Part shown: positions 1-64,000 of the stretch, in pieces
Layout of the letters: every line of letters starts with the position of its first letter
Numbering within the stretch: position 1 is the stretch's first letter
Sequence record: KU521356.1
Length of the DNA stretch: 64,000 nt
Direction: 5' to 3' (one strand)
Made by a program: the position numbers and the translations under genes
Notes under the pieces: generated by a model
Seen by the model: the letters and a program-made list of their open reading frames with translations, nothing else
The model's database searches: none
Told to the model about the DNA's origin: nothing

Positions 1-2
1 CT

Positions 3-449
3 GCAAGAGCATTCAGCCACATTAATAAGAATGCAGTTAACCATTTGTTGGCAGCAGCTCAGTCACTAATGTGGCATTGGGGTTTCCAACAAGTTGCTGT
101 ATTTATGCAAGTAGAATTGTATTATAGTGGTGATCATGCAATGTCCATTCAACCACGTAATAGTACACGTATTCAAATTAAATATAAGGATGTGATGGAT
201 GAACTTTATCCACATCAGCGACAACAACGAGCTATTAACGGTGTTCCAGTAGCACCTGTAAATATTGCGGGCATTGCTGTGCAATCTGCACATGCATCCA
301 TTAGATCTAGTAACTGGATCTATCATGGACCCGATCGTTTATTCAAAGAAGCAGAACAGGTAACTCAGAATAAAGTCCTTGTTGTACCGGCCACAATTAA
401 GTCGGTGATCACCGAACTGGTAATTCATCTGGGTAAACTTAATCAGTAA
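3..449 (+). CDS. 5'-truncated gene at the phiKZ gp67 position (ChmC/Imp6-like nucleus-associated protein)
   Basis: Frame is open from the window edge (ARAFSHINKNAVNHLLAAAQ...) to TAA at 449. Product inferred only from position directly upstream of the gp68-like gene. Confidence 0.5.
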   Translation, partial: ARAFSHINKNAVNHLLAAAQSLMWHWGFQQVAVFMQVELYYSGDHAMSIQPRNSTRIQIKYKDVMDELYPHQRQQRAINGVPVAPVNIAGIAVQSAHASIRSSNWIYHGPDRLFKEAEQVTQNKVLVVPATIKSVITELVIHLGKLNQ

Positions 450-465
450 TAATTGAGGTAGTTCT

Positions 466-2139
466 ATGTTAGGTTTTAATAATTCAGCAATGGGTGGTAA
501 TACTGAAGTACAGATTGAATCATTCATTCTAGTACAGACTGGTACTTATCAACCTGAGCATGTTCGACCATTTACGGTAGAGGTCACTGAGAACTCTATT
601 GAACGTTTAAAAGAAGCAACTAATGATGGTCGTAATCTAGGTGTTGCAGCTGTGCAGCAAATTGCAGCTGATGTGATTGCACCACGTGCTCAAACTCAAG
701 GTGAAGTCCCTATCGTCAATGGTTGGGGTGAGCGCCGGTTTAGGTTCATGATGAAAGTATGGGAGAATAACCGTTTCTTTGGTAATACCCGTACTTGCCG
801 GATTCTATTTGGTTGCTCTGACCATTGCTCTATTAGTCCGCTTAGCAATAGTCTAGATCCTAACATGCGTATCTATTTTAATAGTGAAACTGTTATTGTA
901 GAGCGCCAACGACCAACTGAGTTCGGTGTAGTCAAACAAGCACATATCCTAGGTTCTAACCAGATCCTTGCACCCGTCGATATCATGAGTGATATTACTA
1001 TCCCTCAGAACGGGTTTAGCATGTATACTGGAACTTCATCATATCTCCAACGACCAGAAGATGTTTTCCAAATTCAGCAAACGATGCAAGTAGCTAAACG
1101 CATTGAATCAACTGGACTACATCAAGGCGTATTTGACCGGATCATTGACCAACGCTCCAGTGTTGGTGAAGCAGGCACTTTCCAATATTCAAATCGCCGT
1201 GATACTTCTCCTACTCGTTATCTATCTAGTACTCTTAATGCATGGCAGCATTCTGTTAAAGAAGCTGAGATGGCTAATAATGATAACGATAATATCTTTG
1301 GAGGTGTCTCTGATGAAGTGATGCTAGGCGATGCATCTGCTGTACTTCGAAATCAAGATATCCATTCCAATATGTTCATGCGCATTCTAAAAGAACGCTG
1401 CAATTACATGGAACGTGGCTTTGTTACACTGGCTGACCTACAACGAGTATTCCCTGAACTACTGGTTGATGGTGTAGTTAAAGCTGGTATGGATAATGGT
1501 AATTCTCAACGCTTCGTTAACCGAGCAGAGCATTCCATGCATTGGGGTGGTGCAGATCATCACACTGTTGCAGCATCTCTACTTGCACAAGTAGTTCCAG
1601 CAATCATGATGGATAACTATTTCCGGGTAACCTCCTTTGCAATTACAAATGGACATGGAGCGAATAACTATCTATTCGAAATGCATCCAAATGGTACCAG
1701 GAGTATCATGGATGGAATTGATATGACTCCACAGATTAATGACTTTGAACGTCGTCTTATTACCGATGCGATTAACAGTATCTCTTATGGTAACCAGATT
1801 CCGTTTAAAATTTCCATGCACTCTGACTTAGCTGGTGATACTGTTATTGATATCAGTCTAAATCATGAATCGGTAGAACGATTCATCGCACCGACCTTCA
1901 TTGATAGTCTGTTTAGTCCAGTCATTACTCGGGATGCATCTGCACCGGCTATGATCTCTAATGACCTTACCTATCTTGTTAAGAATGTTATCCCCACTAA
2001 GACTCAACAAAACATTCTAAACAGTAGTGGTCAGCCGATTAACATGCAACCGTATCAGCACCCTGTGGCTCAACCTGCTCAAATCAATCCTAAATTTGGT
2101 GATAACAATGCCTACGATTTCTCTTTCCAAGTTCTATAG
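466..2139 (+). CDS. Non-virion RNA polymerase promoter-specificity subunit (phiKZ gp68-like)
   Basis: 557-aa ORF with GAGGT RBS at 455-459. Sits in the conserved nvRNAP cluster ahead of PicA, beta-C and beta'. Confidence 0.75.
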   Translation: MLGFNNSAMGGNTEVQIESFILVQTGTYQPEHVRPFTVEVTENSIERLKEATNDGRNLGVAAVQQIAADVIAPRAQTQGEVPIVNGWGERRFRFMMKVWENNRFFGNTRTCRILFGCSDHCSISPLSNSLDPNMRIYFNSETVIVERQRPTEFGVVKQAHILGSNQILAPVDIMSDITIPQNGFSMYTGTSSYLQRPEDVFQIQQTMQVAKRIESTGLHQGVFDRIIDQRSSVGEAGTFQYSNRRDTSPTRYLSSTLNAWQHSVKEAEMANNDNDNIFGGVSDEVMLGDASAVLRNQDIHSNMFMRILKERCNYMERGFVTLADLQRVFPELLVDGVVKAGMDNGNSQRFVNRAEHSMHWGGADHHTVAASLLAQVVPAIMMDNYFRVTSFAITNGHGANNYLFEMHPNGTRSIMDGIDMTPQINDFERRLITDAINSISYGNQIPFKISMHSDLAGDTVIDISLNHESVERFIAPTFIDSLFSPVITRDASAPAMISNDLTYLVKNVIPTKTQQNILNSSGQPINMQPYQHPVAQPAQINPKFGDNNAYDFSFQVL

Positions 2140-3487
2140 TGATCAAGTATTACCTGCTTTCCGATACAAAGTAGGTGAAGAGGATATGATCAGTATTCTC
2201 GATCCACTTGGTCGACCAGCGCCTGCAAAGGTAGATGGTAAGCGACTAGTAGTACCTACTAAAGATTGGCTTCGTAAAGGGCTTGGCGATGATTACATCG
2301 CCTTCCACCCGCTATCTGAAAAGATCTCTCGGCTAGGTACTTCTCAAGTACTACAGCATATGCAGCGTCAAGTTAAGGCTAACCTAATGTTTACTGTGAA
2401 GTATCTTACTTCACGTATTTTAGAAGTAGCTGCCGACTCTACTCTGCATAAAGACATTCCACCAGAATGTTCAGACTTCCTAAAGAAACTATCCGGTGCT
2501 AAGCCAGATACCATTGAGTGGTTTAATAAGGTTGTCAAAGCTGCTGAAAAACGTTCACGTTTTGTAAGCGTGTATCTAAAAGCAAATGGTAAATTTGATG
2601 GGAAAACTGTTAACCGTATCTGCGTTATTCGGTTCCCTATCGTAGAGGATCTTTATTCTAAGGATGATATTCTTGGAGTAAATGTACCTAAGAAACAGCG
2701 GCCAGTTCTAATTGAACTATTTAAACTGGTTGTACCATTTGGTGATTCGCCAACCGAATATTCAGCAGGAACTGTTGAGCGAGTAGCACCTTATTTTGTA
2801 TGTCTTATCCAGGCATTTAACAAAATCACTACTCAGCTAAATAGTGTTATTGATAAGTATCGTCTGATCTTCGATGATGCTATTCAACCTTATTCAAAAG
2901 TTGATGAGAAGGTGATTGCTGATTTTGCAAAGATGCAACGTGAGATCCCATCTCTTGATGGTAATGAAGGAGTCAGCAATGAAGTAGAAGAAGAAGCTTC
3001 TGAAACTGTAAACCCAGTTGCCCAAATCCCTGTCCAGAAAAAGGATAATGTAGTTAAAGTGGGTAATACTGCTAAAGAACAAACTACTTCTACTCGTGTA
3101 CCAGTAGGCACAACTGTGAATGTTAATCCATCCATGAGTCAAGCAGTAGCAATGACTCAGGCACCTCAACGTCCCTTACAGCAAGTTCAAACTAGCAATA
3201 AAGCATCTATCCAAGATCTTCTAAACGCTGGGCAGAAAAACCAATTTGCTCAACCCGGAATGATGCAACAACCTGTTATGATGAACAATAACTTTGCAAT
3301 GCCTGGGATGATGCAGCCACAGCAACCAATGATGGCTAATATGCATCCGCAGATGATGCAGCTCATGGGCAATCAAATGCCGATGGGTGGTGGATTTGCA
3401 CAAGCACTAAACCCCTCTCTAGCTGGCAATGGTAACACTGCGATGATGAATCTAGGTGGAAACCAAATGATGGGTCGTCTACTGTAA
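2108..3487 (+). CDS. picA: Phage-nucleus protein import factor (PicA/Imp1, phiKZ gp69-like)
   Basis: ATG at 2108 (MPTISLSKFY) with GGTGA RBS, in frame with the track ORF 2027..3487. Syntenic between gp68 and gp70. Q/M/N/G-rich C-terminal tail. Confidence 0.65.
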   Translation: MPTISLSKFYSDQVLPAFRYKVGEEDMISILDPLGRPAPAKVDGKRLVVPTKDWLRKGLGDDYIAFHPLSEKISRLGTSQVLQHMQRQVKANLMFTVKYLTSRILEVAADSTLHKDIPPECSDFLKKLSGAKPDTIEWFNKVVKAAEKRSRFVSVYLKANGKFDGKTVNRICVIRFPIVEDLYSKDDILGVNVPKKQRPVLIELFKLVVPFGDSPTEYSAGTVERVAPYFVCLIQAFNKITTQLNSVIDKYRLIFDDAIQPYSKVDEKVIADFAKMQREIPSLDGNEGVSNEVEEEASETVNPVAQIPVQKKDNVVKVGNTAKEQTTSTRVPVGTTVNVNPSMSQAVAMTQAPQRPLQQVQTSNKASIQDLLNAGQKNQFAQPGMMQQPVMMNNNFAMPGMMQPQQPMMANMHPQMMQLMGNQMPMGGGFAQALNPSLAGNGNTAMMNLGGNQMMGRLL

Positions 3488-3498
3488 CACGGCATAAA

Positions 3499-3522
3499 CC
3501 AGGGGGCCTAAGGGTCCCCTGG
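3499..3522. terminator. Intrinsic terminator between convergent genes
   Basis: CCAGGGGG-CCTAAGGG-TCCCCTGG hairpin; TTTATG tail on the minus strand. Confidence 0.7.
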
Positions 3523-3528
3523 CTTGCT

Positions 3529-3891
3529 TTAAAACTTTTTAGTTTGATATAAGCTAACGAGGTGTTGAATCATGTCGTTATTCGGTATGATTAAATAACT
3601 GGTGTAATCATTAGCTGAAGGATCCCTTAGAACTTTACCAAAATCATAAGGGCTAACTAAACCATTAACACGCATTTGAATCCACCACATATCAGGATTG
3701 ACACGGCGTTCTGCCATGTATCCATAAAAGTTTCCTTCGAACTGGTAATACAGTTCAGGTGGAATCTGAATACGTGTGGATCTGACATTACGTAAGATAT
3801 TCAAATGAGTCTCAATAATTAATCTGAACCCTGGTTCATAATAAACAGATTCACCTGAATCTGGCTGATTAGCTAACAGTGTGAATGCCAT
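3529..3891 (-). CDS. Conserved hypothetical protein (phiKZ gp70-like)
   Basis: ORF ends at the terminator; ATG at 3891 (MAFTLL) preferred over the track TTG at 3903. Syntenic position. Confidence 0.65.
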   Translation of the reverse strand: MAFTLLANQPDSGESVYYEPGFRLIIETHLNILRNVRSTRIQIPPELYYQFEGNFYGYMAERRVNPDMWWIQMRVNGLVSPYDFGKVLRDPSANDYTSYLIIPNNDMIQHLVSLYQTKKF

Positions 3892-3912
3892 AATAAATTC
3901 CAATAAATTTTA

Positions 3913-3929
3913 TTTAAGATCTATATCAT
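3913..3929 (+). promoter_or_regulatory. Early (virion RNAP) promoter variant TTTAAGATCTATATCAT
   Basis: Near match to the phiKZ early consensus TATATTAC; shares the TTTAAGATCTATAT context with the 60048 site. Confidence 0.55.
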
Positions 3930-3955
3930 TGATTTGTAATTAGTAAACAGGAGGT

Positions 3956-4075
3956 ATGAGATTGGTGATACCAGACATTGAAGTCTTACAAAAGGCTATA
4001 TCTAAAAACAGCGCAAATAAGAAATATAGTAGTACTGCATCTTGTCTAATTAATGGTGATAAACAAAATGGCTGA
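3956..4075 (+). CDS. 39-aa leader microprotein overlapping the nvRNAP beta start
   Basis: AGGAGG RBS then ATG at 3956 (MRLVIPDIEVLQKAISK...); stop TGA at 4073-4075 overlaps ATGGCTGA of the next gene. Confidence 0.5.
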   Translation: MRLVIPDIEVLQKAISKNSANKKYSSTASCLINGDKQNG

Positions 4076-5246
4076 ACTAGGTAAACGTGAAATTGATCTA
4101 ACCCTATTAGGGCATACTGGTTTAGATCCTTGGTATGGCACTACCTCATCTGCACGGGGTGCTATGTTTGTAACACATATTGGCCAGGCACCAGAAGTAA
4201 ATGGAAATGAATCGCGTTATTTCCTAACGGGTGCTGAATTAGAGTATGCCAAGTATACACATGATGTTCGTTTTCCTGAGGATTGTCGTGTACTACATGT
4301 TCTTAGAAAATATCCAACGGGTATTGGTAAAGACAGTATTAGATCTAACCCGGTAACAACTATTATCTACGAAAACTATTTTGACAAATATAAAACCATT
4401 GGTGTCTTACATGTTCCCGAGTACATGAGTCATCACCAAGACTTTGGTTATGAACTTGTAAAGAATCGAGAAGTGTGGGAAACCATTGCCCCAAATGAAA
4501 TGTTCTCTAAAGACACAGTGATTGCACAGTCTGGTGCAGTTAAGAAAGACGGTACTTTAGGGATGGGTGTTAATGCTAATGTTGTATTCCTATCTGCCGC
4601 TGGTACCATTGAAGATGGATTCGTAGCTAATAAGAATTTCCTTAAAAGGATGATGCCAACTAGTTATAGCACGGCTGTAGCTAATGCTGGTAGGAAAGCT
4701 TTCTTCTTAAACATGTATGGCGATGATAAGGTCTATAAACCATTCCCAGACATTGGCGATGTTATCCGACCAGATGGTGTAATCTTCGCCATCCGTGACC
4801 ATGATGATGATCTAGCTCCTGCCGAGATGACTCCTAGGGCACTTCGTACACTAGATAGAACTTTCGATAGAGCTGTTATTGGCACACCTGGTGCGAAGGT
4901 TATTGATATTGATATTTGGCGTGATGAGCGTGTAAATCCATCCCCTACTCCAACAGGAATGGATGCACAACTAGTTAAATATCATACTCATCTTAGCAGT
5001 TATTATCGAGAACTATTAAAGATCTATCGTGGTCTATTAGCACGTCGTAAAGATGATCTACATATCACTGAGGAATTTGAACGTCTTATTGTAACTGCAC
5101 AGATGTTCCTACCTCAACCTGATAATGTCCGTAAACTATCTCGATTCTATCGACTAGACCCACTAGATGAATGGCGAGTCGAAGTAACTTACAAAGCCCA
5201 AAAGATGCCTGCTGGTGCTTTCAAGATGACTGATTTTCATGGTGGT
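4068..5246 (+). CDS. nvRNAP beta subunit C-terminal part, exon 1 (phiKZ gp71-like)
   Basis: Beta motifs RGAMFVTHIGQA, GTIEDGF and the terminal FKMTDFHGG matching bacterial GDKxxGRHGNKG. ATG at 4068 with GGTGA RBS. Confidence 0.9.
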
Positions 5247-5553
5247 AATTAATATCCATCCATCTCTCAGGAATGGATATTGTCAAATTGCCTGCTTGAT
5301 CTCGAAAGAGTCAAGTAAATCCTCTCTAATTGCTGGGACATCTCAATGAGACAATCAGCAGCGAAGCTTTCCAGAAATGGATTGAACGTTCAACGACTAT
5401 CCGGTTACGCGGAGTACACTCAAGCGAGTGGAAATGGGAGGGACCTGACCACCTAGGGTGAAGGTTAAGATATAGTCTGGTCTGCATGGTGACATGCAGC
5501 TGCCTGCAATACGAGAGGCGGGGTAAGCGTAGCGAACTTACCTGAACATAACG
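5247..5553 (+). mobile_element. Group I self-splicing intron without a homing endonuclease ORF
   Basis: P (AATTGCTGGGA 5328-5338), Q (AATCAGCAGC 5353-5362), R (CGTTCAACGACTA 5387-5399) and S (AAGATATAGTCT 5467-5478) elements. P3 CCTCTC/GGGAGG, P7 GACTA/TAGTC, P9 CTGCATG/CATGCAG. Exon 1 ends in U, intron ends in G, and excision restores HGG-KGVICKV in frame. Confidence 0.92.
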
Positions 5554-6477
5554 AAGGGCGTCATCTGTAAGGTAATGGAAGATGAAGATATGCCTATTGA
5601 CGAAAATGGTAATAGGGCAGATCTAATTATCTTTGGTGGTTCAACCATGCGTCGTTCAAATTATGGTCGAATTTATGAACATGGTTTTGGCGCAGCTGCA
5701 CGAGATCTAGCTCAACGCCTACGCGTTGAAGCTGGACTAGATCGACATGCCAAACCAACCCAGCAACAACTAAATAGTGTAATGGGTAATACGCAATGGG
5801 TTGATTATGCATTTAAAGAACTATTAGGTTTCTATGAGATCATTGCTCCAACAATGCATAGTAAAATGATGGAACACCCAAATCCAGCAGAACATGTTAA
5901 AACAGTACTAATGGATGGATTCCCATATATCTACGCACCAGTTGATGATCCAGTGGATCTAATGGCAGCAGTCAACAAATTAATTAATAGCGATAAGTAT
6001 CGACCACACTATGGGAAGGTATCTTATCGAGATCAAGCTGGTAAGTGGGTAACAACTAAAGATAATGTCTTAATGGGTCCACTTTACATGATGCTACTAG
6101 AAAAGATTGGTGAAGACTGGTCAGCAGCAGCATCTGTAAAAACACAACCATTTGGTCTACCTTCTAAGTTAAACAATGCTGATAGGGCTAGCACACCTGG
6201 TCGAGAAACAGCTATCCGGTCATTCGGTGAATCTGAAACTCGGTCATATAACTGTACAGTTGGTCCAGGTCCGACTGCTGAAATCTTAGACCAAACTAAT
6301 AACCCATTGGCGCATGCTGCGGTTATCGAGTCTTGGCTAACAGCAGAAAAACCTTCATCTGTACCAGTTGCAGTTGATCGTGAAAAGATTCCATTTGGTG
6401 GATCTCGCCCAGTAGCTATGTTTGATCACCTGCTTGAATGTAGTGGTATTGCATTAGAATATGCCCCTGATCATTGA
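5554..6477 (+). CDS. nvRNAP beta subunit C-terminal part, exon 2 (phiKZ gp73-like)
   Basis: AAG GGC GTC ATC TGT AAG GTA ATG gives KGVICKVMEDEDMP...RADLI; also MGPLYMMLLEK and FGESET motifs. Spliced product is 393+307 = 700 aa. Confidence 0.9.
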   Translation, partial: KGVICKVMEDEDMPIDENGNRADLIIFGGSTMRRSNYGRIYEHGFGAAARDLAQRLRVEAGLDRHAKPTQQQLNSVMGNTQWVDYAFKELLGFYEIIAPTMHSKMMEHPNPAEHVKTVLMDGFPYIYAPVDDPVDLMAAVNKLINSDKYRPHYGKVSYRDQAGKWVTTKDNVLMGPLYMMLLEKIGEDWSAAASVKTQPFGLPSKLNNADRASTPGRETAIRSFGESETRSYNCTVGPGPTAEILDQTNNPLAHAAVIESWLTAEKPSSVPVAVDREKIPFGGSRPVAMFDHLLECSGIALEYAPDH

Positions 6478-6507
6478 TCAGGGGTTTAATAATACAAGAG
6501 GTAAATA

Positions 6508-8541
6508 ATGAATCTTAATCGTTATAAAGCGCGTGATCTTCTAAATCTAAGTTATGATGATTTATGGTCACTCCCTTCAGAATGGCATCTAATCGAATTT
6601 GATGATGGTAAAACGGTTGTGTCAGTTGACCGTATTACCAAATTATCCGTTCTGTGTTGGTATCCTCTTAAACATTATAAAGATTGCCCAATTCCATCTG
6701 ATCACCATATCGATTTCAATCGCATCTTAACTGATAACCCTAAAGATTATCTAAATGTTGAAGGTGGCCGAGTAACATCTAAGGCCATGGTTAAGCATTT
6801 AAATAAGGCTATTTGGAACATCTATGATTGGTCAGGTGAAACAGTAGATCCTGAAGTACTATCTAAACTGGCTATTGAAGGTAAGAACTGGCTGTATAAT
6901 CAGACCACTGTGAAACTGTCTGAATATCTAGCAACCTTGTCGATGTTTGATATTGCTGAAGTATATAATCATCCCAAGGTACGTGAGGCTAACCATAATA
7001 TCGAACCAACTACTTATGGTATCGAAAAAATTAGTTATGGTAAAGTCAAAGAAGTATTTAATGATCCTACCCAATTCATTGGTAACAGCATCATTGAAGG
7101 TCTTCGTTCTGGTACTCAGAAAACTGAACAGCTTCTACAAGCATTTGCTTGGCGGGGCTTTCCAACTGACATTAACTCAGATATCTTTAAATATCCGGTA
7201 ACAACTGGTTATATTGATGGTATTTGGAATCTGTATGAGAATATGATTGAATCTCGTTCAGGTACTAAAGCACTACTATATAACAAAGAACTACTGCGAG
7301 TAACTGAATACTTTAACCGGAAATCTCAGCTTATTGCACAATATGTCCAAAGGCTACATCCTGGTGATTGTAAGACCACAATCTTAGCTGAGTATCCTGT
7401 AACTAAGTTAACTTTAAAAGCATTCAAAGGAAAATATTATCAAAAAGAAGATGGTAAACTAGACTGGATCCGTGGAAATGAAACACACCTAATTGGAACT
7501 AAACAGAAATTCAGGTCTGTATTTGGATGTAATCATCCAGATAGTCAGGGTATCTGTATGACTTGTTATGGCCGACTAGGTATCAATATTCCAAAAGGAA
7601 CTAATATCGGTCAGGTTGCTGCCGTATCGATGGGTGACAAAATTACTTCAGCAGTATTGTCTACTAAACACACCGATGCGTCTTCTGCTGTAGAACAATA
7701 TAAACTTGGCAAAATTGAAAGTAATTATTTAAGAACAGGTGAAATCCCAGAGACACTATATCTAAAGAAAGAACTTACTCAGAAGGATTATCGTTTAGTA
7801 ATCGCACGGTCAGAGGCAGAAAACCTTGCTGACATTTTAATGATTGATGACCTTACTGCATATCCAGCTACTTCAGCTACTGAACTAACCAGCCTGGCCC
7901 TAGTCTATGATGATGAGGTGAATGGTGAATGTGGTGATGTTCTGACTGTGTCGCTGTATAACCGTAGGGCTAGTCTATCTATTGAAATGCTAAAGCATAT
8001 TAAGATGGTCCGTTGGGAATTAGATCAGCGAGACAATATCGTCATTAGTCTTCGTGGTTTTGATTTTAACCTACCATTCTTAACGCTACCAAATAAGCAC
8101 GTAAACATGTATGAAGTAATGAAACGATTCCAAAGTTTCTTACATTCCGGTAGTGACTCAGCCGAGGCAGGTAAACTAAGCACTGAGAAAGTTGGATATA
8201 CGTCTAAAACGTATCTTAAAAACTACAAGTCACCAATTGAAGCACTACCTGTATTTGCAACAATGGCTAATGAAAAGATTAGCCTTAATATTTCCCATTG
8301 TGAGATCTTGATATACGCTATGATGATCCGTTCAGCTCAATATCGAGACTATCGCTTACCTAAACCCGGTATTAATGGCCAATTTGAAAAATATAATAGG
8401 CTAATGCAATGTCGTAGTTTAGGTGGTGCGATGGCTTTCGAAAAGCAGCATGAGCCACTAAATAACCCAGGCAGTTTCCTTAACAAGATGAGGAATGACC
8501 ATCCATATGACTTACTAGTTAAAGGTGGTAAACTGCGATAG
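6508..8541 (+). CDS. nvRNAP beta' subunit C-terminal part (phiKZ gp74-like)
   Basis: 677 aa with Zn-site GCNHP...GICMTCYG followed by a trigger-loop-like GQVAAVSMGDKITSAVLSTKH; GAGGT RBS. Confidence 0.9.
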   Translation: MNLNRYKARDLLNLSYDDLWSLPSEWHLIEFDDGKTVVSVDRITKLSVLCWYPLKHYKDCPIPSDHHIDFNRILTDNPKDYLNVEGGRVTSKAMVKHLNKAIWNIYDWSGETVDPEVLSKLAIEGKNWLYNQTTVKLSEYLATLSMFDIAEVYNHPKVREANHNIEPTTYGIEKISYGKVKEVFNDPTQFIGNSIIEGLRSGTQKTEQLLQAFAWRGFPTDINSDIFKYPVTTGYIDGIWNLYENMIESRSGTKALLYNKELLRVTEYFNRKSQLIAQYVQRLHPGDCKTTILAEYPVTKLTLKAFKGKYYQKEDGKLDWIRGNETHLIGTKQKFRSVFGCNHPDSQGICMTCYGRLGINIPKGTNIGQVAAVSMGDKITSAVLSTKHTDASSAVEQYKLGKIESNYLRTGEIPETLYLKKELTQKDYRLVIARSEAENLADILMIDDLTAYPATSATELTSLALVYDDEVNGECGDVLTVSLYNRRASLSIEMLKHIKMVRWELDQRDNIVISLRGFDFNLPFLTLPNKHVNMYEVMKRFQSFLHSGSDSAEAGKLSTEKVGYTSKTYLKNYKSPIEALPVFATMANEKISLNISHCEILIYAMMIRSAQYRDYRLPKPGINGQFEKYNRLMQCRSLGGAMAFEKQHEPLNNPGSFLNKMRNDHPYDLLVKGGKLR

Positions 8542-8599
8542 ACGTGGAGGACGTGAGGTTTGGGGAGCACTGCTCCCCTTACCGATCGTTGATTTTTTT

Positions 8600-10138
8600 A
8601 TGAAACCGATTCTTACAGCAGAACGATACACCCATGGTGTTCGTTTATCCGGTTACGATCGGGAAACATACTTAAAGATGACTGGATATCTTAATAAACT
8701 GGTTTTAAAAGAACCTAAGAAGATACCTGGTCAACGCACCATAATGGAAATAAAGAAAAAATATTATGGTGAAACAGAAGATGGTAAATCTGTATTCATC
8801 CATCGTGAATGTCTTCAAGAACTTATTAATTATCTAGCCGATAAGAATATACCATCTACTAGAATTGAAATTGTAGATATTCCTGTACCAACAGCTGTTA
8901 AAGTAGACTATACTTTATTTGAACATTATGTTCTAAGGGATTATCAGGAAACCATCCGCGAAGATATTCTAAGACCACATTTACATTCAGCACGTGTTGA
9001 TTTACAGACTGGTAAAGGTAAAACCTTAACTAGTTTAGCTTCAGTTGCAGTAATGAAAGAACGTGGTGTTGTTATGATTCCACCTAAATATTTCGGTATT
9101 TGGGAGAAAGCATTAAAAGAAACATTTGTTGGTTATGAAGATCAGCTAGGTATAAAATATTTAAAAGTATCTGGATCTGCTGAGTTACAGAATCTAATTA
9201 ATCGCGGACTAGAGAATGATTTAGAGGGTGTTGAAATTATTCTCATTAGTTCTACAACATACCGTGCATATATCGATACTTTTGAACGATTAGGTGAAAA
9301 AATCGATGTAGTTGGATTTAATGTACCACCACCTAGATTCCATGAGGTTATTGGAGCAGGTTGGCAGATCAATGATGAGATTCAAGAAGATCCAGGATTA
9401 GTATTTCGTACTGATCTATATACCAATGTCAATAAACAAATCTATTTATCAGCTACTCCATACACTGGTAATCAGTTTGTTACTAAAATGATTGATGTCA
9501 TGCTACCTGCTACTACAAAGTGTAGGTTACCTGCATATGACTCATACATCAATGTTATTGGCTTGTTGTATAGTGAACCAACTATTAAACCTAAGGACTA
9601 TTTAACTCCATTTAAAAATACATATAACCATGCTCGTTATGAAACAGTAATGATGAAGAATCCTAGGCGACTAGACTTCTATTTAAAGATGGTTAAACGT
9701 ATTGTAGATGGCGTTTATATAAAGGATCGTATTGAAGGTCAGAAATGTTTGCTATTATGCGCGACTGTAAACTTTATCGATGTACTGACAGCTTATCTTA
9801 AGAAACAATATCCAGATCTTCAGATTAATAGACATGTTTCGGGTAGTCCGTATGATAGATTAATGACTAATGATATCACTGTATCAACTATTAAATCATC
9901 TGGTACTGGTGTTGATATTAGGAATTTAAGGGAAGTTATTCTATTACAAGCAACTGACTCTAAAAAGGACAGCATCCAAATTCTTGGACGACTAAGACCA
10001 TTGAAGAACTGGCCTGATGTAATACCAAGGTTAACATTCATGGTTTGTAATAACATACCTCATCATTGCAGATACGCTAGAAATAAAGAAAATCATTTCA
10101 TGGGTAAAACTAAAAGTATGCGCATGATGCGTTTATAG
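8600..10138 (+). CDS. Superfamily 2 (DExD/H-like) helicase (phiKZ gp75-like)
   Basis: Walker A LQTGKGKT, NDEIQ, LSATP and QILGRLRP motifs. ATG at 8600 (MKPILTAE) chosen over the track GTG at 8525. Confidence 0.88.
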   Translation: MKPILTAERYTHGVRLSGYDRETYLKMTGYLNKLVLKEPKKIPGQRTIMEIKKKYYGETEDGKSVFIHRECLQELINYLADKNIPSTRIEIVDIPVPTAVKVDYTLFEHYVLRDYQETIREDILRPHLHSARVDLQTGKGKTLTSLASVAVMKERGVVMIPPKYFGIWEKALKETFVGYEDQLGIKYLKVSGSAELQNLINRGLENDLEGVEIILISSTTYRAYIDTFERLGEKIDVVGFNVPPPRFHEVIGAGWQINDEIQEDPGLVFRTDLYTNVNKQIYLSATPYTGNQFVTKMIDVMLPATTKCRLPAYDSYINVIGLLYSEPTIKPKDYLTPFKNTYNHARYETVMMKNPRRLDFYLKMVKRIVDGVYIKDRIEGQKCLLLCATVNFIDVLTAYLKKQYPDLQINRHVSGSPYDRLMTNDITVSTIKSSGTGVDIRNLREVILLQATDSKKDSIQILGRLRPLKNWPDVIPRLTFMVCNNIPHHCRYARNKENHFMGKTKSMRMMRL

Positions 10139-10153
10139 TAAATGGCATAAATG

Positions 10154-10177
10154 ATCCCTCCCTTAGTTGGGAGGGAT
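10154..10177. terminator. Intrinsic terminator of the helicase operon
   Basis: ATCCCTCCC-TTAGTT-GGGAGGGAT hairpin followed by TATG and T runs. Confidence 0.85.
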
Positions 10178-10209
10178 TATGCTTTTTTTATTTTTTGTAT
10201 TTAAAGCAT

Positions 10210-10226
10210 TTTAAACAGTATATCAC
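10210..10226 (+). promoter_or_regulatory. Early promoter TTTAAACAGTATATCAC
   Basis: One mismatch to TATATTAC; same TTAAACAGTATAT context as the 46749 and 47937 sites. Confidence 0.75.
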
Positions 10227-10255
10227 AAATGTGATAAAACTATAGGGTATTTACA

Positions 10256-10321
10256 ATGAAGAAAAAATTGATTATGATTACAATTGTAGTTATAGCTTAT
10301 AAACTATGGGAGTGGAAATAA
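10256..10321 (+). CDS. 21-aa single-pass membrane microprotein MKKKLIMITIVVIAYKLWEWK
   Basis: First ATG after the early promoter, AGGG upstream, TAATG overlap with the next gene. Confidence 0.55.
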   Translation: MKKKLIMITIVVIAYKLWEWK

Positions 10322-10578
10322 TGTATACAGTTGATCAGATCTTTGGTGCAACATGGCTTCTAGTCAGTACTTTGATCTTAGTTGATATTCTTCTAACATG
10401 CATGCTGATATTTATTATTAAAACATATCTTGAGTTTAAAGATATCTTTAATAAAAGTGCATGCCAGTACGCTATGCTTTTTCTCTCCGTAAGCATTGTA
10501 TTAGTTACCATATGGGTAAGTACTATTGTTAGTTGCTGGACTAACTATTCACTGACATGTACAACTTATCTATTTTGA
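10321..10578 (+). CDS. Small membrane protein with two hydrophobic segments
   Basis: GGAG RBS, ATG at 10321 (MYTVDQ), strongly hydrophobic sequence. Confidence 0.7.
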   Translation: MYTVDQIFGATWLLVSTLILVDILLTCMLIFIIKTYLEFKDIFNKSACQYAMLFLSVSIVLVTIWVSTIVSCWTNYSLTCTTYLF

Positions 10579-10590
10579 TGAGGTGTCTAT

Positions 10591-10782
10591 ATGGCTCGGG
10601 TATTGTTATTTTTAGTACCACTATTAATTGCATTTAGTGGATTAATAACTTCAATTATATTTCTTGCTGCTGCTAAAACAATCAAACAAAAAGCAATGAT
10701 TGTAAGTGGCTTGATTTGCAGTATGTTTACCCTTATGTTAGGGTTGTGGTTATTTAATATGATAATCATGCATATTAAATAG
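10591..10782 (+). CDS. Small membrane protein (63 aa, two hydrophobic segments)
   Basis: GAGGTG RBS; hydrophobic throughout. Confidence 0.75.
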   Translation: MARVLLFLVPLLIAFSGLITSIIFLAAAKTIKQKAMIVSGLICSMFTLMLGLWLFNMIIMHIK

Positions 10783-10837
10783 ACATGCTATGTAAGAACA
10801 ATTGATCATTGTTCTCTAATAATAAGAGCATCCCACT

Positions 10838-11032
10838 ATGGTCTTTTTGTGTCAACTTATAGTAATAGCCCTTGTGGCTAGTATGGGATATAAAAGTTAT
10901 CAGATTTATCTTTATGTCAAGTTTGACTTAGATAAAGATAGTATTAAATCCCGGTATGTTCGCCAAAAGACACTGCTTGTTGTTTTATATGGCTTCTTTG
11001 CTTTATTCCCATTAGGATATCTGATGGTTTAA
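10838..11032 (+). CDS. Small membrane protein (64 aa)
   Basis: Two hydrophobic segments; ends just before a hairpin. Confidence 0.6.
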   Translation: MVFLCQLIVIALVASMGYKSYQIYLYVKFDLDKDSIKSRYVRQKTLLVVLYGFFALFPLGYLMV

Positions 11033-11035
11033 TAA

Positions 11036-11068
11036 ATATTACCCCGCCTTTTATTGGTGGGGTAATAT
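11036..11068 (+). terminator. Terminator-like hairpin
   Basis: ATATTACCCCGCC-TTTTATT-GGTGGGGTAATAT, running into TATG at 11066-11069. Confidence 0.6.
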
Positions 11069-11127
11069 GCCATCTTTATATCAAAAGACTTTTGAATATC
11101 ATATCCCACCCTGATAAGGAGTAGACC

Positions 11128-11271
11128 ATGCAAGTACGAATTGAGGTAATCAATAGTGAGGGCAATCTGGATATCGAAGAACGGGTTGATATCCGCCCAA
11201 TGAAGGGGTTAACGGCCTGGATGGTCGCTCTAGCTATCAAAGGTCTTGTAGCTAGCTTTGCACGTAAGTAA
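11128..11271 (+). CDS. 47-aa hypothetical protein missed by the ORF track
   Basis: AGGAG RBS, MQVRIEVINSEGNLDIEERVDIRPMKGLTAWMVALAIKGLVASFARK, stop next to the terminator. Confidence 0.7.
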   Translation: MQVRIEVINSEGNLDIEERVDIRPMKGLTAWMVALAIKGLVASFARK

Positions 11272-11282
11272 GGCGACATAAA

Positions 11283-11304
11283 CCCCTCTCCATGTGGAGA
11301 GGGG
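11283..11304. terminator. Bidirectional terminator
   Basis: CCCCTCTCCA-TG-TGGAGAGGGG between convergent genes, T-rich on both strands. Confidence 0.8.
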
Positions 11305-11321
11305 TCTGTCTTTATTTTTTT

Positions 11322-11837
11322 TTATTTAGTTAACGGCTTGTTTAATTCATTTAACTGGTTATTGTTATTAACAGCTTCATTATGGGTAATATTTCTACAT
11401 AATTCAATTATGTATTCTACCTCAGAATAAGCTAATTCAAAGAATTCAGTTAATGACATATTAGATAAGCTACCTACTTTATACTTGAAGAAATCTCTAG
11501 TCAGTCTCCTTCTCAACCCACCTTCGATAAAGTCCTCTTTAGGATTTACCTTATTTAACCACATGGGTCCGTTTTCTGGTGAACCGATATCGTAATCAAG
11601 TAGATATGCTTCTCTTGTTAAACGTGCTGCTGTAGACGGTCTTACTGCCCCTACTGTCGATAATAGTCTATCTAAGTGTGTATCATCTTCAGTTAACTTA
11701 TCATAACCAAAGTTTGGATGTAGGATGTGACCACTATCTTCCTTGAAAGTGGCCTCAAGACGACTATATCTCAGATCATTAACTACACCATCCGGTTTGA
11801 CTTCGAGGCCGCCAAAGTAAAAAAAGTTGACAGCATG
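11322..11837 (-). CDS. Open frame with no canonical start for its first 91 codons; predicted -1 frameshift extension of the gp77-like protein
   Basis: Manual translation shows no stop from 11837 to 11322 and no ATG/GTG/TTG until 11564. It lies in the -1 frame relative to 11783..13384 and spans the T7 run. Confidence 0.7.
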   Translation of the reverse strand, partial: HAVNFFYFGGLEVKPDGVVNDLRYSRLEATFKEDSGHILHPNFGYDKLTEDDTHLDRLLSTVGAVRPSTAARLTREAYLLDYDIGSPENGPMWLNKVNPKEDFIEGGLRRRLTRDFFKYKVGSLSNMSLTEFFELAYSEVEYIIELCRNITHNEAVNNNNQLNELNKPLTK

Positions 11838-13384
11838 TCAATAGGGATTAAGTGTGGGAAACGTTCTTTAAATTTAGTAGCAGCAGGTGACTCACATACT
11901 GGACAATTCCAACTTGTAATTGCAATCATTCCAATTAGTTGTGAATCAATGAAGTTACTCACCGCATTAATAAAGCGGTCATTATATTCCGGTGTGGATA
12001 GAATATTAGTTAAGAACTTTTCAATAGTTTCACGATTAGTGGTTGCAGTACGAATATTGTCTTCAGAACTTTCACCATCGTCATCTTCACGTACTTTAAT
12101 TTCTTTAACAAAATGTGAGAACTGACGGGCAATAGAGATCTTTTGTAAACGTGCAATATACTGAGAACGTTGCGGACCATCGACTGGTTCATTAAAACTA
12201 CCTTGAGTCATATCGATAATTGAGTTAATCCAACTATCACCAGACTCTCGGCGATCAGCAATTGTACACATCTCAAGAACAACACCAACGTCACCAAACA
12301 TTTCAGTTACTTGAGTTTCAATACGGAATCCTTCTTTATAAGTCTTAAGATCAGATTCAGTACATGCATTAAACTTACGTGCAATATATTTCTTTTGTTC
12401 TTCTGAGAATGCCAGTAGATCATATTGAACAAGCGTTGACATATTAAGTTTCGCTGTTTCAATATGGTTACATGTATTGGCATCTGCAATGCATGGATAA
12501 CTATAATTAAATCCATCTGGATACATAGTCGCCGCTAGTGCGTGATGCAAGAACGGCTCATCAGCTACTGAGATAACATGCTCTAGATCAGTTGGGGTGT
12601 TGAACTTATAGTTGGATTGAATAACACATGCAAGTGCTAAACTACTAACCATGTTAAGTAACACAGCTGCCATGTTTGAGAACAGCATACCTTTTGATTC
12701 AGCGCCTAGCCGGATCTTTAATTGTGCTAGACGTGCTTGTAGGGCAGCTACTTCAGTACCAGTAGGTGCACGTAGTTTTACCCAAATACCTGAATGAGGT
12801 AGGAAAGTATCATATGGCGTACCGATGTTAGCTTTACGTGTTAGGAAAACTAGAGTTTCATCATCGGTCATTTTACGACCATTGGTATTAAATACAGGTC
12901 GGCCAGGTCGAATGATCTTTTCACCATAAGGAATTTCACTAGACCATTCAGAACCTTCTCGGGCAGTTGCACCGATTGGTGCATCTTCAACAATAGAGTG
13001 AGCTAAGCCTTCCAGAATAGCAGCTGTCCACTTTACACCGTCACTAGTGTCATCTACTTTATTATCAGCAAATGCTTTAAATAGTTCTTTATTGTGATCC
13101 AGGAAATTATAAACAGTCTGGGGATTCTCACGTAGTAAAGTAAGAATGCTAGCACTATCTTTAATAGCCGGTTCAGAAGCATCCCGGATATTTCCAGTTT
13201 TAGCATTACGTGGAATACGTAGTTTAATTTCTTTTTGATCAGGAACGAAAGGTGGAGTTTCCACCTCGTCATTATTTTCAATACTAGAGTCAGGATCGTG
13301 TTGCGCATTGATCTCATCAATTTGATCTAGTAAATTCTCTTCTGGAGTATCATCGTACTCATTATCGAAGTCAGCAGTAGCCAT
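11783..13384 (-). CDS. phiKZ gp77-like protein; possible tail/baseplate assembly chaperone
   Basis: 533 aa with acidic N-terminus, YPCIADANTC and a C-terminal CPVC motif. Function is inference. Confidence 0.6.
   Translation of the reverse strand: MATADFDNEYDDTPEENLLDQIDEINAQHDPDSSIENNDEVETPPFVPDQKEIKLRIPRNAKTGNIRDASEPAIKDSASILTLLRENPQTVYNFLDHNKELFKAFADNKVDDTSDGVKWTAAILEGLAHSIVEDAPIGATAREGSEWSSEIPYGEKIIRPGRPVFNTNGRKMTDDETLVFLTRKANIGTPYDTFLPHSGIWVKLRAPTGTEVAALQARLAQLKIRLGAESKGMLFSNMAAVLLNMVSSLALACVIQSNYKFNTPTDLEHVISVADEPFLHHALAATMYPDGFNYSYPCIADANTCNHIETAKLNMSTLVQYDLLAFSEEQKKYIARKFNACTESDLKTYKEGFRIETQVTEMFGDVGVVLEMCTIADRRESGDSWINSIIDMTQGSFNEPVDGPQRSQYIARLQKISIARQFSHFVKEIKVREDDDGESSEDNIRTATTNRETIEKFLTNILSTPEYNDRFINAVSNFIDSQLIGMIAITSWNCPVCESPAATKFKERFPHLIPIDMLSTFFTLAASKSNRMV
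11819..11825 (-). other. Candidate -1 ribosomal slippery site T_TTT_TTT
   Basis: Minus strand ACT TTT TTT ACT (T-F-F-T), 11 codons before the stop of the upstream gene. Confidence 0.65.
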
Positions 13385-13395
13385 TTAAAACTCCA

Positions 13396-13890
13396 TTATT
13401 GTTGAATTAGTTTTTCGTCCCAACCAGCTTCTCGAAGAGTGCCGATCATCGCTAGGATTACACCATCAATACCGCGTTCAATAGCACCTTCAATACCAGT
13501 GTATTTAGTAACAAGTTCACTGATGAGTTTTAGTTCATCTTCATTATTTGCTGGACCAGCCTTACCTTGATGTTGTGCATATAGGACACTGATAATTTTA
13601 GTTAGTCGATTAAGGTCAGCAATAACTGTTTGTAGGTTCTTTTGGAATCCAGTAGGATCAGATAACGTCGGAATGATTTCATTGATCTTATTGATAACTG
13701 GATTAATGAATACTTCAGTTTGTAGAATACGTTTACCTACGGAACCTGCTAGTACATTGACAACATCCCAACCATCACGGTTAAGAATATGATCAGCTGC
13801 GGCAGCTGATGCTCCAACTGCACGTTCAAATAGACGTAGAGTCTTTTCCTGTTCTTTAGTTAGAGTTGGTTCTTTAGCTTTATTTGACAT
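13396..13890 (-). CDS. Hypothetical protein (phiKZ gp78-like)
   Basis: 164-aa ORF, GGAG upstream, tightly spaced with the downstream gene. Confidence 0.75.
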   Translation of the reverse strand: MSNKAKEPTLTKEQEKTLRLFERAVGASAAAADHILNRDGWDVVNVLAGSVGKRILQTEVFINPVINKINEIIPTLSDPTGFQKNLQTVIADLNRLTKIISVLYAQHQGKAGPANNEDELKLISELVTKYTGIEGAIERGIDGVILAMIGTLREAGWDEKLIQQ

Positions 13891-14061
13891 CTTGTTATAC
13901 TCCGATAGAGGCTTAATTTAATATTTGCCAATATAAATTGACAAATGAAAAAAATGATTAGTTCAACATATATTTAACACATTTGGTAATTTTACACTAT
14001 ATTAAAGAATAACTATCTGTCCAACCCTATGTTAATAATTCCGTATAAAAAGGATATCGTC

Positions 14062-14919
14062 ATGAAAGATTTCATTGATAGTTATCTTACGCCTCTTATA
14101 CATGAAGAGCGTAAAGAAGTTATCCTAGACTGTGTAGCATCTTTTGAAAAGATCAATTATGTTGCAGCTCTAGATGAACTAAATACAGTATGTCAGATTC
14201 AATCAGGTATCTCAGATAATGCAATGCTTCTTTCTCGCATTGATGATATCATTCGCATTGCACAAGATGAAATTCTAAATGAACATCTTATTAAAATTAG
14301 TGATGAAGCAACTCAGGCTGAACGGCAAGCTGTTGTTAATACACTCCTTAGTTTAGAAGATTACATTATTCCAGATGAAGTGAATGATATTCTGTTAGCC
14401 GAATATTCACCCGAAGAGACGTTAGCACATCTGGTAGAACTTATCGATACAAGTGTAGATTTCTTAAATATCATTGACTTAATTGAAAGTGTATCACCAA
14501 CACTTATTAGTAATATTACATCATTTATTCAGTCAGTACTTACTACCCGTGGTCAAGCATATGGAAATGTAAGTAATGTCGAACGGATTAATTTAATTAA
14601 TCGCCTTATTCGTATTCATACGCGCGCATCATTTAAGTTAGCTATGGAACTAGTTAATGCGGGATTACGTGTTGGTAAAAGGAATATTGATGACCTATTA
14701 CAAATTTCATTTGGCCCATTAGATGCTATGACACCTATTGAAGTTGCTAAAGAAATTGTCGGATTGGTATTAATTTCAAATACTGAACAGAATGAAATTA
14801 GTAGAACCGTAATGAGTATTATAGATGATTTCACATCTAACAATATTGAACGATCTATTATGGAAAATGAAGCTAAAAAGATTTTAAATAGCATAGGTGA
14901 TACTAATGAAATTACGTGA
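14062..14919 (+). CDS. Hypothetical protein (phiKZ gp79-like)
   Basis: AAGGA RBS before ATG at 14062 (MKDFIDSY); TATG at 14028-14031 upstream. Confidence 0.75.
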   Translation: MKDFIDSYLTPLIHEERKEVILDCVASFEKINYVAALDELNTVCQIQSGISDNAMLLSRIDDIIRIAQDEILNEHLIKISDEATQAERQAVVNTLLSLEDYIIPDEVNDILLAEYSPEETLAHLVELIDTSVDFLNIIDLIESVSPTLISNITSFIQSVLTTRGQAYGNVSNVERINLINRLIRIHTRASFKLAMELVNAGLRVGKRNIDDLLQISFGPLDAMTPIEVAKEIVGLVLISNTEQNEISRTVMSIIDDFTSNNIERSIMENEAKKILNSIGDTNEIT

Positions 14920-16255
14920 TTATTTTCTAATGGGTATCAATGCTGGATTAGATAAGAAACGAGCATGGGTTAACGTTTTATTTAATATCGTTTATAACCC
15001 AAATGATGGTGGTGAATATCTATACAAGCCATATTTCAAAGATGGTAAAATGTTCTTCTATAAAGAAGGCGATTCTAATGATGAAGTTGTTTATATCGAC
15101 GATTATATTGAAGGTAAACAACCATTAGCATTTCGAGATGAATTCATTTTACAACCTGGTGAAATTGAAAACTATAAAGGACCAGGTGCATTAAGAACAA
15201 CTTATGGTAACGTTTTTGTTAACCATTTAGTATTATGTTTACCTTTTGGTGATCTGTTCCCATTCCAATCTGGTTATTTCGATATTGGTAAAGTTGAGAA
15301 AGAAATTCTTAACCGCATGATCGATGATCCAATTGATGATGATAATCCACCGCGTGCAACTGATGGTAAGTTATATGTATGGCAATATCGGATGTTTGCA
15401 GATCATTGTTTAGCATTGCCAGCATATGCCAGTACCTTGGTAACATCCATTACTGAGAAATCAATGACCTCTGCACCAGACAGAGATAAGTTACGTAAAG
15501 AACTAGAAGAGAAATATAAAGATCGGTTAGATGATCCGGCTGTTATTGCAGAAATGGGTAATGCATTAATCAAGCTAGATGAGGACTATCTAAAAGACGA
15601 TCCTTCTTATGAGTTCTATGACACTAAACATAGTAAATTATTTGGTGGCGTGCGTAAGAAAGTATTTGGTATGTTTGGTGGGGAAGCGCCATTCCAAGAT
15701 GGTACATCAGTTGAATATATCGGTAAATCATTGGAAGAAGGCATTGACACTGACCATATGCCAGTAATGAATAACTCATTACGTTATGGTTCATATAACC
15801 GTGGTGCACAAACAGCCCTAGGCGGTGAGTCAACTAAAACGATTTATCGAATGGTTGGTACAGTCAGGATTATTATGGAAGACTGCAATACATGGATAGG
15901 TATTCCAACTACTGTTCACCAATTTAATAAGAAAGATTTCATTGGCTTGTCTTATGTTAAGAATGGGAAATCTATCCTTATTGAAGAAACTAATATTGAT
16001 GAACTAGTTGGCACTGAGATTGAACTACGTGGTCCAATGACATGTAAGGCCGGTGGTGATCCAGCTAATGGTGTAATAGGTAGAGGTAAGAACGTATGTG
16101 CTGTCTGTATGGGTAAACAAATGTCAGAGAACCCCAATGGCATTCCGGCAGCAGCAGCAGGTGTTGGTGGTCGATTCCTATCCATCTTCATGTCTAAAAT
16201 GCACAGTGCTGTTCTTAAGACTGTTAAATGGTCTTATCGCGATCGCATCAGTTAA
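14906..16255 (+). CDS. Virion RNA polymerase beta' subunit C-terminal part (phiKZ gp80-like)
   Basis: KSLEEG, Zn-site RGPMTC...VCAVCMG and trigger-loop-like AAAGVGGRFLSIFMSKMH; AGGTGA RBS. Confidence 0.85.
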   Translation: MKLRDYFLMGINAGLDKKRAWVNVLFNIVYNPNDGGEYLYKPYFKDGKMFFYKEGDSNDEVVYIDDYIEGKQPLAFRDEFILQPGEIENYKGPGALRTTYGNVFVNHLVLCLPFGDLFPFQSGYFDIGKVEKEILNRMIDDPIDDDNPPRATDGKLYVWQYRMFADHCLALPAYASTLVTSITEKSMTSAPDRDKLRKELEEKYKDRLDDPAVIAEMGNALIKLDEDYLKDDPSYEFYDTKHSKLFGGVRKKVFGMFGGEAPFQDGTSVEYIGKSLEEGIDTDHMPVMNNSLRYGSYNRGAQTALGGESTKTIYRMVGTVRIIMEDCNTWIGIPTTVHQFNKKDFIGLSYVKNGKSILIEETNIDELVGTEIELRGPMTCKAGGDPANGVIGRGKNVCAVCMGKQMSENPNGIPAAAAGVGGRFLSIFMSKMHSAVLKTVKWSYRDRIS

Positions 16256-16260
16256 AATAG

Positions 16261-16286
16261 ATGGAGAAGTTACTCAGCTTCTCCAT
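16261..16286 (+). terminator. Terminator-like hairpin
   Basis: ATGGAGAAG-TTACTCAG-CTTCTCCAT followed by TATTTT. Confidence 0.6.
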
Positions 16287-16317
16287 TATTTAGATTATAA
16301 CCCGAAAGGAACTAGTA

Positions 16318-17739
16318 ATGTCTAAAAAGAATCAACGATTTGGAAAGTTTCCTCAACTCAATCGTTTACCTGAAAAACCTATTGTCAAAGACGAAGTTTT
16401 ATCAGAAGTAACTGAAGATAAGCCAACTTCTGAAATTGGTCGAGGATTAACAAATATTGAATTAGTATCTCCTGAGGAAGTATATGCTACAGCAGATGAT
16501 ATTAATTCTTCAGTTAATACAGTTAACGATACCTCAGAATTAGCTAAAGTTAATGTAAATGCACTGCGTACTGACCATGATATTCCTGAAACATGGACAG
16601 ATGAAAACGTCATTGAATGGTTTACCAATGATGGCATTGCTAAAGGTAAAACTGAACTCGGTAGCTTTGTATTTGACCCAACCCGTAAATATCGTCCTTA
16701 TGATGAATGGTCAGATGATGAACTAATCGATGCTGCTAACCATCGTCTAACTGGTGTAGTTAATGATATTGCCGATATTGCTGATGATATTTTAACTAAA
16801 AGGGCTAAAGAGAATGAGACTACTGAGGAAGTAATTGTACCGGTAGTTAATGAAGATACTCTGAAACAAGATATTCGCAATACTGAAGACAGTATCAAGC
16901 TTGAAGAATTAGTCAAGCAACTGCGTATTCACACTAGTGATATTCCACTAGATTGGTCTACCCAAGAAGTGGTTGATTTTGTTAAACAAGGTATTACTCC
17001 ACCAAAAACACTACGTGGTAGTTGGGTTAATAGTGTTATTCGTGATAATGCTCCACCTACCGATTGGACGACAGCAGAGCTTGAAGACTGGGCTGAAGGA
17101 CTTATTAAAAATAGTAATCTGATAAAAGATTTTAAAATTGCTATTGAGTTACGCGATCGTTTATTCTTACCTACCACTAGTCAAGATATTGAAACTATTG
17201 TTGAACAATGGAAAGTATTCTCTGGTAAAGATGATATTAAACCAACCGGGGAAGTTAAAATCTTGAATAGTGAATCAACATCTAATGAACCTGTACTTCG
17301 TAAAGGTATGACCAAAATGAACCAAGTATTTATCGAATCTCGTCTAGAGCAGTTTGCCACTGGTGCTAAACCTGGTGACTATATCACTATCGAACGTGGT
17401 GGCGATGCACAAAAGAAACTAGATGATGTATTCAACTACGTAATGACAATCGAAGATATTGAAGGCTTTAAATCAGGCATGGATATTATCTTTGATTTCG
17501 TTAAGAAAAATCGTAATACTCTATTTAGTGAATCTAACGCACTTCGCTTTGTTGCTACTCTACCTACTCAGAATAACCGTCAAGAAGCACACATTAATCT
17601 TCTTACTCTATTCTGCCTATTTACTAGTGATGTATCAGATGCGCTTTATCAGGTAGATATTAACTATCTTGCACGTTTCATCCCTGAAGGTAAGCGGCAA
17701 CTCGTTCTACACTTCTTCCGGCAGAAAGCTGGTATGTAA
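16318..17739 (+). CDS. Hypothetical protein with an internal duplication (phiKZ gp81-like)
   Basis: 473 aa, AAGGA RBS, two related Trp-containing repeats. Confidence 0.75.
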   Translation: MSKKNQRFGKFPQLNRLPEKPIVKDEVLSEVTEDKPTSEIGRGLTNIELVSPEEVYATADDINSSVNTVNDTSELAKVNVNALRTDHDIPETWTDENVIEWFTNDGIAKGKTELGSFVFDPTRKYRPYDEWSDDELIDAANHRLTGVVNDIADIADDILTKRAKENETTEEVIVPVVNEDTLKQDIRNTEDSIKLEELVKQLRIHTSDIPLDWSTQEVVDFVKQGITPPKTLRGSWVNSVIRDNAPPTDWTTAELEDWAEGLIKNSNLIKDFKIAIELRDRLFLPTTSQDIETIVEQWKVFSGKDDIKPTGEVKILNSESTSNEPVLRKGMTKMNQVFIESRLEQFATGAKPGDYITIERGGDAQKKLDDVFNYVMTIEDIEGFKSGMDIIFDFVKKNRNTLFSESNALRFVATLPTQNNRQEAHINLLTLFCLFTSDVSDALYQVDINYLARFIPEGKRQLVLHFFRQKAGM

Positions 17740-17746
17740 ACATATT

Positions 17747-17765
17747 GCCTCCCCTAGGGGAGGCT
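17747..17765. terminator. Intrinsic terminator
   Basis: GCCTCCCC-TAG-GGGGAGGC flanked by CATA and TTTATG. Confidence 0.8.
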
Positions 17766-17840
17766 TTATGCTGATTATTACTTTTACTAGGCACTAATAT
17801 AGTACGTAGATAAATATCAATATGTGCTGAGGTTATAGCA

Positions 17841-19757
17841 ATGTCTAATGAACAACAGGTTACAAATAAGAAAAAGATTAAGGGCATTGAAGCCAAACAT
17901 ATTACTTATTGTACTGATCAATTTGGTAAGTTTACAGATGCGCATTTCGTTAAAGAACGAATTCATTTTGAAGATGGTACAACTGCAAATAATTTAAGGA
18001 TGTGGGAAAACTACCAGCGTCCTTTTTGGATTACCGCAAAAGGAATGCGTAACCATAAAGAAAAGAAAGATTACGAATATGAGCGTAACTTAGTTAAATA
18101 CATGTCAACTCAAATTGACATGAAACGTAAGATTAGTAAAATCCTAGGTGACTATTCGGCTAGATCTCTTCGTCAACTAGCGCGTAGTCCTTACCTATAT
18201 GGCAGTGATGTTAGTTCAACCTGTTATCTGAAGCATGATTATCAAGAACGTTATCCTGGTCTAATCTCTCTAAACACTGTTGCTGGCGGTGACATCGAAA
18301 CCAACGTTTATGAAGCTGAGAACGATGGCCAGATTATCTGTATGTCAGTTACACATAAGAACAAAGCTTTCCTAGCCTATTTAAAACGATGGGTTAGTGA
18401 TATTGAAGATCCAGTGAAAGAGACATTAGAACAAGCACAAAAAGAAGAGGTATTATCACATCTAATTAAAGAACGTGGTCTAGATATTGAAGTAATGGTT
18501 GTTGAAACACCAGTAGATATTATTATTGAATGTTTTAAACGACTACATACCTGGAAACCAGATTTCTTCGCATTCTGGAATATTAGCTTCGACATTGGTA
18601 GAATCTTAAAAACATTAGAACACTATGGTGTTAATCCAGCTGATGTTTTTTCTGATCCATCGGTACCTAAGAATTATAGGTATTTCCATTTTAAGATTGA
18701 TGAACCTATGACCACCACTGCATCTGGGGTCACTAAATCTAAAGGACCGGAGGATCAATGGCATTGGATTACAGCACCCTCTAGTTTTCAATGTATCGAT
18801 TCTATGTCAACTTATCGAGTAACTCGATTAGCTAAAGGACGTGATCCTAACTATCGGTTAGAGTCTATTCTTAGAAAAGAACTAAACATCGATAAATCCA
18901 CGACCATTAAAAATGATAAGGACTTAGAAGATTTTATTGAAGGTTTTAATAAACAACTAGTTGACCGACCAGGCGGCGTTATTACTAAATATATTAAAAA
19001 TGTAGGTAGTAATGAATGGGTACCGGTGGATGATTTTATATTAAATGATAACTTTACCTATGGTGATTCTATTAGATATGTAATGGAATTTGGTAAGTTA
19101 ACCTTTAAAGAAACTGCACATCTTGGTGGTATCGATTGGCACCGTGAGATGCAGACTAAGCATAAAATCAAATATGGTCTTTATAACATCATCGACTCCA
19201 TTCGACTAGAACAACTTGATGAACAAGTAAATGACCTTGGTCGCTCTATAAGTCTATTCTCTAAGGCATCTGACTATAAGAACTTTAGTTCTAACCCAAA
19301 ACGACTATGTGACGATATGCACTTCTGGTATTTGAATAGACCAGAGCCATGTGTCATTGGTTCAAGTTCAGATCAGATGGTGCATGAACTTGATCAATAT
19401 GTTATTGGCCATAATGATTGGATTGTTACACTACCATCATACATGGCAGGTCCAAATGGATTGCAGTGTGTTAAAGATTTACCGAATTATAAAACCTTAA
19501 TATTCTGTCATATCGCCGACCTTGACATCGTGTCGACATATCCTAACGTTAGTCAGATTCTAAATATTGCACGTGAAACATGTGTGATGGAATTCTCAAT
19601 GATGGAAGGAATTAGTGAACACCATCGCCGTGAAGTTGGCGTAAACTTAACAGGTGGTAGGGTTAATGCTATTGAAATCACACAGAAGATCATGGGTGCT
19701 CCTAAAATGGACACCCTGCTAGAGAAGTTTATTAATACCTATAAGAACCCAAAGTAA
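17841..19757 (+). CDS. Split family B DNA polymerase, 3'-5' exonuclease plus motif A subunit (phiKZ gp82-like)
   Basis: Exo I DIETN, Exo II FWNISFDIGRI, Exo III YNIIDS and polymerase motif A DLDIVSTYP; no motif B or C in this ORF. Confidence 0.85.
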   Translation: MSNEQQVTNKKKIKGIEAKHITYCTDQFGKFTDAHFVKERIHFEDGTTANNLRMWENYQRPFWITAKGMRNHKEKKDYEYERNLVKYMSTQIDMKRKISKILGDYSARSLRQLARSPYLYGSDVSSTCYLKHDYQERYPGLISLNTVAGGDIETNVYEAENDGQIICMSVTHKNKAFLAYLKRWVSDIEDPVKETLEQAQKEEVLSHLIKERGLDIEVMVVETPVDIIIECFKRLHTWKPDFFAFWNISFDIGRILKTLEHYGVNPADVFSDPSVPKNYRYFHFKIDEPMTTTASGVTKSKGPEDQWHWITAPSSFQCIDSMSTYRVTRLAKGRDPNYRLESILRKELNIDKSTTIKNDKDLEDFIEGFNKQLVDRPGGVITKYIKNVGSNEWVPVDDFILNDNFTYGDSIRYVMEFGKLTFKETAHLGGIDWHREMQTKHKIKYGLYNIIDSIRLEQLDEQVNDLGRSISLFSKASDYKNFSSNPKRLCDDMHFWYLNRPEPCVIGSSSDQMVHELDQYVIGHNDWIVTLPSYMAGPNGLQCVKDLPNYKTLIFCHIADLDIVSTYPNVSQILNIARETCVMEFSMMEGISEHHRREVGVNLTGGRVNAIEITQKIMGAPKMDTLLEKFINTYKNPK

Positions 19758-20125
19758 TATATCAGTGGAAGCGCCGAGGAGGATATGAATGTTCATCTGT
19801 TGGTGACAAAAGATTCTCGGCTCTTTACGCAAGGCTTCCTGATGGCAGAACAATTGAGGAAGCTTGGCAGTTAGATTGTAAAGGATATCGCATATACTCC
19901 AACCATTGGAAAGCTGGTAAAGGAAAACCACCACTAGACGGGTATAATCCCAAATATGATGATTATAAAAATCTGTGGAAAGTATGGGCGGTATCTAATA
20001 AACATCTAATGGATGAATTGCGTCAGAATGCAAAAGAACATGATAACTATCTTTCTGATGTTTTTGCTTCTACTGATATTTCACAGGCACGTGCTCTAGC
20101 AGAACTACTTAATGAAGGATATTAA
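19745..20125 (+). CDS. NADAR-like (DarT1-associated type) ADP-ribosylhydrolase domain lacking its own start codon
   Basis: Manual translation: EPKVIYQWKRRGGYECSSVGDKRFSALYARLPDGRTIEEAWQLDCKGY...YKNLWKVWAVSNKHLMDEL...YLSDVFASTDISQARALAELLNEGY. First ATG is at 20009. Motifs resemble recalled NADAR ExSS/SA, ExxxQxxK, D-x-F and QAR. Confidence 0.7.
   Translation, partial: EPKVIYQWKRRGGYECSSVGDKRFSALYARLPDGRTIEEAWQLDCKGYRIYSNHWKAGKGKPPLDGYNPKYDDYKNLWKVWAVSNKHLMDELRQNAKEHDNYLSDVFASTDISQARALAELLNEGY
19748..19754 (+). other. Candidate -1 slippery heptamer C_CCA_AAG directly before the polymerase stop codon
   Basis: AAC CCA AAG TAA: X_XXY_YYZ form with the A_AAG core; the -1 frame is open for 123 further codons. 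Confidence 0.7.
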
Positions 20126-20198
20126 AAAATGGAAGGTATTCCTAATTAAATATTATCAATTGATCATTACTGCTAACATAAACTTCGACACATCATAA

Positions 20199-20221
20199 AA
20201 CCCTCCCATTACGGGAGGGTT
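20199..20221. terminator. Bidirectional terminator
   Basis: AACCCTCCC-ATTAC-GGGAGGGTT between convergent genes. Confidence 0.8.
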
Positions 20222-20228
20222 TATTTCG

Positions 20229-21743
20229 TTAACTAATTTGGTATTTTAAATTCTGATTACCGTTTAGAACATAAATCTTACCGTCATTATTAAACGTATT
20301 GGCAAAACCTGCATCCACTAAACCAGTTTCTAAATTACCTAAATTTATCCATCGTGCTAATCGTGGTTCATAATACTTAATTGGTGCGTTATTTTGATTT
20401 TCACCAGCGATTACATAAAGTTCACCAGATGGGCGTATATTAATAGCTGCACCAAGAGGTATACCTGTAGTTATTGGTTTGGACCAATTATTGTTGGTTT
20501 GATTGTACGATATGATTCCAGTGTTAACACCAGCACCAACCGTACCACCAATAACGCATACGCTATTATTATAAATACTCACTGAATAATCTTGGGTATA
20601 TTCCCCAGTATCATTAAATGCTGCACCACTGGTATATGTATCTGTAGTTGGATTGTACATTAATGTAAATCCACGATTATTTGTCGCAGTTGTATCAGCT
20701 GCACCTAATATGTAGATTAACCCATTAAGACTAGTTCCACGTGCATACCGGCAAGCTATCGTGCCTGGTGATTTTATTTCCCATGTATTAGTTGCAGGAT
20801 CATAACACTGCATATCTTTAGTAAGTACACCATCTGTGGCACTTTCACCACCATAGAAATATACTTTACCATTAAATGCAACAGCCGAGCATTGTTTAAC
20901 TGCTATAGGCGTACCAGTTGGTTGTAATGTTGTTAACTTACCCGTGACTAAATTCAGTGTACGTAGAGCAGTATTAGCATTATTCTTACCACCGTAATAA
21001 TAGACTAAGTTACCTATTTGGGCACCTGCTGCCATTTCGTTATCAGTTTCAAAATCAGTAAGTTTAATAACATTATCTTTAACGAATGGATATGTACCAC
21101 TAGCATAAACCACTGGACGCCAACCTTGGGTTGCAGCACCCGTTTCACTACTTGACGAACTAGTTATATCAATCGCATAGTAGCCACGATAGAGCTGGTC
21201 ATTAACTGGATCACTACCTGGGTCTCTTCCCCAGTTAGTAGTACCATCAGTGCTAATACCACCAGCGACCGCTTGGTTAATACCTAAGTCATTATCTGTA
21301 AATTTATAAGGCCAGTTAGCACCATTTAAATTAGATACGTGAACATTATAAAGTAACCTTTGCCATTCTGATGTGGCACCAGCCATTGTTAATAAACCAA
21401 ATTTATAAATGTTCCCCATAAATCTAACTTCATAGTCACCATTACGGAGTCCGGCATTATTAAGCCGTGATTTTTGTATTGATTTACGAGCTGGTTTCTT
21501 TGGTATGTAACAAGTAACATTTTTATTAGAGAACTTTAACCATGGTTGTCCATCATTGATTACTGTTCCAAATGTCATATTAACTAATTTAGCTGCATCA
21601 TCATAACCAAATAATTCTGAAGATGTTGTTTCACCATACAAACCTAATTCCCTTGTCCCAGCTATCAGTGTTTTAGGACCTGGATAAGGATCGGAATATA
21701 TAGGCGTATTTGTTAGTCCAGAAGACAACAATAACTCAAACAT
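20229..21743 (-). CDS. Kelch-repeat beta-propeller protein, probable virion component (phiKZ gp83-like)
   Basis: C-terminal kelch repeats (VYYYGG, KVYFYGG...YDPATNTW, LIYILG...YNPTTDTY, LYVIAG) after a phiKZ-family N-terminal domain. Confidence 0.8.
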   Translation of the reverse strand: MFELLLSSGLTNTPIYSDPYPGPKTLIAGTRELGLYGETTSSELFGYDDAAKLVNMTFGTVINDGQPWLKFSNKNVTCYIPKKPARKSIQKSRLNNAGLRNGDYEVRFMGNIYKFGLLTMAGATSEWQRLLYNVHVSNLNGANWPYKFTDNDLGINQAVAGGISTDGTTNWGRDPGSDPVNDQLYRGYYAIDITSSSSSETGAATQGWRPVVYASGTYPFVKDNVIKLTDFETDNEMAAGAQIGNLVYYYGGKNNANTALRTLNLVTGKLTTLQPTGTPIAVKQCSAVAFNGKVYFYGGESATDGVLTKDMQCYDPATNTWEIKSPGTIACRYARGTSLNGLIYILGAADTTATNNRGFTLMYNPTTDTYTSGAAFNDTGEYTQDYSVSIYNNSVCVIGGTVGAGVNTGIISYNQTNNNWSKPITTGIPLGAAINIRPSGELYVIAGENQNNAPIKYYEPRLARWINLGNLETGLVDAGFANTFNNDGKIYVLNGNQNLKYQIS

Positions 21744-21844
21744 TTTGTGTGCGCCTCTTTTATAATACGTAGTGCATAAGATTGAATTCTATACAACGCA
21801 GCCTTATCTTTATGATTATAAATTAATACTGGTAGAGATATAAA

Positions 21845-23086
21845 ATGCTACATACGATAGAAATCTCTAATGAAGTGTTAGATGTGAATGTTAAGCGTGA
21901 CTTAGGTCCATTGATCGAAGAACATCTAACCAAGATTCGTGATAAATTAGATAATCAACAGAGAATAGATATTAATGATTTTAGGTCACTGAGTGATGAT
22001 GTTTCTAAGATCCTCAATATGAATATAGAGTTTACACACCTGGATGATCAGGGTATAATGGGTGGTGCATACACATCCTTTACAGTTGGACATACTGGTA
22101 GTAAATTTGACAATATTAATCGAGTTACTTTAGCAACTGAGCAAGGTGTCAATACATTCATTAATATTGATTTAACAAATTTAAAAGTTACGGGTGAGGC
22201 TGTTTCAACTTTTAAATACAAGGTCGGTTTATCTATTGGTTTATTATCGGCTATTAACCGTGTTAGTATAGCAGAAGCTACTGCCATTACATTACATGAA
22301 ATTGGGCATTGTTGGGAAACACTGGCTACAATGGGTGACTACGTCTATCTTAACTATGCACTTACTGAAGGTATACTTATCTTACAGGGTAGGAAAGCTA
22401 ATAAGTATAAGATTCAATTATTGGATGAAACATGGTTAAAGAAAAACGTTGATCCAGCCGATTATGAGAAGTTTGCTAATGATAGGACTGAAGGAAATAT
22501 TCGTAAAGTCATTCTATCATCATTTAAGAAAGCGCAACGTCCGCATTTAACTGGTGATGTTCAATCACGTAAACGCGATGAACAATTAGCTGATTTATTC
22601 GCCACTCGATTAGGTTATGGAAGGCCACTGGCAACGGCATTAACTAAATCAGGTCGGTATTATAATGACCGTGAATATAAATCTGTTTCTAGCCATATTA
22701 CTGCTGAGGTATTCAAAGGTCTATTTATGATCATTGGTTTACCTGTTACACTAGGTATCATTGCCGGTAATTTAAAAGTTGGATATGATCCAATTAGTTC
22801 ACGTTATGACAAACAACGACAACGTTTAATGAAAATTAAACAAGATCTAGTAGCACAACTTAAATGGGTAAAGGACTCATCACTAAAACCAGGAATTGAT
22901 GATGACATTAAAGTAATTGATTCATTGATAAATGATTTAGCTAATGAGTGGACCATTTTTGATAAAATTTTAGATTTCCTTAGTCCCCAGCGTCGTAAAG
23001 ATAAACGGGCTACTGAATTAGAAGATACTTTAGAAAGTCTATTAAATAATGACTTATTTGTAAGAGCCTACCGCTTAACTAAATAG
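21845..23086 (+). CDS. Zincin metallopeptidase-like virion protein (phiKZ gp84-like)
   Basis: LHEIGH motif and downstream DEQLADLFATRLGYG; TATG at 21811-21814. Confidence 0.7.
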   Translation: MLHTIEISNEVLDVNVKRDLGPLIEEHLTKIRDKLDNQQRIDINDFRSLSDDVSKILNMNIEFTHLDDQGIMGGAYTSFTVGHTGSKFDNINRVTLATEQGVNTFINIDLTNLKVTGEAVSTFKYKVGLSIGLLSAINRVSIAEATAITLHEIGHCWETLATMGDYVYLNYALTEGILILQGRKANKYKIQLLDETWLKKNVDPADYEKFANDRTEGNIRKVILSSFKKAQRPHLTGDVQSRKRDEQLADLFATRLGYGRPLATALTKSGRYYNDREYKSVSSHITAEVFKGLFMIIGLPVTLGIIAGNLKVGYDPISSRYDKQRQRLMKIKQDLVAQLKWVKDSSLKPGIDDDIKVIDSLINDLANEWTIFDKILDFLSPQRRKDKRATELEDTLESLLNNDLFVRAYRLTK

Positions 23087-23097
23087 AGAGAAAAATC

Positions 23098-23547
23098 ATG
23101 CAACAATTAGGTTTTGAACTTTCCCGTATTCTAAAGCAACTGCCTAACTTAGGTGGTTCTGATCGTAAAACCCGCGCAATGCTCCTAGCTAATGCGGTGG
23201 CATTACAGATTCCATTTGAGATTTTACTTGATTTCAATGAACAACAGGATAAAGCTGTTGCTAAATTTAAGAAAATCTTAAGTAAAGTTAATGAGAATAT
23301 TGCAGTTGATACTAAACTAGCCGTAACATATTTTAACAATATTCTTCGCATTCGCCAAAGTCTTATCAACGGTATTACTGATCCATGTCTTGTCAAAGCT
23401 GTACTGACATCTGATACCGCTAATGATTATCTAACTGTCGATGATATCAATATTGTCTCTGCCGTTGTTAATGGCTCAGATTATAACCGTATCCAAGCAG
23501 ACATGGGTAATGCATTAAATCAATTAATCGGTAGTATTGATGAGTGA
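23098..23547 (+). CDS. Minor capsid protein (phiKZ gp85-like)
   Basis: 149-aa ORF in the late block; assignment by synteny. Confidence 0.6.
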   Translation: MQQLGFELSRILKQLPNLGGSDRKTRAMLLANAVALQIPFEILLDFNEQQDKAVAKFKKILSKVNENIAVDTKLAVTYFNNILRIRQSLINGITDPCLVKAVLTSDTANDYLTVDDINIVSAVVNGSDYNRIQADMGNALNQLIGSIDE

Positions 23548-23557
23548 GGTTAAACCC

Positions 23558-24826
23558 ATGTCTCATGTTAAAGAAGTAGATGTCGAAGAGGAAAAACTTT
23601 TCTTTGATGAGAACCAACCAGAGATGGTTGAAGGCGAAGAAGAGACTGTTTCAAGTGCCTCGGCTCCTGAAATTTTAGCTAAGATGTGTGTAGCTGTCGA
23701 AGCGATTCATCAGCTATCTGATATTTATGCAATCACTAAACTTGAAGGCGTATCAAAACCAGATGTTGATGGTATTCGAGCATTAGTTAAGCGCATGAGC
23801 ACTGAAGGGTTTGAAGCTCCTAAGAAAGCAGTAGCTTCACTTGAGCAATATGCTTCTATGTTTACACCAACCCGTAGTACTCTTAATGTGACTATTTCTC
23901 AAGAGGCAGTGATGGCTACCATCATTAATACTCTTAAGACTTGGTTTGAGAAACTAATGGAACTATTTGCTAAGCTGATGCGTTGGATTAGTGATTTTAA
24001 GAAGCGTGATGTTGTTGTAGCAACTCGTTATGGAAAGATTGTCCGGGCAGTTGATCAAGCACGTACTCTCTTTCAAGAGTTACTAGTTAAAAATCGATTA
24101 GGTAATCGAAAGGATGCATTACTAGAAAAGTTTGATGCAATTGCACAATCAATCATTGATGATCCTAAAATCCTAGCTAGTCGTGTATATGCTGCTGCAT
24201 TTGGTAGTGTATACTACCAGAAAGAAATCATTAATATTAATAATGAAGCACGTACTGAACTAGGTACAATGGAAAAGCTAGTTGGCACTATCATTGAATA
24301 TGTTAATTACAATGGTGATGATTATCGTGCACTTATGCCTATCGCTAATATCCGTGAGATTGGTAAACTAGCTACCCGGTGCAATGAACTATCTACAGTG
24401 TATCCTGATCGTTCAAGCATTCCAGATTTCCCTGATAAGAATTTCTGGAAAAACTCACATCTGTTAAAAGATCGTTTTGTCGCACCACTTGATGATTTGT
24501 TAAAAGCATATCGCAATAGCAGTGATACTCTACGTAAGTTAAAGCAACTATCACGTAATTATAGTCAAGAAACTATTGATGCTATTGGTGAGTCTGTTCA
24601 ATTAATCAACACTTCCCTTGAAGGTATGCGTCGTATTACTGATACGATGTTTGAATATTCTCAAGCACAATATCTAGCAGCTAGTTGCGTACTTAACTAT
24701 TATGGTAAGTGTGCACAAGTAGTTAGTGAAGATTATAAGATCCATGGCTTCAATGATGCTATTCGCGAATGGCAGCGTCGATTTGATAAAGTCATCGATG
24801 ACTTTAAACGTGGTTATGCAATGTAA
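23558..24826 (+). CDS. Head protein (phiKZ gp86-like)
   Basis: GAGGT RBS before ATG at 23558; acidic N-terminus with ASLE/ISQE-type prohead protease sites. Confidence 0.65.
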   Translation: MSHVKEVDVEEEKLFFDENQPEMVEGEEETVSSASAPEILAKMCVAVEAIHQLSDIYAITKLEGVSKPDVDGIRALVKRMSTEGFEAPKKAVASLEQYASMFTPTRSTLNVTISQEAVMATIINTLKTWFEKLMELFAKLMRWISDFKKRDVVVATRYGKIVRAVDQARTLFQELLVKNRLGNRKDALLEKFDAIAQSIIDDPKILASRVYAAAFGSVYYQKEIININNEARTELGTMEKLVGTIIEYVNYNGDDYRALMPIANIREIGKLATRCNELSTVYPDRSSIPDFPDKNFWKNSHLLKDRFVAPLDDLLKAYRNSSDTLRKLKQLSRNYSQETIDAIGESVQLINTSLEGMRRITDTMFEYSQAQYLAASCVLNYYGKCAQVVSEDYKIHGFNDAIREWQRRFDKVIDDFKRGYAM

Positions 24827-24839
24827 AATACAACATAAT

Positions 24840-24859
24840 GCCCTCCCCTAGGGGAGGGC
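24840..24859. terminator. Bidirectional terminator
   Basis: GCCCTCCCC-TA-GGGGAGGGC flanked by CATA and TTATG between convergent genes. Confidence 0.85.
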
Positions 24860-24867
24860 TTATGACC

Positions 24868-28839
<3,972 letters not shown>

Positions 28840-28875
28840 TTATAACTCTCTGCAAACCCATATAGGAAGAGAAAA

Positions 28876-30039
28876 ATGCCATTACCTGTAATCGCCGGAG
28901 CAGTAAGTTCTGCTCTGATGACTGTTGCTGCTGATCAAGGTGTACGTGGTCTAATGCAGACTGTCCTACAAGCCACTAAAAATGGTGTAGAGATTTCTTC
29001 TCTAACCGATCTAGCACGTCCAACTCGTGTTGAACCATTGGTCATCGTAGACCAAACCTTAGTTGATCAACCTTACATGAAAGACGTTATGAAATTTGTT
29101 TCATCGTCTTTTACTGGTTATTATCTACAAGCTGTTAATATGCTTCTAGGTGTGGATAAGATTGATACTTTAAAAGTATTCGATACTATTAATCCTAACC
29201 GTACAGGTGTAACTCGCACTAGTGTATTCTCTGCCGAAGAGTATTCTGATGGTCTTCCTTCATTAGAGTCTTTTGAGAAGCCTGTGCATTTACCAAATAT
29301 CGTCGCTGAACACTCACATGAGCGTTGGGTAGCTTCAATGGAAGCGAATGACGAAAGTACAAGTGCACAAAGTATTTCTAGTGGTGATACACAAAAGATT
29401 TATGAAGTTGAAAACCTTGCCGTTGGTAAGCTGGTTAACGTTGATGTTAAATCAGGAAAGCAGAAAGCTAAAATTCCTGTTATGATCCGTTTAATTCCAG
29501 CCGCTGTTAGTCCTCAGATTATTGCGCACATCTTTAGTGCTGGTGGACGAGATACTTGGCTACATCGCCTATTTCTAGTAAAAACTGGTCAAATTAAATT
29601 CTGGCGTGACTTCGTTCTAGGTCAAGATATGATCGATGAACATTATCGCATTCTAATGAATGATAAATCAGGTGTTTATAAACAAATCACCGATCGCCGC
29701 CGTAACAACTGGAAACAATCAGTTCGCAGTGGTACGGTTTCATTAGCAGATGCATCAAATATCGCGATTGTATCAACTTCAACTCTTAAAGCTGCTTCTA
29801 ATTCTCTTTATGGTCGTATTGATGATTTCGCCACTCGGCAAAAGATCTTTGACAATAGCTATCTAATGATGCTTGTTGTTATTGATGACCGTTATGAGCG
29901 AGTAACTATTTATCATCGTGGGGTTGATCTATCTACATCTCACCGACTTGATGAAATTAAAATGGCTGAAAAGAATAAAGGTCCGGATATCACTGAGATC
30001 TTTAAAATGATGAATAAAACCATGTCTACCAATATTTAA
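28876..30039 (+). CDS. Inner head protein (phiKZ gp89-like)
   Basis: 387 aa with SLE and SME cleavage-type motifs; synteny. Confidence 0.65.
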   Translation: MPLPVIAGAVSSALMTVAADQGVRGLMQTVLQATKNGVEISSLTDLARPTRVEPLVIVDQTLVDQPYMKDVMKFVSSSFTGYYLQAVNMLLGVDKIDTLKVFDTINPNRTGVTRTSVFSAEEYSDGLPSLESFEKPVHLPNIVAEHSHERWVASMEANDESTSAQSISSGDTQKIYEVENLAVGKLVNVDVKSGKQKAKIPVMIRLIPAAVSPQIIAHIFSAGGRDTWLHRLFLVKTGQIKFWRDFVLGQDMIDEHYRILMNDKSGVYKQITDRRRNNWKQSVRSGTVSLADASNIAIVSTSTLKAASNSLYGRIDDFATRQKIFDNSYLMMLVVIDDRYERVTIYHRGVDLSTSHRLDEIKMAEKNKGPDITEIFKMMNKTMSTNI

Positions 30040-30049
30040 GGACTGAGTG

Positions 30050-30979
30050 ATGAGAATTATTGATTATGTACGTGAACTCGCACCAGTTACTGAACGTCGT
30101 GAACTATTAAATCAAATCCGTTCATTACGTGAAGAATATGATGCAACTCTCGCACCAATTATTGACGATGTAGGTGAAGTATTTGGTAATATGCAACTTA
30201 AATCAGATTTAGGTATGCGGTTATCTACTGAACTACGGCGAGCGATTAGTTTTAATACTGAACCGATTAAACTAGTACTGGATACTCTTTCAAATATTCG
30301 TGGTAGCTTTGATATGATCGAAAGCGAAATCCGGCGTTTATTTGCTATTCAGTTTACTAACTCTAATCTAACCTTTGACCGTGCAAACATGTTACGTTTT
30401 GTTGATGGTCTTAGTTTCTATATTCGTTATGGCCGTAAACTACTACTAAATCTAATTGCACAAGAAGCAATGAAATTAGGTAAGGCTACTGAATTAAAAT
30501 CATCTCGTGCTGAGAAAGAATGGCTATACACTAATATGGCGCAATTCATTACTCTGTATCCAGCAATGAGTCTTAAGACTAATGAACTGAAACAACGCTT
30601 AAGTCGTGCATCTAGTGCTGAAGTCAATGAAGGTACTTATGATGTAGCTGTGAGTGCTCTCTCTATAGCTCAACGTGATCCACTTAACATGGATGGCTTC
30701 TCACCTCGTCAGAACCCGTTCGTGCTATTTGGCAAGTTCTTAGCTGAGTATCAGGTTGAACGTTTTAAAGAAGCTGAGCAAGAATTCCTTGCACTTCAAC
30801 TACGTTTACAAGAAATGCGGGAAATGCAAAGTAATGGTAAAGTGGATGCACGCCTACAGAAGCTTATTAAAGAGTATGAAATTCGTATCTCTGATTATAA
30901 CTATCGCCTAGGTATGATCCAAGATCGCGCATCTGAGTTCTTTGCTAACCATCGTGATCTACTATCTCTTGGTCACTAA
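30050..30979 (+). CDS. Inner head protein (phiKZ gp90-like)
   Basis: Helical ORF, AAGGA RBS, synteny. Confidence 0.65.
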   Translation: MRIIDYVRELAPVTERRELLNQIRSLREEYDATLAPIIDDVGEVFGNMQLKSDLGMRLSTELRRAISFNTEPIKLVLDTLSNIRGSFDMIESEIRRLFAIQFTNSNLTFDRANMLRFVDGLSFYIRYGRKLLLNLIAQEAMKLGKATELKSSRAEKEWLYTNMAQFITLYPAMSLKTNELKQRLSRASSAEVNEGTYDVAVSALSIAQRDPLNMDGFSPRQNPFVLFGKFLAEYQVERFKEAEQEFLALQLRLQEMREMQSNGKVDARLQKLIKEYEIRISDYNYRLGMIQDRASEFFANHRDLLSLGH

Positions 30980-31524
30980 TGGAGGGCATTGATATGCCAG
31001 CAACTAATGCTGTACGCCCATTTGGTCGTAATTACTCAGGTGGTCAACAACAGGCCATTTCACGGTTCACTGCTCGTCCCGGTGATCCTCAAGTTGAAGA
31101 ACTATATCTTATCTTTACCAACTTTCCTGCACAAACTGCATATTGGGAATTCCATAAGAAAGTTCTAGCTTGTGCTATTCGTCTTTTTAGCGGAAACTAT
31201 AATTGGTTTATTCTACAGGACAATAATAGTAATATTGATAGTTATAATTATCAATTCCTATTAGATACTGTTCGATACATTGCTACGGGTCATCGACGTA
31301 TTTCAATTACCCAATGGCCAATGTTACTAGCTACTGAACCAGATGCTGGTGCACAACTCATTGAACCGCGCGCTGAAATTGCTACTCTCTTTAATGAGTT
31401 AAAATTAGATCTAGATATTGTTTCAATGATCCAGAATTGGGTTAAACACAAAAACGGTATGAATGATCTAATGTATACCCTACATCTACTATTTGGATCT
31501 GTAGAAGTAATAGATAAGGACTGA
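30979..31524 (+). CDS. Minor capsid protein (phiKZ gp91-like)
   Basis: TAATG coupling with the upstream gene; synteny. Confidence 0.6.
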   Translation: MEGIDMPATNAVRPFGRNYSGGQQQAISRFTARPGDPQVEELYLIFTNFPAQTAYWEFHKKVLACAIRLFSGNYNWFILQDNNSNIDSYNYQFLLDTVRYIATGHRRISITQWPMLLATEPDAGAQLIEPRAEIATLFNELKLDLDIVSMIQNWVKHKNGMNDLMYTLHLLFGSVEVIDKD

Positions 31525-31533
31525 GGACTATCT

Positions 31534-32856
31534 ATGACTAATAATTCACTTAGTCATTCGGTCTTACTTGAATCAATCGACGGGGACAGCCCCGTCGATA
31601 TGATCGCTACATGCGATGGATATCTAAAAGAATTATTGCCATCAATTGAAGATATTCAAAGTAGATTAGAATGCACTGAAAAAGACATTTTAGTTAAAAC
31701 CTATACCGATGGCTTATTTCAAAAATATGCAGATAACCAAGATGTTGTTAGTGAACACATTCTAAAAACTGAGAATGTGTCATTAGAAGACCTATCTAAG
31801 ACAGCACGAAATACCTGGGATGAAATGAAAAAATCCCAAGCAAAGCATCGAGATGAGTTAAAAGAGTATGCACGTATTATTACACAAGGTAATCAACGTA
31901 CTCTTGAACGAATAAACATGCTTTTAGAAAGAGCTGAAAATATTAAGCATGAGCCATTTAAGCAAGAATTAAAATTTAAAAATACTAAACGATTTAGTAT
32001 TGATGGTAAATTCGAACCGACTACAGTTGATCCGATACTCATGCAAGTTAACAACTTGATAGCTTTCTATGATAAATCCCTACTCTTGTATATCCAATCT
32101 GTAGCGGATATCCTTAGGAAATTATCATTTGATGAAAAATGGACTGATAGAGCTGCACAAGACTTTAGTAAGTTTAATGTTAAGAACTGGATGAAGGGTG
32201 CAGTACCTATTAAGAAAGATGATAGATTTAGAGTAAGTTCTACAGTTTATCGTAGTATGCCAGTTCAAGGTAATAAGACTTTATTTGGCGCAGGGCCAAC
32301 TGAAACACAGACTGAAGAGATCAGGGATTGGGATTTTTTAGTAAATACTGTCCGTGATTTTGCCTTTAAGTTTTATACTATTCCTACTATGAAGGATGCA
32401 CCTGAAGGTAACAATACCTTTAAGGTTAATGATACGAGTTCAATTGGAAGACGGTTAGTATTATTAAGCGAAATGGCTAAACGTATAGATGCTAGAAAAG
32501 ATTATGCAACTAAACTAGATTTTGAATTTGGTAGGTTAATGCAGTTAGCCGAGACTAATCGTCAACAAGCTGGTAGGATTCGGGCACAACAATCTAATAT
32601 GCGAAATCGTCAAGCAAAAGTTCAAGATCCTGATGCACCTGATGGCATCCCTGCTATCTCAAATATCATTAATTCAATTACATTAATGATCAATAATGTA
32701 AGTCGCGTTGTAACAGATTTTAGTAATGCTCTTGCTGGTTTAGTCAGAGTAATGGGTCGACTAGTATTCGTGACCGAGTTAGAATTAAAAGCTTACCAGC
32801 GTCCAATTCAAAGACCTACGCAAGAACAAGTAAATAATCCCTCCCAGGTAAGGTAA
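31534..32856 (+). CDS. Inner-body family head protein (phiKZ gp92-like)
   Basis: 440 aa, GAGGA RBS, VSLEDLSK processing-type motif. Confidence 0.65.
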   Translation: MTNNSLSHSVLLESIDGDSPVDMIATCDGYLKELLPSIEDIQSRLECTEKDILVKTYTDGLFQKYADNQDVVSEHILKTENVSLEDLSKTARNTWDEMKKSQAKHRDELKEYARIITQGNQRTLERINMLLERAENIKHEPFKQELKFKNTKRFSIDGKFEPTTVDPILMQVNNLIAFYDKSLLLYIQSVADILRKLSFDEKWTDRAAQDFSKFNVKNWMKGAVPIKKDDRFRVSSTVYRSMPVQGNKTLFGAGPTETQTEEIRDWDFLVNTVRDFAFKFYTIPTMKDAPEGNNTFKVNDTSSIGRRLVLLSEMAKRIDARKDYATKLDFEFGRLMQLAETNRQQAGRIRAQQSNMRNRQAKVQDPDAPDGIPAISNIINSITLMINNVSRVVTDFSNALAGLVRVMGRLVFVTELELKAYQRPIQRPTQEQVNNPSQVR

Positions 32857-32861
32857 TTAAC

Positions 32862-34169
32862 ATGTCTCTACTTAAAATGCTAGACAAACTATCACTTGAA
32901 TCAATTGAAGATCAAGGCACTACGATTCATGGTGATGTTGAATTAGTCGTTGAAAATAAAACTTCTGCTGATGTATCATCCGTTTTAGCAGAAGTAGATC
33001 AGATTGAAAATAATCCCGTAGAAGAAGTTCTTGATGCAGATGATGCTATTCAACCAACTGCATTAGATACTGAAGTAACTATTGTTCAAGCTGAAGATGA
33101 ATTAGGGCTAATTGAAGATGCTAAAGAAGCACTTGAAAAGTTCCAAGGTCTTTTACTTCAAGCTGGTGAAGATGGTATCTCTCGACAAGCAGCTGCCTTC
33201 ATGCATGTTGGCATGGAATCAATCGATCGTATCCTAGGTATTGAAAAATCTGGACTCACTGCCGCGCTTGAGAATTACGATGCTTCTCCACGCAGCGCTA
33301 TTCAGAAAGCAGCTGTTATCTCTCTTGAGGATCTCAAAGAGAAACTAAAAGAAGCAGGTAAGAAAGCTTTAGAGATTATCAAGAAAATTGTTGCAATGAT
33401 AAAGCAGAAGATTAAAGATTTTAATCCTAAGCTGATTGCACTCGATATGCGTATTACTAAAACTATTGATGCTATTAAATCACTCAAAGCCGGTGATCTA
33501 AAGAAAGAAGAGATTAAGTTCACTCCTTCTGAGTATATGGTATCTAGTAGTGGCTTTATTGCAAATAATCCGAAGACTATTGCAGACTTCATGACTGTAT
33601 TCTCAACTCAGTATGTATCTGCTCTTAGGAAATATGGCGAACTTGGAGTACGTTATCTCAAAGGTGACAAGTCTATTGATATTGATCAAGTCACCAGTGA
33701 TTTACAAGCTAAGATGGCTGAAGATATTAATAAAGCCGTTGAGAAAGCTCCTGGTAATGTTAAGTTAGAAGTTACTTCTTCTAAGTCAGGTGTGAATAAG
33801 TGGGAAGTTGTTGAGGGTGATGGGGAAACGGATCTACATGAAGTTGAAGTTGATGTCCGTGCACCGAGTAAAATCTTAGCACATCTTAATATTCTTAAAG
33901 GTCTTGTTATTAAACTACAGGACTTTAATAAGATTGATTACAAGATTGCTGAGAATCTTGAAAAGGCCCTAGCTGATTGGAATCCTGACGAAGCAGGCAT
34001 GTCAAAAGAAACAGCGCGTGATGCACTGAATATTGGTGGTATTGATAATAGTGCACTAGTTAACTATATTGCTAAATGCATCGCTGCGCAGTATACATTT
34101 ATTGTTAAACATGAATTAGCTGCGTACGGCAAAGAAACTTCTAAAGCATCTGAGAATGATGAGAAGTAA
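32862..34169 (+). CDS. Internal head protein, gp93-97 paralog family (gp93-like)
   Basis: AAAFMHVGMESIDR and ISLEDLKEK shared with the neighbouring paralogs. Confidence 0.75.
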   Translation: MSLLKMLDKLSLESIEDQGTTIHGDVELVVENKTSADVSSVLAEVDQIENNPVEEVLDADDAIQPTALDTEVTIVQAEDELGLIEDAKEALEKFQGLLLQAGEDGISRQAAAFMHVGMESIDRILGIEKSGLTAALENYDASPRSAIQKAAVISLEDLKEKLKEAGKKALEIIKKIVAMIKQKIKDFNPKLIALDMRITKTIDAIKSLKAGDLKKEEIKFTPSEYMVSSSGFIANNPKTIADFMTVFSTQYVSALRKYGELGVRYLKGDKSIDIDQVTSDLQAKMAEDINKAVEKAPGNVKLEVTSSKSGVNKWEVVEGDGETDLHEVEVDVRAPSKILAHLNILKGLVIKLQDFNKIDYKIAENLEKALADWNPDEAGMSKETARDALNIGGIDNSALVNYIAKCIAAQYTFIVKHELAAYGKETSKASENDEK

Positions 34170-34179
34170 CAAACATAAT

Positions 34180-34201
34180 GAGGAACCCTTCGGGGTTCCT
34201 C
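34180..34201. terminator. Intrinsic terminator
   Basis: GAGGAACCC-TTCG-GGGTTCCTC (UUCG loop) flanked by CATA and TTATG. Confidence 0.85.
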
Positions 34202-34238
34202 TTATGCTATGTAATTAAGTATTCTTGAGGAATTGTAA

Positions 34239-35756
34239 ATGAACTTAAATAAGTTACTTGATAGTTTAGAAGGTTATGGTGTTGTCGAAGTAAAAGAAAA
34301 AGTCGCGAAAGCCAAACTAAAGCACGCTGCTACAGACGACAAGCAAATATCTAAAGAACCAGAAGAAGCTGCCAAATTAATTGATGAATTACCAAATGAT
34401 GTAAAAGCAACTAATAATGGGTTAGATGTTGAAGAAGCACATAAACCTAATATCCATTGGAAATCAGATCGTGGTTTAGTTACTGAAGTTGATTCATTTG
34501 GTAAAACATACGTCGCATCAGAAGAATATCCAGCATCACCCCATGACACCCGAGAAAGTCCTGATAATAGACCTACACCAGTGGATGGTAAAGATTTAGA
34601 TAGTGATGATGATCATTTAAATATCTTTGCGTATGATGCACCTCCATCTCAAAACATGACATATCAGCTAAATCAATTACTGCATGCGCGTACTAGTTTA
34701 GAATGTTTTATAGATTTATTAAATACCGCTGGTGATAGAGGTATTACTAAACAATCAGCTGCTTTTATGCACGTTACATTAGAATCAATTGATAAGCTTA
34801 TCGGCTTTGAAAAGATTAGTATTGAAGATTTTAATGCAACCCCTAGCAGCGCTATGCGTTTTGTAAATATTTCTCAAGAAGAAATAAAAGAACGTATTGA
34901 AAGTATAGGTAAAAAGATACTTGCTTTAATAGTCCATGTTATTGAACAAGCTAAAGTAGCGGCACAGCGTGTACTAACTGGAATCAAATCAGTTGAAGAT
35001 AAAACTGATGAGTTAATTGAAAAAGCGAAAAGTTTAATCAATAAGCCAACTGTATCAAATGAAAGGGTAACACCTGATTTTGATATGTCAATTAAAATTG
35101 ACAATCCTAAAATGTTATTCATTGGTGATGAATTTGTTTTAGACGATTTAACTAATGAAACAAAAGTTAGTCAATTTCTAGCTAAAGAATGGCCAAATAT
35201 AGCTAGATCAAACATTGATAAAGTAGTTAAATTAATTAAAGACTACGACTTAGAAGATAATGAACTAGATAAGTTTAAAGAGGCTTTTGAATTTATTGGT
35301 GAAGCTAATCAGTTAGATAAAGTAAAAGATACTTCTCTACCTGGTAATAGTAAACTTATATTCCAGAAAGATAAATATGCTCCACGACTTGGTGAAGATA
35401 AACATGGTGATGGTCCAGATACAATCACGATCGAGCCAAGGCCGCCTGTTGAAGTGCGTAAAACATTAGAAGTTAATAAAGAAGCTATTCGTCGTTTAGG
35501 TGATCTATTTAAAGCTGAAAAAGATGTCCTTGAACAACTGAAGAAGGTTGCACAGGGCATTGAGGACATGGAGCTACGTAGGTCTAAAGCTATTTGGAAA
35601 GGTGCTCGTGATGATGCAAATGAGATTATATCTTTAGTTAATGGCTTTATTACCGATATGTCACCAGAATACGCAACACTAATTAGTTACCTATTACGTA
35701 TTGCAAAGCAACGAAATGCTGTTTGTAATATGGAATTAGAAAGATATGGCCAATAA
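34239..35756 (+). CDS. Internal head protein (gp94-like paralog)
   Basis: SAAFMHVTLESIDK and ISQEEIKER; N-terminus LLDSLE. Confidence 0.75.
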   Translation: MNLNKLLDSLEGYGVVEVKEKVAKAKLKHAATDDKQISKEPEEAAKLIDELPNDVKATNNGLDVEEAHKPNIHWKSDRGLVTEVDSFGKTYVASEEYPASPHDTRESPDNRPTPVDGKDLDSDDDHLNIFAYDAPPSQNMTYQLNQLLHARTSLECFIDLLNTAGDRGITKQSAAFMHVTLESIDKLIGFEKISIEDFNATPSSAMRFVNISQEEIKERIESIGKKILALIVHVIEQAKVAAQRVLTGIKSVEDKTDELIEKAKSLINKPTVSNERVTPDFDMSIKIDNPKMLFIGDEFVLDDLTNETKVSQFLAKEWPNIARSNIDKVVKLIKDYDLEDNELDKFKEAFEFIGEANQLDKVKDTSLPGNSKLIFQKDKYAPRLGEDKHGDGPDTITIEPRPPVEVRKTLEVNKEAIRRLGDLFKAEKDVLEQLKKVAQGIEDMELRRSKAIWKGARDDANEIISLVNGFITDMSPEYATLISYLLRIAKQRNAVCNMELERYGQ

Positions 35757-35843
35757 ATATATCTAAGTGTTCATTTTTATCTAAGTACCTAATTCTATGG
35801 TTTATTGTTAAACGCGCGCAAAGAAATTCCTTGAGGAAATAAC

Positions 35844-37487
35844 ATGACATTTAAACTCAATGAGTATCTAGATAGTCTAGAAGACTATACTGAGGTACCT
35901 ATTCCTGAAACAGCAGTTGATAAAGTAGCAGCCATGACTAGTGGCGATTGTATTTCTGAAGACGCTGTACCTGAAAATACTATTCAAGATGTGACTGACA
36001 ATAATGTTGGTGTAACACCAACTGCACCAGTGGATGCAGATACCACTATTGTTAATACTCCTAATAATGGCGTTATTGTTGAGACTCCAGCTGCTACTCT
36101 AGTTGAACAACCAGCTGTACCAGTTACCGTAGTTGAAACAGATGTAGTAACAGAAGTACCCCCTATTCCTGAACAACCTAATATTGCTGTTGAAACAGTT
36201 ATTCCAGCAGGTGCCGAAGGAGAGGAACCACAAGGTGGTGAAACAGTAACTCAGCAAATCGCTGATCAGGCTGCCAAAGATAGTTCTATTCCACTAGCGC
36301 ATAATGGCGTGGTGCCACAGATCGCTGTTGCAGTGGATATGGATAAACCTACTGATTTCATGGACATTGGTAATGCACAAGTAGTTACTACAGCAGTGCA
36401 AGATATTAATCAAGGTCTAAATACCGCATATGCCCTAGAGTCGATTAAAGCTCTTGTTCGACAAGCTGGTATTAATGGTATCAGTCAAAGTACAGCTGCA
36501 TTTATTCATTCTGCACTCTTACCACATCGTCATGTACTTGGTGATAATACTTTAACTAGCTCATTAGAAAACTATACGACTGGTGGTAAAAGTCATTTAT
36601 ATCCAGTTAAGATTTCAACTGAGGATATTAAAGAGTTAAGTCGTAAGGCGCTTGCTTATATCAAGAAAGCTATTGCTAAACTACGTGAAATTATTAGCCA
36701 CGTATGGGATAGTCTTAAGAATAGTGTACCGCGTGTGAGTGTAAAAGTTGATGAACTCATTTTAGCTATCCAAAATGCTAAGTTTGAAAATATACCCAGT
36801 GAATTAACGGTTCCTGTTAAAAATGGTGGACCCGTATTTGCTAATGGTAAATTCATTCAGCCTTCAGCTAACGTTGGATATGGCCCTATCGTTAAATGGA
36901 TGGCATCTGTATATGCAAAAGACTATGCTACCTACCTAACGAATATTGGTACTGTGCTTAAAGCTTGGGATCCAGAGCGTAATGATGCTAGTGAACTAGT
37001 TGAGAAGATGGACAAACTTCAAGATGGACCTCTCAAACACTACGCTAGTACATCTAACACTTTACCGGGTAATAAGCTTGTAACTACGACTGCTACTCAA
37101 GTATATCTAACGGATGATGAGACAGCCGCAGAACCTGGCACTGAAGTGACTTTAAAGAACTTTGATAAGAGTCAAGCTAAGAAAGAAGCGGTAGCTCTAC
37201 GTAATCTGGTTGATGATGCAGCTGATGTTATCACTGGCGGTCGGAATATTGTTAAAGCCATTAAGCAACTTGAAGATGATGTTGATCAACTTTCACGGAA
37301 ACTAGAGAGTGATAAAATCGACGATGTTTCTAAAGAACAGATCGAAGAAGTATCACGTAAGGTAGCATCTATTATTACAGATAGTGCACCTAAACATGAC
37401 TCCATTATTCGTGAAGCAATGCGTTACGCAAATACTGCAACTGGACTTTATAATAGTGTAATTAACACTAAATTCCAAGCAGAATAA
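35844..37487 (+). CDS. Internal head protein (gp95-like paralog)
   Basis: TAAFIH...SSLENY...ISTEDIKE; acidic P/V/T-rich propeptide. Confidence 0.75.
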   Translation: MTFKLNEYLDSLEDYTEVPIPETAVDKVAAMTSGDCISEDAVPENTIQDVTDNNVGVTPTAPVDADTTIVNTPNNGVIVETPAATLVEQPAVPVTVVETDVVTEVPPIPEQPNIAVETVIPAGAEGEEPQGGETVTQQIADQAAKDSSIPLAHNGVVPQIAVAVDMDKPTDFMDIGNAQVVTTAVQDINQGLNTAYALESIKALVRQAGINGISQSTAAFIHSALLPHRHVLGDNTLTSSLENYTTGGKSHLYPVKISTEDIKELSRKALAYIKKAIAKLREIISHVWDSLKNSVPRVSVKVDELILAIQNAKFENIPSELTVPVKNGGPVFANGKFIQPSANVGYGPIVKWMASVYAKDYATYLTNIGTVLKAWDPERNDASELVEKMDKLQDGPLKHYASTSNTLPGNKLVTTTATQVYLTDDETAAEPGTEVTLKNFDKSQAKKEAVALRNLVDDAADVITGGRNIVKAIKQLEDDVDQLSRKLESDKIDDVSKEQIEEVSRKVASIITDSAPKHDSIIREAMRYANTATGLYNSVINTKFQAE

Positions 37488-37506
37488 TGATAGGTGACGA
37501 CATATT

Positions 37507-37530
37507 GACGGGGCTCGGAAGAGTCCCGTC
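37507..37530. terminator. Intrinsic terminator
   Basis: GACGGGGCTC-GGAA-GAGTCCCGTC (GNRA loop) flanked by CATA and TTATG. Confidence 0.85.
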
Positions 37531-37548
37531 TTATGTTAGGAGTTAGCA

Positions 37549-38664
37549 ATGGAATTAATTGATATTTATAAAGATACACCAGATGAAATGATTATTGATC
37601 TTGATGAACCTAAAAGACTTGCAGATTTATTATCAGGCGATGAAGCATTAGCTAGGCGAGTGATGGATCTATTAGGTGGTATGGAAGATTATAATCAGAT
37701 CCAAGGGGTTATCAAAGAATTAGAGGATGTGGTATCTACTGAAGATATTAGTGATACTATTAAACATGTCATTGATCGAGTTATTAAACTATTTGTCACC
37801 ACTATTGAGAAACTAATGGATAGTGGAGTAGTATTAGCAGCTACAGCTGAATATGTTGCAATTCGAGCAGAAAACTTACGAGTTAACAGTCGTGCTAGAA
37901 CTCGTAAAAATAAGAATCCTACATTCCTAATTACAACTCGTATTCAGAACTTAAGTGTTAGATATAAACCTATTACCAATAGTGCTAATTTGTTATCTCA
38001 CTTACGCGTATTGGAGACAGTAGTTGATGGGTATATCAATGGATTAGACAATGTGATTCTAAGGCCAGCTAATATCATACCTTCGTATATGAATCCAAAT
38101 GCTAGTCCAGATGCTTTAGCAGAACTACTATTAAATAGTGCCCCAACTAAAATAACCACACCATCTGTTTATCGCGATCAAGGTAATCGATTTGTATCAT
38201 TGCATTTGCTAGGTAATCATCAAATTGTAATTAACTATAATCCCGATAAGAATGCAAGTGCTTATGATCAGTGTAGGGATATTTCTTCACGGTTAGTTCC
38301 ATCTGAAGAAACCCCTAGACCACTACCAGTCGAAATAGAATTTGAACATTTCAACCATCAAGTTACTGAAAGTATTATTGATCGAGTTGTTAAGGTAGTT
38401 GATAAGATCAATCGTGCAAATGCTGCATCAATGCGTACTCGTCGAAATGAACGGTTAAGGACTCTTAAAGGTGCATTAATCAGGTTTAGAGATGAACTAA
38501 CACGTGCTCGTAATGAAGGGCGACCTGATAGAGAAATACAAGAACTTGTTTCATTGGTAGAAACATATGTTGATTGGTTGGCTATTCCTTATCACGACCT
38601 ATTTAAATTAACATGTCGTAATTTGACTGCCATACTCAATGTATGCGATGAAAATCTAAAGTAA
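37549..38664 (+). CDS. Internal head protein (gp96-like)
   Basis: AGGAG RBS; GGMED and VSTEDI processing-type motifs. Confidence 0.7.
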   Translation: MELIDIYKDTPDEMIIDLDEPKRLADLLSGDEALARRVMDLLGGMEDYNQIQGVIKELEDVVSTEDISDTIKHVIDRVIKLFVTTIEKLMDSGVVLAATAEYVAIRAENLRVNSRARTRKNKNPTFLITTRIQNLSVRYKPITNSANLLSHLRVLETVVDGYINGLDNVILRPANIIPSYMNPNASPDALAELLLNSAPTKITTPSVYRDQGNRFVSLHLLGNHQIVINYNPDKNASAYDQCRDISSRLVPSEETPRPLPVEIEFEHFNHQVTESIIDRVVKVVDKINRANAASMRTRRNERLRTLKGALIRFRDELTRARNEGRPDREIQELVSLVETYVDWLAIPYHDLFKLTCRNLTAILNVCDENLK

Positions 38665-38763
38665 GATTCCAGCGCAATATTTTGAATGTTAACGTTCGTC
38701 GCTTGGAGTTATGACTAAGACGAATAGCATAACTCATAAACTCTGTACAGAAGGTATATTAAC

Positions 38764-41214
38764 ATGATGGTAAATATTCACAAATATGTAGCCAGCCTTG
38801 AGAACCAAGATGGTACGGCTGTGGAACAGGATGTATCCAAAGTCGAGACATCTGTTAAAGATGATCATGAACTAGTTCAAGATTTAAAGAAAGATAATGA
38901 TGCATCTGCAACTATTGAGAATGAAACTGTTAAAACAGATACTGATATTATCTCTGCTGAAGAACATGAAGAAACAGCACATGCTGCTGATAAGTCAGCA
39001 GTAATTGTTGAAGAAGTTGTACCAGAAGAAACTGTTGTTGAGGAAAGTATTCCTGAACCGCTAGCTACCACTAGTGTCGAAGAAGGCGAAGAAGCAGTTA
39101 AAGTTGCTGAAGCTGAAATCGCTGAAGAAATCGGTACAATTTCTGAAGGCGGTAAAGAGGTTTTAGATTCAACCACTGAAATTATTGAAGCTGCACAAGA
39201 TGCGGCTGATGATACTGAACTAGTACCTGTTGCAGAAGCACCTGGTGAAACAGCAGTGGAATTAACCCCCACTGAAGAAACCCCACTTGGTGACGAAACT
39301 CCACCGCCTGCACCACTATCTGAGGAACTTCCAGCTGGTGATGAACCTGTTTCATCAACCATGGATACACTACCAGATGAAGTGTTAGATGCTGGTGAAG
39401 TTGTAAGTGAAGCAGTCCCTGGTATTGATGACGATGTAACTCCTGAAGAAGCCGGTGCTGAGCAAACAACTGCTGATGAAAGTTCCAATGATGAACCTGA
39501 GACAGAGATCACTGAAACAGAAGAAGTCGAAATTACTGAACCAGCTGTAGCTGATGCTGAAACAGAAGTTGTTGAAACCGTAGAAGATACGCCGGATACA
39601 ACTGATAGTGAAGTAGCTGAAGTAGTAGAGGCGGAATCTGAAAGTGTTCCTGCTGAAGCTGAACCAGATGAAATCGTAGCAGTTGATGAAGAAGTAGCTG
39701 TAACTGATCCAATTGTAGAAGAAGCTGCCGAAACAGCAGAAGTAGCTGAAGAAGGCTTAAGCGAATTGGAAGAAGTTCGGGATGAAGCTGAAGAAGAATT
39801 AACTAATGATGACAGTGATTCTACTGATGTATTAATCAATGAAGCTGAAACTGAAGAAACAGTTGCTGAAACCGAAACGGCATCTACTATTTCCGAACCA
39901 ACAATTGAAGAAGGTGCTGTTGAAGACGACAGTGAAACAATTGTTGCAGAAACAGATGATGACGTTTCAGAAGATGACATCGAAGAAAAGTTAGCTGAAG
40001 GTGAAATTGACATCCCGGATGTTGACGTAGAAGTAACTGAAGATGATGTTGAAGAAGCTGACGAGACTGCTGATGAGGCAGTTGAAGAAGCCGATAAGCT
40101 TGAAGATGACATTGAAGATGGTAAGAAAACCATTGGTCAATTACTTGAAGAGCAGGCATCAAATGAATCCATGCTTGAGATTCTACATTATGGCCTAGAA
40201 CATAAGCAATATAGTCCTCAGTTCATCGTACATGCTAATAGCTGTTTAGAACGCCTGCATAACGCCTTTGATGTCTATTCACCTGGTGTTCCAGCAATGG
40301 AAGATTATGGTTATGGTAATCTAGAAGATTACTATAAGGCGATGGTTACTTCGCTAGAATCATTTAATAGCACTATTGGTAAGTTTGTTCGAAATATTAT
40401 CGACAACATTGCTGAAGGTGCAAATGCATCCATCCATGTTAAAGCTAACCAAAAAGAACTAGCCGCAGCTAATACTAAAGCTGACCAACTTCTAGTTAAG
40501 CTTAAAGATACTGATAATTTTGAAAATAAAGAAATCAAAATTAATGGTATTCTAAAAGGTGATGATAATCTAGTACGCGGTGTTGCTGGAGAAGTTCGTC
40601 GTATTAGCGATATTATTAACAAATGCTTCAAAATCGATGGTGAATACATCGAACGTTTAGTTGGTCACCTATCAACTGCTATTGAAGCTGATAGTGAAGA
40701 AGCTATTGATAAGGCTCTAGAAGAAGCAACTAAATTAGAAGTACCTGTTAAGAAATATCCTGAGAGTTCATTTATCAGTGGAAAACTAGAAGGTAGTTTT
40801 ACCTTCGAGAAGTCTGGCCGTGATGTAACTGGTCGCACTAGTAAAGATATTGAACGATTAGCTGCTATTGCACTTCCAACTGGTGAATGGGGTGCTACCG
40901 GTACTGCTACTGCTAAAGTTAGCCGTAAGGACGTTACTGAACTAATGAAACTTTCTAAAGTTCTAATTGGTCTTGGTAATGCCTCTCTAAAAGTTAGCGG
41001 TAACCGCGGTGTACGTCGTCTTGACCAAGCTAACCGTGATATCTCTAAAGTGGCTAGCATGGATAGTAAAGCCGGTAAAAAGAAAGTCCGGCAACTAGCT
41101 AGTGCAGTATGGGAAGTTGTTGGCCAATCGGCTGAAAACCACACCGTTCTAGTTGATTACATTGTAGCTCTTACCAATGCAATTAACACTGCTGTGAATC
41201 GTGCCATTAAGTAA
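38764..41214 (+). CDS. Internal head protein with a very long acidic propeptide (gp97-like)
   Basis: About 450 residues of E/D/A/T/V-rich low complexity followed by a folded domain after PAME/TSLE. Confidence 0.75.
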   Translation: MMVNIHKYVASLENQDGTAVEQDVSKVETSVKDDHELVQDLKKDNDASATIENETVKTDTDIISAEEHEETAHAADKSAVIVEEVVPEETVVEESIPEPLATTSVEEGEEAVKVAEAEIAEEIGTISEGGKEVLDSTTEIIEAAQDAADDTELVPVAEAPGETAVELTPTEETPLGDETPPPAPLSEELPAGDEPVSSTMDTLPDEVLDAGEVVSEAVPGIDDDVTPEEAGAEQTTADESSNDEPETEITETEEVEITEPAVADAETEVVETVEDTPDTTDSEVAEVVEAESESVPAEAEPDEIVAVDEEVAVTDPIVEEAAETAEVAEEGLSELEEVRDEAEEELTNDDSDSTDVLINEAETEETVAETETASTISEPTIEEGAVEDDSETIVAETDDDVSEDDIEEKLAEGEIDIPDVDVEVTEDDVEEADETADEAVEEADKLEDDIEDGKKTIGQLLEEQASNESMLEILHYGLEHKQYSPQFIVHANSCLERLHNAFDVYSPGVPAMEDYGYGNLEDYYKAMVTSLESFNSTIGKFVRNIIDNIAEGANASIHVKANQKELAAANTKADQLLVKLKDTDNFENKEIKINGILKGDDNLVRGVAGEVRRISDIINKCFKIDGEYIERLVGHLSTAIEADSEEAIDKALEEATKLEVPVKKYPESSFISGKLEGSFTFEKSGRDVTGRTSKDIERLAAIALPTGEWGATGTATAKVSRKDVTELMKLSKVLIGLGNASLKVSGNRGVRRLDQANRDISKVASMDSKAGKKKVRQLASAVWEVVGQSAENHTVLVDYIVALTNAINTAVNRAIK

Positions 41215-41224
41215 CAAACATAAC

Positions 41225-41245
41225 GGGGAGCCTTCATGGCTCCCT
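41225..41245. terminator. Intrinsic terminator
   Basis: GGGGAGCC-TTCAT-GGCTCCCC flanked by CATA and TTTTATG. Confidence 0.85.
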
Positions 41246-41279
41246 TTTATGCTGTTAGACCATGATCTTATGATCTTAA

Positions 41280-44335
<3,056 letters not shown>

Positions 44336-44339
44336 TACC

Positions 44340-46316
<1,977 letters not shown>

Positions 46317-46329
46317 ATTTAGGTGTATT

Positions 46330-46752
46330 ATGGAACAACTATTTATACGAGTTGATGTGAGGTGGTCACAACAATTCTTTTCTGAATTAAAACAATACTT
46401 TAATTATACCGCAAAAGATGAAGATGATCTTAACTACTTGATCATTCTTTATATTAAAGAACGACATAATTTCTTTTGGACATGTGTTCCAGATAGATAC
46501 AATGATGTAATGTGTAGTTTCTATAAATCAATTTGTGGTTATCCAATAAATCCTAATATCATTGCAAATAGATTTGATCAACTCTATCGTGAGATTATGA
46601 ATAGCTTATTACAAATAAAAGGTATTATCAAAGATATAGTTGCTGTTAAAACAAAAGAAGGGGATATCGAGGGATTCATTATACATTCTGAATCACTACC
46701 TAGGTCCTATCCAAGACCTACTAATTGGAAAGGTGTATTTGAAAGATCTTAA
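46330..46752 (+). CDS. Hypothetical protein
   Basis: AGGTG RBS before ATG at 46330 (MEQLFIRV). Confidence 0.65.
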   Translation: MEQLFIRVDVRWSQQFFSELKQYFNYTAKDEDDLNYLIILYIKERHNFFWTCVPDRYNDVMCSFYKSICGYPINPNIIANRFDQLYREIMNSLLQIKGIIKDIVAVKTKEGDIEGFIIHSESLPRSYPRPTNWKGVFERS

Positions 46753-46764
46753 ACAGTATATTAC
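46749..46764 (+). promoter_or_regulatory. Early promoter TTAAACAGTATATTAC
   Basis: Exact TATATTAC at 46757-46764. Confidence 0.85.
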
Positions 46765-46791
46765 ACATATGAACTAATGTGGAGTATATAC

Positions 46792-46917
46792 ATGGAAAAC
46801 ATCCCTTTAAATAAACCTAAACAACCGGTAGTACCTGAAACATGGATAAAACTTCATCATGTGGTCGTGTTATTCATTCTCTCACTAATAGGAACTTTAA
46901 TCTTCAATGGTATTTAG
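46792..46917 (+). CDS. 41-aa membrane microprotein missed by the track
   Basis: GGAG RBS; MENIPLNKPKQPVVPETWIKLHHVVVLFILSLIGTLIFNGI with a C-terminal hydrophobic helix. Confidence 0.7.
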   Translation: MENIPLNKPKQPVVPETWIKLHHVVVLFILSLIGTLIFNGI

Positions 46918-46925
46918 GAGGACAT

Positions 46926-47318
46926 ATGTCATTTATAATTGCTATATGTCTAGCAGTAATGGTAATAGGTATTTTTACTATTGGATCTAAAGTTAGAGCT
47001 TTATGGTATCTTATAAATGGTAAAACTTTAAATGAGCATAAGAAATGGCGCGCAGACTTCAATGAAGTAATTCAATGGCTTCATGAAGGTGCTTTCTTTA
47101 CTAAATCAGGTTTATTTAAAGATCAAGCTATCTCGATTAGATTATGTGAGCTATCGCGCAGTAAGAAATTATTCCCAATGCTACGGCGTTCTAAGTTCGA
47201 AGTTATAACTGCTAAGGTATTTAGGGAAATAACTGGTGAGCCTTCAGAGTATAATTATTACTTGAAATTTAATAAGGCTTATATTGGCTTCTACAACGCT
47301 AATCCAGAAATCCAATAA
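46926..47318 (+). CDS. Membrane-anchored hypothetical protein
   Basis: AGGAGG RBS before ATG at 46926 (MSFIIAICLAVMVIGIF). Confidence 0.75.
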   Translation: MSFIIAICLAVMVIGIFTIGSKVRALWYLINGKTLNEHKKWRADFNEVIQWLHEGAFFTKSGLFKDQAISIRLCELSRSKKLFPMLRRSKFEVITAKVFREITGEPSEYNYYLKFNKAYIGFYNANPEIQ

Positions 47319-47398
47319 GCCTGGAAATGCACCCAATCTAATGAGAAGGTCTATGTTTTGATCTTCTCATTAGTACTCTTGTAGAAGGAGCCATTATC

Positions 47399-47887
47399 AT
47401 GGCTGAATTTATTATAGGTAAAGATATATTCAATGTACCTGGTGATCTTTATCTAATCACTGTTAATGTTGTTGGCGTCATGGGCGCTGGTTTAGCCAAA
47501 TCGTTTAAAGAAAAGTATCCTGAACTTTTTGAAAGATACAAACACGATTGCAAAAAGAGAATTATTACTATTGGTAATCCGGTTATTTACAAAGCATCCG
47601 ATGGTAAACGTTTCATGATGTTCCCTACTAAGGATAACTGGCAGAACCCATCTCAAATTAGTTTCATTGAACGTGGGCTAGAGTGGATGATGGAGAACGT
47701 ATCGGATTCTGCGGAAAATGAAGAAGACTGTATTCATCCAGATTGGAAAATTATCATACCACCTCTAGGGTGTGCTAATGGTGGATTAGATTTCTCTGAT
47801 GTTAGAACTATCATTGAAGATTGGTCTAATCACATGCCTAACCAGATTGTGGTTGTTTATCCACCGTGGATGGATTCATCGGTTTAA
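47399..47887 (+). CDS. DarG/TARG1-type macrodomain ADP-ribosylhydrolase (phiKZ gp104-like)
   Basis: TVNVVGVMGAGLAKSFKEKYP, FPTKDNW and IPPLGCANGGLDF match the DarG macrodomain signature; AAGGAG RBS. Confidence 0.85.
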   Translation: MAEFIIGKDIFNVPGDLYLITVNVVGVMGAGLAKSFKEKYPELFERYKHDCKKRIITIGNPVIYKASDGKRFMMFPTKDNWQNPSQISFIERGLEWMMENVSDSAENEEDCIHPDWKIIIPPLGCANGGLDFSDVRTIIEDWSNHMPNQIVVVYPPWMDSSV

Positions 47888-47892
47888 CATTG

Positions 47893-47912
47893 GCCTTCCC
47901 TCAGGGGAAGGC
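47893..47912 (+). terminator. Intrinsic terminator
   Basis: GCCTTCCCT-CA-GGGGAAGGC then TTTATG. Confidence 0.8.
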
Positions 47913-47936
47913 TTTATGTCGTATATTCAAACATAT

Positions 47937-47952
47937 TTAAACAGTATATTAC
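47937..47952 (+). promoter_or_regulatory. Early promoter TTAAACAGTATATTAC
   Basis: Exact TATATTAC at 47945-47952. Confidence 0.85.
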
Positions 47953-48009
47953 ATTTGTGACAATACTGTAAACATTATCATCCACTTAATGTAAAAAGGG
48001 GCTTTTATT

Positions 48010-48348
48010 ATGAAATTCAATACGATTGCAAAAGGTGTATCTTTTCTTCTGGCCACTGCATCACTAGCTGGAACTGGGTATGTTATCTACAAGAAGGCTA
48101 AGGAAACTAAAGCCAACTTTGACAAGCTCATGGGTTTCAGGGATCAGTTTAAAAGTATTTCAAAAGAGTATGGCGAATCAGATGAGTTCATGATGTTCGT
48201 CAATACTGCAATGACTGAGACAACTGACAGTGCTGTTGCTGAGAGCAATATTGAAAAACATCGACTGGATGTAATTCGTGATAAGCTGTCGATCATTTAT
48301 GGCGATGACTATACGAATCAAGTATTCGATACAGTTCGTAAGATGTAA
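48010..48348 (+). CDS. Early protein with an N-terminal membrane anchor
   Basis: VSFLLATASLAGTGYVIY followed by KKAKE. Confidence 0.75.
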   Translation: MKFNTIAKGVSFLLATASLAGTGYVIYKKAKETKANFDKLMGFRDQFKSISKEYGESDEFMMFVNTAMTETTDSAVAESNIEKHRLDVIRDKLSIIYGDDYTNQVFDTVRKM

Positions 48349-48456
48349 AAATGGATAGGGCCTCAGTGAGGCCCCATTCAAATATAATTACAATAATAAA
48401 ATTATATTTGAATGAGTTTGTTAAACCTTCAATTAATCGTAAAAAGGAAAATACAA

Positions 48457-48618
48457 ATGAATATTGATAAAGTTAAACTTCAAAAACTTATCGCGGATGT
48501 TCCTGAGGCACCTAAACACAAGAAGATTAAAAACGTCATCACCAAATATGCGGAGATAGCACTAGGAGTATATGTTGGTATTGTAATAGCTAAACGTGTT
48601 CTAAATATCAAGTTTTAA
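48457..48618 (+). CDS. 53-aa protein with a C-terminal hydrophobic segment
   Basis: AAGGA RBS before ATG at 48457 (MNIDKVKL). Confidence 0.65.
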   Translation: MNIDKVKLQKLIADVPEAPKHKKIKNVITKYAEIALGVYVGIVIAKRVLNIKF

Positions 48619-48663
48619 TATAATCAAAATAAATCTACATTCATTAACTAATAGGATATTATT

Positions 48664-48981
48664 ATGCTTTCCATTATCGGTAGTGTTGTAAAAACTGGTC
48701 TCATGCTGGCTGGTACCATCTATGTGTTCGAAGTCGGTGTGACTGTTTATAATGAGATTAAATTAGAAAAGAATATCCGTGAAAAAGTAAAGGACTATTC
48801 CGATTATATCAAATCTAATTCAGATAATACCACCGTGGAAGTAATGACGGACTTTATTGAAGTAGAGCTTATGTACGTCATTAATGATGGATTGGATATG
48901 TTTAATACCGTCAGTGATAAACATCGAATTAAATCAAAAATCCGTAACTGGATTAAGGATGCAATTAACAATGAACTCTAA
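48664..48981 (+). CDS. Early protein with an N-terminal membrane anchor
   Basis: AGGA RBS; hydrophobic N-terminus. Confidence 0.75.
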   Translation: MLSIIGSVVKTGLMLAGTIYVFEVGVTVYNEIKLEKNIREKVKDYSDYIKSNSDNTTVEVMTDFIEVELMYVINDGLDMFNTVSDKHRIKSKIRNWIKDAINNEL

Positions 48982-49411
48982 ACTATCTCTTACATTAGGG
49001 ATGGTAAGTGGAGCCGTACTCGGTAAGCTTGCTTGGGATTCTAGAGAAAAACTCTATGAATTCTATTATGGACGAATTATCATACATAGATTGAAAGCAT
49101 ATCAGAAAACGATCGATGTAGATAAGCTACCTTTTCACCCTGCAACTGCAATGATTCATTATCTTAAAGCTAGTATTAATGCTTCCAAGGAGACACTTGT
49201 GTCACTGGATCTACTTGAGAGCATTAATGAAGTAGGGCTTAAATATATTGAGTCAGTGCGATGCCGTTATGATACTGCATGGCAAATGAGTCTGCACAGG
49301 AGGCTTGTCAAACGGCAGAAAGAGATTGAAGAAGAGAATCGTCGTATCGAAGAAGAAGAACGACGTAATCGGAAACAACTTGATCTGTTCGATGATGTGT
49401 CAGATGTGTAA
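48971..49411 (+). CDS. Early protein with an N-terminal anchor and charged C-terminal coil
   Basis: ATG at 48971 (MNSKLSLTLGMVSGAVLG) overlapping the upstream stop region. Confidence 0.7.
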   Translation: MNSKLSLTLGMVSGAVLGKLAWDSREKLYEFYYGRIIIHRLKAYQKTIDVDKLPFHPATAMIHYLKASINASKETLVSLDLLESINEVGLKYIESVRCRYDTAWQMSLHRRLVKRQKEIEEENRRIEEEERRNRKQLDLFDDVSDV

Positions 49412-49419
49412 CTGATAAT

Positions 49420-49437
49420 GGGAGTCTTCGGACTCCC
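49420..49437 (+). terminator. Intrinsic terminator
   Basis: GGGAGTC-TTCG-GACTCCC then TTTTATTTT. Confidence 0.85.
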
Positions 49438-49498
49438 TTTTATTTTCTACATCGTATTATTTTTTAATCACTTCAATAAACGTAAATAGGTATACAAA

Positions 49499-49855
49499 AT
49501 GAATATTGATAAAGTATCACTCTGTCTTGGTATTTTTGTTGGTTCAGTTACAATGTGTGCAGTTGGTAAAATCTATCATAAAACTGTTATTGATGTAAAA
49601 ATCAATAAGTTGCGTAATGCTGCTTCAGTGTCTAATGAAATTCTTACAATGCTTTCTAAGCGTGCCTCTGTTATTCGCGCTGAGGTTATGCCAACCGCAG
49701 AAGACTTTATCGATTGTGAAGGTAAAGTACACAACAAACTCACTGAAGAGTTACAGGACATCGTCGCTGGTTTTAAAGTAGCGCCTGAACACGGGGCTAG
49801 TGTTAATACACGTATTAATGATTGGTTCCTACAAACGTTCCCAACTGTTTACTAA
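49499..49855 (+). CDS. Early protein with an N-terminal membrane anchor
   Basis: AGGT RBS; MNIDKVSLCLGIFVGSVTMCAVG. Confidence 0.75.
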   Translation: MNIDKVSLCLGIFVGSVTMCAVGKIYHKTVIDVKINKLRNAASVSNEILTMLSKRASVIRAEVMPTAEDFIDCEGKVHNKLTEELQDIVAGFKVAPEHGASVNTRINDWFLQTFPTVY

Positions 49856-49865
49856 TAGGTGATAT

Positions 49866-50288
49866 ATGTCAAAAGTAGTATTTCCTAATGGTCTACTAAT
49901 AGCGCTCATGCAAAACTTCGATCACACTCTCGAATGTTTTGATCATGATGTTAGTGTTTTTAAAAAGGCACTCAGTGACCTAGATAATAAAATTAAAGGT
50001 GGTATTAAGTCACTTGATAATGATTACCCTAATGCTAAAATTGCATTAGAACGCATTCTTGAAGAACTTTTTAAAAGAGGATTACATATCCCTGGGCCTT
50101 CTGGAAAAGCATTTGTCATTGAAAAAGTTCACATTGTAGATAGCACAGGTGTGGCTAAGGCATACCGTGTCAGTTACAATGATGAAAAAGCTATGCCTGA
50201 ATATGTATCAGCCGATAATGTATGGGGTGCACTAATTTCATATCAAAAACGTAGTCGTAGTGCAAATCCATTCAAACCAACTGCGTGA
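49866..50288 (+). CDS. Hypothetical protein
   Basis: AGGTGA RBS, 140 aa. Confidence 0.75.
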   Translation: MSKVVFPNGLLIALMQNFDHTLECFDHDVSVFKKALSDLDNKIKGGIKSLDNDYPNAKIALERILEELFKRGLHIPGPSGKAFVIEKVHIVDSTGVAKAYRVSYNDEKAMPEYVSADNVWGALISYQKRSRSANPFKPTA

Positions 50289-50359
50289 AAAGGATCTGAT
50301 GGTTAAAGCCATAATCCATTATCGTATTACATAATACCTGCAAAAGAAGGAATAAGTCA

Positions 50360-50611
50360 ATGAGCGAATCTAAAGAAGTTATCAACATGGTGGAATGTTT
50401 TATCAGTGAATCTTACATGGAGCCAGGTGTTGACCACAATCGTCGGATTTTGATGCGTGAATACGGGATCAACCCTAACAGCGGTATACCACTTCGGGGG
50501 AACTGGGTTCTGCGTAACATGCTCACTGGGGAATTTATCGACAATGATAAATACCTCAACGATATTGTTGAACGTAATTCCATCCAATTCGAACGCAATA
50601 CCTTCGTCTAG
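50360..50611 (+). CDS. Hypothetical protein (REYGINP paralog 1)
   Basis: AAGGA RBS; paralog at 51605..51880. Confidence 0.8.
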   Translation: MSESKEVINMVECFISESYMEPGVDHNRRILMREYGINPNSGIPLRGNWVLRNMLTGEFIDNDKYLNDIVERNSIQFERNTFV

Positions 50612-50646
50612 CTATAATTAATCCAAATCTGAAAATAGGTCAAACC

Positions 50647-51030
50647 ATGAACGAACACATTCAAAAGAAAATCAACCAGGGTACTGGCAGACTGGCTATG
50701 TGCAACTTCGACAAAATGAACTATGTTCAGGGTCGTGAGTACTATGCCATCTCAGATAGTGGTTTACTTGAACAAATCGTTGCTCTATGCGCAGTTCAGT
50801 GGCCTCAGGAAATGGCCAACTACCTGCATGATGAAAGCGCTCTGTTCTGGGCTCTTTTCGACCGTGGTATCGTAGCTGATGGTAAACCTCGCGCCGACCG
50901 TAAAGACTTCATCTACGAACGCCTTGGTTTCATCCACAAGAAGAAGTTCAAAAAATACGGCTTGTCTATTCTACAGCGTGCGCGCACCCGCTCGATGGCT
51001 AGTTTTGAGAAAGCTCAAGAGACTTGCTGA
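50647..51030 (+). CDS. Hypothetical protein
   Basis: AGGT RBS, 127 aa. Confidence 0.75.
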   Translation: MNEHIQKKINQGTGRLAMCNFDKMNYVQGREYYAISDSGLLEQIVALCAVQWPQEMANYLHDESALFWALFDRGIVADGKPRADRKDFIYERLGFIHKKKFKKYGLSILQRARTRSMASFEKAQETC

Positions 51031-51065
51031 GCTATGCTGCAACACCAATACGAGGATCGTTAATT

Positions 51066-51563
51066 ATGAACCGCATGATTCCTGCAAATGAGCGTGACAG
51101 TGAACTCAGTCTCTATGGCTATTTGACCTCTGTTGTAACTGGTGGGGTTGCTTGGGATTATAACCCTATCGTTCTGCTGGAGAAGATGTGTAATCGTGAT
51201 GATGAGGCCATCTGCATGGGTGAACCCAATTACGATCAATTACGTTTGATCGGTGCAAGGGGTATGTTCGAACAGATCTCTGAAAACATACTGTCTCGTA
51301 ATGAACAAATCATGGATGGTGTTCGTGATTTCTTCAAAGATGGTCTCCAGTTGAAAACCAATGTAGATGACATGTTGGTGAGACTGAATTATCAAACTGT
51401 GCATAACGGGACTGATATGGGTGAGGTGATCATGGTAAACTTGTTCAAAAAAATTGATGGTGATTATGTGGTTGCTCATAAGTGCACATATGACCCTCAA
51501 GATTGGAAACATGCGTTATATTACTTCACCAATGCCTCCATGATCAGTCAAAAACAAAAATAA
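51066..51563 (+). CDS. Hypothetical protein
   Basis: GAGGA RBS before ATG at 51066 (MNRMIP). Confidence 0.7.
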   Translation: MNRMIPANERDSELSLYGYLTSVVTGGVAWDYNPIVLLEKMCNRDDEAICMGEPNYDQLRLIGARGMFEQISENILSRNEQIMDGVRDFFKDGLQLKTNVDDMLVRLNYQTVHNGTDMGEVIMVNLFKKIDGDYVVAHKCTYDPQDWKHALYYFTNASMISQKQK

Positions 51564-51604
51564 ATATCATGCATATCCCTTCAGGTAATTTTAGAGAGGT
51601 TATT

Positions 51605-51880
51605 ATGAGCAATAAAGATGTATCGATGATTCCAGTTTATGAAAATCACTTTGTCACTACTGGTGCTACTCCACGACATGAAGCAATTGTGGTATGTCGT
51701 GAATATGGTATTAATCCATTAGATGATGCACCATTTCGGGGTTCATGGGTGATGCGCTACCGAGAGACTGGAAAATTCATTGATTGTTCCAGGGATATTG
51801 ATGATTTAGCTAAGAAATATAATCTGACCATTCATAAACCAACCATTGAATTATACACCAGCACGTATATTGGTCAATAG
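51605..51880 (+). CDS. Hypothetical protein (REYGINP paralog 2)
   Basis: GAGGT RBS before ATG at 51605 (MSNKDVSM). Confidence 0.8.
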   Translation: MSNKDVSMIPVYENHFVTTGATPRHEAIVVCREYGINPLDDAPFRGSWVMRYRETGKFIDCSRDIDDLAKKYNLTIHKPTIELYTSTYIGQ

Positions 51881-51885
51881 AAAAA

Positions 51886-51910
51886 AAACCACCCTATATA
51901 AGGGTGGTTT
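51886..51910. terminator. Terminator-like hairpin
   Basis: AAACCACCCT-ATATA-AGGGTGGTTT. Confidence 0.65.
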
Positions 51911-51926
51911 ATAAAAGAGGTGAAAT

Positions 51927-52190
51927 ATGCATAAACTTAATCCTGGTTGTTATCCATTAACTATAAATCCTAATGGTAAGTTTCTGAATAAAGACGATTT
52001 ACGGAATCTTCCCAATGGGATTTATGTAACTTCTCCGTTACATGGTCCTAGGGTATATAGCCATGATCGACGCGTTATGGTTGATGGTGATTATTGTTAT
52101 CTAATCACTGCACCGAACATAAAATTCAAGGTAAGTGATTTCTTTAAATATAATGTAGTTTATTATCCGAGCATTTACCTCAAGAGGTAA
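51927..52190 (+). CDS. Hypothetical protein (NLPxG...HGP paralog 1)
   Basis: GAGGTG RBS; paralog at 52546..52773. Confidence 0.75.
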   Translation: MHKLNPGCYPLTINPNGKFLNKDDLRNLPNGIYVTSPLHGPRVYSHDRRVMVDGDYCYLITAPNIKFKVSDFFKYNVVYYPSIYLKR

Positions 52191-52197
52191 TAAATAA

Positions 52198-52482
52198 ATG
52201 GCAAACGAATGCACTCCCGGTGTCTGGGATACACTAGTTGACTCGACAAAAGAAACTGAAAACCTACGTATCCGTTCCCAACTCATGCGGGCTCTCACCC
52301 GTACTATAAAGGGCTGGGATCTTCCGCAAAAAGACGCTGCTGCTCGCCTACATGTTACGCAACCGAGATTGAATGATCTTCTCAAAGGCAAGATTGACAA
52401 GTTCTCTCTGGACGCCCTGGTAAACCTACTGGACGCGGCTGATCTGACTCTTGAGATATCAGTGATCCCACGTGCAGTATAA
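52198..52482 (+). CDS. XRE-family helix-turn-helix protein, HigA-like antitoxin type
   Basis: LPQKDAAARLHVTQPRLNDLLKGKIDKFSLDALV is a typical XRE HTH of the class partnered with RelE/HigB toxins; GAGGT RBS. Confidence 0.85.
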   Translation: MANECTPGVWDTLVDSTKETENLRIRSQLMRALTRTIKGWDLPQKDAAARLHVTQPRLNDLLKGKIDKFSLDALVNLLDAADLTLEISVIPRAV

Positions 52483-52545
52483 ACCATGGGGACGCAGCTT
52501 GATACGGCCACCGGGTGGTTTCATGACAGCAAGGAAATAAAGAAA

Positions 52546-52773
52546 ATGACAACTGATAAAAAGTTTAGCATTAAAGAACTCGGATGGGAAAAAGCCACTA
52601 ATCTACCCGATGGTGAATACTACACTATTCCTAAACATGGACCACAAAACTGGCGGTATGATCGCAAGATTATCAAAACCAAGAACAGTGTAAAACTGGT
52701 AAATGAACCAGATTATAGCTGGTCAGCCCCATTCTTTTTCGAGGCAAATAACTTGTTAATCGAAGAACCATGA
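52546..52773 (+). CDS. Hypothetical protein (NLPxG...HGP paralog 2)
   Basis: ATG at 52546 (MTTDKK) after AAGGA. Confidence 0.7.
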   Translation: MTTDKKFSIKELGWEKATNLPDGEYYTIPKHGPQNWRYDRKIIKTKNSVKLVNEPDYSWSAPFFFEANNLLIEEP

Positions 52774-52931
52774 CTATGAAACGATCACCAGGTTATTTTA
52801 AAAGAGTAGTAAAAGAACTAACTGAGCGAGAGAATATTATACATCAGAAAGTTCTTAAATACATCAATGATAATCCGAATATTTCTTATAAAGAAGCACG
52901 TCAGATAGTAACTAAGGAGATTATAAAGTGA
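52770..52931 (+). CDS. 53-aa basic protein missed by the track
   Basis: ATGA overlap upstream and GTGA overlap downstream; MTMKRSPGYFKRVVKELTEREN...VTKEIIK. Confidence 0.7.
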   Translation: MTMKRSPGYFKRVVKELTERENIIHQKVLKYINDNPNISYKEARQIVTKEIIK

Positions 52932-53140
52932 CTATTTCAATTCCTGCATCAGTTCGTGGTGAGTTTGGAATTTATTACAAAAATAATAAGAATCTTCGAC
53001 TGGGTCAGGCATGGCATAATTACATGCGTCTTGAAAATATCCAAAATGAAATGGATAAAGAATGGGCTGATAAACTCTGGAATGCTTCTGATAAAGAAGC
53101 AGCTGATATGGTTGATGAAGCCACTAATTGGACTATGTAA
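52928..53140 (+). CDS. Hypothetical protein (70 aa)
   Basis: AAGGAG RBS before the GTG start. Confidence 0.75.
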   Translation: MTISIPASVRGEFGIYYKNNKNLRLGQAWHNYMRLENIQNEMDKEWADKLWNASDKEAADMVDEATNWTM

Positions 53141-53179
53141 CTAAACAATATTTACTATAGTAAATAAGGAGAAATACAA

Positions 53180-53323
53180 ATGACTAATGAAGAAATTATC
53201 GTAGATGAAAGTAAATGGGCCGATGACAGCGAGATGGTTGGCTGTAAACCAGTTGATCTGTTTATTGATTTTTACTGGGTAGAGCCCACTCATCATACTC
53301 AAGAAGGAAAAGAGGATAATTAA
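53180..53323 (+). CDS. 47-aa acidic microprotein
   Basis: AAGGAG RBS; MTNEEIIVDESKWADDSEMVGCKPVDLFIDFYWVEPTHHTQEGKEDN. Confidence 0.7.
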   Translation: MTNEEIIVDESKWADDSEMVGCKPVDLFIDFYWVEPTHHTQEGKEDN

Positions 53324-53324
53324 C

Positions 53325-53599
53325 ATGGGTGAATATACACAGAATGGTATTCGTCATTTTCGTCCGGATGATACCGAAGATACCTTTTATATCTTGGGTG
53401 ATTGTTATGTAGCCAATACTATCGCCGATATTATCGAGATGGCAACTAAGAAATGGGGTGATGGTATTACTCTTGTATGATTAATATCAGTACTGAATAT
53501 ATTCATACAAGTTGTCTAGGGTATGATGAGTACGACCCCAGCGATTACAGTAATTATTTATGCATCTCTCGTGTTAGGGAAACATCGCTGGTTAAATAA
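53325..53599 (+). pseudogene. Small phage gene apparently split by a 1-nt frameshift (53325..53480 and 53477..53599)
   Basis: GAGGA RBS; a 51-aa part stops at GTA TGA and the -1 frame continues INISTEYIHTSCLGYDEYDPSDYSNYLCIS. One added base near 53475 would fuse them. Confidence 0.5.
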
Positions 53600-53613
53600 A
53601 TTAACGACATAAT

Positions 53614-53633
53614 CCCTCTCCTTCGGGAGAGGG
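53614..53633 (+). terminator. Intrinsic terminator
   Basis: CCCTCTCC-TTCG-GGAGAGGG (UUCG loop). Confidence 0.8.
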
Positions 53634-53668
53634 CATTTATTCAGTTAAACTTTTAAGAATAAAAGAAT

Positions 53669-53696
53669 TAGCCCTACTGTTACAGCAGTAGGGCTA
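53669..53696. terminator. Second terminator-like hairpin
   Basis: TAGCCCTACTG...CAGTAGGGCTA followed by TATG. Confidence 0.6.
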
Positions 53697-53764
53697 TATG
53701 CCGTTGAGTAAAAAATACTCAACATTTTCGCCCAAGTGGGCTTGGATTAACAAGAGGAACAATC

Positions 53765-54070
53765 ATGTTAATTCCAGTTACCGCTAACAATGTTAGCCCT
53801 GACCTGCACAGAATGCAGGAAGTAGGTTTCTTTTTCAAGAGACCCGATGGATCAACCCATAGCATGTCGGTTGCGAAAACGCAAGCCGATAATGTTATCC
53901 AATGTCGAGATCGTAGAGGTAACTTCATTGGTTATTGGGCTGGCCCTACAATAGGATACGTCAACAACGCAGGTTTAGCCGTATCCATCAACCCCTTCGA
54001 CAATTTCATAGTAACATACACTGACATGGATCAGAAGAAGTTCTATGTAACCGAAAGGAGAAGCCTATGA
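53765..54070 (+). CDS. Hypothetical protein (101 aa)
   Basis: GAGGA RBS; ends before a terminator. Confidence 0.75.
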   Translation: MLIPVTANNVSPDLHRMQEVGFFFKRPDGSTHSMSVAKTQADNVIQCRDRRGNFIGYWAGPTIGYVNNAGLAVSINPFDNFIVTYTDMDQKKFYVTERRSL

Positions 54071-54078
54071 TAAACAAC

Positions 54079-54098
54079 CCCTCTCCTAAAGGAGAGGG
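54079..54098 (+). terminator. Intrinsic terminator
   Basis: CCCTCTCC-TAAA-GGAGAGGG with a T run shortly downstream. Confidence 0.75.
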
Positions 54099-54120
54099 AC
54101 TTATCTGAATTCTTTTTTTG

Positions 54121-54686
54121 TTTAAGTGAGAGCCGCCCGCTAAAGCGGCTCCCAAGTGGAGTTAAGTCTCCCGCTAAAGAGAAACTCCAGAATACATGGG
54201 GTAGCGACTCCTCATGTAGATATCCTAATTAATCTCTTTAGCTAGTAATCAATACCAGTTATCACTCGTTGATAATTGATTTGTTTATTAACTAATTTGA
54301 CTTAATCAGAATAATCAATACATATTGTTAATAACCTAGTATATTATTACCAGTATCATTGAGTAATACTGGTAATCAAATATTACTCATGAATATTACC
54401 TAATGTGGAACTGATGAATCGGATCGCCCCGTAGGGGCTTTTATTTCATAATAAACTATACCGAAGGTATATCCTTATTCTAATAATAAACAATATTAGC
54501 ATTATTCTAATAGCGTTAGCTAATACATACTGTCTCCCTAAAAGGAGACACAGTGTAGATTATATTTTTTTTAATTAAAAAATAATAAGTCTAGAGATAG
54601 ACTTTCTTTATGCCTTTAATACCTTCTAATTTGCTCTATAATCGATTTTATTCATTATCTACTAGCATATTAGCCATACGACATAA
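54121..54686. other. AT-rich non-coding region containing at least eight inverted repeats
   Basis: No credible ORF; hairpins at 54130-54151, 54157-54189, 54193-54218, 54256-54278, 54346-54376, 54426-54438, 54457-54471, 54531-54550 and 54588-54603. Confidence 0.7.
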
Positions 54687-54706
54687 AAGCCCTCCTATGA
54701 GGGCTT
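54687..54706 (-). terminator. Intrinsic terminator for the leftward operon
   Basis: AAGCCCTC-CTAT-GAGGGCTT with a TTTATG tail on the minus strand. Confidence 0.75.
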
Positions 54707-54713
54707 AAATGCT

Positions 54714-54950
54714 TTATTTTTCATTAGTCGGATATAGGAGTACAATAGACTCTGCGCATACTTTAATAACTTGGATATTTTCACTGTCATTATTTTTTGA
54801 TTGTTTATTTTTAACGCAGTATTCAAATTGTTGGGATTTGAGTTTATATACATTATTGTTCTCTTCTCCCAGTATTCCTCCAAATACCAATCCTAGGATA
54901 AATATTAATAAACCACCAATAAAGATAATATAAACATTACCATAGTACAT
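54714..54950 (-). CDS. Small membrane-anchored protein with two Cys
   Basis: N-terminal hydrophobic helix; GGAG upstream; 1 nt from the previous stop. Confidence 0.7.
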   Translation of the reverse strand: MYYGNVYIIFIGGLLIFILGLVFGGILGEENNNVYKLKSQQFEYCVKNKQSKNNDSENIQVIKVCAESIVLLYPTNEK

Positions 54951-54951
54951 A

Positions 54952-55320
54952 TTACATTAACTCCTTTACATCATCTGGAATAGATTCACACCGATCTAAA
55001 TCCCAGTAGATGTGTGTATAGTGATCTTGGTTTACGATACTGATAAAATCCCCATTAGGATCGGGTAATGGTTTACGGATAATATCAACGTAAATAGTGT
55101 AATATAAATAAAGATCACTGATGAGTTCATCAATGTTTAAATTATTACCCTCTGCATATTTCCCATATTTAAAATAATGGGCTTCTTCTGCTACAGCATA
55201 ACGGATTTTATCGTAATTTTGTGATGCGGCATATACACGTGCAAATAGAGGGCGATTAAACTTTCTACATTCACTAATATTTTTTCTTAAAGTATTTACT
55301 AAATTATCAATTGCACTCAT
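54952..55320 (-). CDS. Hypothetical protein (122 aa)
   Basis: AGGT RBS. Confidence 0.75.
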   Translation of the reverse strand: MSAIDNLVNTLRKNISECRKFNRPLFARVYAASQNYDKIRYAVAEEAHYFKYGKYAEGNNLNIDELISDLYLYYTIYVDIIRKPLPDPNGDFISIVNQDHYTHIYWDLDRCESIPDDVKELM

Positions 55321-55345
55321 TTAGATTACCTATTAAAATTATAGT

Positions 55346-55365
55346 GCTCTCCCCGAAGGGAGAGC
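55346..55365. terminator. Terminator after the helicase gene
   Basis: GCTCTCCC-CGAA-GGGAGAGC (UUCG loop on the minus strand). Confidence 0.8.
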
Positions 55366-55374
55366 TTTATGTTG

Positions 55375-56922
55375 TTAATATCCCCAGTCATCTCCACCAG
55401 TGGCTTGCATATTGCTAAGACTTGGTACAAAGTCCATGTAATTGTTTTCTTCTTTATCGATATCCCATCTAATACCACCAATACGGTCTGGATCAAACGG
55501 CATAACAAAATAGTGATGCTTACTATCACTTACAACGTTACGGTGTTTACCACGTTGTACGGTTAGATAATACTTACCACTTACTTTAACAATGTGGAAG
55601 AAGAATTCCAGATCAGGTTCTTGTCCAAGTCGGCGACAACCGTCATAGTAACCTTTGTTAGCAACTTGTTTAACAAAGTCTTCTGGTGGGATATTATCCC
55701 TGATTAGTTCTAATGCCTGAGAACTTAACTGATGCGGACTAAAGAATGTGATACCACGTGGTGCAGTATAGTTACGCATTCGCCTAAATAGGAGACGAAC
55801 GTCATCACCTGCTACACTGGTCACTAATCCAGTTTTAGGCAACATGTTTAGATAATCTACGCAGAGATATTGTAGTTCATAACCACGTGCTTGATATGTA
55901 TCTAGGTAGTTAACTAAACCAGCAATCGTAAATTCAGTTGGGTCAAAACGATACATTACTGGTTCAAAACCATTTTCACGGAGACGAGCTGATACATATT
56001 CAGCTGCTTCAGCTTTACTAATAGAACTACGATCTACCTTGATACCTGTTTCATTTTCGTAAATATACTCATAAATGAAAATAAGGTTATCCGGAATCTC
56101 ATTCTCAAGAGTAATAAACATTACTAATGGTTTCTTATTGATATCACGCATGTATGGTTTATTAAATAGACACACATGGCAAAATAGACTCATAGAAACG
56201 CCAGATTTATATTGATGTTGTAGGCCACCACCGATAATAAATTCACCACGTTTTAATGCACCCAGATCACCAAGCATCCTGTTAAAACCTTTCCATCCAG
56301 TACGGAAAGCACCATTTGGGGAAAGAATAGTTTTAGCTTCCTCAAAGAAGCCTTCAATAGAATCTAAATTACCAAAATCAAGTGCACCCATTTCAGCTGG
56401 GTGTTTCTCTTCAGCACGCGCGCGAATATATGGGTCAGCTCTGGTTGCCATTTCATTAATGATTGCCGGAATATCAGCAGAGCCTCTATTGAAAAGAATT
56501 TTTGATGAACATTCTTTTACAATAGCTTTTACCTTCTCATCAGCTAAGTAGCTATTTAGATCACGACGATATGAAGTTACACGCATGGCTAATGCCATGC
56601 CATTTGGAAATTCTTCTTCTACTGCATTTTTAACAGCATCGTATAGATAACTTTCTTCACGACAACATACTTGTAGTGATTGTAATACCTGTTGGGTAGC
56701 TGGGAAATATGCTTTCTGTTTCTTATTTAGATCCACTAGTAGATTACGAAGATCTAAAAATGTTTGTCGACCATGATCTACATCTAATGTACCACCCTTA
56801 TCATTTAGAGTATCAAGAATCTCAGTAACCAATTCATTGGATGGTTCCACTGGAGAATCTTCTCGATTTTCTAAACATAATAGAGTGATACATGAAACGA
56901 GTAATTGTTTTGGACTTGACAT
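55375..56922 (-). CDS. DnaB-like replicative helicase (phiKZ gp118-like)
   Basis: RTGWKGFNRMLG, divergent Walker A GGLQHQYKS, ITLEN, CVDYLNML, HQLS and QRGKHR motifs. Confidence 0.85.
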   Translation of the reverse strand: MSSPKQLLVSCITLLCLENREDSPVEPSNELVTEILDTLNDKGGTLDVDHGRQTFLDLRNLLVDLNKKQKAYFPATQQVLQSLQVCCREESYLYDAVKNAVEEEFPNGMALAMRVTSYRRDLNSYLADEKVKAIVKECSSKILFNRGSADIPAIINEMATRADPYIRARAEEKHPAEMGALDFGNLDSIEGFFEEAKTILSPNGAFRTGWKGFNRMLGDLGALKRGEFIIGGGLQHQYKSGVSMSLFCHVCLFNKPYMRDINKKPLVMFITLENEIPDNLIFIYEYIYENETGIKVDRSSISKAEAAEYVSARLRENGFEPVMYRFDPTEFTIAGLVNYLDTYQARGYELQYLCVDYLNMLPKTGLVTSVAGDDVRLLFRRMRNYTAPRGITFFSPHQLSSQALELIRDNIPPEDFVKQVANKGYYDGCRRLGQEPDLEFFFHIVKVSGKYYLTVQRGKHRNVVSDSKHHYFVMPFDPDRIGGIRWDIDKEENNYMDFVPSLSNMQATGGDDWGY

Positions 56923-57011
56923 TTTTATAGATTTCCAATTGTGAAATTAAGAGATGTACAGTGTATCATTTAGATAGCTAGTAATTTTAGTGAATGTATT
57001 TGCTATATTGC

Positions 57012-57015
57012 TATG
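57012..57015 (+). promoter_or_regulatory. Late promoter TATG for the capsid operon
   Basis: CTATGTAG in the AT-rich divergent gap upstream of the gp119-like gene; TATG is the established phiKZ late motif. Confidence 0.6.
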
Positions 57016-57061
57016 TAGACAGTTCCCAAAAGCCTAAAGTTACAATATAGGTACTTTCACA

Positions 57062-57595
57062 ATGACCCAAGTTCTGGTTATGCCAAAAGCTGTTTTTGAA
57101 TCATATAAAACAGCAGGTGTACAATTTAACAAATTGTTAGACACCAACTATATAGTTTCCGAAACCTCCGTAAATGATCTTGCGGAGATACATCAGGCTT
57201 TAACTGCTTTCCCCTTTCTATTACCAGAAAAACTAGATATTAAGTTAGCAGTAAGCCCGATAATCAAAGTTGCTGAGTTAGGTGAAATAGACGGTCCTGA
57301 ACAATTTAAGATGAAGGATTTACACAATCGTTTAGAGAGCCGCCTAGCGACTAATGAACTTAGGGATGCAGGTAACCGTAATTTAGTGTACGATTATTAC
57401 CTATATCCTGTAGATGAGAATCTGTGGGTTGCGGTGCAGCAGAGTGCGCACATTGCAAGTAGCGATCCTAGACGTGTCTCAATTCAACTTAACCATACTT
57501 TCTTTGATAGTATGATAAATGAAATGTTGAACACCCGCCCACGTGAATCCGTGGCGTCAACACAAATTTTTACCTATTATTTGGAGAGCTGCTAG
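57062..57595 (+). CDS. Minor capsid protein (phiKZ gp119-like)
   Basis: 177 aa immediately upstream of the major capsid gene. Confidence 0.65.
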   Translation: MTQVLVMPKAVFESYKTAGVQFNKLLDTNYIVSETSVNDLAEIHQALTAFPFLLPEKLDIKLAVSPIIKVAELGEIDGPEQFKMKDLHNRLESRLATNELRDAGNRNLVYDYYLYPVDENLWVAVQQSAHIASSDPRRVSIQLNHTFFDSMINEMLNTRPRESVASTQIFTYYLESC

Positions 57596-57667
57596 GTTGA
57601 TTCCGGAAAAGATGCTTAGTAGACCCAAATTTTTAAACCAAAAACTCATCCTACGTAGGAATAAAAA

Positions 57668-59911
57668 ATGAGCGTACATGCCCTAAGAGAACTGTTTAAA
57701 CACAAAGGCGAAAAGAATTACGAAGTCTTCTCAATGGAAGATTTCATTGGCCGCCTAGAAAGTGAAATTGGTCTAAATGACAGCGTTGTTAGTCAAGGTC
57801 GTTCCCTTGTTAGCACCATTTCACATGAAAACTTCGGTACCGTACAAGCTACCGACGTTCAAGATGCTGCTGCAATTTATAACAAAATGCAAATGCTCGT
57901 TAACGACTATGGTTTCGAACGAGTAAGTTCCAGTGATCCTCAAGTACGCGCTCGTGAAGAACGTGTTCGTGAGAACCAGATCACTGCTGCTACCATGGCT
58001 GCTATCGCCTGTGCTGATGAAACTAAATATATCCGTGCACTACGTGGTATTACCAAAGCTAAAGCTTCTAATGAAGATCATGTTAAGGTTGTACAGCATC
58101 AGTTCAATGGCCCCGCTGGTGGCATTCAAGTATTCGAAAATGGTGTTGGTCTAGAGAACTATAACGAGAAGTCACAGCGTGATTTCCGTGTTGTAACTAT
58201 TGGTTATAACCTAGCTGCTAGCCGTCAGGATGAATTCGCTGAGCGTATCTATCCGACCACCGTTATCAACCCGATTGAAGGTGGTGTTGTTCAGGTTCTT
58301 CCTTACATCGCTGTAATGAAAGACGTTTACCACGAAGTATCCGGCGTTAAGATGGATAACGAAGAAGTGAACATGGTAGAAGCCTATCGTGATCCTTCCA
58401 TCCTCGACGACGAAAGCATTGCACTAATTCCTGCCCTAGATCCGGCTGGTTCCAATGCTGACTTCTTCGTAGACCCGGCTCTTGTTCCTCCGTACACCAT
58501 CAAGAACGAGCAGAACCTAACTATCACTACTGCTCCGCTAAAAGCGAACGTACGTCTTGATCTAATGGGTAACTCCAATGCTAACCTACTCATTCAGCGT
58601 GGCATGCTTGAAGTTTCTGACACCATTGATCCGGCTGGTCGTCTAAAGAACCTATTCGTTCTACTCGGCGGTAAAGTTGTTAAGTTCAAGGTTGACCGTC
58701 TACCTCGCGCTGTGTTCCAGCCCGATCTAGTTGGTGATACCCGGAACGCAGTTATCCGTTTCGATAGCGATGACCTTGTTGTTAGTGGCGATACCACTTT
58801 CATCGACGGTTCAGCTGATGGCGTTATTAACGACCTTAAGACTGCTAAACTAAGCCTACGTCTAAGCGTTGGTTTCGGCGGTACTATCAGCCTATCCAAA
58901 GGCGATTCTAAGTTTGGTGCTACCGACACTTACGTCGATAAAGTTCTAAACGAAGATGGTCAAGTAATGGATAATGCTGACCCGGCTGTTAAAGCTATTC
59001 TAGATCAGCTAACTGACCTAGCTGTTATCGGTTTCGAACTAGATACTCGCTTCACCAACACCAACCGTCGTCAGCGTGGTCACCTACTACAGACCCGTGC
59101 ACTACAGTTCCGTCATCCGATCCCGATGCACGCTCCTGTAACTCTACCGATGGACACCATGACCGATGAAGGTCCGGGTGAGGTTGTTAAAGCTCTAACC
59201 GTTAACACCAACATCCGTAACAGCAACAACGCTGTTAAGCGCATGCTTAACTACCTTGCTCAACTACGTGAAGTTGTACACAATGGTTACAACCGTCCGA
59301 AGTTTGGTATCATCGAAGGTGCACTATCCGCTGTAATGCGTCCGACCTATCGTTACAAAGAACTAGATCTTGAGAAAGTCATCGACACCATCAAGTCTAA
59401 AGATCGTTGGGACGACGTTTGCGCTGCGATCCTAAACTGTGTTAAAGCTGAGCTATTCCCGGCTCACCGTGATTCCAACATTGAAGCTGCCTTCCGTGTT
59501 ATCTCCGGTAACCAGGATGAAACTCCGATGTATCTCTTCTGCTCCGACAAAGAGATTGCTAACTATCTAATGACTAAAGGTGACGACCGTACTCTAGGTG
59601 CTTATCTCAAGTACGATATCGTTTCCACCAACAACCAGCTATTCGATGGTAAGCTAGTTGTAATTCCGACCCGCGCAGTACAACAAGAAAACGACATCCT
59701 CTCCTGGGGTCAGTTCTTCTACGTATCTACTGTTATCGCTGACCTACCGATCACCCGTGGTGGTCACCAGGTTACTCGCGAAATCGCGGCCATTCCGTTC
59801 AACCTACACGTCAACAACATTCCGTTCGCACTAGAGTTCAAGATCACTGGCTTCCAGAAAGTCATGGGCGAAACTCAGTTCAACGGTAAGCTTGCTGATC
59901 TTAAGCCGTGA
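57668..59911 (+). CDS. Major capsid protein (phiKZ gp120-like)
   Basis: 747 aa, strongly biased high-expression codon usage, AGGA RBS, GLENYNE processing-type site. Confidence 0.9.
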   Translation: MSVHALRELFKHKGEKNYEVFSMEDFIGRLESEIGLNDSVVSQGRSLVSTISHENFGTVQATDVQDAAAIYNKMQMLVNDYGFERVSSSDPQVRAREERVRENQITAATMAAIACADETKYIRALRGITKAKASNEDHVKVVQHQFNGPAGGIQVFENGVGLENYNEKSQRDFRVVTIGYNLAASRQDEFAERIYPTTVINPIEGGVVQVLPYIAVMKDVYHEVSGVKMDNEEVNMVEAYRDPSILDDESIALIPALDPAGSNADFFVDPALVPPYTIKNEQNLTITTAPLKANVRLDLMGNSNANLLIQRGMLEVSDTIDPAGRLKNLFVLLGGKVVKFKVDRLPRAVFQPDLVGDTRNAVIRFDSDDLVVSGDTTFIDGSADGVINDLKTAKLSLRLSVGFGGTISLSKGDSKFGATDTYVDKVLNEDGQVMDNADPAVKAILDQLTDLAVIGFELDTRFTNTNRRQRGHLLQTRALQFRHPIPMHAPVTLPMDTMTDEGPGEVVKALTVNTNIRNSNNAVKRMLNYLAQLREVVHNGYNRPKFGIIEGALSAVMRPTYRYKELDLEKVIDTIKSKDRWDDVCAAILNCVKAELFPAHRDSNIEAAFRVISGNQDETPMYLFCSDKEIANYLMTKGDDRTLGAYLKYDIVSTNNQLFDGKLVVIPTRAVQQENDILSWGQFFYVSTVIADLPITRGGHQVTREIAAIPFNLHVNNIPFALEFKITGFQKVMGETQFNGKLADLKP

Positions 59912-59992
59912 GCTGGAAAGGGTTACCGTTATCTAGAAAATGGGACTATCCGTTATTTGGAAGACGGTAATGCCCGGAAGTTAGAAGAGTAA
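59912..59992 (+). other. 26-codon in-frame extension after the capsid UGA (candidate readthrough tail)
   Basis: TGA GCT GGA AAG ... GAA GAG TAA = AGKGYRYLENGTIRYLEDGNARKLEE; the TAA abuts the terminator. Confidence 0.55.
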
Positions 59993-60001
59993 CAGACATA
60001 G

Positions 60002-60021
60002 GCCCTCCCTTCGGGGAGGGC
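60002..60021. terminator. Capsid operon terminator
   Basis: GCCCTCCC-TTCG-GGGAGGGC flanked by CATA and TTTATG. Confidence 0.9.
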
Positions 60022-60047
60022 TTTATGTTGTATTACATTAAAAAAAG

Positions 60048-60064
60048 TTTAAGATCTATATTAC
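60048..60064 (+). promoter_or_regulatory. Early promoter TTTAAGATCTATATTAC
   Basis: Exact TATATTAC at 60057-60064, upstream of the operon containing the nvRNAP beta gene. Confidence 0.85.
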
Positions 60065-60107
60065 AGTAATGATCATGATCTTCTAATTTAAAAATAGGTT
60101 AATCCAA

Positions 60108-60560
60108 ATGAACGTTCAATTATTTCCAGAAGTCATCGAAAGATGGCAGGATGCCCTGAGGGTATCTCTTATAGAAAAAAATACCATGGTAGATAATAAG
60201 ATGTCTACCGTAGATGATGATAAATACATTAATACTTTCTTTGAAGAATTCCATCCTGTTCAGGATGCCTTTATGCCCAAAGGGCTAGAGGACTTTATTA
60301 CAGATTATGCCAAGAAAAACACTGAGGAGATCCCTCAAGAAAAACAGTTTAAGCGGGCCACCGAAAAGTTATATTGTTCGAGTGACCCGCATAAATGGCA
60401 GAAGTCAAGTAATAAGGAAAAGAGTGAATCCTTTAAGGGAAGGTCCGTACATCAAACTAAAAAGAGGCTCCCCAACATTGTAGATTTGGAGGCCGTTGTG
60501 ATTAAGGTAGATTTCAATGGTAACACTAAAAATTGCGGGGCTTACTCAAGTATCAGTTAA
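60108..60560 (+). CDS. Hypothetical protein (phiKZ gp121-like)
   Basis: AGGT RBS; first ORF after the early promoter. Confidence 0.6.
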   Translation: MNVQLFPEVIERWQDALRVSLIEKNTMVDNKMSTVDDDKYINTFFEEFHPVQDAFMPKGLEDFITDYAKKNTEEIPQEKQFKRATEKLYCSSDPHKWQKSSNKEKSESFKGRSVHQTKKRLPNIVDLEAVVIKVDFNGNTKNCGAYSSIS

Positions 60561-61599
60561 GCCTACTATCGATCACCCGTATGATAAGAAATCGGGAACT
60601 GCATACACTAAGGGTGATCCATACGCTAATTGGAATCTCCCTGTCTCACGTTTTGTTGAGTATCGGAATGAATCATTTCATCGTATTACTGTAGTTGATT
60701 CGTCTGGTCACGCTATCAATATTGGGACATCCCGTAAGTATGTAATGTCTAATAGACTGGTAGTTAAGGTCATTTACCGATGGAGTGGTGATGATAGTTT
60801 TAACTATGAAGTTATGGCTAAATCTATTCCAGGTTTTACACCTGAGGAAATGTTAGAATATATTCAGTCATTTAGTCGACAGACATTCGATCAGTTTAAT
60901 AACCAGTTATCTGAGATTACTATTTGGTATTCAATTGACTTATCAAAACTAGTAGATCAGTATCATGGTGGTTGGATTCAGAGTTTAGGTATCCAAGTAT
61001 TTAAAACTGAGTATAGTCAGTATTTTGAATTTTATCCAAATAGAAATATTAGTCCTCCTGGTTACAGCGGACTTAGTCCAGAAGAAGAAGCACTTTCTAA
61101 TCAAGTATGGAATGAAACATATTCTTTAACGTATAATACTGACATCAATAAACCAGATAAATTGTTTTATGTAATGGCTGGCAGAATTATGGCCATTGAG
61201 TCAATCTACAATCCATCATTAGATCCTGGTCTTATTGTTAATATCCGTGGTAAACATGGATGTATTAGTCATAATGGCGAAAAGAGATATGTAATACCTC
61301 CTGAACAGTTCCATGAAAATGGTTTCTTTAGAACACATGAAGAAGCTGCTGCAATGGTTGGAATTAAAGATAAGAAAGTTATTGAACGTCTTAAGACTGC
61401 ACTCTTAACAGCAGCTGATATTAAGGAAAGGGAAGCCCAGGAAAAAGCAGCTGGTACGTTTGATAAAGAATTCAAACCAAAAGATGTTGTATTGATTCAT
61501 GGTCTAAAATGGGGTGATCTAAACTCCATTGCCTCTGATCTAGTATCATCCATTAAAATTGTAGGTTCACTGATGGATTTAATTTTGCCAAAAGTTTAG
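60517..61599 (+). CDS. Hypothetical protein (phiKZ gp122-like)
   Basis: 360 aa with AAGGT RBS. Confidence 0.75.
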   Translation: MVTLKIAGLTQVSVKPTIDHPYDKKSGTAYTKGDPYANWNLPVSRFVEYRNESFHRITVVDSSGHAINIGTSRKYVMSNRLVVKVIYRWSGDDSFNYEVMAKSIPGFTPEEMLEYIQSFSRQTFDQFNNQLSEITIWYSIDLSKLVDQYHGGWIQSLGIQVFKTEYSQYFEFYPNRNISPPGYSGLSPEEEALSNQVWNETYSLTYNTDINKPDKLFYVMAGRIMAIESIYNPSLDPGLIVNIRGKHGCISHNGEKRYVIPPEQFHENGFFRTHEEAAAMVGIKDKKVIERLKTALLTAADIKEREAQEKAAGTFDKEFKPKDVVLIHGLKWGDLNSIASDLVSSIKIVGSLMDLILPKV

Positions 61600-61608
61600 G
61601 AGTTTATA

Positions 61609-63240
61609 ATGCCGGATCCATTTCTAATTGAAAAGATTCGTGAAAATACGCCTTGCATGAATCCAACACTAGCAAATGGTATCACAGTCGAGCACACCAT
61701 GACTCGTGATCCAAATACTGGTGTTAATATGACCAGGCGTTATATTGATTCTTTATTTGATATCAGTTCAGTTCTATTTCCCGATGGCTTCAAATATGAA
61801 GGCAATCGTGCATGTACACCGCTTAAGCATTTTGAAGAGATTACTCGGGAATATAATGCTAAGCGTATTGCCAATATTGCTCCAACTGATATGTACATGA
61901 TTGACCTAATGTTTAGTTACAAAGGGGAAATGCTTTATCCTCGCCCAATGTTGTTACCAGCTTTTAAGAGAGGCAATATGGTAACTATCAATGGTGCGAA
62001 ATATATCGGTTCACCAGTATTAACTGATGTTGGGTTCTCTGTACTTAATGATAGTATCTTCATCCCGTTTCGTCGTACTAAGCTAACCTTTAAACAAACT
62101 GACCACCATTACATGTGCAATGGTCAGCGTAAAATCATGTATGTGATCTGGTCACAGATTCACAATGAAATGGCTAAGCGTACTAAACGAGATCTGGATA
62201 ATCGACCACACATTGAGTCATGTTTAGCTCATTATTTCTTCTGTCAGTTTGGAGTAACTCAAACTTTCAAACAATGGGCTAATGTAGATATTAAGTGTGG
62301 ACTACTGTCTGATTTTCCTGAAGAAGAATATCCACGTGAAAAGTGGAATATTTATTCCAGTGCAACGTTAAAAGGCAAACATCCCACCGGTGAAATGGTT
62401 CTTGTTATACCTCGTCATCAAGAATCTATTTTTGCTACACGACTTATCGCTGGTTTCTGGTATGTGGTCGATGCATTTCCAATGCGGTTTACTCGACCTG
62501 AATATGTAGATAGTACCAACTTATGGCGTGTTATCCTAGGTCACATGGTGTTTGGTGATTTTGAGCACCAAGGTAAAGTAGAGGAAAACATTGATTCACA
62601 CCTGCACAGTTTCTGTAATTCACTAGACGAAATGACTATTGAAGAACTTAAAACAGTTGGTGTCAATGTAAGTACTATTTGGGAACTTCTTTACGAGATC
62701 ATGACTAGTTTGGCTCATCATCTTTATGCTACTGATATTGATGAAACTAGTATGTATGGTAAAAGGTTAACAGTACTACATTACTTGATGTCAGAGTTTA
62801 ACTATGCTGTAAGTATGTTTGGCTATATGTTCCAGTCTAGGCGTGATCGTGAATGGACTGTGCAAGAGCTAAATGAAGGTTTAAAACGTTCCTTTAAACT
62901 ACAGACAGCTATTAAACGATTAACAGTGGATCATGGTGAACTCGATACAATGAGTAATCCAAACTCCAGTATGTTGATTAAAGGGACATCTATCCTAGTT
63001 ACACAGGATCGAGCTAAAACAGCTAAGGCGCATAATAAGTCTCTAATCAATGACTCATCTAGGATTATTCACGCATCTATCGCTGAGGTAGGTCAATATA
63101 AAAACCAACCTAAGAATAACCCGGATGGTCGAGGTAGACTTAATATGTATACCAAAGTTGGTCCAACTGGACTAGTTGAACGTCGTGAAGAAGTACGTGA
63201 AATAATTGACAATGCTCAGTTAATGTTCCGTGCAAAATAA
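61609..63240 (+). CDS. nvRNAP beta subunit N-terminal part (phiKZ gp123-like)
   Basis: 543 aa with AGGAG RBS and C-terminal IHASIAEVG...NPDGRGRLN resembling beta region D; synteny. Confidence 0.8.
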   Translation: MPDPFLIEKIRENTPCMNPTLANGITVEHTMTRDPNTGVNMTRRYIDSLFDISSVLFPDGFKYEGNRACTPLKHFEEITREYNAKRIANIAPTDMYMIDLMFSYKGEMLYPRPMLLPAFKRGNMVTINGAKYIGSPVLTDVGFSVLNDSIFIPFRRTKLTFKQTDHHYMCNGQRKIMYVIWSQIHNEMAKRTKRDLDNRPHIESCLAHYFFCQFGVTQTFKQWANVDIKCGLLSDFPEEEYPREKWNIYSSATLKGKHPTGEMVLVIPRHQESIFATRLIAGFWYVVDAFPMRFTRPEYVDSTNLWRVILGHMVFGDFEHQGKVEENIDSHLHSFCNSLDEMTIEELKTVGVNVSTIWELLYEIMTSLAHHLYATDIDETSMYGKRLTVLHYLMSEFNYAVSMFGYMFQSRRDREWTVQELNEGLKRSFKLQTAIKRLTVDHGELDTMSNPNSSMLIKGTSILVTQDRAKTAKAHNKSLINDSSRIIHASIAEVGQYKNQPKNNPDGRGRLNMYTKVGPTGLVERREEVREIIDNAQLMFRAK

Positions 63241-63275
63241 ATTAAATCTTTAACTACTTAATAGGTATTATTCAC

Positions 63276-64000
63276 ATGAACTATGCACAGTACAATCTAC
63301 CTGTCGATTTTGAGAGTGTAGATACCAGTACTTTCGATCCTAACCTACCTAATGGGAATTATCTGTTTAGCCTACCGCTACAGTTATCACCACATCAACA
63401 ACATCCTCAACTACAACCATATTTCAATGGTGTAATTGGGTTGTTCCGGCTGAATGCTCAAAATGCTGCTACTACCACCCAGCTTCATGCATTTGCGTAT
63501 AATCTGCTATCTAGTAATGGTTTTCAGAATAACTATTATCAGCAGTGGGCTCAGAAAGTTATTGACTTTCTAGAGTTTCTATTTATTCATCGTCAAATGG
63601 TGAATAACCCACAGCAGGCAATGCAGCAAGCTGCATCTCTAGTATGGTCTGGTTTTGTTGGTAAATGTGCTCAAACCTTCCCGCAGCTACAAAGTCTAGT
63701 TCAACATCTAATGCCGAATATCCAACAGGCACTTGGTGTAATCGGGCAGATTGAATCAGATATCCAAAAGATGCGTATGGGTGGTAACACCATGATGCAG
63801 GGTGGATATCAACAACCTGGTGTACAGCCTGGAAGTTTCCCTGGGATGGGTGCAGCAATGGGTCGTCCTGGCATGAGTTCACAACTACCTCCAATTAACG
63901 CAGGTATCCAACAGACCTATGGTCAACCGGCTACCATGGCTAATCCGCAGCTGAACATTCCAGGGGCATATACACCAACAACTAATCATGACACTGGTCC
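63276..64000 (+). CDS. 3'-truncated gene (phiKZ gp124-like) with a Q/M/G/P-rich segment
   Basis: AGGT RBS, ATG at 63276 (MNYAQYNLPVDF); frame open to the window end. Confidence 0.75.
   Translation, partial: MNYAQYNLPVDFESVDTSTFDPNLPNGNYLFSLPLQLSPHQQHPQLQPYFNGVIGLFRLNAQNAATTTQLHAFAYNLLSSNGFQNNYYQQWAQKVIDFLEFLFIHRQMVNNPQQAMQQAASLVWSGFVGKCAQTFPQLQSLVQHLMPNIQQALGVIGQIESDIQKMRMGGNTMMQGGYQQPGVQPGSFPGMGAAMGRPGMSSQLPPINAGIQQTYGQPATMANPQLNIPGAYTPTTNHDTG

Follow-up and report, generated by a model that had tools for sequence, protein, structure and literature searches.

A probable programmed -1 frameshift in gp77, a core gene product of phiKZ-like jumbo phages

Gene content and reading frames of the locus

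The window, a 64-kb stretch of DNA with a GC content of 37.6%, comes from a phiKZ-type phage and shows 100% identity to KTN4 along the stretch, and the locus described here lies on its minus strand (Table 1). Gene0, which starts at 13384, ends at 11783 and equals PHIKZ077 (gp77), has as neighbours the helicase gp75, the small ORFs 076-076.3, gp78 and the head protein gp79, and relatives keep the same surroundings. Searches with tblastn found the gene in 226 phage records, with hosts spanning Pseudomonas, Erwinia, Salmonella, Serratia, Ralstonia, Klebsiella, Vibrio and Aeromonas and with a Bacillus phage also among the matches. The KTN4 record flags gp78 and gp79 as virion-associated and does not flag gp77. 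On the minus strand, no terminator-like site was seen from the gene0 stop to the hairpin that follows the -1 ORF, and this hairpin likely marks the end of a gp78-gp77 transcription unit.

Table 1. Features of the gp77 locus in the 64-kb window.
Feature	Position	Strand	Basis
Gene0, PHIKZ077 homologue, 533 aa, 0-frame product	11783..13384	-	ORF list, translation, 100% identity to KTN4_103
Two small stems	11796..11841 (11841-11827 before the site, 11816-11796 after)	-	Sequence
Candidate shift site, seven T's (U's in mRNA), T_TTT_TTT	11819..11825	-	Sequence and conservation
0-frame tail past the site, 11 codons and stop, dual-coding; ends the short product	11783..11818	-	Translation
Open -1 frame, 171 codons and stop	11322..11837	-	tblastn, codon-position signature
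Linker of the predicted -1 product, residues 7-44 of the 171-aa piece	11706..11819	-	AF2, alignment
C-terminal helical domain of the predicted -1 product, ~125 residues	11328..11705	-	AF2, PHROG 12109
80-aa ORF PHIKZ076.4 / KTN4_102	11322..11564	-	Gene call in the phiKZ and KTN4 records
Terminator-like hairpin, readable on both strands	11282..11305		Just beyond the -1 ORF stop

Near the 3' end of gene0, seven T's at 11825..11819 make up the third base of codon 520 together with codons 521 and 522 (Phe521 and Phe522), a phase (T_TTT_TTT) that suits a -1 slip from the 0 frame. The -1 frame stays open between 11837 and 11325, has its stop at 11324..11322, overlaps the 3' end of gene0 by 55 nt and holds no ATG, GTG or TTG in its first 91 codons, the earliest start being the ATG at 11564. 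An earlier note on this DNA had described just such a layout, and its geometry stands: the start-less 91 codons ahead of the ATG were confirmed on the minus strand, the sequence bears out the overlap with the end of the 533-aa gene across the in-phase T run, and the arithmetic by which 522 and 165 residues give a 687-aa product is correct.

Annotation of the downstream protein is inconsistent across records. The ATG of the 80-aa ORF sits inside a conserved domain whose conserved columns reach 86 residues upstream of this Met, in agreement with the earlier expectation that the ~85 codons ahead of it would be conserved, and because of this placement the ATG is most likely a mis-called start. Other records show a 45-aa ORF here, or small ORFs on the opposite strand, and gene callers place the start of the downstream protein at many differing positions. 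Every inspected record annotates two genes, and none annotates the longer protein. A single-frame fusion was likewise not found among 20 gp77 homologues (515-633 aa) and 38 representatives of the extension (45-175 aa); the lack of a fused lineage fits a need for two products, yet it takes away the simplest proof that the two pieces form one chain. BFVD matches to gp77 include entries of 686-687 aa, whose extra length probably lies at the N terminus, as it does in the 656-aa SPN3US homologue, a protein that covers all of PHROG 8054, whereas phiKZ gp77 aligns from profile position 291 only.

The T run is conserved beyond the needs of the protein

We compared 73 distinct junctions out of 82 loci, with gp77 identity down to ~23%. 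An in-phase T run was present in all 73 distinct junctions, with five T's in 7, six in 23, seven in 30, eight in 13 and none longer. The slippery sequence is in phase (X_XXY_YYZ, or at least X_XXY) in the window and in its relatives: 49 of the 73 junctions carry a perfect T_TTT_TTN heptamer, and the remaining 24 read N_TTT_TTY or GTT_TTT and offer the U_UUY tetramer only, after UUU or GUU.

Conservation of synonymous positions at the site exceeds what the protein needs. Of the 73 junctions, 72 use TTT for the first Phe and none uses TTC, with a third-position entropy of 0.00 against 1.2-1.95 bits at neighbouring third positions. Outside the phiKZ clade, the codon before the site has T as its third base in at least 42 of 44 junctions while encoding V, T, L, I, A or G, and its third-position entropy is 0.16. 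Runs of at least seven A's or T's are not rare in the window (13 per 64 kb), and only one other run of six or more T's occurs within the gp77 homologues (104 kb, 73 distinct loci). Loci with a GC content of at least 55% (n = 23) hold zero further runs of five or more T's and all keep T5-T8 at this place, and the run is retained across a range from 33% to 63% GC.

These patterns bear on whether the locus simply comprises two separate genes, the second being translated from a non-canonical start of its own or by termination-reinitiation and the T run being kept for the Phe-Phe of gp77. Such a reading gains from the two genes annotated in each inspected record and from the fact that Phe521 and Phe522 are invariant in gp77 and lie inside a predicted helix. 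But selection for Phe-Phe leaves unexplained the absence of TTC at the first Phe (0/73), and it equally leaves unexplained a T in the third base before the site under seven different amino acids.

They bear as well on a homopolymer error that split a 687-aa gene, or an old frameshift that left a dying remnant. Homopolymers are error-prone, and the extension in the RVTF4 record has one additional frame change within it, but independent isolates and metagenomes repeat the same two-frame layout at 82 loci, with runs of 5 to 8, no homologue has a single fused ORF, and the downstream domain is under purifying selection and has a confident predicted fold. Sequencing error or a pseudogene was ruled out given that 82 loci share the layout, and an artefact or decay in any form appears vanishingly improbable.

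The -1 frame is conserved as protein from the T run onward

The two frames were translated, aligned and searched separately. With the -1 piece as query, tblastn matched distant relatives from residues 1-6 on, and in the start-less part the entropy by codon position follows the order position 2 < position 1 < position 3, as it does in the annotated part of the same frame. The downstream conserved domain lies in the -1 frame in 19 annotated phage genomes and in the 70 readable ones among 71 IMG/VR loci, and across these genomes and loci the +1 frame was not likewise open. In relatives, the open -1 frame reaches from the T run to a point 131-169 codons beyond the gene0 stop, with the exceptions of locus L087, which runs off its contig, and RVTF4, which closes early. 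Past the site, 71 of 73 relatives have a 0-frame tail of 8-21 codons, and in the other two it has 44.

While the frame itself is kept, its potential starts are not. The first ATG, GTG or TTG past the site falls 9-137 codons on (median 35) at scattered positions, at 30 codons or more in 46 of 73 junctions, and in 44 of 73 it lies beyond an invariant FG motif. Distances from the site to this motif take 19 distinct values between 62 and 131 nt, all of them 2 mod 3, and in SPLA10 and PCH45 the motif lies 61 nt upstream of the gene0 stop. The -1 ORF is thus open across the site and conserved as protein, and it has no conserved start of its own.

Within the phiKZ clade (n = 29), the region just past the site is constrained in both frames. 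Codon +5 of the -1 frame is Pro in 28 of 29, written as CCA, CCG or CCT, whereas the 0 frame at this Pro codon gives Q, R, L or S; codon +6 of the -1 frame is Glu in 29 of 29. Codons +1 to +3 of the 0 frame (T-L-A) are kept as well, with synonymous change, and both frames are intact in all 47 near-identical phiKZ-type records.

For two independently initiated genes these results are hard to accommodate: starts are scattered and fall past conserved motifs in 44 of 73, the -1 frame varies synonymously 5-6 codons past the site and ahead of the gene0 stop, the frame is kept in all 19 spacings, and the FG motif of SPLA10 and PCH45 is encoded 61 nt ahead of that stop. The start near the gene0 stop in some relatives (TTG in 201phi2-1, ATG in Psa21/D6) is a point in favour of two genes, and separate initiation may add to expression in 201phi2-1 and Psa21/D6, but as an account of the locus as a whole we judge this reading quite improbable.

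A probable -1 shift on the T run and how it might arise

The layout of the site, its nucleotide-level conservation, the coding constraint in two frames and the absence of a conserved start are features of the sequences themselves, and comparison of these sequences makes chance or sequencing error untenable as an explanation. We consider it likely that the T run in this core gene of phiKZ-like jumbo phages (of the Chimalliviridae type) is a programmed site of -1 ribosomal frameshifting, and comparison of sequences strongly supports the earlier proposal that the gp77-like protein is extended by such a shift. Most ribosomes would stay in the 0 frame of PHIKZ077 and terminate 11 codons past the Phe-Phe, giving 533 aa. 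A minority would slip backward by one base with tRNA-Phe on the U run (U_UUU_UUU here, at least U_UUY in every relative) and would translate the overlapping -1 frame through to its stop. The long product of 687 aa would join gp77 residues 1-522 to ~125 residues of helical domain through a flexible linker, and PHIKZ076.4, the 80-aa ORF, would be merely the tail of this extension. The purpose of such an arrangement would presumably be to make the short and the long product in a fixed ratio.

Stuttering of the phage or host RNA polymerase on the template A run, with one U added in a fraction of the mRNAs, would yield the same 687-aa product, and frame, open ORF and T run fit this transcriptional slippage as well as they fit a ribosomal slip. 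The T-ending codon that precedes TTT_TTY in many lineages completes the heptamer and also lengthens the run, so that run length is the sole discriminator available between the two. Sites of transcriptional slippage usually comprise about nine or more A's or T's for bacterial polymerases, and runs of five or six T's are too short for these enzymes to stutter appreciably. The runs seen here are T5-T8 and fall short of the ~9 expected for bacterial polymerases, from which that of phiKZ may differ. Stuttering draws some weight from the unusual non-virion RNA polymerase of phiKZ, from the 43 of 73 junctions with seven or eight T's in a row and from the failure to find a ribosomal stimulator, but in the other 30 the run is no longer than T5 or T6. 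We infer that the slip is ribosomal and not transcriptional, and we regard stuttering as very unlikely.

No stimulatory element, whether a downstream hairpin or pseudoknot or an upstream SD-like motif, was found at the site. The stems noted earlier on either side of it are present but neither stable nor conserved: the phiKZ region folds no better than its shuffles (z = -0.23), and RNAalifold on 29 relatives returned zero common pairs. Across the 73 loci, the mean MFE z was ~0 relative to the gene background in windows of 40-60 nt downstream and 40 nt upstream, and by eye no SD-like motif was obvious upstream in the printed junctions. A stimulatory element is not obligatory at known phage frameshift sites. 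Because no stimulatory structure was found, the efficiency of the shift may be low.

If the shift is real, this core locus is mis-annotated in every phiKZ-like genome, catalogues miss a 687-aa protein, and the small 'hypothetical proteins' called downstream (45-175 aa) are pieces of it whose starts are arbitrary. This site would then rank among the most deeply conserved phage recoding signals outside tail chaperone genes, would present frameshift predictors with a test case in which RNA structure is undetectable, and would give a handle on the gp77 gene pair, which may act in baseplate hub assembly.

Predicted structures of gp77 and its putative extension

The AF2 model of gp77 (pLDDT 78, pTM 0.81) predicts a novel fold that mixes alpha and beta elements. 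Four cysteines are conserved, Cys298, Cys305, Cys494 and Cys497 being present in 92% of 73 homologues. In the putative -1 product, the linker is predicted to be disordered (pLDDT <50 over residues 1-31) and varies in length, and it contains the motif GH[IV]...FG, whose His is kept in 86%, Phe in 97% and Gly in 93% of 73 sequences. From residue ~51, the pLDDT of the extension runs at ~81-98 per 10-residue block, with one block at 71.

Searches by sequence against Pfam, NCBIfam, PHROGs and PDB sequences were all uninformative on function. The family assignments are PHROG 4585 for gp77 (E 7e-196) and PHROG 12109 for the extension (E 9e-24), both families without an assigned function. The extension domain had no fold match in the PDB and no match in Pfam or NCBIfam, and gp77 had no fold match in the PDB either. 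Among solved-structure chains, phiKZ virion entries included, nothing matched significantly, the sole match being phiKZ gp120 at E 0.83.

Comparison with known two-product systems

In lambda, where the 30:1 ratio is important, the domain added by the extension has another binding partner, and the virion contains neither of the products (PMC5009743). The gp77 pair resembles this type in its anatomy, with a candidate -1 shift near the 3' end that would give a minor longer form with a common N-terminal part, and also in that no stimulatory RNA structure was found and the frames are fused in no lineage. Unlike lambda G/GT, the gp77 gene does not lie between the tube and tape-measure genes, it is four to five times too large, its products would measure 533 and 687 aa as against roughly 100-300 aa, and it has no tail-chaperone profile or fold match, the one tail assembly chaperone entry in the BFVD list having an E value against gp77 (2.8) that is not significant. 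Membership of the lambda G/GT family was therefore rejected on gene position, size and profiles, and the equivalence to lambda G/GT and P2 E/E+E' suggested by the earlier note extends to expression logic but not to those three properties. Its wording, 'the jumbo-phage equivalent', was also too broad in that gp181/gp182 of phage G have already been described as a canonical G/GT-type frameshift pair in another jumbo phage (PMC8570332). For phiKZ-like phages, we found no description of the shift site in the literature or in genome records.

Comparison of the gp77 model with the predicted viral structures of BFVD by Foldseek points in another direction, with matches to T4-like hub assembly entries at E 1.6e-4 to 3e-3 and a TM normalised by target of 0.51-0.57 for five family members. 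These entries are labelled 'baseplate hub subunit', 'baseplate hub assembly protein, T4-like' or 'hub assembly chaperone', and two GenBank records label gp77 homologues 'putative baseplate hub assembly protein'. The T4 gp26/gp51 family (PF12322, T4_baseplate) has four conserved cysteines as gp77 does, but in gp77 the order of the Cys pairs differs and the protein is twice as large. T4 gene 26 also has two products, 26 and the nested 26', of which the second arises via internal initiation and not by a frameshift. Nine gp77 homologues gave no match to PF12322 or elsewhere in Pfam up to E 10, whereas in the control PF12322 recovered T4 gp26 at E 9e-64 and gp51 at E 4e-52; hhalign of gp77 with the PF12322 family gave a 22% probability over 58 columns around CxxC. 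The model comparison suggests a weak likeness, at the level of fold, between gp77 and the T4 gp26/gp51 hub-assembly proteins, a lead that comparison of profiles did not bear out. The extension did not match gp51, and we therefore rejected the idea that it might be the C-terminal half that a gp51-like protein had lost.

One could go further and propose that the gp77 pair is the phiKZ-like counterpart of the frameshift-controlled tail or baseplate assembly chaperones, distantly related to gp26/gp51, with an extension whose helical domain would recruit a structural partner in fixed stoichiometry. We think this unlikely, and were it true, the rule of a 'conserved frameshift in tail assembly genes' would reach an unexpected lineage and fold.

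Outside phage assembly, gp77 can be compared with dnaX (tau/gamma), with which it would share a homopolymeric slip site and two products per gene. In dnaX, an SD-like element ahead of the site and a hairpin past it aid the shift, whereas no stimulator was found for gp77. In dnaX, a -1 slip on a homopolymeric heptamer gives two products in a set ratio, and as the shifted frame soon reaches a stop, the frameshift product is the shorter (PMC7412058), whereas the shifted product of gp77 would be the longer one.

Open -1 frame at the end of the gp77 gene

The 533-aa gene in the window, a homologue of PHIKZ077 (gp77), is overlapped at its 3' end by an open -1 frame that has no ATG, GTG or TTG in its first 91 codons, and a -1 slip at the in-phase T run would give a product with a predicted length of 522 + 165 = 687 residues; the two frames were analysed separately. 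The earlier note had described this arrangement from the sequence alone and was right in all details (the 171-codon frame, the 91 start-less codons, the overlap, the seven T's and the 687 aa). The 2.1 kb surrounding the site were 100% identical to Pseudomonas phage KTN4, and 47 phiKZ-type genomes matched them at 95% identity or more. No minus-strand terminator was found between the gp77 gene and the -1 ORF. Beyond the latter, a terminator-like hairpin separates it from a convergent small plus-strand ORF ending at 11271.

Features of the gp77 locus in the window
Feature	Coordinates	Strand	Remarks
gp78-like gene	13396-13890	minus	directly 5' of gp77 homologue
gp77 gene, 533 aa	13384..11783	minus	PHIKZ077 / KTN4_103
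Open -1 frame, 171 codons	11837..11325	minus	overlaps last 55 nt of gp77 gene
Candidate shift site T_TTT_TTT, seven T's	11825..11819	minus	in phase with 0 frame, Phe521 + Phe522
80-aa ORF	11564..11322	minus	PHIKZ076.4 / KTN4_102
Terminator-like 10-bp GC-rich hairpin	11282-11305	both strands readable	3' of -1 ORF

In all annotated relatives, a gp78-like gene (~140-260 aa, noted in KTN4 as a putative virion-associated protein) lies immediately upstream in the same orientation, frequently with a few-base overlap, and this gene, gp77 and the -1 frame may form one functional module.

Conservation of the layout across relatives

The 171-aa -1 piece, used as a tblastn query, matched 47 close genomes and 21 distant Pseudomonas jumbo phages, the latter at 34-41% identity and including PhiPA3, 201phi2-1, Psa21, PA1C, Phabio and Noxifer; among the distant matches listed, all but one begin at query residues 1-6, which is the T run, 5' of any start codon. 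At 11 fetched loci, the conserved downstream sequence was always in the -1 frame (11/11), TTT_TTY stood at the same place, and the -1 frame overlapped the gp77 gene by 49-178 nt. A tblastn search with gp77 reached 226 phage records from many host genera, and the same three features recurred, with seven or eight T's, in eight very distant phages (Xoo-sp14, pEa_SNUABM_54, RSF1, SPLA10, Ea35-70, PCH45, Bacillus phage AgentSmith and SPN3US).

Scanning IMG/VR added 71 further loci, and in all 70 with a readable gp77 gene end the -1 frame was open from 5' of the T run through the gp77 stop, continuing 131-169 codons past it except in L087, where the contig end was reached. The +1 frame had no comparable open stretch in these loci, and the last 260 nt of the gp77 gene held exactly one run of at least five T's per readable locus. 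Altogether the comparison covered 82 loci, with 73 distinct junction sequences in 14 single-linkage clusters (40% gp77 identity), across which a T run and the open -1 frame were kept; the earlier note had named a conserved T7 run and start-less -1 frame in Phikzvirus homologs as a check. A single locus among the 82, RVTF4 (PQ015378.1), carries one extra frame change within the extension, such that the -1 frame closes 59 codons after the site and the remaining part of the domain is found in a different frame, through either sequencing error or decay.

Conservation of the T run as nucleotides

Among the 73 junctions, the in-phase motifs were T_TTT_TTT (32), T_TTT_TTC (13), G_TTT_TTT (9), A_TTT_TTT (8), G_TTT_TTC (4), T_TTT_TTG (3), A_TTT_TTC (2), T_TTT_TTA (1) and C_GTT_TTT (1). 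An in-phase run is always there, with a length of five to eight (T5 in 7, T6 in 23, T7 in 30 and T8 in 13). The first Phe codon was TTT in 72/73 and TTC in 0/73, giving a third-position entropy of 0 vs 1.2-1.95 bits at neighbouring third positions. Outside the phiKZ clade, T ended the codon preceding this Phe in at least 42 of 44 junctions, whether it encoded V, T, L, I, A or G. Only one other run of six or more T's occurred across 104 kb of gp77 homologues, and the loci with at least 55% GC (n=23) had no run of five or more besides the site. This pattern argues for selection at the nucleotide level, beyond the need for Phe-Phe.

A putative extension without a conserved start

From the site onward, the 73 -1-frame translations aligned full-length, with conservation (phiKZ numbering) of His 32 (86%), Phe 38 (97%), Gly 39 (93%) and Tyr73, Pro86 and Glu96 (each 93-97%). 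Codon-position entropies of the start-less stretch (1.5 / 1.2 / 1.8) carried the same signature as the annotated part (1.53 / 1.31 / 1.82). Spacing between the site and the Phe-Gly (FG) codon came in 19 lengths (62-131 nt), all 2 mod 3, which means that the would-be "intergenic" spacer has taken many indels, every one frame-keeping. The FG codon lies 8-26 nt past the gp77 stop in many loci and 61 nt before it in SPLA10 and PCH45.

The first ATG, GTG or TTG 3' of the site stood anywhere between codons 9 and 137 (median 35) and fell past the FG motif in 44/73; because of this scatter, gene callers have placed starts variously, and called lengths of the downstream protein range over 45-175 aa. 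Separate initiation of the downstream protein has a minor probability, and the downstream domain appears to have no start of its own. Annotation of this ORF (window 11322-11564) differs even among near-identical genomes: phiKZ and KTN4 carry an ORF of 80 aa, PA02 one of 45 aa, and Pa_AttikonH10 none on that strand, two small opposite-strand ORFs being called there instead. Called starts range widely in distant relatives, with CTG used in Ea35-70.

Dual coding and two predicted products

The overlap appears to be translated in both frames. Among 29 sequences of the phiKZ clade, Thr, Leu and Ala at 0-frame codons +1 to +3 past the site are kept, with their codons varying synonymously. In the -1 frame, codon +5 is Pro in 28/29, spelled CCA, CCG or CCT at a place that gives Gln, Arg, Leu or Ser in the 0 frame, and codon +6 is Glu in 29/29. 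The 0 frame ends 8-21 codons after the site, or 44 codons in two loci, and no single fused ORF occurred among the homologues examined; early stop and absent fusion are what a need for two products, one short and one long, would predict. The 44-codon tails belong to SPLA10 and PCH45, which have the FG motif inside the overlap and an unusually long dual-coding sequence of ~135 nt.

Mechanism and relation to known systems

Comparison of the 82 loci points to the gp77 junction as a real, deeply conserved recoding site. A -1 ribosomal frameshift on the T run extending gp77, the core proposal of the earlier note, is most likely, with the long protein a predicted product; transcriptional slippage at the same run is a minor alternative. 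The flanking stems also proposed are present, but the phiKZ junction folded no better than shuffles (z = -0.23), RNAalifold of 29 relatives gave zero shared pairs, and across 73 loci the windows upstream or downstream of the site did not exceed the remainder of the gene in stability. Since no stimulator was found, slippage seems to depend solely on the slippery run, pointing to a low shift efficiency. The lambda G/GT pair likewise arises from a low-level shift, at a ratio of 30:1 (PMC5009743), and the suggested equivalence to it holds for expression logic but not for family membership, as gene position, size and profiles differ. Among jumbo phages, phage G, which is unrelated, already provides an example of a canonical G/GT pair (PMC8570332). 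We found no description in literature or records of a frameshift at the gp77 locus of phiKZ-like phages, and the two ORFs were joined in 0/22 annotated records inspected.

Predicted proteins

The gp77 structure was predicted with confidence (pLDDT 78, pTM 0.81) but had no structural neighbour in the PDB, and gp77 no Pfam, NCBIfam or PDB sequence match. Against predicted viral structures it matched its own jumbo-phage homologues and, more weakly (E 1.6e-4 to 3e-3, TM by target 0.51-0.57), several T4-like "baseplate hub subunit / hub assembly protein / chaperone" entries; a hub-assembly label is also present on homologues in two GenBank records. T4 gp26 and gp51 (NC_000866.4, 7803-9229) both match PF12322 and are therefore paralogues. 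When profiles of 73 gp77 and 93 gp51 homologues were aligned, they matched with only 22% probability, over 58 columns around a CxxC, and the two families place their four conserved Cys in a different order. Kinship to gp26/gp51 is a lead and not a result. The annotation of T4 gene 26 includes a second, nested product, 26', and the gp51 family has a second Pfam domain, PF28602 (precomputed hits).

The extension has no fold or profile match and is modelled as a disordered linker followed by a confidently predicted helical domain. In gp77 itself, Cys298, 305, 494 and 497 (Cx6C ... CxxC) are kept in 92% of 73 homologues, suggesting a metal site through which the C-terminal region, immediately 5' of the shift site, is joined to the central part of gp77.

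What the first reader, a model, noticed from the sequence alone, without database searches (positions are those of the whole stretch)
19745..20125. Hidden NADAR domain joined to the DNA polymerase by a -1 frameshift: candidate polymerase-tethered anti-DarT system
Seen: the polymerase subunit ends AAC CCA AAG TAA, an X_XXY_YYZ heptamer (C_CCA_AAG) directly before the stop. The -1 frame opens only one codon earlier (TAA at 19742-19744) and continues 123 codons with no ATG, GTG or TTG until 20009, ending before the operon terminator. It reads YECSSVGDKRFSALYA...TIEEAWQLDCK...LWKVWAVSNKHLMDEL...LSDVFASTDISQARALA, which matches the DarT1-associated NADAR motif order as I recall it (EISSKS..LSAF, VExAFQxxK, NPEL, FTDIEF..NCQAR). 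Established: A_AAG heptamers are the most shift-prone in bacteria (dnaX, lambda G/T); DarT1 ADP-ribosylates guanine in ssDNA and stalls phage replication; NADARs reverse this, and T-even phages carry orphan NADARs. Inference: a fraction of polymerase is made as a 761-aa fusion carrying a de-ADP-ribosylase to the replication fork. Standard gene callers would miss this.
Basis: partly seen in the sequence, partly recalled or inferred. Interest (0 to 1): 0.92.

Follow-up and report, generated by a model that had tools for sequence, protein, structure and literature searches.

The report
Frameshift-made polymerase fusion in phiKZ phages

Summary
The window is Pseudomonas phage KTN4 (phiKZ species). 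The polymerase subunit ORF (17841-19757) ends C_CCA_AAG-TAA. The -1 frame opens one codon earlier and runs 123 codons to 20125, with no ATG, GTG or TTG before 20009.

The frameshift reading is strongly supported by comparison. In 19 diverged chimallivirus lineages with this domain ("X") in the -1 frame, each has exactly one C_CCA_AAG, G_GGA_AAG or A_AAA_AAG heptamer, in phase and where the -1 frame is open. These are the three most efficient bacterial -1 heptamers. None occurs in the other 10,631 polymerase codons.

The codon at the supposed start is ATA, ATG, ACA, ACT, GTA, GTT or GTG, or the position is not alignable, so it is not a conserved start. X is under strong purifying selection. Two distant relatives encode polymerase-X in one frame.

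The NADAR/anti-DarT reading is not supported. Pfam, PDB profile search, hhalign against YbiA and T4 gp30.3, and Foldseek against the PDB all found nothing. Only weak sub-threshold Foldseek hits to viral NADAR models appeared. No DarT neighbours were found in 11 bacterial loci.

X belongs to PHROG 9995, a large uncharacterised family. Elsewhere it is fused to DUF4326, SLOG, RNase H and SF1 helicase domains. A sister clade has X in the +1 frame, which remains unexplained.

The parts
17841..19757 (+). 0-frame ORF of the DNA polymerase subunit (phiKZ gp82 homologue, KTN4_108). It carries the family-B exonuclease motifs and motif A (DLDIVSTYPN). 638 aa.
   Evidence: Annotated 'DNA polymerase' in RefSeq phiKZ. 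PMC12571901 lists PHIKZ050 and PHIKZ082 as DNA polymerase. The motifs were read directly from the translation.
19742..19744 (+). TAA in the -1 frame. It closes that frame one codon before the heptamer, leaving a permissive window of only 2 codons.
19748..19754 (+). Slippery heptamer C_CCA_AAG, in phase with the polymerase frame.
   Evidence: Conserved in 12 lineages, replaced by G_GGA_AAG in 1 and A_AAA_AAG in 6. These are the three most efficient E. coli -1 motifs (PMC4066793).
19755..19757 (+). 0-frame stop TAA directly 3' of the heptamer. It is a possible pause element. Its last A is the first base of the ATA codon.
   Evidence: A stop directly follows the heptamer in 12 of 13 C/G-type lineages.
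19754..20125 (+). Trans-frame (-1) coding region: 123 sense codons plus TAA. It encodes linker V plus domain X (IYQWKRRGGYECSSVGDKRFSA...LLNEGY).
   Evidence: phrog_9995, E 1.6e-55; AF2 pLDDT 96.8; purifying selection.
19757..19759 (+). ATA codon at the position where PhiPA3 has ATG and stand-alone homologues have Met1. It is probably a decayed ancestral start.
20009..20125 (+). Annotated 38-aa ORF (KTN4_109 / PHIKZ082.1). It is the C-terminal fragment of X called from an internal ATG, so an annotation artefact.
   Evidence: phrog_33573, 38-aa profile.
19785..19874 (+). 29-aa ORF (GAGGAGGA then ATG), out of frame inside X and annotated in some relatives. It is probably spurious, because the GGAGGA encodes Gly-Gly of X.
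20198..20222 (+). Terminator-like hairpin that ends the polymerase-X transcription unit. It is shared with the convergent gene at 20229-21743.
17747..17764 (+). Terminator-like hairpin upstream of the polymerase gene. It marks the 5' boundary of the unit.

Best explanation
The polymerase subunit gene of phiKZ-type phages (gp82 homologue) ends in a programmed -1 ribosomal frameshift site, C_CCA_AAG followed directly by the stop. Most ribosomes terminate and make the 638-aa subunit. A minority slip back one base (tRNA-Pro CCA to CCC, tRNA-Lys AAG to AAA), read GUA AUA UAU..., and make a 761-aa fusion. The fusion carries a 122-residue, compact and probably enzymatic domain X (PHROG 9995) at the polymerase C-terminus. 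That end lies just after motif A, near where the fingers of the split polymerase would follow. X was originally a separate gene whose ATG overlapped the polymerase stop (TAATG, still present in PhiPA3). In phiKZ, PS119XW, HPP-Temi, Phabio, the Noxifer clade and others the start has decayed, so the frameshift is the only plausible route to expression. Shown here: the site anatomy, its phylogenetic conservation, selection on X, and natural in-frame fusions. Inferred: that slippage actually occurs, its efficiency (probably low, a few per cent or less, since no stimulator was found), and the role of the adjacent stop as a pause. The biochemical function of X is unknown. Its fusion partners elsewhere (DUF4326, SLOG, RNase H, SF1 helicase, guanylate kinase) point to a nucleotide-, ADP-ribose- or nucleic-acid-directed enzyme delivered to the replisome. 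In a nucleus-forming phage, fusion to the polymerase may also carry it into the phage nucleus.
For: (1) Anatomy in the window. (2) All 19 distinct -1-frame lineages have exactly one in-phase V_VVA_AAG heptamer inside the window where the -1 frame is open into X. The counts are C_CCA_AAG x12, G_GGA_AAG x1 and A_AAA_AAG x6. Per-lineage chance is 0.0003-0.03, and there are 0 such heptamers in 10,631 other polymerase codons. (3) The codon before CCA encodes N, P, S, L, A or V but always ends in C (G in the GGG variant), while the upstream 30 nt are highly diverged. (4) These three heptamers are the most efficient -1 motifs in E. coli (PMC4066793; PMC5009743). (5) The 'start' codon is ATA, ATG, ACA, ACT, GTA, GTT or GTG. 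In the A_AAA_AAG clade X overlaps the polymerase 3' end by 12-32 codons with no nearby start: most of these lineages have none in the open frame, and Noxifer has TTG and GTG only 345-393 nt upstream. (6) X is under strong purifying selection in start-less lineages. PS119XW against HPP-Temi gives dN/dS 0.07. KTN4 against PhiPA3 gives pN 0.06 at pS 0.76. (7) Natural in-frame polymerase-X fusions exist: P0224 (698 aa) on a phiKZ-like contig, and P0141. (8) The polymerase gene and X lie in one unit between terminator-like hairpins. (9) X is a confident fold (pLDDT 96.8) with 27 invariant columns, many of them polar.
Against: No trans-frame protein has been observed; the supplements searched held only transcript data for PHIKZ082.1. 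No conserved stimulatory hairpin, pseudoknot or upstream SD was found, so efficiency may be very low. Five lineages keep ATG or GTG at the old start, and ATA is a weak near-cognate start, so some free X may be made. The shiftiness of A_AAG was measured in E. coli, and the tRNA-Lys complement of Pseudomonas was not checked. A sister clade (Psa21 type) has X in the +1 frame with no heptamer, which this mechanism does not explain.
Confidence: 0.82

Rival explanations
1. X is an independent gene translated by termination-reinitiation (translational coupling) at the ATA that overlaps the polymerase stop (TAATA). No fusion is made.
For: PhiPA3 and L016 have TAATG, L017 has TAGTG, and 201phi2-1 and Viktualia have an in-frame GTG at the homologous position. 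Many stand-alone homologues start with Met exactly there. ATA is a near-cognate start.
Against: The same position is ACA, ACT, GTA or GTT in HPP-Temi, L014, L024, Phabio and L037. It is not alignable or lacks a start in the A_AAA_AAG clade. There is no SD upstream of the ATA. This reading cannot explain the in-phase heptamer conservation or its replacement by other slippery heptamers, nor the in-frame fusions.
Confidence: 0.08
2. One reading: X is a NADAR-fold de-ADP-ribosylase that removes DarT1-type guanine-ADP-ribose from template DNA. On this view it is a polymerase-tethered anti-DarT factor.
For: Below the family's own members, the Foldseek BFVD list is enriched in NADAR-annotated models (TM 0.43-0.59, prob up to 0.44) and in DUF4326 proteins. 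X is fused in other proteins to DUF4326 (x5), to YAcAr or cpYpsA SLOG domains (x5), and to DUF488-N3a. DUF4326 and SLOG are partners reported for NADAR and Macro domains (PMC9503650; PMC7824862). The best, non-significant, hhalign segments fall on collinear motifs, FSA..DGRT against FSNF..DGKT. NADARs reverse guanine ADP-ribosylation, and T-even gp30.3 is an orphan anti-DarTG1 factor (PMC11543638; 10.1101/2024.07.11.602962).
Against: There is no Pfam NADAR hit at E<=10 for 50 members and no PDB profile hit. Foldseek against the PDB gave nothing better than E 2.4, and no NADAR entry appeared. hhalign probability was 0.1-0.2% against two YbiA-family profiles and against T4 gp30.3. No DarT or ART neighbour was found in 11 bacterial loci. 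There was no PADLOC hit.
Confidence: 0.15
3. X in phiKZ is a decaying pseudogene, or the missing start is a sequencing or assembly indel.
For: There is no canonical start codon. Gene callers annotate only a 38-aa remnant.
Against: The arrangement is identical in 46 independently sequenced genomes. There are no internal stops in any of about 26 lineages. Purifying selection is strong with synonymous sites saturated. The heptamer is conserved.
Confidence: 0.02
4. The frame change is made by RNA polymerase slippage (transcriptional recoding) rather than by the ribosome.
For: The A_AAA_AAG variants contain a run of six A.
Against: [quoted passage not shown] All sites are strictly in the X_XXY_YYZ phase of the polymerase frame, which matters only for tRNA re-pairing.
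Confidence: 0.02

Closest known systems
Phage lambda G/GT tail-chaperone frameshift (G_GGA_AAG) and its many phage analogues
   Same: [quoted passage not shown] The result is a C-terminally extended fusion whose extra domain has its own activity. One lineage here (L037) uses the identical heptamer. Different lineages use different heptamers and even different frames, as in the tail-chaperone set (PMC5009743).
   Different: The gene is a replicative DNA polymerase subunit, not a tail chaperone. The downstream domain also exists widely as a free-standing protein and as in-frame fusions. The heptamer abuts the stop codon.
E. coli dnaX tau/gamma -1 frameshift (A_AAA_AAG)
   Same: It is a replication-machinery gene that uses the same heptamer as the Noxifer-type clade, and recoding sets the ratio of two replisome proteins.
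   Different: In dnaX the shift truncates the protein and is driven by an upstream SD plus a downstream hairpin to about 50% (own knowledge; the review is cited). Here the shift extends the protein by a whole domain, and no stimulator was found.
IS3/IS911 orfAB -1 frameshift
   Same: It uses A_AAA_AAG or C_CCA_AAG-type heptamers, and the -1 ORF lacks efficient independent initiation. C_CCA_AAG with the IS3 pseudoknot reaches 54% (PMC4066793).
   Different: It needs a pseudoknot or hairpin, and none is detectable here. It produces a transposase, not a polymerase fusion.
NADAR superfamily (E. coli YbiA, DarT1-associated NADAR, T4 gp30.3)
   Same: Both are small domains of about 120-160 aa with a helical core and small sheets. 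Both are phage-borne, share fusion partners (DUF4326, SLOG), and give weak Foldseek similarity to predicted viral NADARs.
   Different: No significant sequence, profile or solved-structure similarity was found. There is no DarT linkage. Membership is not established.
Natural in-frame polymerase-X fusions (P0224 on L064; P0141 on L065)
   Same: They combine the same polymerase subunit and the same X domain in one polypeptide.
   Different: They need no recoding, so every polymerase molecule carries X.

Membership tests
Bacterial-type -1 programmed ribosomal frameshift site | Slippery heptamer X_XXY_YYZ in phase with the upstream (0) frame | tested here: met
   C_CCA_AAG lies at 19748-19754 in the polymerase frame. 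All 19 -1-frame lineages have an in-phase V_VVA_AAG.
Bacterial-type -1 programmed ribosomal frameshift site | A -1 ORF that is open from the heptamer, long, coding, and lacks a conserved initiation codon of its own | tested here: met
   The frame is open 19745-20125 with its first start at 20009. The 'start' position is ATA, ACA, ACT, GTA, GTT, ATG or GTG across lineages. dN/dS is 0.07-0.18 where measurable.
Bacterial-type -1 programmed ribosomal frameshift site | Conservation of the heptamer at nucleotide level beyond what the coding sequence requires, across diverged relatives | tested here: met
   The heptamer is invariant, or swapped only for another top-efficiency heptamer, while flanks are diverged. 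There are 0 such heptamers in 10,631 other polymerase codons (PMC4066793).
Bacterial-type -1 programmed ribosomal frameshift site | Stimulatory element: an SD-like sequence upstream, or a hairpin or pseudoknot 5-9 nt downstream | tested here: not met
   Folding z-scores were -1.1 and -0.5. RNAalifold gave -4 kcal/mol with 1 compensatory pair. No consistent structure was found in 16 lineages and there was no Rfam element. Only the adjacent 0-frame stop is conserved in the C/G-type sites. Such elements are not present in all prokaryotic sites (PMC4066793).
Bacterial-type -1 programmed ribosomal frameshift site | Detection of the trans-frame protein | not testable with these tools
   The supplements of two phiKZ omics papers held no protein data for this region.
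NADAR (Pfam PF08719, YbiA-like) | Significant match to the family HMM | tested here: not met
   There was no PF08719 hit at E<=1 for X or at E<=10 for 50 family members. The control YbiA homologues all carry PF08719.
NADAR (Pfam PF08719, YbiA-like) | Profile-profile similarity to YbiA-type or phage (T4 gp30.3) NADARs | tested here: not met
   hhalign probability was 0.1-0.2%. Reciprocal hmmsearch found nothing.
NADAR (Pfam PF08719, YbiA-like) | Same fold as solved NADAR structures | tested here: inconclusive
   Foldseek against the PDB gave a best E of 2.4, TM <=0.21 and no NADAR entry. Foldseek against BFVD gave sub-threshold hits to NADAR-annotated models (E 0.5-8, TM 0.43-0.59, prob <=0.44). 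No pairwise superposition tool was available.
NADAR (Pfam PF08719, YbiA-like) | Catalytic Glu/Asp and ADP-ribose-binding residues in equivalent positions; N-glycosidic hydrolase activity | not testable with these tools
   X has invariant E34 and D101, which would correspond by eye to the NADAR acidic residues described in PMC11543638. No significant alignment supports the equivalence.
DarT1-associated antitoxin / orphan anti-DarT factor | Cellular homologues encoded next to a DarT-type ADP-ribosyltransferase | tested here: not met
   Eleven bacterial loci were examined. X lies inside giant multidomain proteins (SF1 helicase, RNase H, cpYpsA SLOG) or next to an integrase or hypothetical proteins. 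No ART or DarT was found. There was no PADLOC hit.
PHROG 9995 (phage protein family of unknown function) | Full-length match to the family HMM | tested here: met
   E 1.6e-55, residues 2-122 against profile positions 2-123 of 124.
Translationally coupled independent gene (stop-start overlap) | Canonical start codon at the overlap, conserved among relatives | tested here: not met
   KTN4, phiKZ and PS119XW have ATA. Others have ACA, ACT, GTA or GTT. Only 5 of about 19 lineages have ATG or GTG.

The most novel reading that the evidence does not exclude
Nucleus-forming jumbo phages use recoding to hitch a DNA-repair-type enzyme to their split replicative polymerase. The routes are -1 slippage at three interchangeable heptamers, an unexplained +1/-2 event in the Psa21 clade, or outright gene fusion. 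X would be a highly diverged NADAR-like hydrolase that strips ADP-ribose or another defence-installed adduct from template DNA at the fork. Fusion to the polymerase would be what carries it into the phage nucleus.
Probability: 0.15. Interest if true: 0.92.

Novelty: new member of a known kind. Interest (0 to 1): 0.74.

Why it matters
phiKZ is the model nucleus-forming jumbo phage, yet this part of its replication module is annotated only as a 38-aa hypothetical ORF. A conserved recoding site in the polymerase gene would have four consequences.

1. It would correct the annotation of 70 or more jumbo-phage genomes.
2. It would add a replicative DNA polymerase to the short list of phage genes that use programmed frameshifting. 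Three heptamer types, in-frame fusions and a +1-frame clade provide a natural comparative series.
3. It would physically link a large uncharacterised enzyme-like family to the replisome, giving a direct handle on its function. The family has 837 clusters at 50% identity and is found in N4-like phages, jumbo phages and giant cyanobacterial multidomain proteins.
4. It would suggest a way for nucleus-forming phages to import an accessory enzyme by fusing it to an imported protein.

I found no report of this in the searchable literature.

Tried and rejected
- **NADAR by sequence and solved structure.** Pfam hmmscan of X and of 50 homologues, NCBIfam and PADLOC gave no informative hit. A PDB profile search gave only chance-level uL3 matches. 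Foldseek against the PDB found nothing. hhalign of X against a YbiA-family alignment, against a more diverse NADAR set from IMG/VR, and against T4 gp30.3 gave probabilities <=0.2%. Forced global hhalign and reciprocal hmmsearch found nothing.
- **Stimulatory RNA.** I folded the region in KTN4 and PhiPA3, ran RNAalifold on 11 lineages, made per-lineage folds with shuffles in 16 lineages, and searched Rfam. There is no conserved element. A GGAGGA...UCCUCC hairpin exists in the 'RRGG' subclade, but it starts about 17 nt downstream and is weak in KTN4.
- **Protein evidence.** The supplements of the Grad-seq paper and the ASO paper held no protein evidence for PHIKZ082.1. Two Tn-seq preprints held nothing on this locus.
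- **Phage tRNAs.** None is encoded in the window.
- **Not attempted.** Model coordinates are not exposed to scripts, so I could not superpose X on a NADAR structure.
Full report
**Identity of the window and check of the observation**

The region is 100% identical to Pseudomonas phage KTN4 (species phiKZ); window position equals KTN4 position minus 62,000. The ORF at 17841-19757 (638 aa) is the homologue of phiKZ gp82, annotated 'DNA polymerase' in RefSeq. PMC12571901 lists it with gp50 as one of the two polymerase genes. Its translation shows the family-B exonuclease motifs and motif A (DLDIVSTYPN) and then ends.

- The gene ends AAC CCA AAG TAA, with the heptamer C_CCA_AAG at 19748-19754 and the stop at 19755-19757.
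- The -1 frame has a TAA at 19742-19744 and is then open to the TAA at 20123-20125.
- The first in-frame ATG/GTG/TTG is the ATG at 20009.
- A -1 slip would give ...NPK|VIYQWKRRGGYECSS... and a 761-aa product.

Terminator-like hairpins at 17747-17764 and 20198-20222 bracket the polymerase gene plus this frame as one unit. Current annotations contain only a 38-aa ORF from the internal ATG (KTN4_109, PHIKZ082.1). Some records also annotate a 29-aa out-of-frame ORF.

**Is the hidden frame a real coding sequence?**

Yes.
- From the ATA at 19757 it matches PHROG 9995 over its full length (E 1.6e-55).
- It has more than 500 homologues of about 120-130 aa in the 90% clusters.
- It has 837 cluster representatives at 50% identity.
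- The family alignment has 27 invariant columns, many of them polar: E11, S13, G16, D17, R19, S21, R31, E34, Q38, D40, K42, K55-G56-K57, D101, Q110.
- AlphaFold2 gives a compact alpha/beta domain with mean pLDDT 96.8.

Between start-less lineages the synonymous sites are saturated while non-synonymous change is low. PS119XW against HPP-Temi gives dN/dS 0.07. KTN4 against PhiPA3 gives pN 0.06 at pS 0.76. I call this domain X.

**How is X expressed? Comparative test**

I collected the polymerase-X junction from GenBank phages, IMG/VR and metagenome contigs and analysed them by script. This gave four findings.

1. *The 'start' position is not a conserved start.* The codon aligned with the KTN4 ATA is:
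   - ATA in phiKZ and PS119XW;
   - ATG in PhiPA3 and L016 (TAATG overlap);
   - GTG in L017, 201phi2-1 and Viktualia;
   - ACA or ACT in HPP-Temi, L014 and L024;
   - GTA or GTT in Phabio and L037.

   In the Noxifer-type clade the N-terminus of X overlaps the polymerase 3' end by 12-32 codons. Most of these lineages have no start in the open frame; Noxifer has TTG and GTG only 345-393 nt upstream. The position behaves as an ordinary hydrophobic residue.

2. *Every -1-frame lineage has one slippery heptamer in the right place.* In all 19 distinct lineages there is exactly one in-phase heptamer of the form V_VVA_AAG, located where the -1 frame is already open into X:
   - C_CCA_AAG in 12 lineages: directly before the stop in 11, and 3 nt before it in 201phi2-1;
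   - G_GGA_AAG in L037;
   - A_AAA_AAG in 6 lineages, 36-96 nt before the stop.

   The permissive window is often only 1-5 codons. The per-lineage chance of such a heptamer is 0.0003-0.03. In the remaining 10,631 polymerase codons of these lineages there is not a single in-phase V_VVA_AAG.

3. *The first heptamer base is held at nucleotide level.* The codon preceding CCA encodes N, P, S, L, A or V, yet always ends in C (G in the GGG variant). The 30 nt upstream are highly diverged. That is selection on the nucleotide, not on the protein.

4. *The three heptamers are the best bacterial ones.* Sharma et al. name these same three as the most efficient -1 motifs in E. coli: up to 54% with a pseudoknot, about 0.3% alone, and up to about 3.7% with a favourable 3' context (PMC4066793; also PMC5009743).

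**Natural in-frame fusions**

Two more distant relatives encode the fusion in a single frame.
- P0224 (698 aa, L064:1501-3597) sits on a contig whose neighbouring gene carries the PhiKZ major capsid domain. It aligns with the KTN4 polymerase subunit over residues 47-621 and carries X at residues 561-677.
- P0141 (L065:2501-3211) joins the C-terminal part of the polymerase subunit to X in frame.

Together these results make a -1 programmed frameshift, yielding a polymerase-X fusion, by far the most economical explanation. The likely history is a separate downstream gene with a TAATG overlap whose start decayed once frameshifting supplied expression.

**What is missing from the mechanism**

I found no conserved stimulator.
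- Folding of the downstream region is no better than shuffles (z -1.1 and -0.5).
- RNAalifold gives -4 kcal/mol with one compensatory pair.
- Scans of 16 lineages show no common hairpin at 5-9 nt.
- Rfam finds nothing.
- There is no SD-like sequence upstream.

The only conserved neighbour of the C/G-type heptamers is the 0-frame stop directly 3' of them (12 of 13 lineages). From my own knowledge, not tested here, slow decoding of a stop after a heptamer can favour slippage of tRNAs in the E and P sites. Efficiency is therefore probably low, as for lambda G/GT, but it is unknown. The tRNA-Lys complement of Pseudomonas, which determines how slippery A_AAG is, was not examined. No protein-level evidence could be retrieved.

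**An unexplained sister clade**

In seven Psa21-type lineages X lies in the +1 frame. The polymerase frame runs on for about 9 codons and stops 7 nt before the YEC motif. There is no X_XXY_YYZ. An invariant GAA_AAG_AAG sits at the junction. The 'start' position is TTG, GTG, GTG, CTG, CTG, ACG or CGG. A -2 slip of tRNA-Lys from AAG to the AAA two bases back would re-pair perfectly. This is conjecture.

**What is X? Test of the NADAR claim**

The sequence and solved-structure tests were negative:
- no PF08719 hit for X or for 50 homologues, even at E<=10;
- nothing in NCBIfam or PADLOC;
- a PDB profile search gave only chance-level matches;
- hhalign of the X profile against a YbiA-family profile, a broader NADAR profile including 20 IMG/VR sequences, and T4 gp30.3 gave probabilities of 0.1-0.2%;
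- Foldseek of the confident model against the PDB returned nothing better than E 2.4 and no NADAR entry.

Three observations point the other way, none of them decisive:
- Foldseek against predicted viral structures lists, right below X's own family, a set of sub-threshold hits enriched in NADAR-annotated proteins (E 0.5-8, TM 0.43-0.59, probability up to 0.44) and in DUF4326 proteins.
- X occurs in other proteins fused to DUF4326 (5 cases), YAcAr or cpYpsA SLOG domains (5), RNase H or RVT_3 (5), SF1 PIF1/RecD-like helicase (3), guanylate kinase and DUF488-N3a. It also occurs inside giant cyanobacterial proteins. DUF4326 and SLOG are described as recurrent partners of NADAR and Macro domains in NAD/ADP-ribose conflict systems (PMC9503650; PMC7824862).

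In 11 bacterial loci no DarT or other ADP-ribosyltransferase neighbour was seen. In the N4-like phage phiAxp-3, X is a normal SD-plus-ATG gene, third from the left end.

My reading is that X is an uncharacterised, probably enzymatic domain acting on nucleotides, ADP-ribose derivatives or nucleic acids. A very distant NADAR relationship is possible; I put it at roughly one in four. It is not established. The anti-DarT role is speculation, at about 0.1-0.15.

**Comparison with known systems and novelty**

Mechanistically this is a standard bacterial-type -1 frameshift site, so it is a new member of a known kind. It is closest to lambda G/GT, where a phage makes a minority C-terminal extension with its own activity. 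It resembles dnaX in being a replication gene with the same heptamer, but differs in extending rather than truncating the product and in lacking a detectable stimulator. I found no report of recoding in phiKZ-type polymerase genes in the searchable literature, though that library is incomplete.

**Verdict**

- Observation: confirmed.
- Frameshift fusion: strongly supported by comparative genomics (confidence about 0.8) but not yet shown at the protein level.
- NADAR/anti-DarT function: not supported by the tests available, and left open only by weak structural and contextual hints.

Noticed in passing
L004 (PhiPA3 NC_028999) 2408-2713: The PhiPA3 homologue of this polymerase gene is interrupted inside motif A by a group I intron (Rfam RF00028, 71.7 bits, E 3e-18). 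RefSeq annotates only exon 1 as 'DNA polymerase'. HPP-Temi has an HNH endonuclease ORF and a split polymerase gene at the same place.
   Followed up: partly
L009, L026, L028, L031, L032, L033, L035 (Psa21-type phages), polymerase-X junction: X is in the +1 frame of the polymerase gene, with an invariant GAAAAGAAG at the junction, no slippery heptamer and no conserved start codon. This could be a -2 or +1 recoding event, or retro-reinitiation.
   Followed up: partly
window 20009-20125 (KTN4_109 / PHIKZ082.1): The annotated 38-aa ORF is only the C-terminal fragment of X. PHROG 33573 (a 38-residue profile) appears to be a family built from this truncated gene call.
   Followed up: yes
window 19785-19874: A strong SD-like GAGGAGGA followed by ATG opens a 29-aa ORF in the polymerase frame inside X, and some relatives annotate it. 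The purine run encodes Gly-Gly of X, so the ORF is probably spurious.
   Followed up: partly
L065 (GCA_009771185.1 contig) 2440-2560: In this relative the polymerase subunit is split into two ORFs by a TGA, with an ATG 2 nt later. The second part is fused in frame to X. It is unclear whether this is a true split, read-through or an alternative code.
   Followed up: no
P0136, P0153, P0170 and other 2000-6000-aa proteins; L076, L079, L083, L084 (cyanobacteria): X is embedded in giant multidomain proteins. Some have no Pfam hit at all. The cyanobacterial ones combine X with SF1 helicase, RNase H/RVT_3 and cpYpsA SLOG domains, like the 'polyvalent' proteins of mobile elements.
   Followed up: partly
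L004, L005, L011, L014, L016, L024: about 17 nt after the heptamer: In the 'RRGG' subclade the Gly-Gly codons GGAGGA pair with the Ser-Ser codons UCCUCC to form a hairpin of -18 to -19.5 kcal/mol (z down to -3.2). It is weakened in KTN4 and phiKZ (UCAUCU) and absent in other clades.
   Followed up: partly
window 20192-20248 (- strand): There is a weak sub-threshold Rfam match to the Phe leader (28 bits against a gathering score of 55) over the bidirectional terminator hairpin. It is almost certainly a chance match.
   Followed up: no

Follow-up and report, generated by a model that had tools for sequence, protein, structure and literature searches.

Probable UGA readthrough at the end of the major capsid protein gene of phiKZ-like phages and its conserved repeat tail

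The major capsid protein gene of this phiKZ-type giant phage ends in a UGA codon behind which a short tail is kept in frame and conserved as protein across a clade of relatives, which argues that programmed UGA readthrough very probably gives rise to a minor, extended capsid protein. The analysis was carried out on a window of 64,000 nucleotides from sequence record KU521356.1, in which the capsid gene and the features at its end described below lie on the plus strand, and on relatives of this phage. Among nucleus-forming jumbo phages, phiKZ serves as the reference; its capsid is known at near-atomic detail and its virion proteome has been catalogued, yet an extended form of its most abundant protein appears in no annotation among the database records inspected. 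No description of such a form was found in the literature. Proteomic search databases and genome annotations of the clade should hence carry the extension.

Architecture of the capsid gene end

The major capsid protein ORF is of the phiKZ gp120 type and comprises 747 codons (57668–59908), which match residues 1–747 of gp120 in PDB 8y6v. Its DNA is identical to that of KTN4 (100%) and 99.3% identical to that of phiKZ. The ORF is closed by a TGA at 59909–59911, the proposed recoding site, with G as the next base. As an earlier note on this DNA had claimed, 26 sense codons follow in the same frame (59912–59989) and lead to a TAA at 59990–59992. The translation of this predicted readthrough tail, as it stands, is AGKGYRYLENGTIRYLEDGNARKLEE. 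It is built of a short Gly-containing linker, two full 8-residue repeats of the pattern Arg-x-x-Glu-Asp/Asn-Gly-x-x (tail codons 6–13 at 59927–59950 and 14–21 at 59951–59974), and a truncated third repeat of five residues (tail codons 22–26 at 59975–59989). The internal repeat, likewise described before, was found again at the DNA level, where 5 nucleotides distinguish its two copies and 3 of these differences are synonymous.

The TAA stop of the predicted extended form lies within TAACAGACATA (59990–60000) and is followed by an intrinsic terminator (60000–60023) consisting of a GC-rich hairpin of 10 bp with a UUCG loop and a subsequent T-run. The earlier note had also held that the context of this TAA, a short motif and then a hairpin, is that of true gene stops, and the motif count agrees: TAACARACATA occurs only three times in the window, with 0.22 copies expected by chance, and its two further occurrences coincide with genuine TAA stops, those of the ORFs that end at 34169 and 41214; a hairpin and TTATG come after each of them. 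The terminator sits past the stop of the tail and not directly past the TGA. Hence, the tail is located inside the capsid mRNA. In the relatives, the terminator begins 6–32 nt past the stop of the tail.

TGA is the stop of only 11 of the 57 ORFs in the window (19%), TAA being the default. Stretches of 20–60 open codons past the stop are also found behind other ORFs of the window. Thus, 26 open codons in a single genome are unremarkable, and their significance can only come from a comparison with relatives.

Conservation of the stop codon and the tail

The comparison comprised some 35 different capsid lineages within the phiKZ clade, with protein identities of 55–75%. A homologous in-frame tail of 26–30 codons is present in 23/23 such TGA-ending lineages, which belong to at least eight genera, and absent in 11/11 TAA-ending lineages. 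One further lineage, L048, exhibits a TGA followed by an in-frame ORF of 203 codons that encodes an Ig-like domain (Big_2, Pfam). Tail-bearing lineages without exception use TGA as the stop, and tail-less ones use TAA. The TGA of the 23 tail-bearing lineages is followed by A (16), G (6), or C (1). In a neighbour-joining tree, the tail is found in both deep branches of the clade; six state changes are needed, and each of them couples the identity of the stop with the presence of an extension. In L020, a sister lineage without a tail, one deletion has left only a remnant of the 3′ end of the tail, and the stop is TAA.

The earlier note had named disruption of the tail frame in relatives, by stops or indels, as what would speak against readthrough, and such disruptions were looked for. 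The frame proved to be open over 26–30 codons in 23/23 TGA-ending lineages, compared with 1/23 for the +1 frame and 5/23 for the +2 frame. Frame 0 reaches a mean BLOSUM62 score of 2.30 per residue versus 1.14 and 1.43 for the other frames. The readthrough interpretation of that note is thus supported both by the coupling of TGA and tail in all lineages and by substitutions that are of the protein type.

The more distant chimalliviruses RAY, OBP, RTH11, and DT01 end their capsid gene in TAA and have no tail. Goslar and RP12 have TGA instead, with 28 and 15 open codons behind it, respectively; no relatives of these two were found for a comparison.

Selection on the tail

Repeat 1 contains its Arg, Glu, and Gly each in 23/23 lineages, and repeat 2 contains Arg and Glu in 22/23 and Gly in 23/23. 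Judged from the tail alignment, selection acts herein at the protein level, since the invariant Arg, Glu, and Gly are specified by several synonymous codons. All four GGN codons are in use in the invariant Gly columns, CGN and AGR codons both occur in the invariant Arg columns, and GAA as well as GAG in the invariant Glu columns.

The synonymous divergence pS amounts to 0.60 in the tail versus 0.57 in the last 30 capsid codons. A value as high as that of the adjacent capsid means that the lineages are old and independent. Pooled pN/pS is 0.63 in the tail, which is only moderately below 1, compared with 0.42 in the adjacent capsid codons, and the constraint on the tail is concentrated in about seven positions. 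There are also nucleotides that are held despite a change of amino acid: tail codon 3 ends in G in 23/23 lineages. Alignment column 24 reads NCC in 20/23. The transposon-insertion tables for phiKZ are resolved by gene only and carry no information on the tail.

Relationship to gp143

The tail is homologous to the C-terminal module of gp143 (Pfam DUF7941). Comparison of the tails with the gp143 modules by HHalign resulted in a probability of 97.8% and an E value of 1.3e-12, with 26 columns in register. Like the tail, the gp143 module consists of Arg-x-x-Glu-x-Gly-x-x repeats, two of them full and a third truncated, at the extreme C terminus; the invariant Arg and Glu three residues apart and the C-terminal position, by which a module of this type is recognized, are present in the tail. 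Whereas the capsid tail stands behind a UGA, the module of gp143 is ordinary coding sequence behind a globular domain. This domain resembles gp131-like fibre-anchor domains (Foldseek E 1e-6). phiKZ gp143 serves as a holin-specific regulator of lysis (PMC12894885), so that a peptide common to the capsid protein and a lysis regulator constitutes an unexpected link. Annotations list gp143 as a virion protein as well.

The two phiKZ DNA copies, in gene 143 and in the capsid tail, exhibit many synonymous differences and unrelated 3′ flanks, so that recent gene conversion does not account for their likeness. A joint loss of both copies was considered as well and rejected, as the tail-less lineage L076 keeps the gp143 module. 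Hence, neither copy requires the other.

The AlphaFold model of gp143 was used as a proxy for the structure of the tail. The module is extended in this model, with a pLDDT of 74–85 and bridge residues every 8 residues. The tail itself matched no family in Pfam, and a PDB profile search returned only a chance match to a designed protein (E 3.8).

RNA hairpin downstream of the UGA

Folding and lineage comparison revealed a conserved RNA hairpin (59920–59975) that starts 8 nt past the UGA. Its outer stem pairs GGG (59920–59922) with CCC (59973–59975), its inner stem pairs CCGTT (59926–59930) with GACGG (59963–59967), and the apical part is variable. The stem of TTACCGT (59923–59929) and ACGGTAA (59964–59970) that had been noticed before, 11 nt past the UGA, is real and corresponds to the inner part of this larger hairpin. 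The layout conserved among the lineages is TGA, 8 nt, GGG, 6 nt, CCGUN ... NACGG, 5 nt, CCC. No pseudoknot was detected past the UGA.

The hairpin of the window has a folding z-score of −4.5. Scores are negative in 15/15 lineages with a mean of −1.98, compared with −0.54 for the homologous gp143 module (p = 1.6e-4, with kinship uncorrected). The hairpin is specific to the capsid copy of the module; the gp143 copy is without it, and its RNA shows no special structure. Of the cells in the stem, 88% are paired, versus 33–53% when the partner strand is slid. Cells with a double change number 8, compared with 2.4 in shuffles, and 0/500 shuffles reach 8, a count in which shared ancestry is uncorrected. 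Covariation is of modest extent and in part confounded with coding, since the pairs of the inner stem fall on the conserved Arg and Asp-Gly codons. Part of the conservation of the tail is at the RNA level.

This raises the question of whether the region is translated at all. The approximately 80 nt past the TGA could form an untranslated, structured 3′-UTR hairpin that, for example, protects the very abundant capsid mRNA against decay or aids the terminator, which lies directly downstream, and the resemblance to a protein would then be a relic left when the 3′ end of gene 143 was duplicated in the distant past. The conserved hairpin and the positions held as nucleotides whatever the amino acid are in line with such an element. 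However, such an element could do without an open frame, and yet frame 0 is free of stops in 23/23 lineages versus 1/23 and 5/23 for the others; nor does it require TGA instead of the usual TAA in every carrier. Neither would it preserve Arg through switches from CGN to AGR or Gly by means of four codons. The Noxifer-type lineages L014 and L053 have a different hairpin yet keep the peptide repeats, and a duplicated relic would have decayed, given synonymous sites near saturation. An untranslated element is therefore considered unlikely.

A conserved hairpin closely past a UGA is also reminiscent of selenocysteine insertion, in which case the tail would be translated with the UGA read as selenocysteine and the hairpin would be a SECIS-like element recruiting the SelB of the host. 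Pseudomonas hosts do make a selenoprotein, formate dehydrogenase. Known SECIS elements are, however, compact, unlike the capsid hairpin, which spans about 56 nt and has its loop about 30 nt from the UGA; moreover, its apical part, the SelB site in known elements, is the least conserved. No SECIS match was found in Rfam up to E = 10, and the scan of 59700–60200 yielded only sub-threshold chance matches, none of them near the gathering score. Decoding as selenocysteine thus appears very unlikely.

Alternatively, ribosomes that have terminated at the UGA might re-initiate and synthesize the tail as a small peptide of its own, leaving the capsid protein without an extension. Purine-rich strings resembling Shine-Dalgarno sequences occur past the UGA in many lineages, and L048 has an ATG two codons past its TGA. 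Against this stands that no ATG, GTG, or TTG is conserved near the start of the 26–30-codon tails, and that re-initiation requires neither the capsid frame nor specifically a UGA, which makes it highly improbable. That the frame is open by chance, or that it is what remains of a once longer capsid protein truncated by a nonsense mutation and now decaying, is barely tenable: 26 open codons past a stop are not unusual in one genome, but the stop–tail coupling and the frame and codon comparisons already contradict it, the tail is kept in both deep clades with saturated synonymous sites, and tail losses occur by deletion together with a switch to TAA.

Proposed readthrough and placement of the extended protein

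In programmed readthrough, the preferred explanation, most ribosomes would stop at 59909–59911 and produce the 747-residue gp120 precursor. A fraction of them would insert an amino acid at the UGA, most plausibly by means of a near-cognate host tRNA such as tRNA-Trp, and read 26 more codons up to the TAA at 59990. The product would be minor and have 774 residues in total. Readthrough is probably favoured by the choice of UGA, by a purine as the following base, and by the conserved hairpin 8 nt downstream, which at this spacing would be positioned at the mRNA entrance of the ribosome when the UGA occupies the A site. Decoding of the UGA by a suppressor tRNA of the phage was considered but not borne out: no tRNA gene was found in the window, and one phiKZ-like genome contains 7 tRNAs, with no suppressor and no tRNA-Trp among them (PMC11877940).

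In the published structures, the arms at the C terminus of the capsid protein form a six-helix bundle at the center of each hexamer, and at the pentamers, they touch gp244, a protein on the outside; in the deposited model of the capsid, residue 747 is the last (PDB 8y6v; PMC11297242). With the C-terminal arms at the capsomer centers, the tail would probably emerge there. It would thus be carried by a minority of subunits, at the capsomer centers and probably on the outside, and these centers are where sub-stoichiometric density from the tail is to be sought.

The relationship to gp143 suggests that the tail may serve as a small docking or recognition peptide for a partner that is also recognized by gp143. 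A more far-reaching and rather doubtful version holds that hairpin-assisted UGA readthrough, a mechanism not known so far from dsDNA phages, places the small repeat peptide shared with gp143 on a minority of capsid subunits, and that the capsid and gp143 compete for or share one partner. If true, this would either couple the making or assembly of capsids to when lysis occurs or bring gp143 to the particles.

Comparison with known recoding systems

Programmed UGA readthrough of this capsid gene would be a variant of a known recoding strategy. In the RNA phages of the Qbeta group, a leaky UGA ends the coat gene, and minority readthrough leads to A1, an extended coat protein present at low copy number. 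The capsid gene described here resembles this arrangement by likewise ending in a UGA, predicted to be leaky, that is followed by an in-frame C-terminal extension. Unlike the RNA phage Qbeta, the present phage is a dsDNA, nucleus-forming jumbo phage with a capsid protein of the HK97 fold. Its extension comprises 26 residues as opposed to the folded domain of about 200 in A1, and a conserved hairpin past the stop further distinguishes it. Searches in Pfam and by PDB profiles revealed no homology of the tail to the readthrough domain of A1.

Readthrough stimulated by an RNA structure that lies some 8 nt downstream of the stop is known from eukaryotic viruses (PMC13517186). The capsid gene shares with these cases the UGA, the short spacer, and the conserved stem-loop but differs in that translation is bacterial, that no pseudoknot was detected, and that the stimulatory role of its hairpin is putative. 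To our knowledge, hairpin-stimulated readthrough of an ordinary stop has little precedent in bacteria; if the extended form is made, it provides a bacterial example of a readthrough-associated hairpin.

T7 10A/10B and the extensions of capsid and tail proteins in tailed phages, which carry Ig-like decoration domains, arise by programmed −1 or +1 frameshifts. Common to these and to the proposed readthrough is recoding at the 3′ end of a major structural gene that yields a minor, longer form displayed on the particle. Unlike in the T7 10B type, however, the present extension stays in frame 0, and most lineages have the other two frames closed. Should the extended capsid protein be made, tailed dsDNA phages, whose recoding is otherwise known from frameshifts, would add stop-codon readthrough to their repertoire. 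L048, the relative with the longer extension, has its Ig-like Big_2 domain in frame past the TGA.

The capsid gene, its stop codon, and the tail

The window belongs to a phiKZ-type Pseudomonas phage, its region being 100% identical to KTN4 and 99.3% identical to phiKZ. The ORF encoding gp120, the major capsid protein (57668–59911, plus strand), comprises 747 residues and matches PDB 8y6v over residues 1–747. As described in the earlier note, it ends in a TGA (59909–59911) that is followed, in the capsid frame and on the same strand, by 26 sense codons, here called the tail (59912–59989), and by a TAA (59990–59992). Eight nucleotides past this TAA lies an intrinsic terminator on the plus strand (60000–60023), formed by a 10-bp GC-rich hairpin and a T-run. 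Hence, the tail lies within the capsid mRNA. The tail's TAA was also said to share the context of true stops, which is borne out: the window contains TAACARACATA at three places, and the other two are genuine TAA stops of ORFs ending at 34169 and 41214, both followed by a hairpin and TTATG. The whole 3′-end module, TAACA(A/G)ACATA–GC-rich hairpin–TTATG, spans 34167–34205, 41212–41250, and 59990–60027; the first two copies each supply a head gene with its true TAA stop, and the third supplies the TAA stop of the capsid tail. Likewise, the TTACCGT/ACGGTAA stem starts 11 nt past the UGA, and the copies of the internal repeat differ mostly synonymously (three of five differing nucleotides).

Open runs of 20–60 codons past the stop are present in several other ORFs of the window, and a 26-codon run taken alone is not significant. 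TGA is a minority stop codon in this genome, terminating 11 of 57 ORFs, with TAA terminating 36. A "hypothetical protein" overlapping the tail region is annotated in PP968062.1 (HPP-Temi) and PV037725.1 (Viktualia); all other records inspected carry the tail without annotation.

Coupling of stop codon and tail across relatives

Blastn matches in four other genera extend 150–185 nt beyond the annotated capsid stop. Capsid 3′ ends were gathered from GenBank phages, IMG/VR, and metagenomes, and duplicates were removed, giving about 35 lineages with 55–75% capsid identity to the window. A homologous in-frame tail of 26–30 codons follows the capsid TGA in 23 of 23 lineages, and an in-frame sequel of just 1–15 unrelated codons follows the capsid TAA in 11; in one further TGA lineage, the uncultivated L048, the in-frame sequel is an ORF of 203 codons that encodes an Ig-like domain of the Big_2 type (Pfam E 4e-9). 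A neighbour-joining tree of the capsid protein requires six state changes, and stop codon and presence of an extension are coupled in each. The tail is found in both deep branches of this tree, that is, the Noxifer-like clade and the phiKZ/201phi2-1/D6-like clade. Among the D6-like phages, lineage L020 has a TAA stop, and a single deletion has removed the tail except for part of its 3′ end. Sister lineages L027 and L053 differ in the same manner (TAA without and TGA with a tail, respectively), as do the relatives L054 (TAA, no tail) and Noxifer (TGA, tail).

Protein-like conservation of the tail

The earlier note proposed that the tail is translated, and a search of relatives for stops or indels in its frame found frame 0 open in 23 of 23 lineages, compared with 1 of 23 for frame +1 and 5 of 23 for frame +2. 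Frame 0 has a mean pairwise BLOSUM62 score of 2.30 per residue, the other frames 1.14 and 1.43. In the codon alignment, Arg (column 8), Glu (column 11), and Gly (columns 13 and 22) are present in all 23 lineages, and Arg (column 17) and Glu (column 20) in 22. These residues are spelled by several synonymous codons, namely all four GGN at both Gly columns and CGU, CGC, CGA, and CGG plus AGA or AGG at the Arg columns. The tail has the same pooled synonymous divergence (0.60) as the final 30 capsid codons (0.57), which indicates old lineages. Its pooled pN/pS (0.63) exceeds that of the adjacent capsid codons (0.42); hence, overall constraint is weaker and focused on about seven positions.

A likely RNA hairpin downstream of the UGA

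A single layout is common to all tail-bearing lineages: TGA, then GGG after an 8-nt spacer, CCGUN after another 6 nt, a variable middle, NACGG, and, 5 nt further on, CCC. With kinship ignored, 88% of the alignment cells pair, versus 33–53% when the partner is slid by one to three columns, and double-sided changes occur in 8 cells versus 2.4 in shuffles, a value reached by 0 of 500 shuffles. Some nucleotides are fixed where the amino acid varies: all 23 lineages have G as the third base of tail codon 3, and 20 of 23 have NCC at alignment column 24. All 15 lineages scored have negative folding z-scores for the tail RNA (mean −1.98; window −4.5), whereas the RNA of the homologous module in gp143 shows no unusual structure (mean −0.54; Mann–Whitney p = 1.6e-4, kinship ignored in all these scores). 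The hairpin thus belongs to the capsid copy and is not a by-product of the peptide. Because the statistics take no account of common descent and the conserved codons for Arg and Asp-Gly share nucleotides with the inner stem, a conserved hairpin in the capsid copy is rated as likely, not as proven. An Rfam scan of 59700–60200 matched no family, SECIS families included.

A related module in gp143

Tblastn with the 26 tail residues finds a second site in every phiKZ genome, and the best matches in Noxifer and Phabio lie inside annotated virion proteins. This site is the extreme C terminus of gp143 (PHIKZ143, NOXIFER_141, PHABIO_216), a protein of 178 codons in phiKZ (L059:1501–2034, the phiKZ gp143 locus). 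All 45 family members, down to 31% identity, bear the same terminal module of 8-residue repeats, two full and a third truncated; herein, Arg and Glu, three residues apart, are invariant and Gly is nearly so. When the 23 capsid tails are compared profile to profile with the ends of 18 gp143 proteins, 26 columns align in register (probability 97.8%, E 1.3e-12). Recent gene conversion as the source of this likeness is contradicted by the many synonymous differences between the phiKZ DNA copies and by their unrelated 3′ flanks. The gp143 module is kept in tail-less capsid lineages (L076).

Recent work identified gp143 as a holin-specific lysis regulator (PMC12894885); by transposon sequencing, the protein is non-essential. 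GenBank lists gp143 as a virion structural protein. The globular part has a match to Pfam DUF7941 and, in the AlphaFold model (pLDDT 89), is similar to a chain of 9XQD, the phiKZ baseplate outer-peripheral model (Foldseek E 1e-6, TM 0.60/0.69), which contains gp131-like fibre-anchor domains (PMC13250141). The module is modelled as extended, with bridge residues every eight residues (pLDDT 74–85). The virion annotation, beside the published lysis role, suggests a dual role.

Proposed readthrough and site on the capsid

The simplest reading of these sequence patterns is partial UGA readthrough by a host near-cognate tRNA. This tRNA would decode part of the UGA encounters, aided by stop context and hairpin, and would yield a minor capsid protein longer by one inserted residue plus 26. 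No tRNA genes were found within the 64-kb window, and the seven tRNAs of a phiKZ-like genome include no suppressor (PMC11877940). For the readthrough frequency, the residue inserted at the UGA, and the tail's location on the capsid, we rely on inference. At each hexamer centre, the C-terminal arms of gp120 (residues 728–747) join into a six-helix bundle with a ~9-Å pore; at pentamers, they swing outwards to touch gp244, an external protein (PMC11297242). It follows that capsomer centres are where an extension would emerge, probably outside the capsid, and crowding there would fit a sub-stoichiometric extended product. The module common to capsid tail and holin regulator is, speculatively, the most intriguing lead on a binding partner.

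In two recent structural papers, the gp120 model stops at residue 747 and an extension goes unmentioned; full-text literature searches for translational readthrough in phiKZ-like capsid genes found no account of it. Coat-protein extension through a leaky UGA is a known kind of event, as in Qbeta A1. The extension proposed here is not homologous to A1; it would occur in a dsDNA jumbo phage, add a very short repeat peptide, and be accompanied by a hairpin.

Other loci

In L048 (IMGVR_UViG_3300043122_000192), the in-frame Big_2 ORF past the capsid TGA occupies L048:1835–2449; its close sisters L049 and L022 have a TAA capsid stop and lack this ORF. Since an ATG lies two codons past the TGA, the ORF may encode a decoration domain added by readthrough or else be a gene with its own initiation. 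In the distant chimalliviruses Goslar (L081:1677–1766) and RP12 (L082), the capsid TGA is followed by 28 and 15 open in-frame codons, respectively, unrelated to the phiKZ tail. In the stretch separating the terminator from the following gene, ATCTATATTAC (60054–60064), preceded by an A-rich run and conserved in five genera, looks like a candidate phage promoter motif. Three same-frame pairs of adjacent genes, parted by one stop and a few codons (30979–32856 with TGA, 60517–63240 with TAG, and 24868–28836 on the minus strand with TAA), probably reflect ordinary gene packing.
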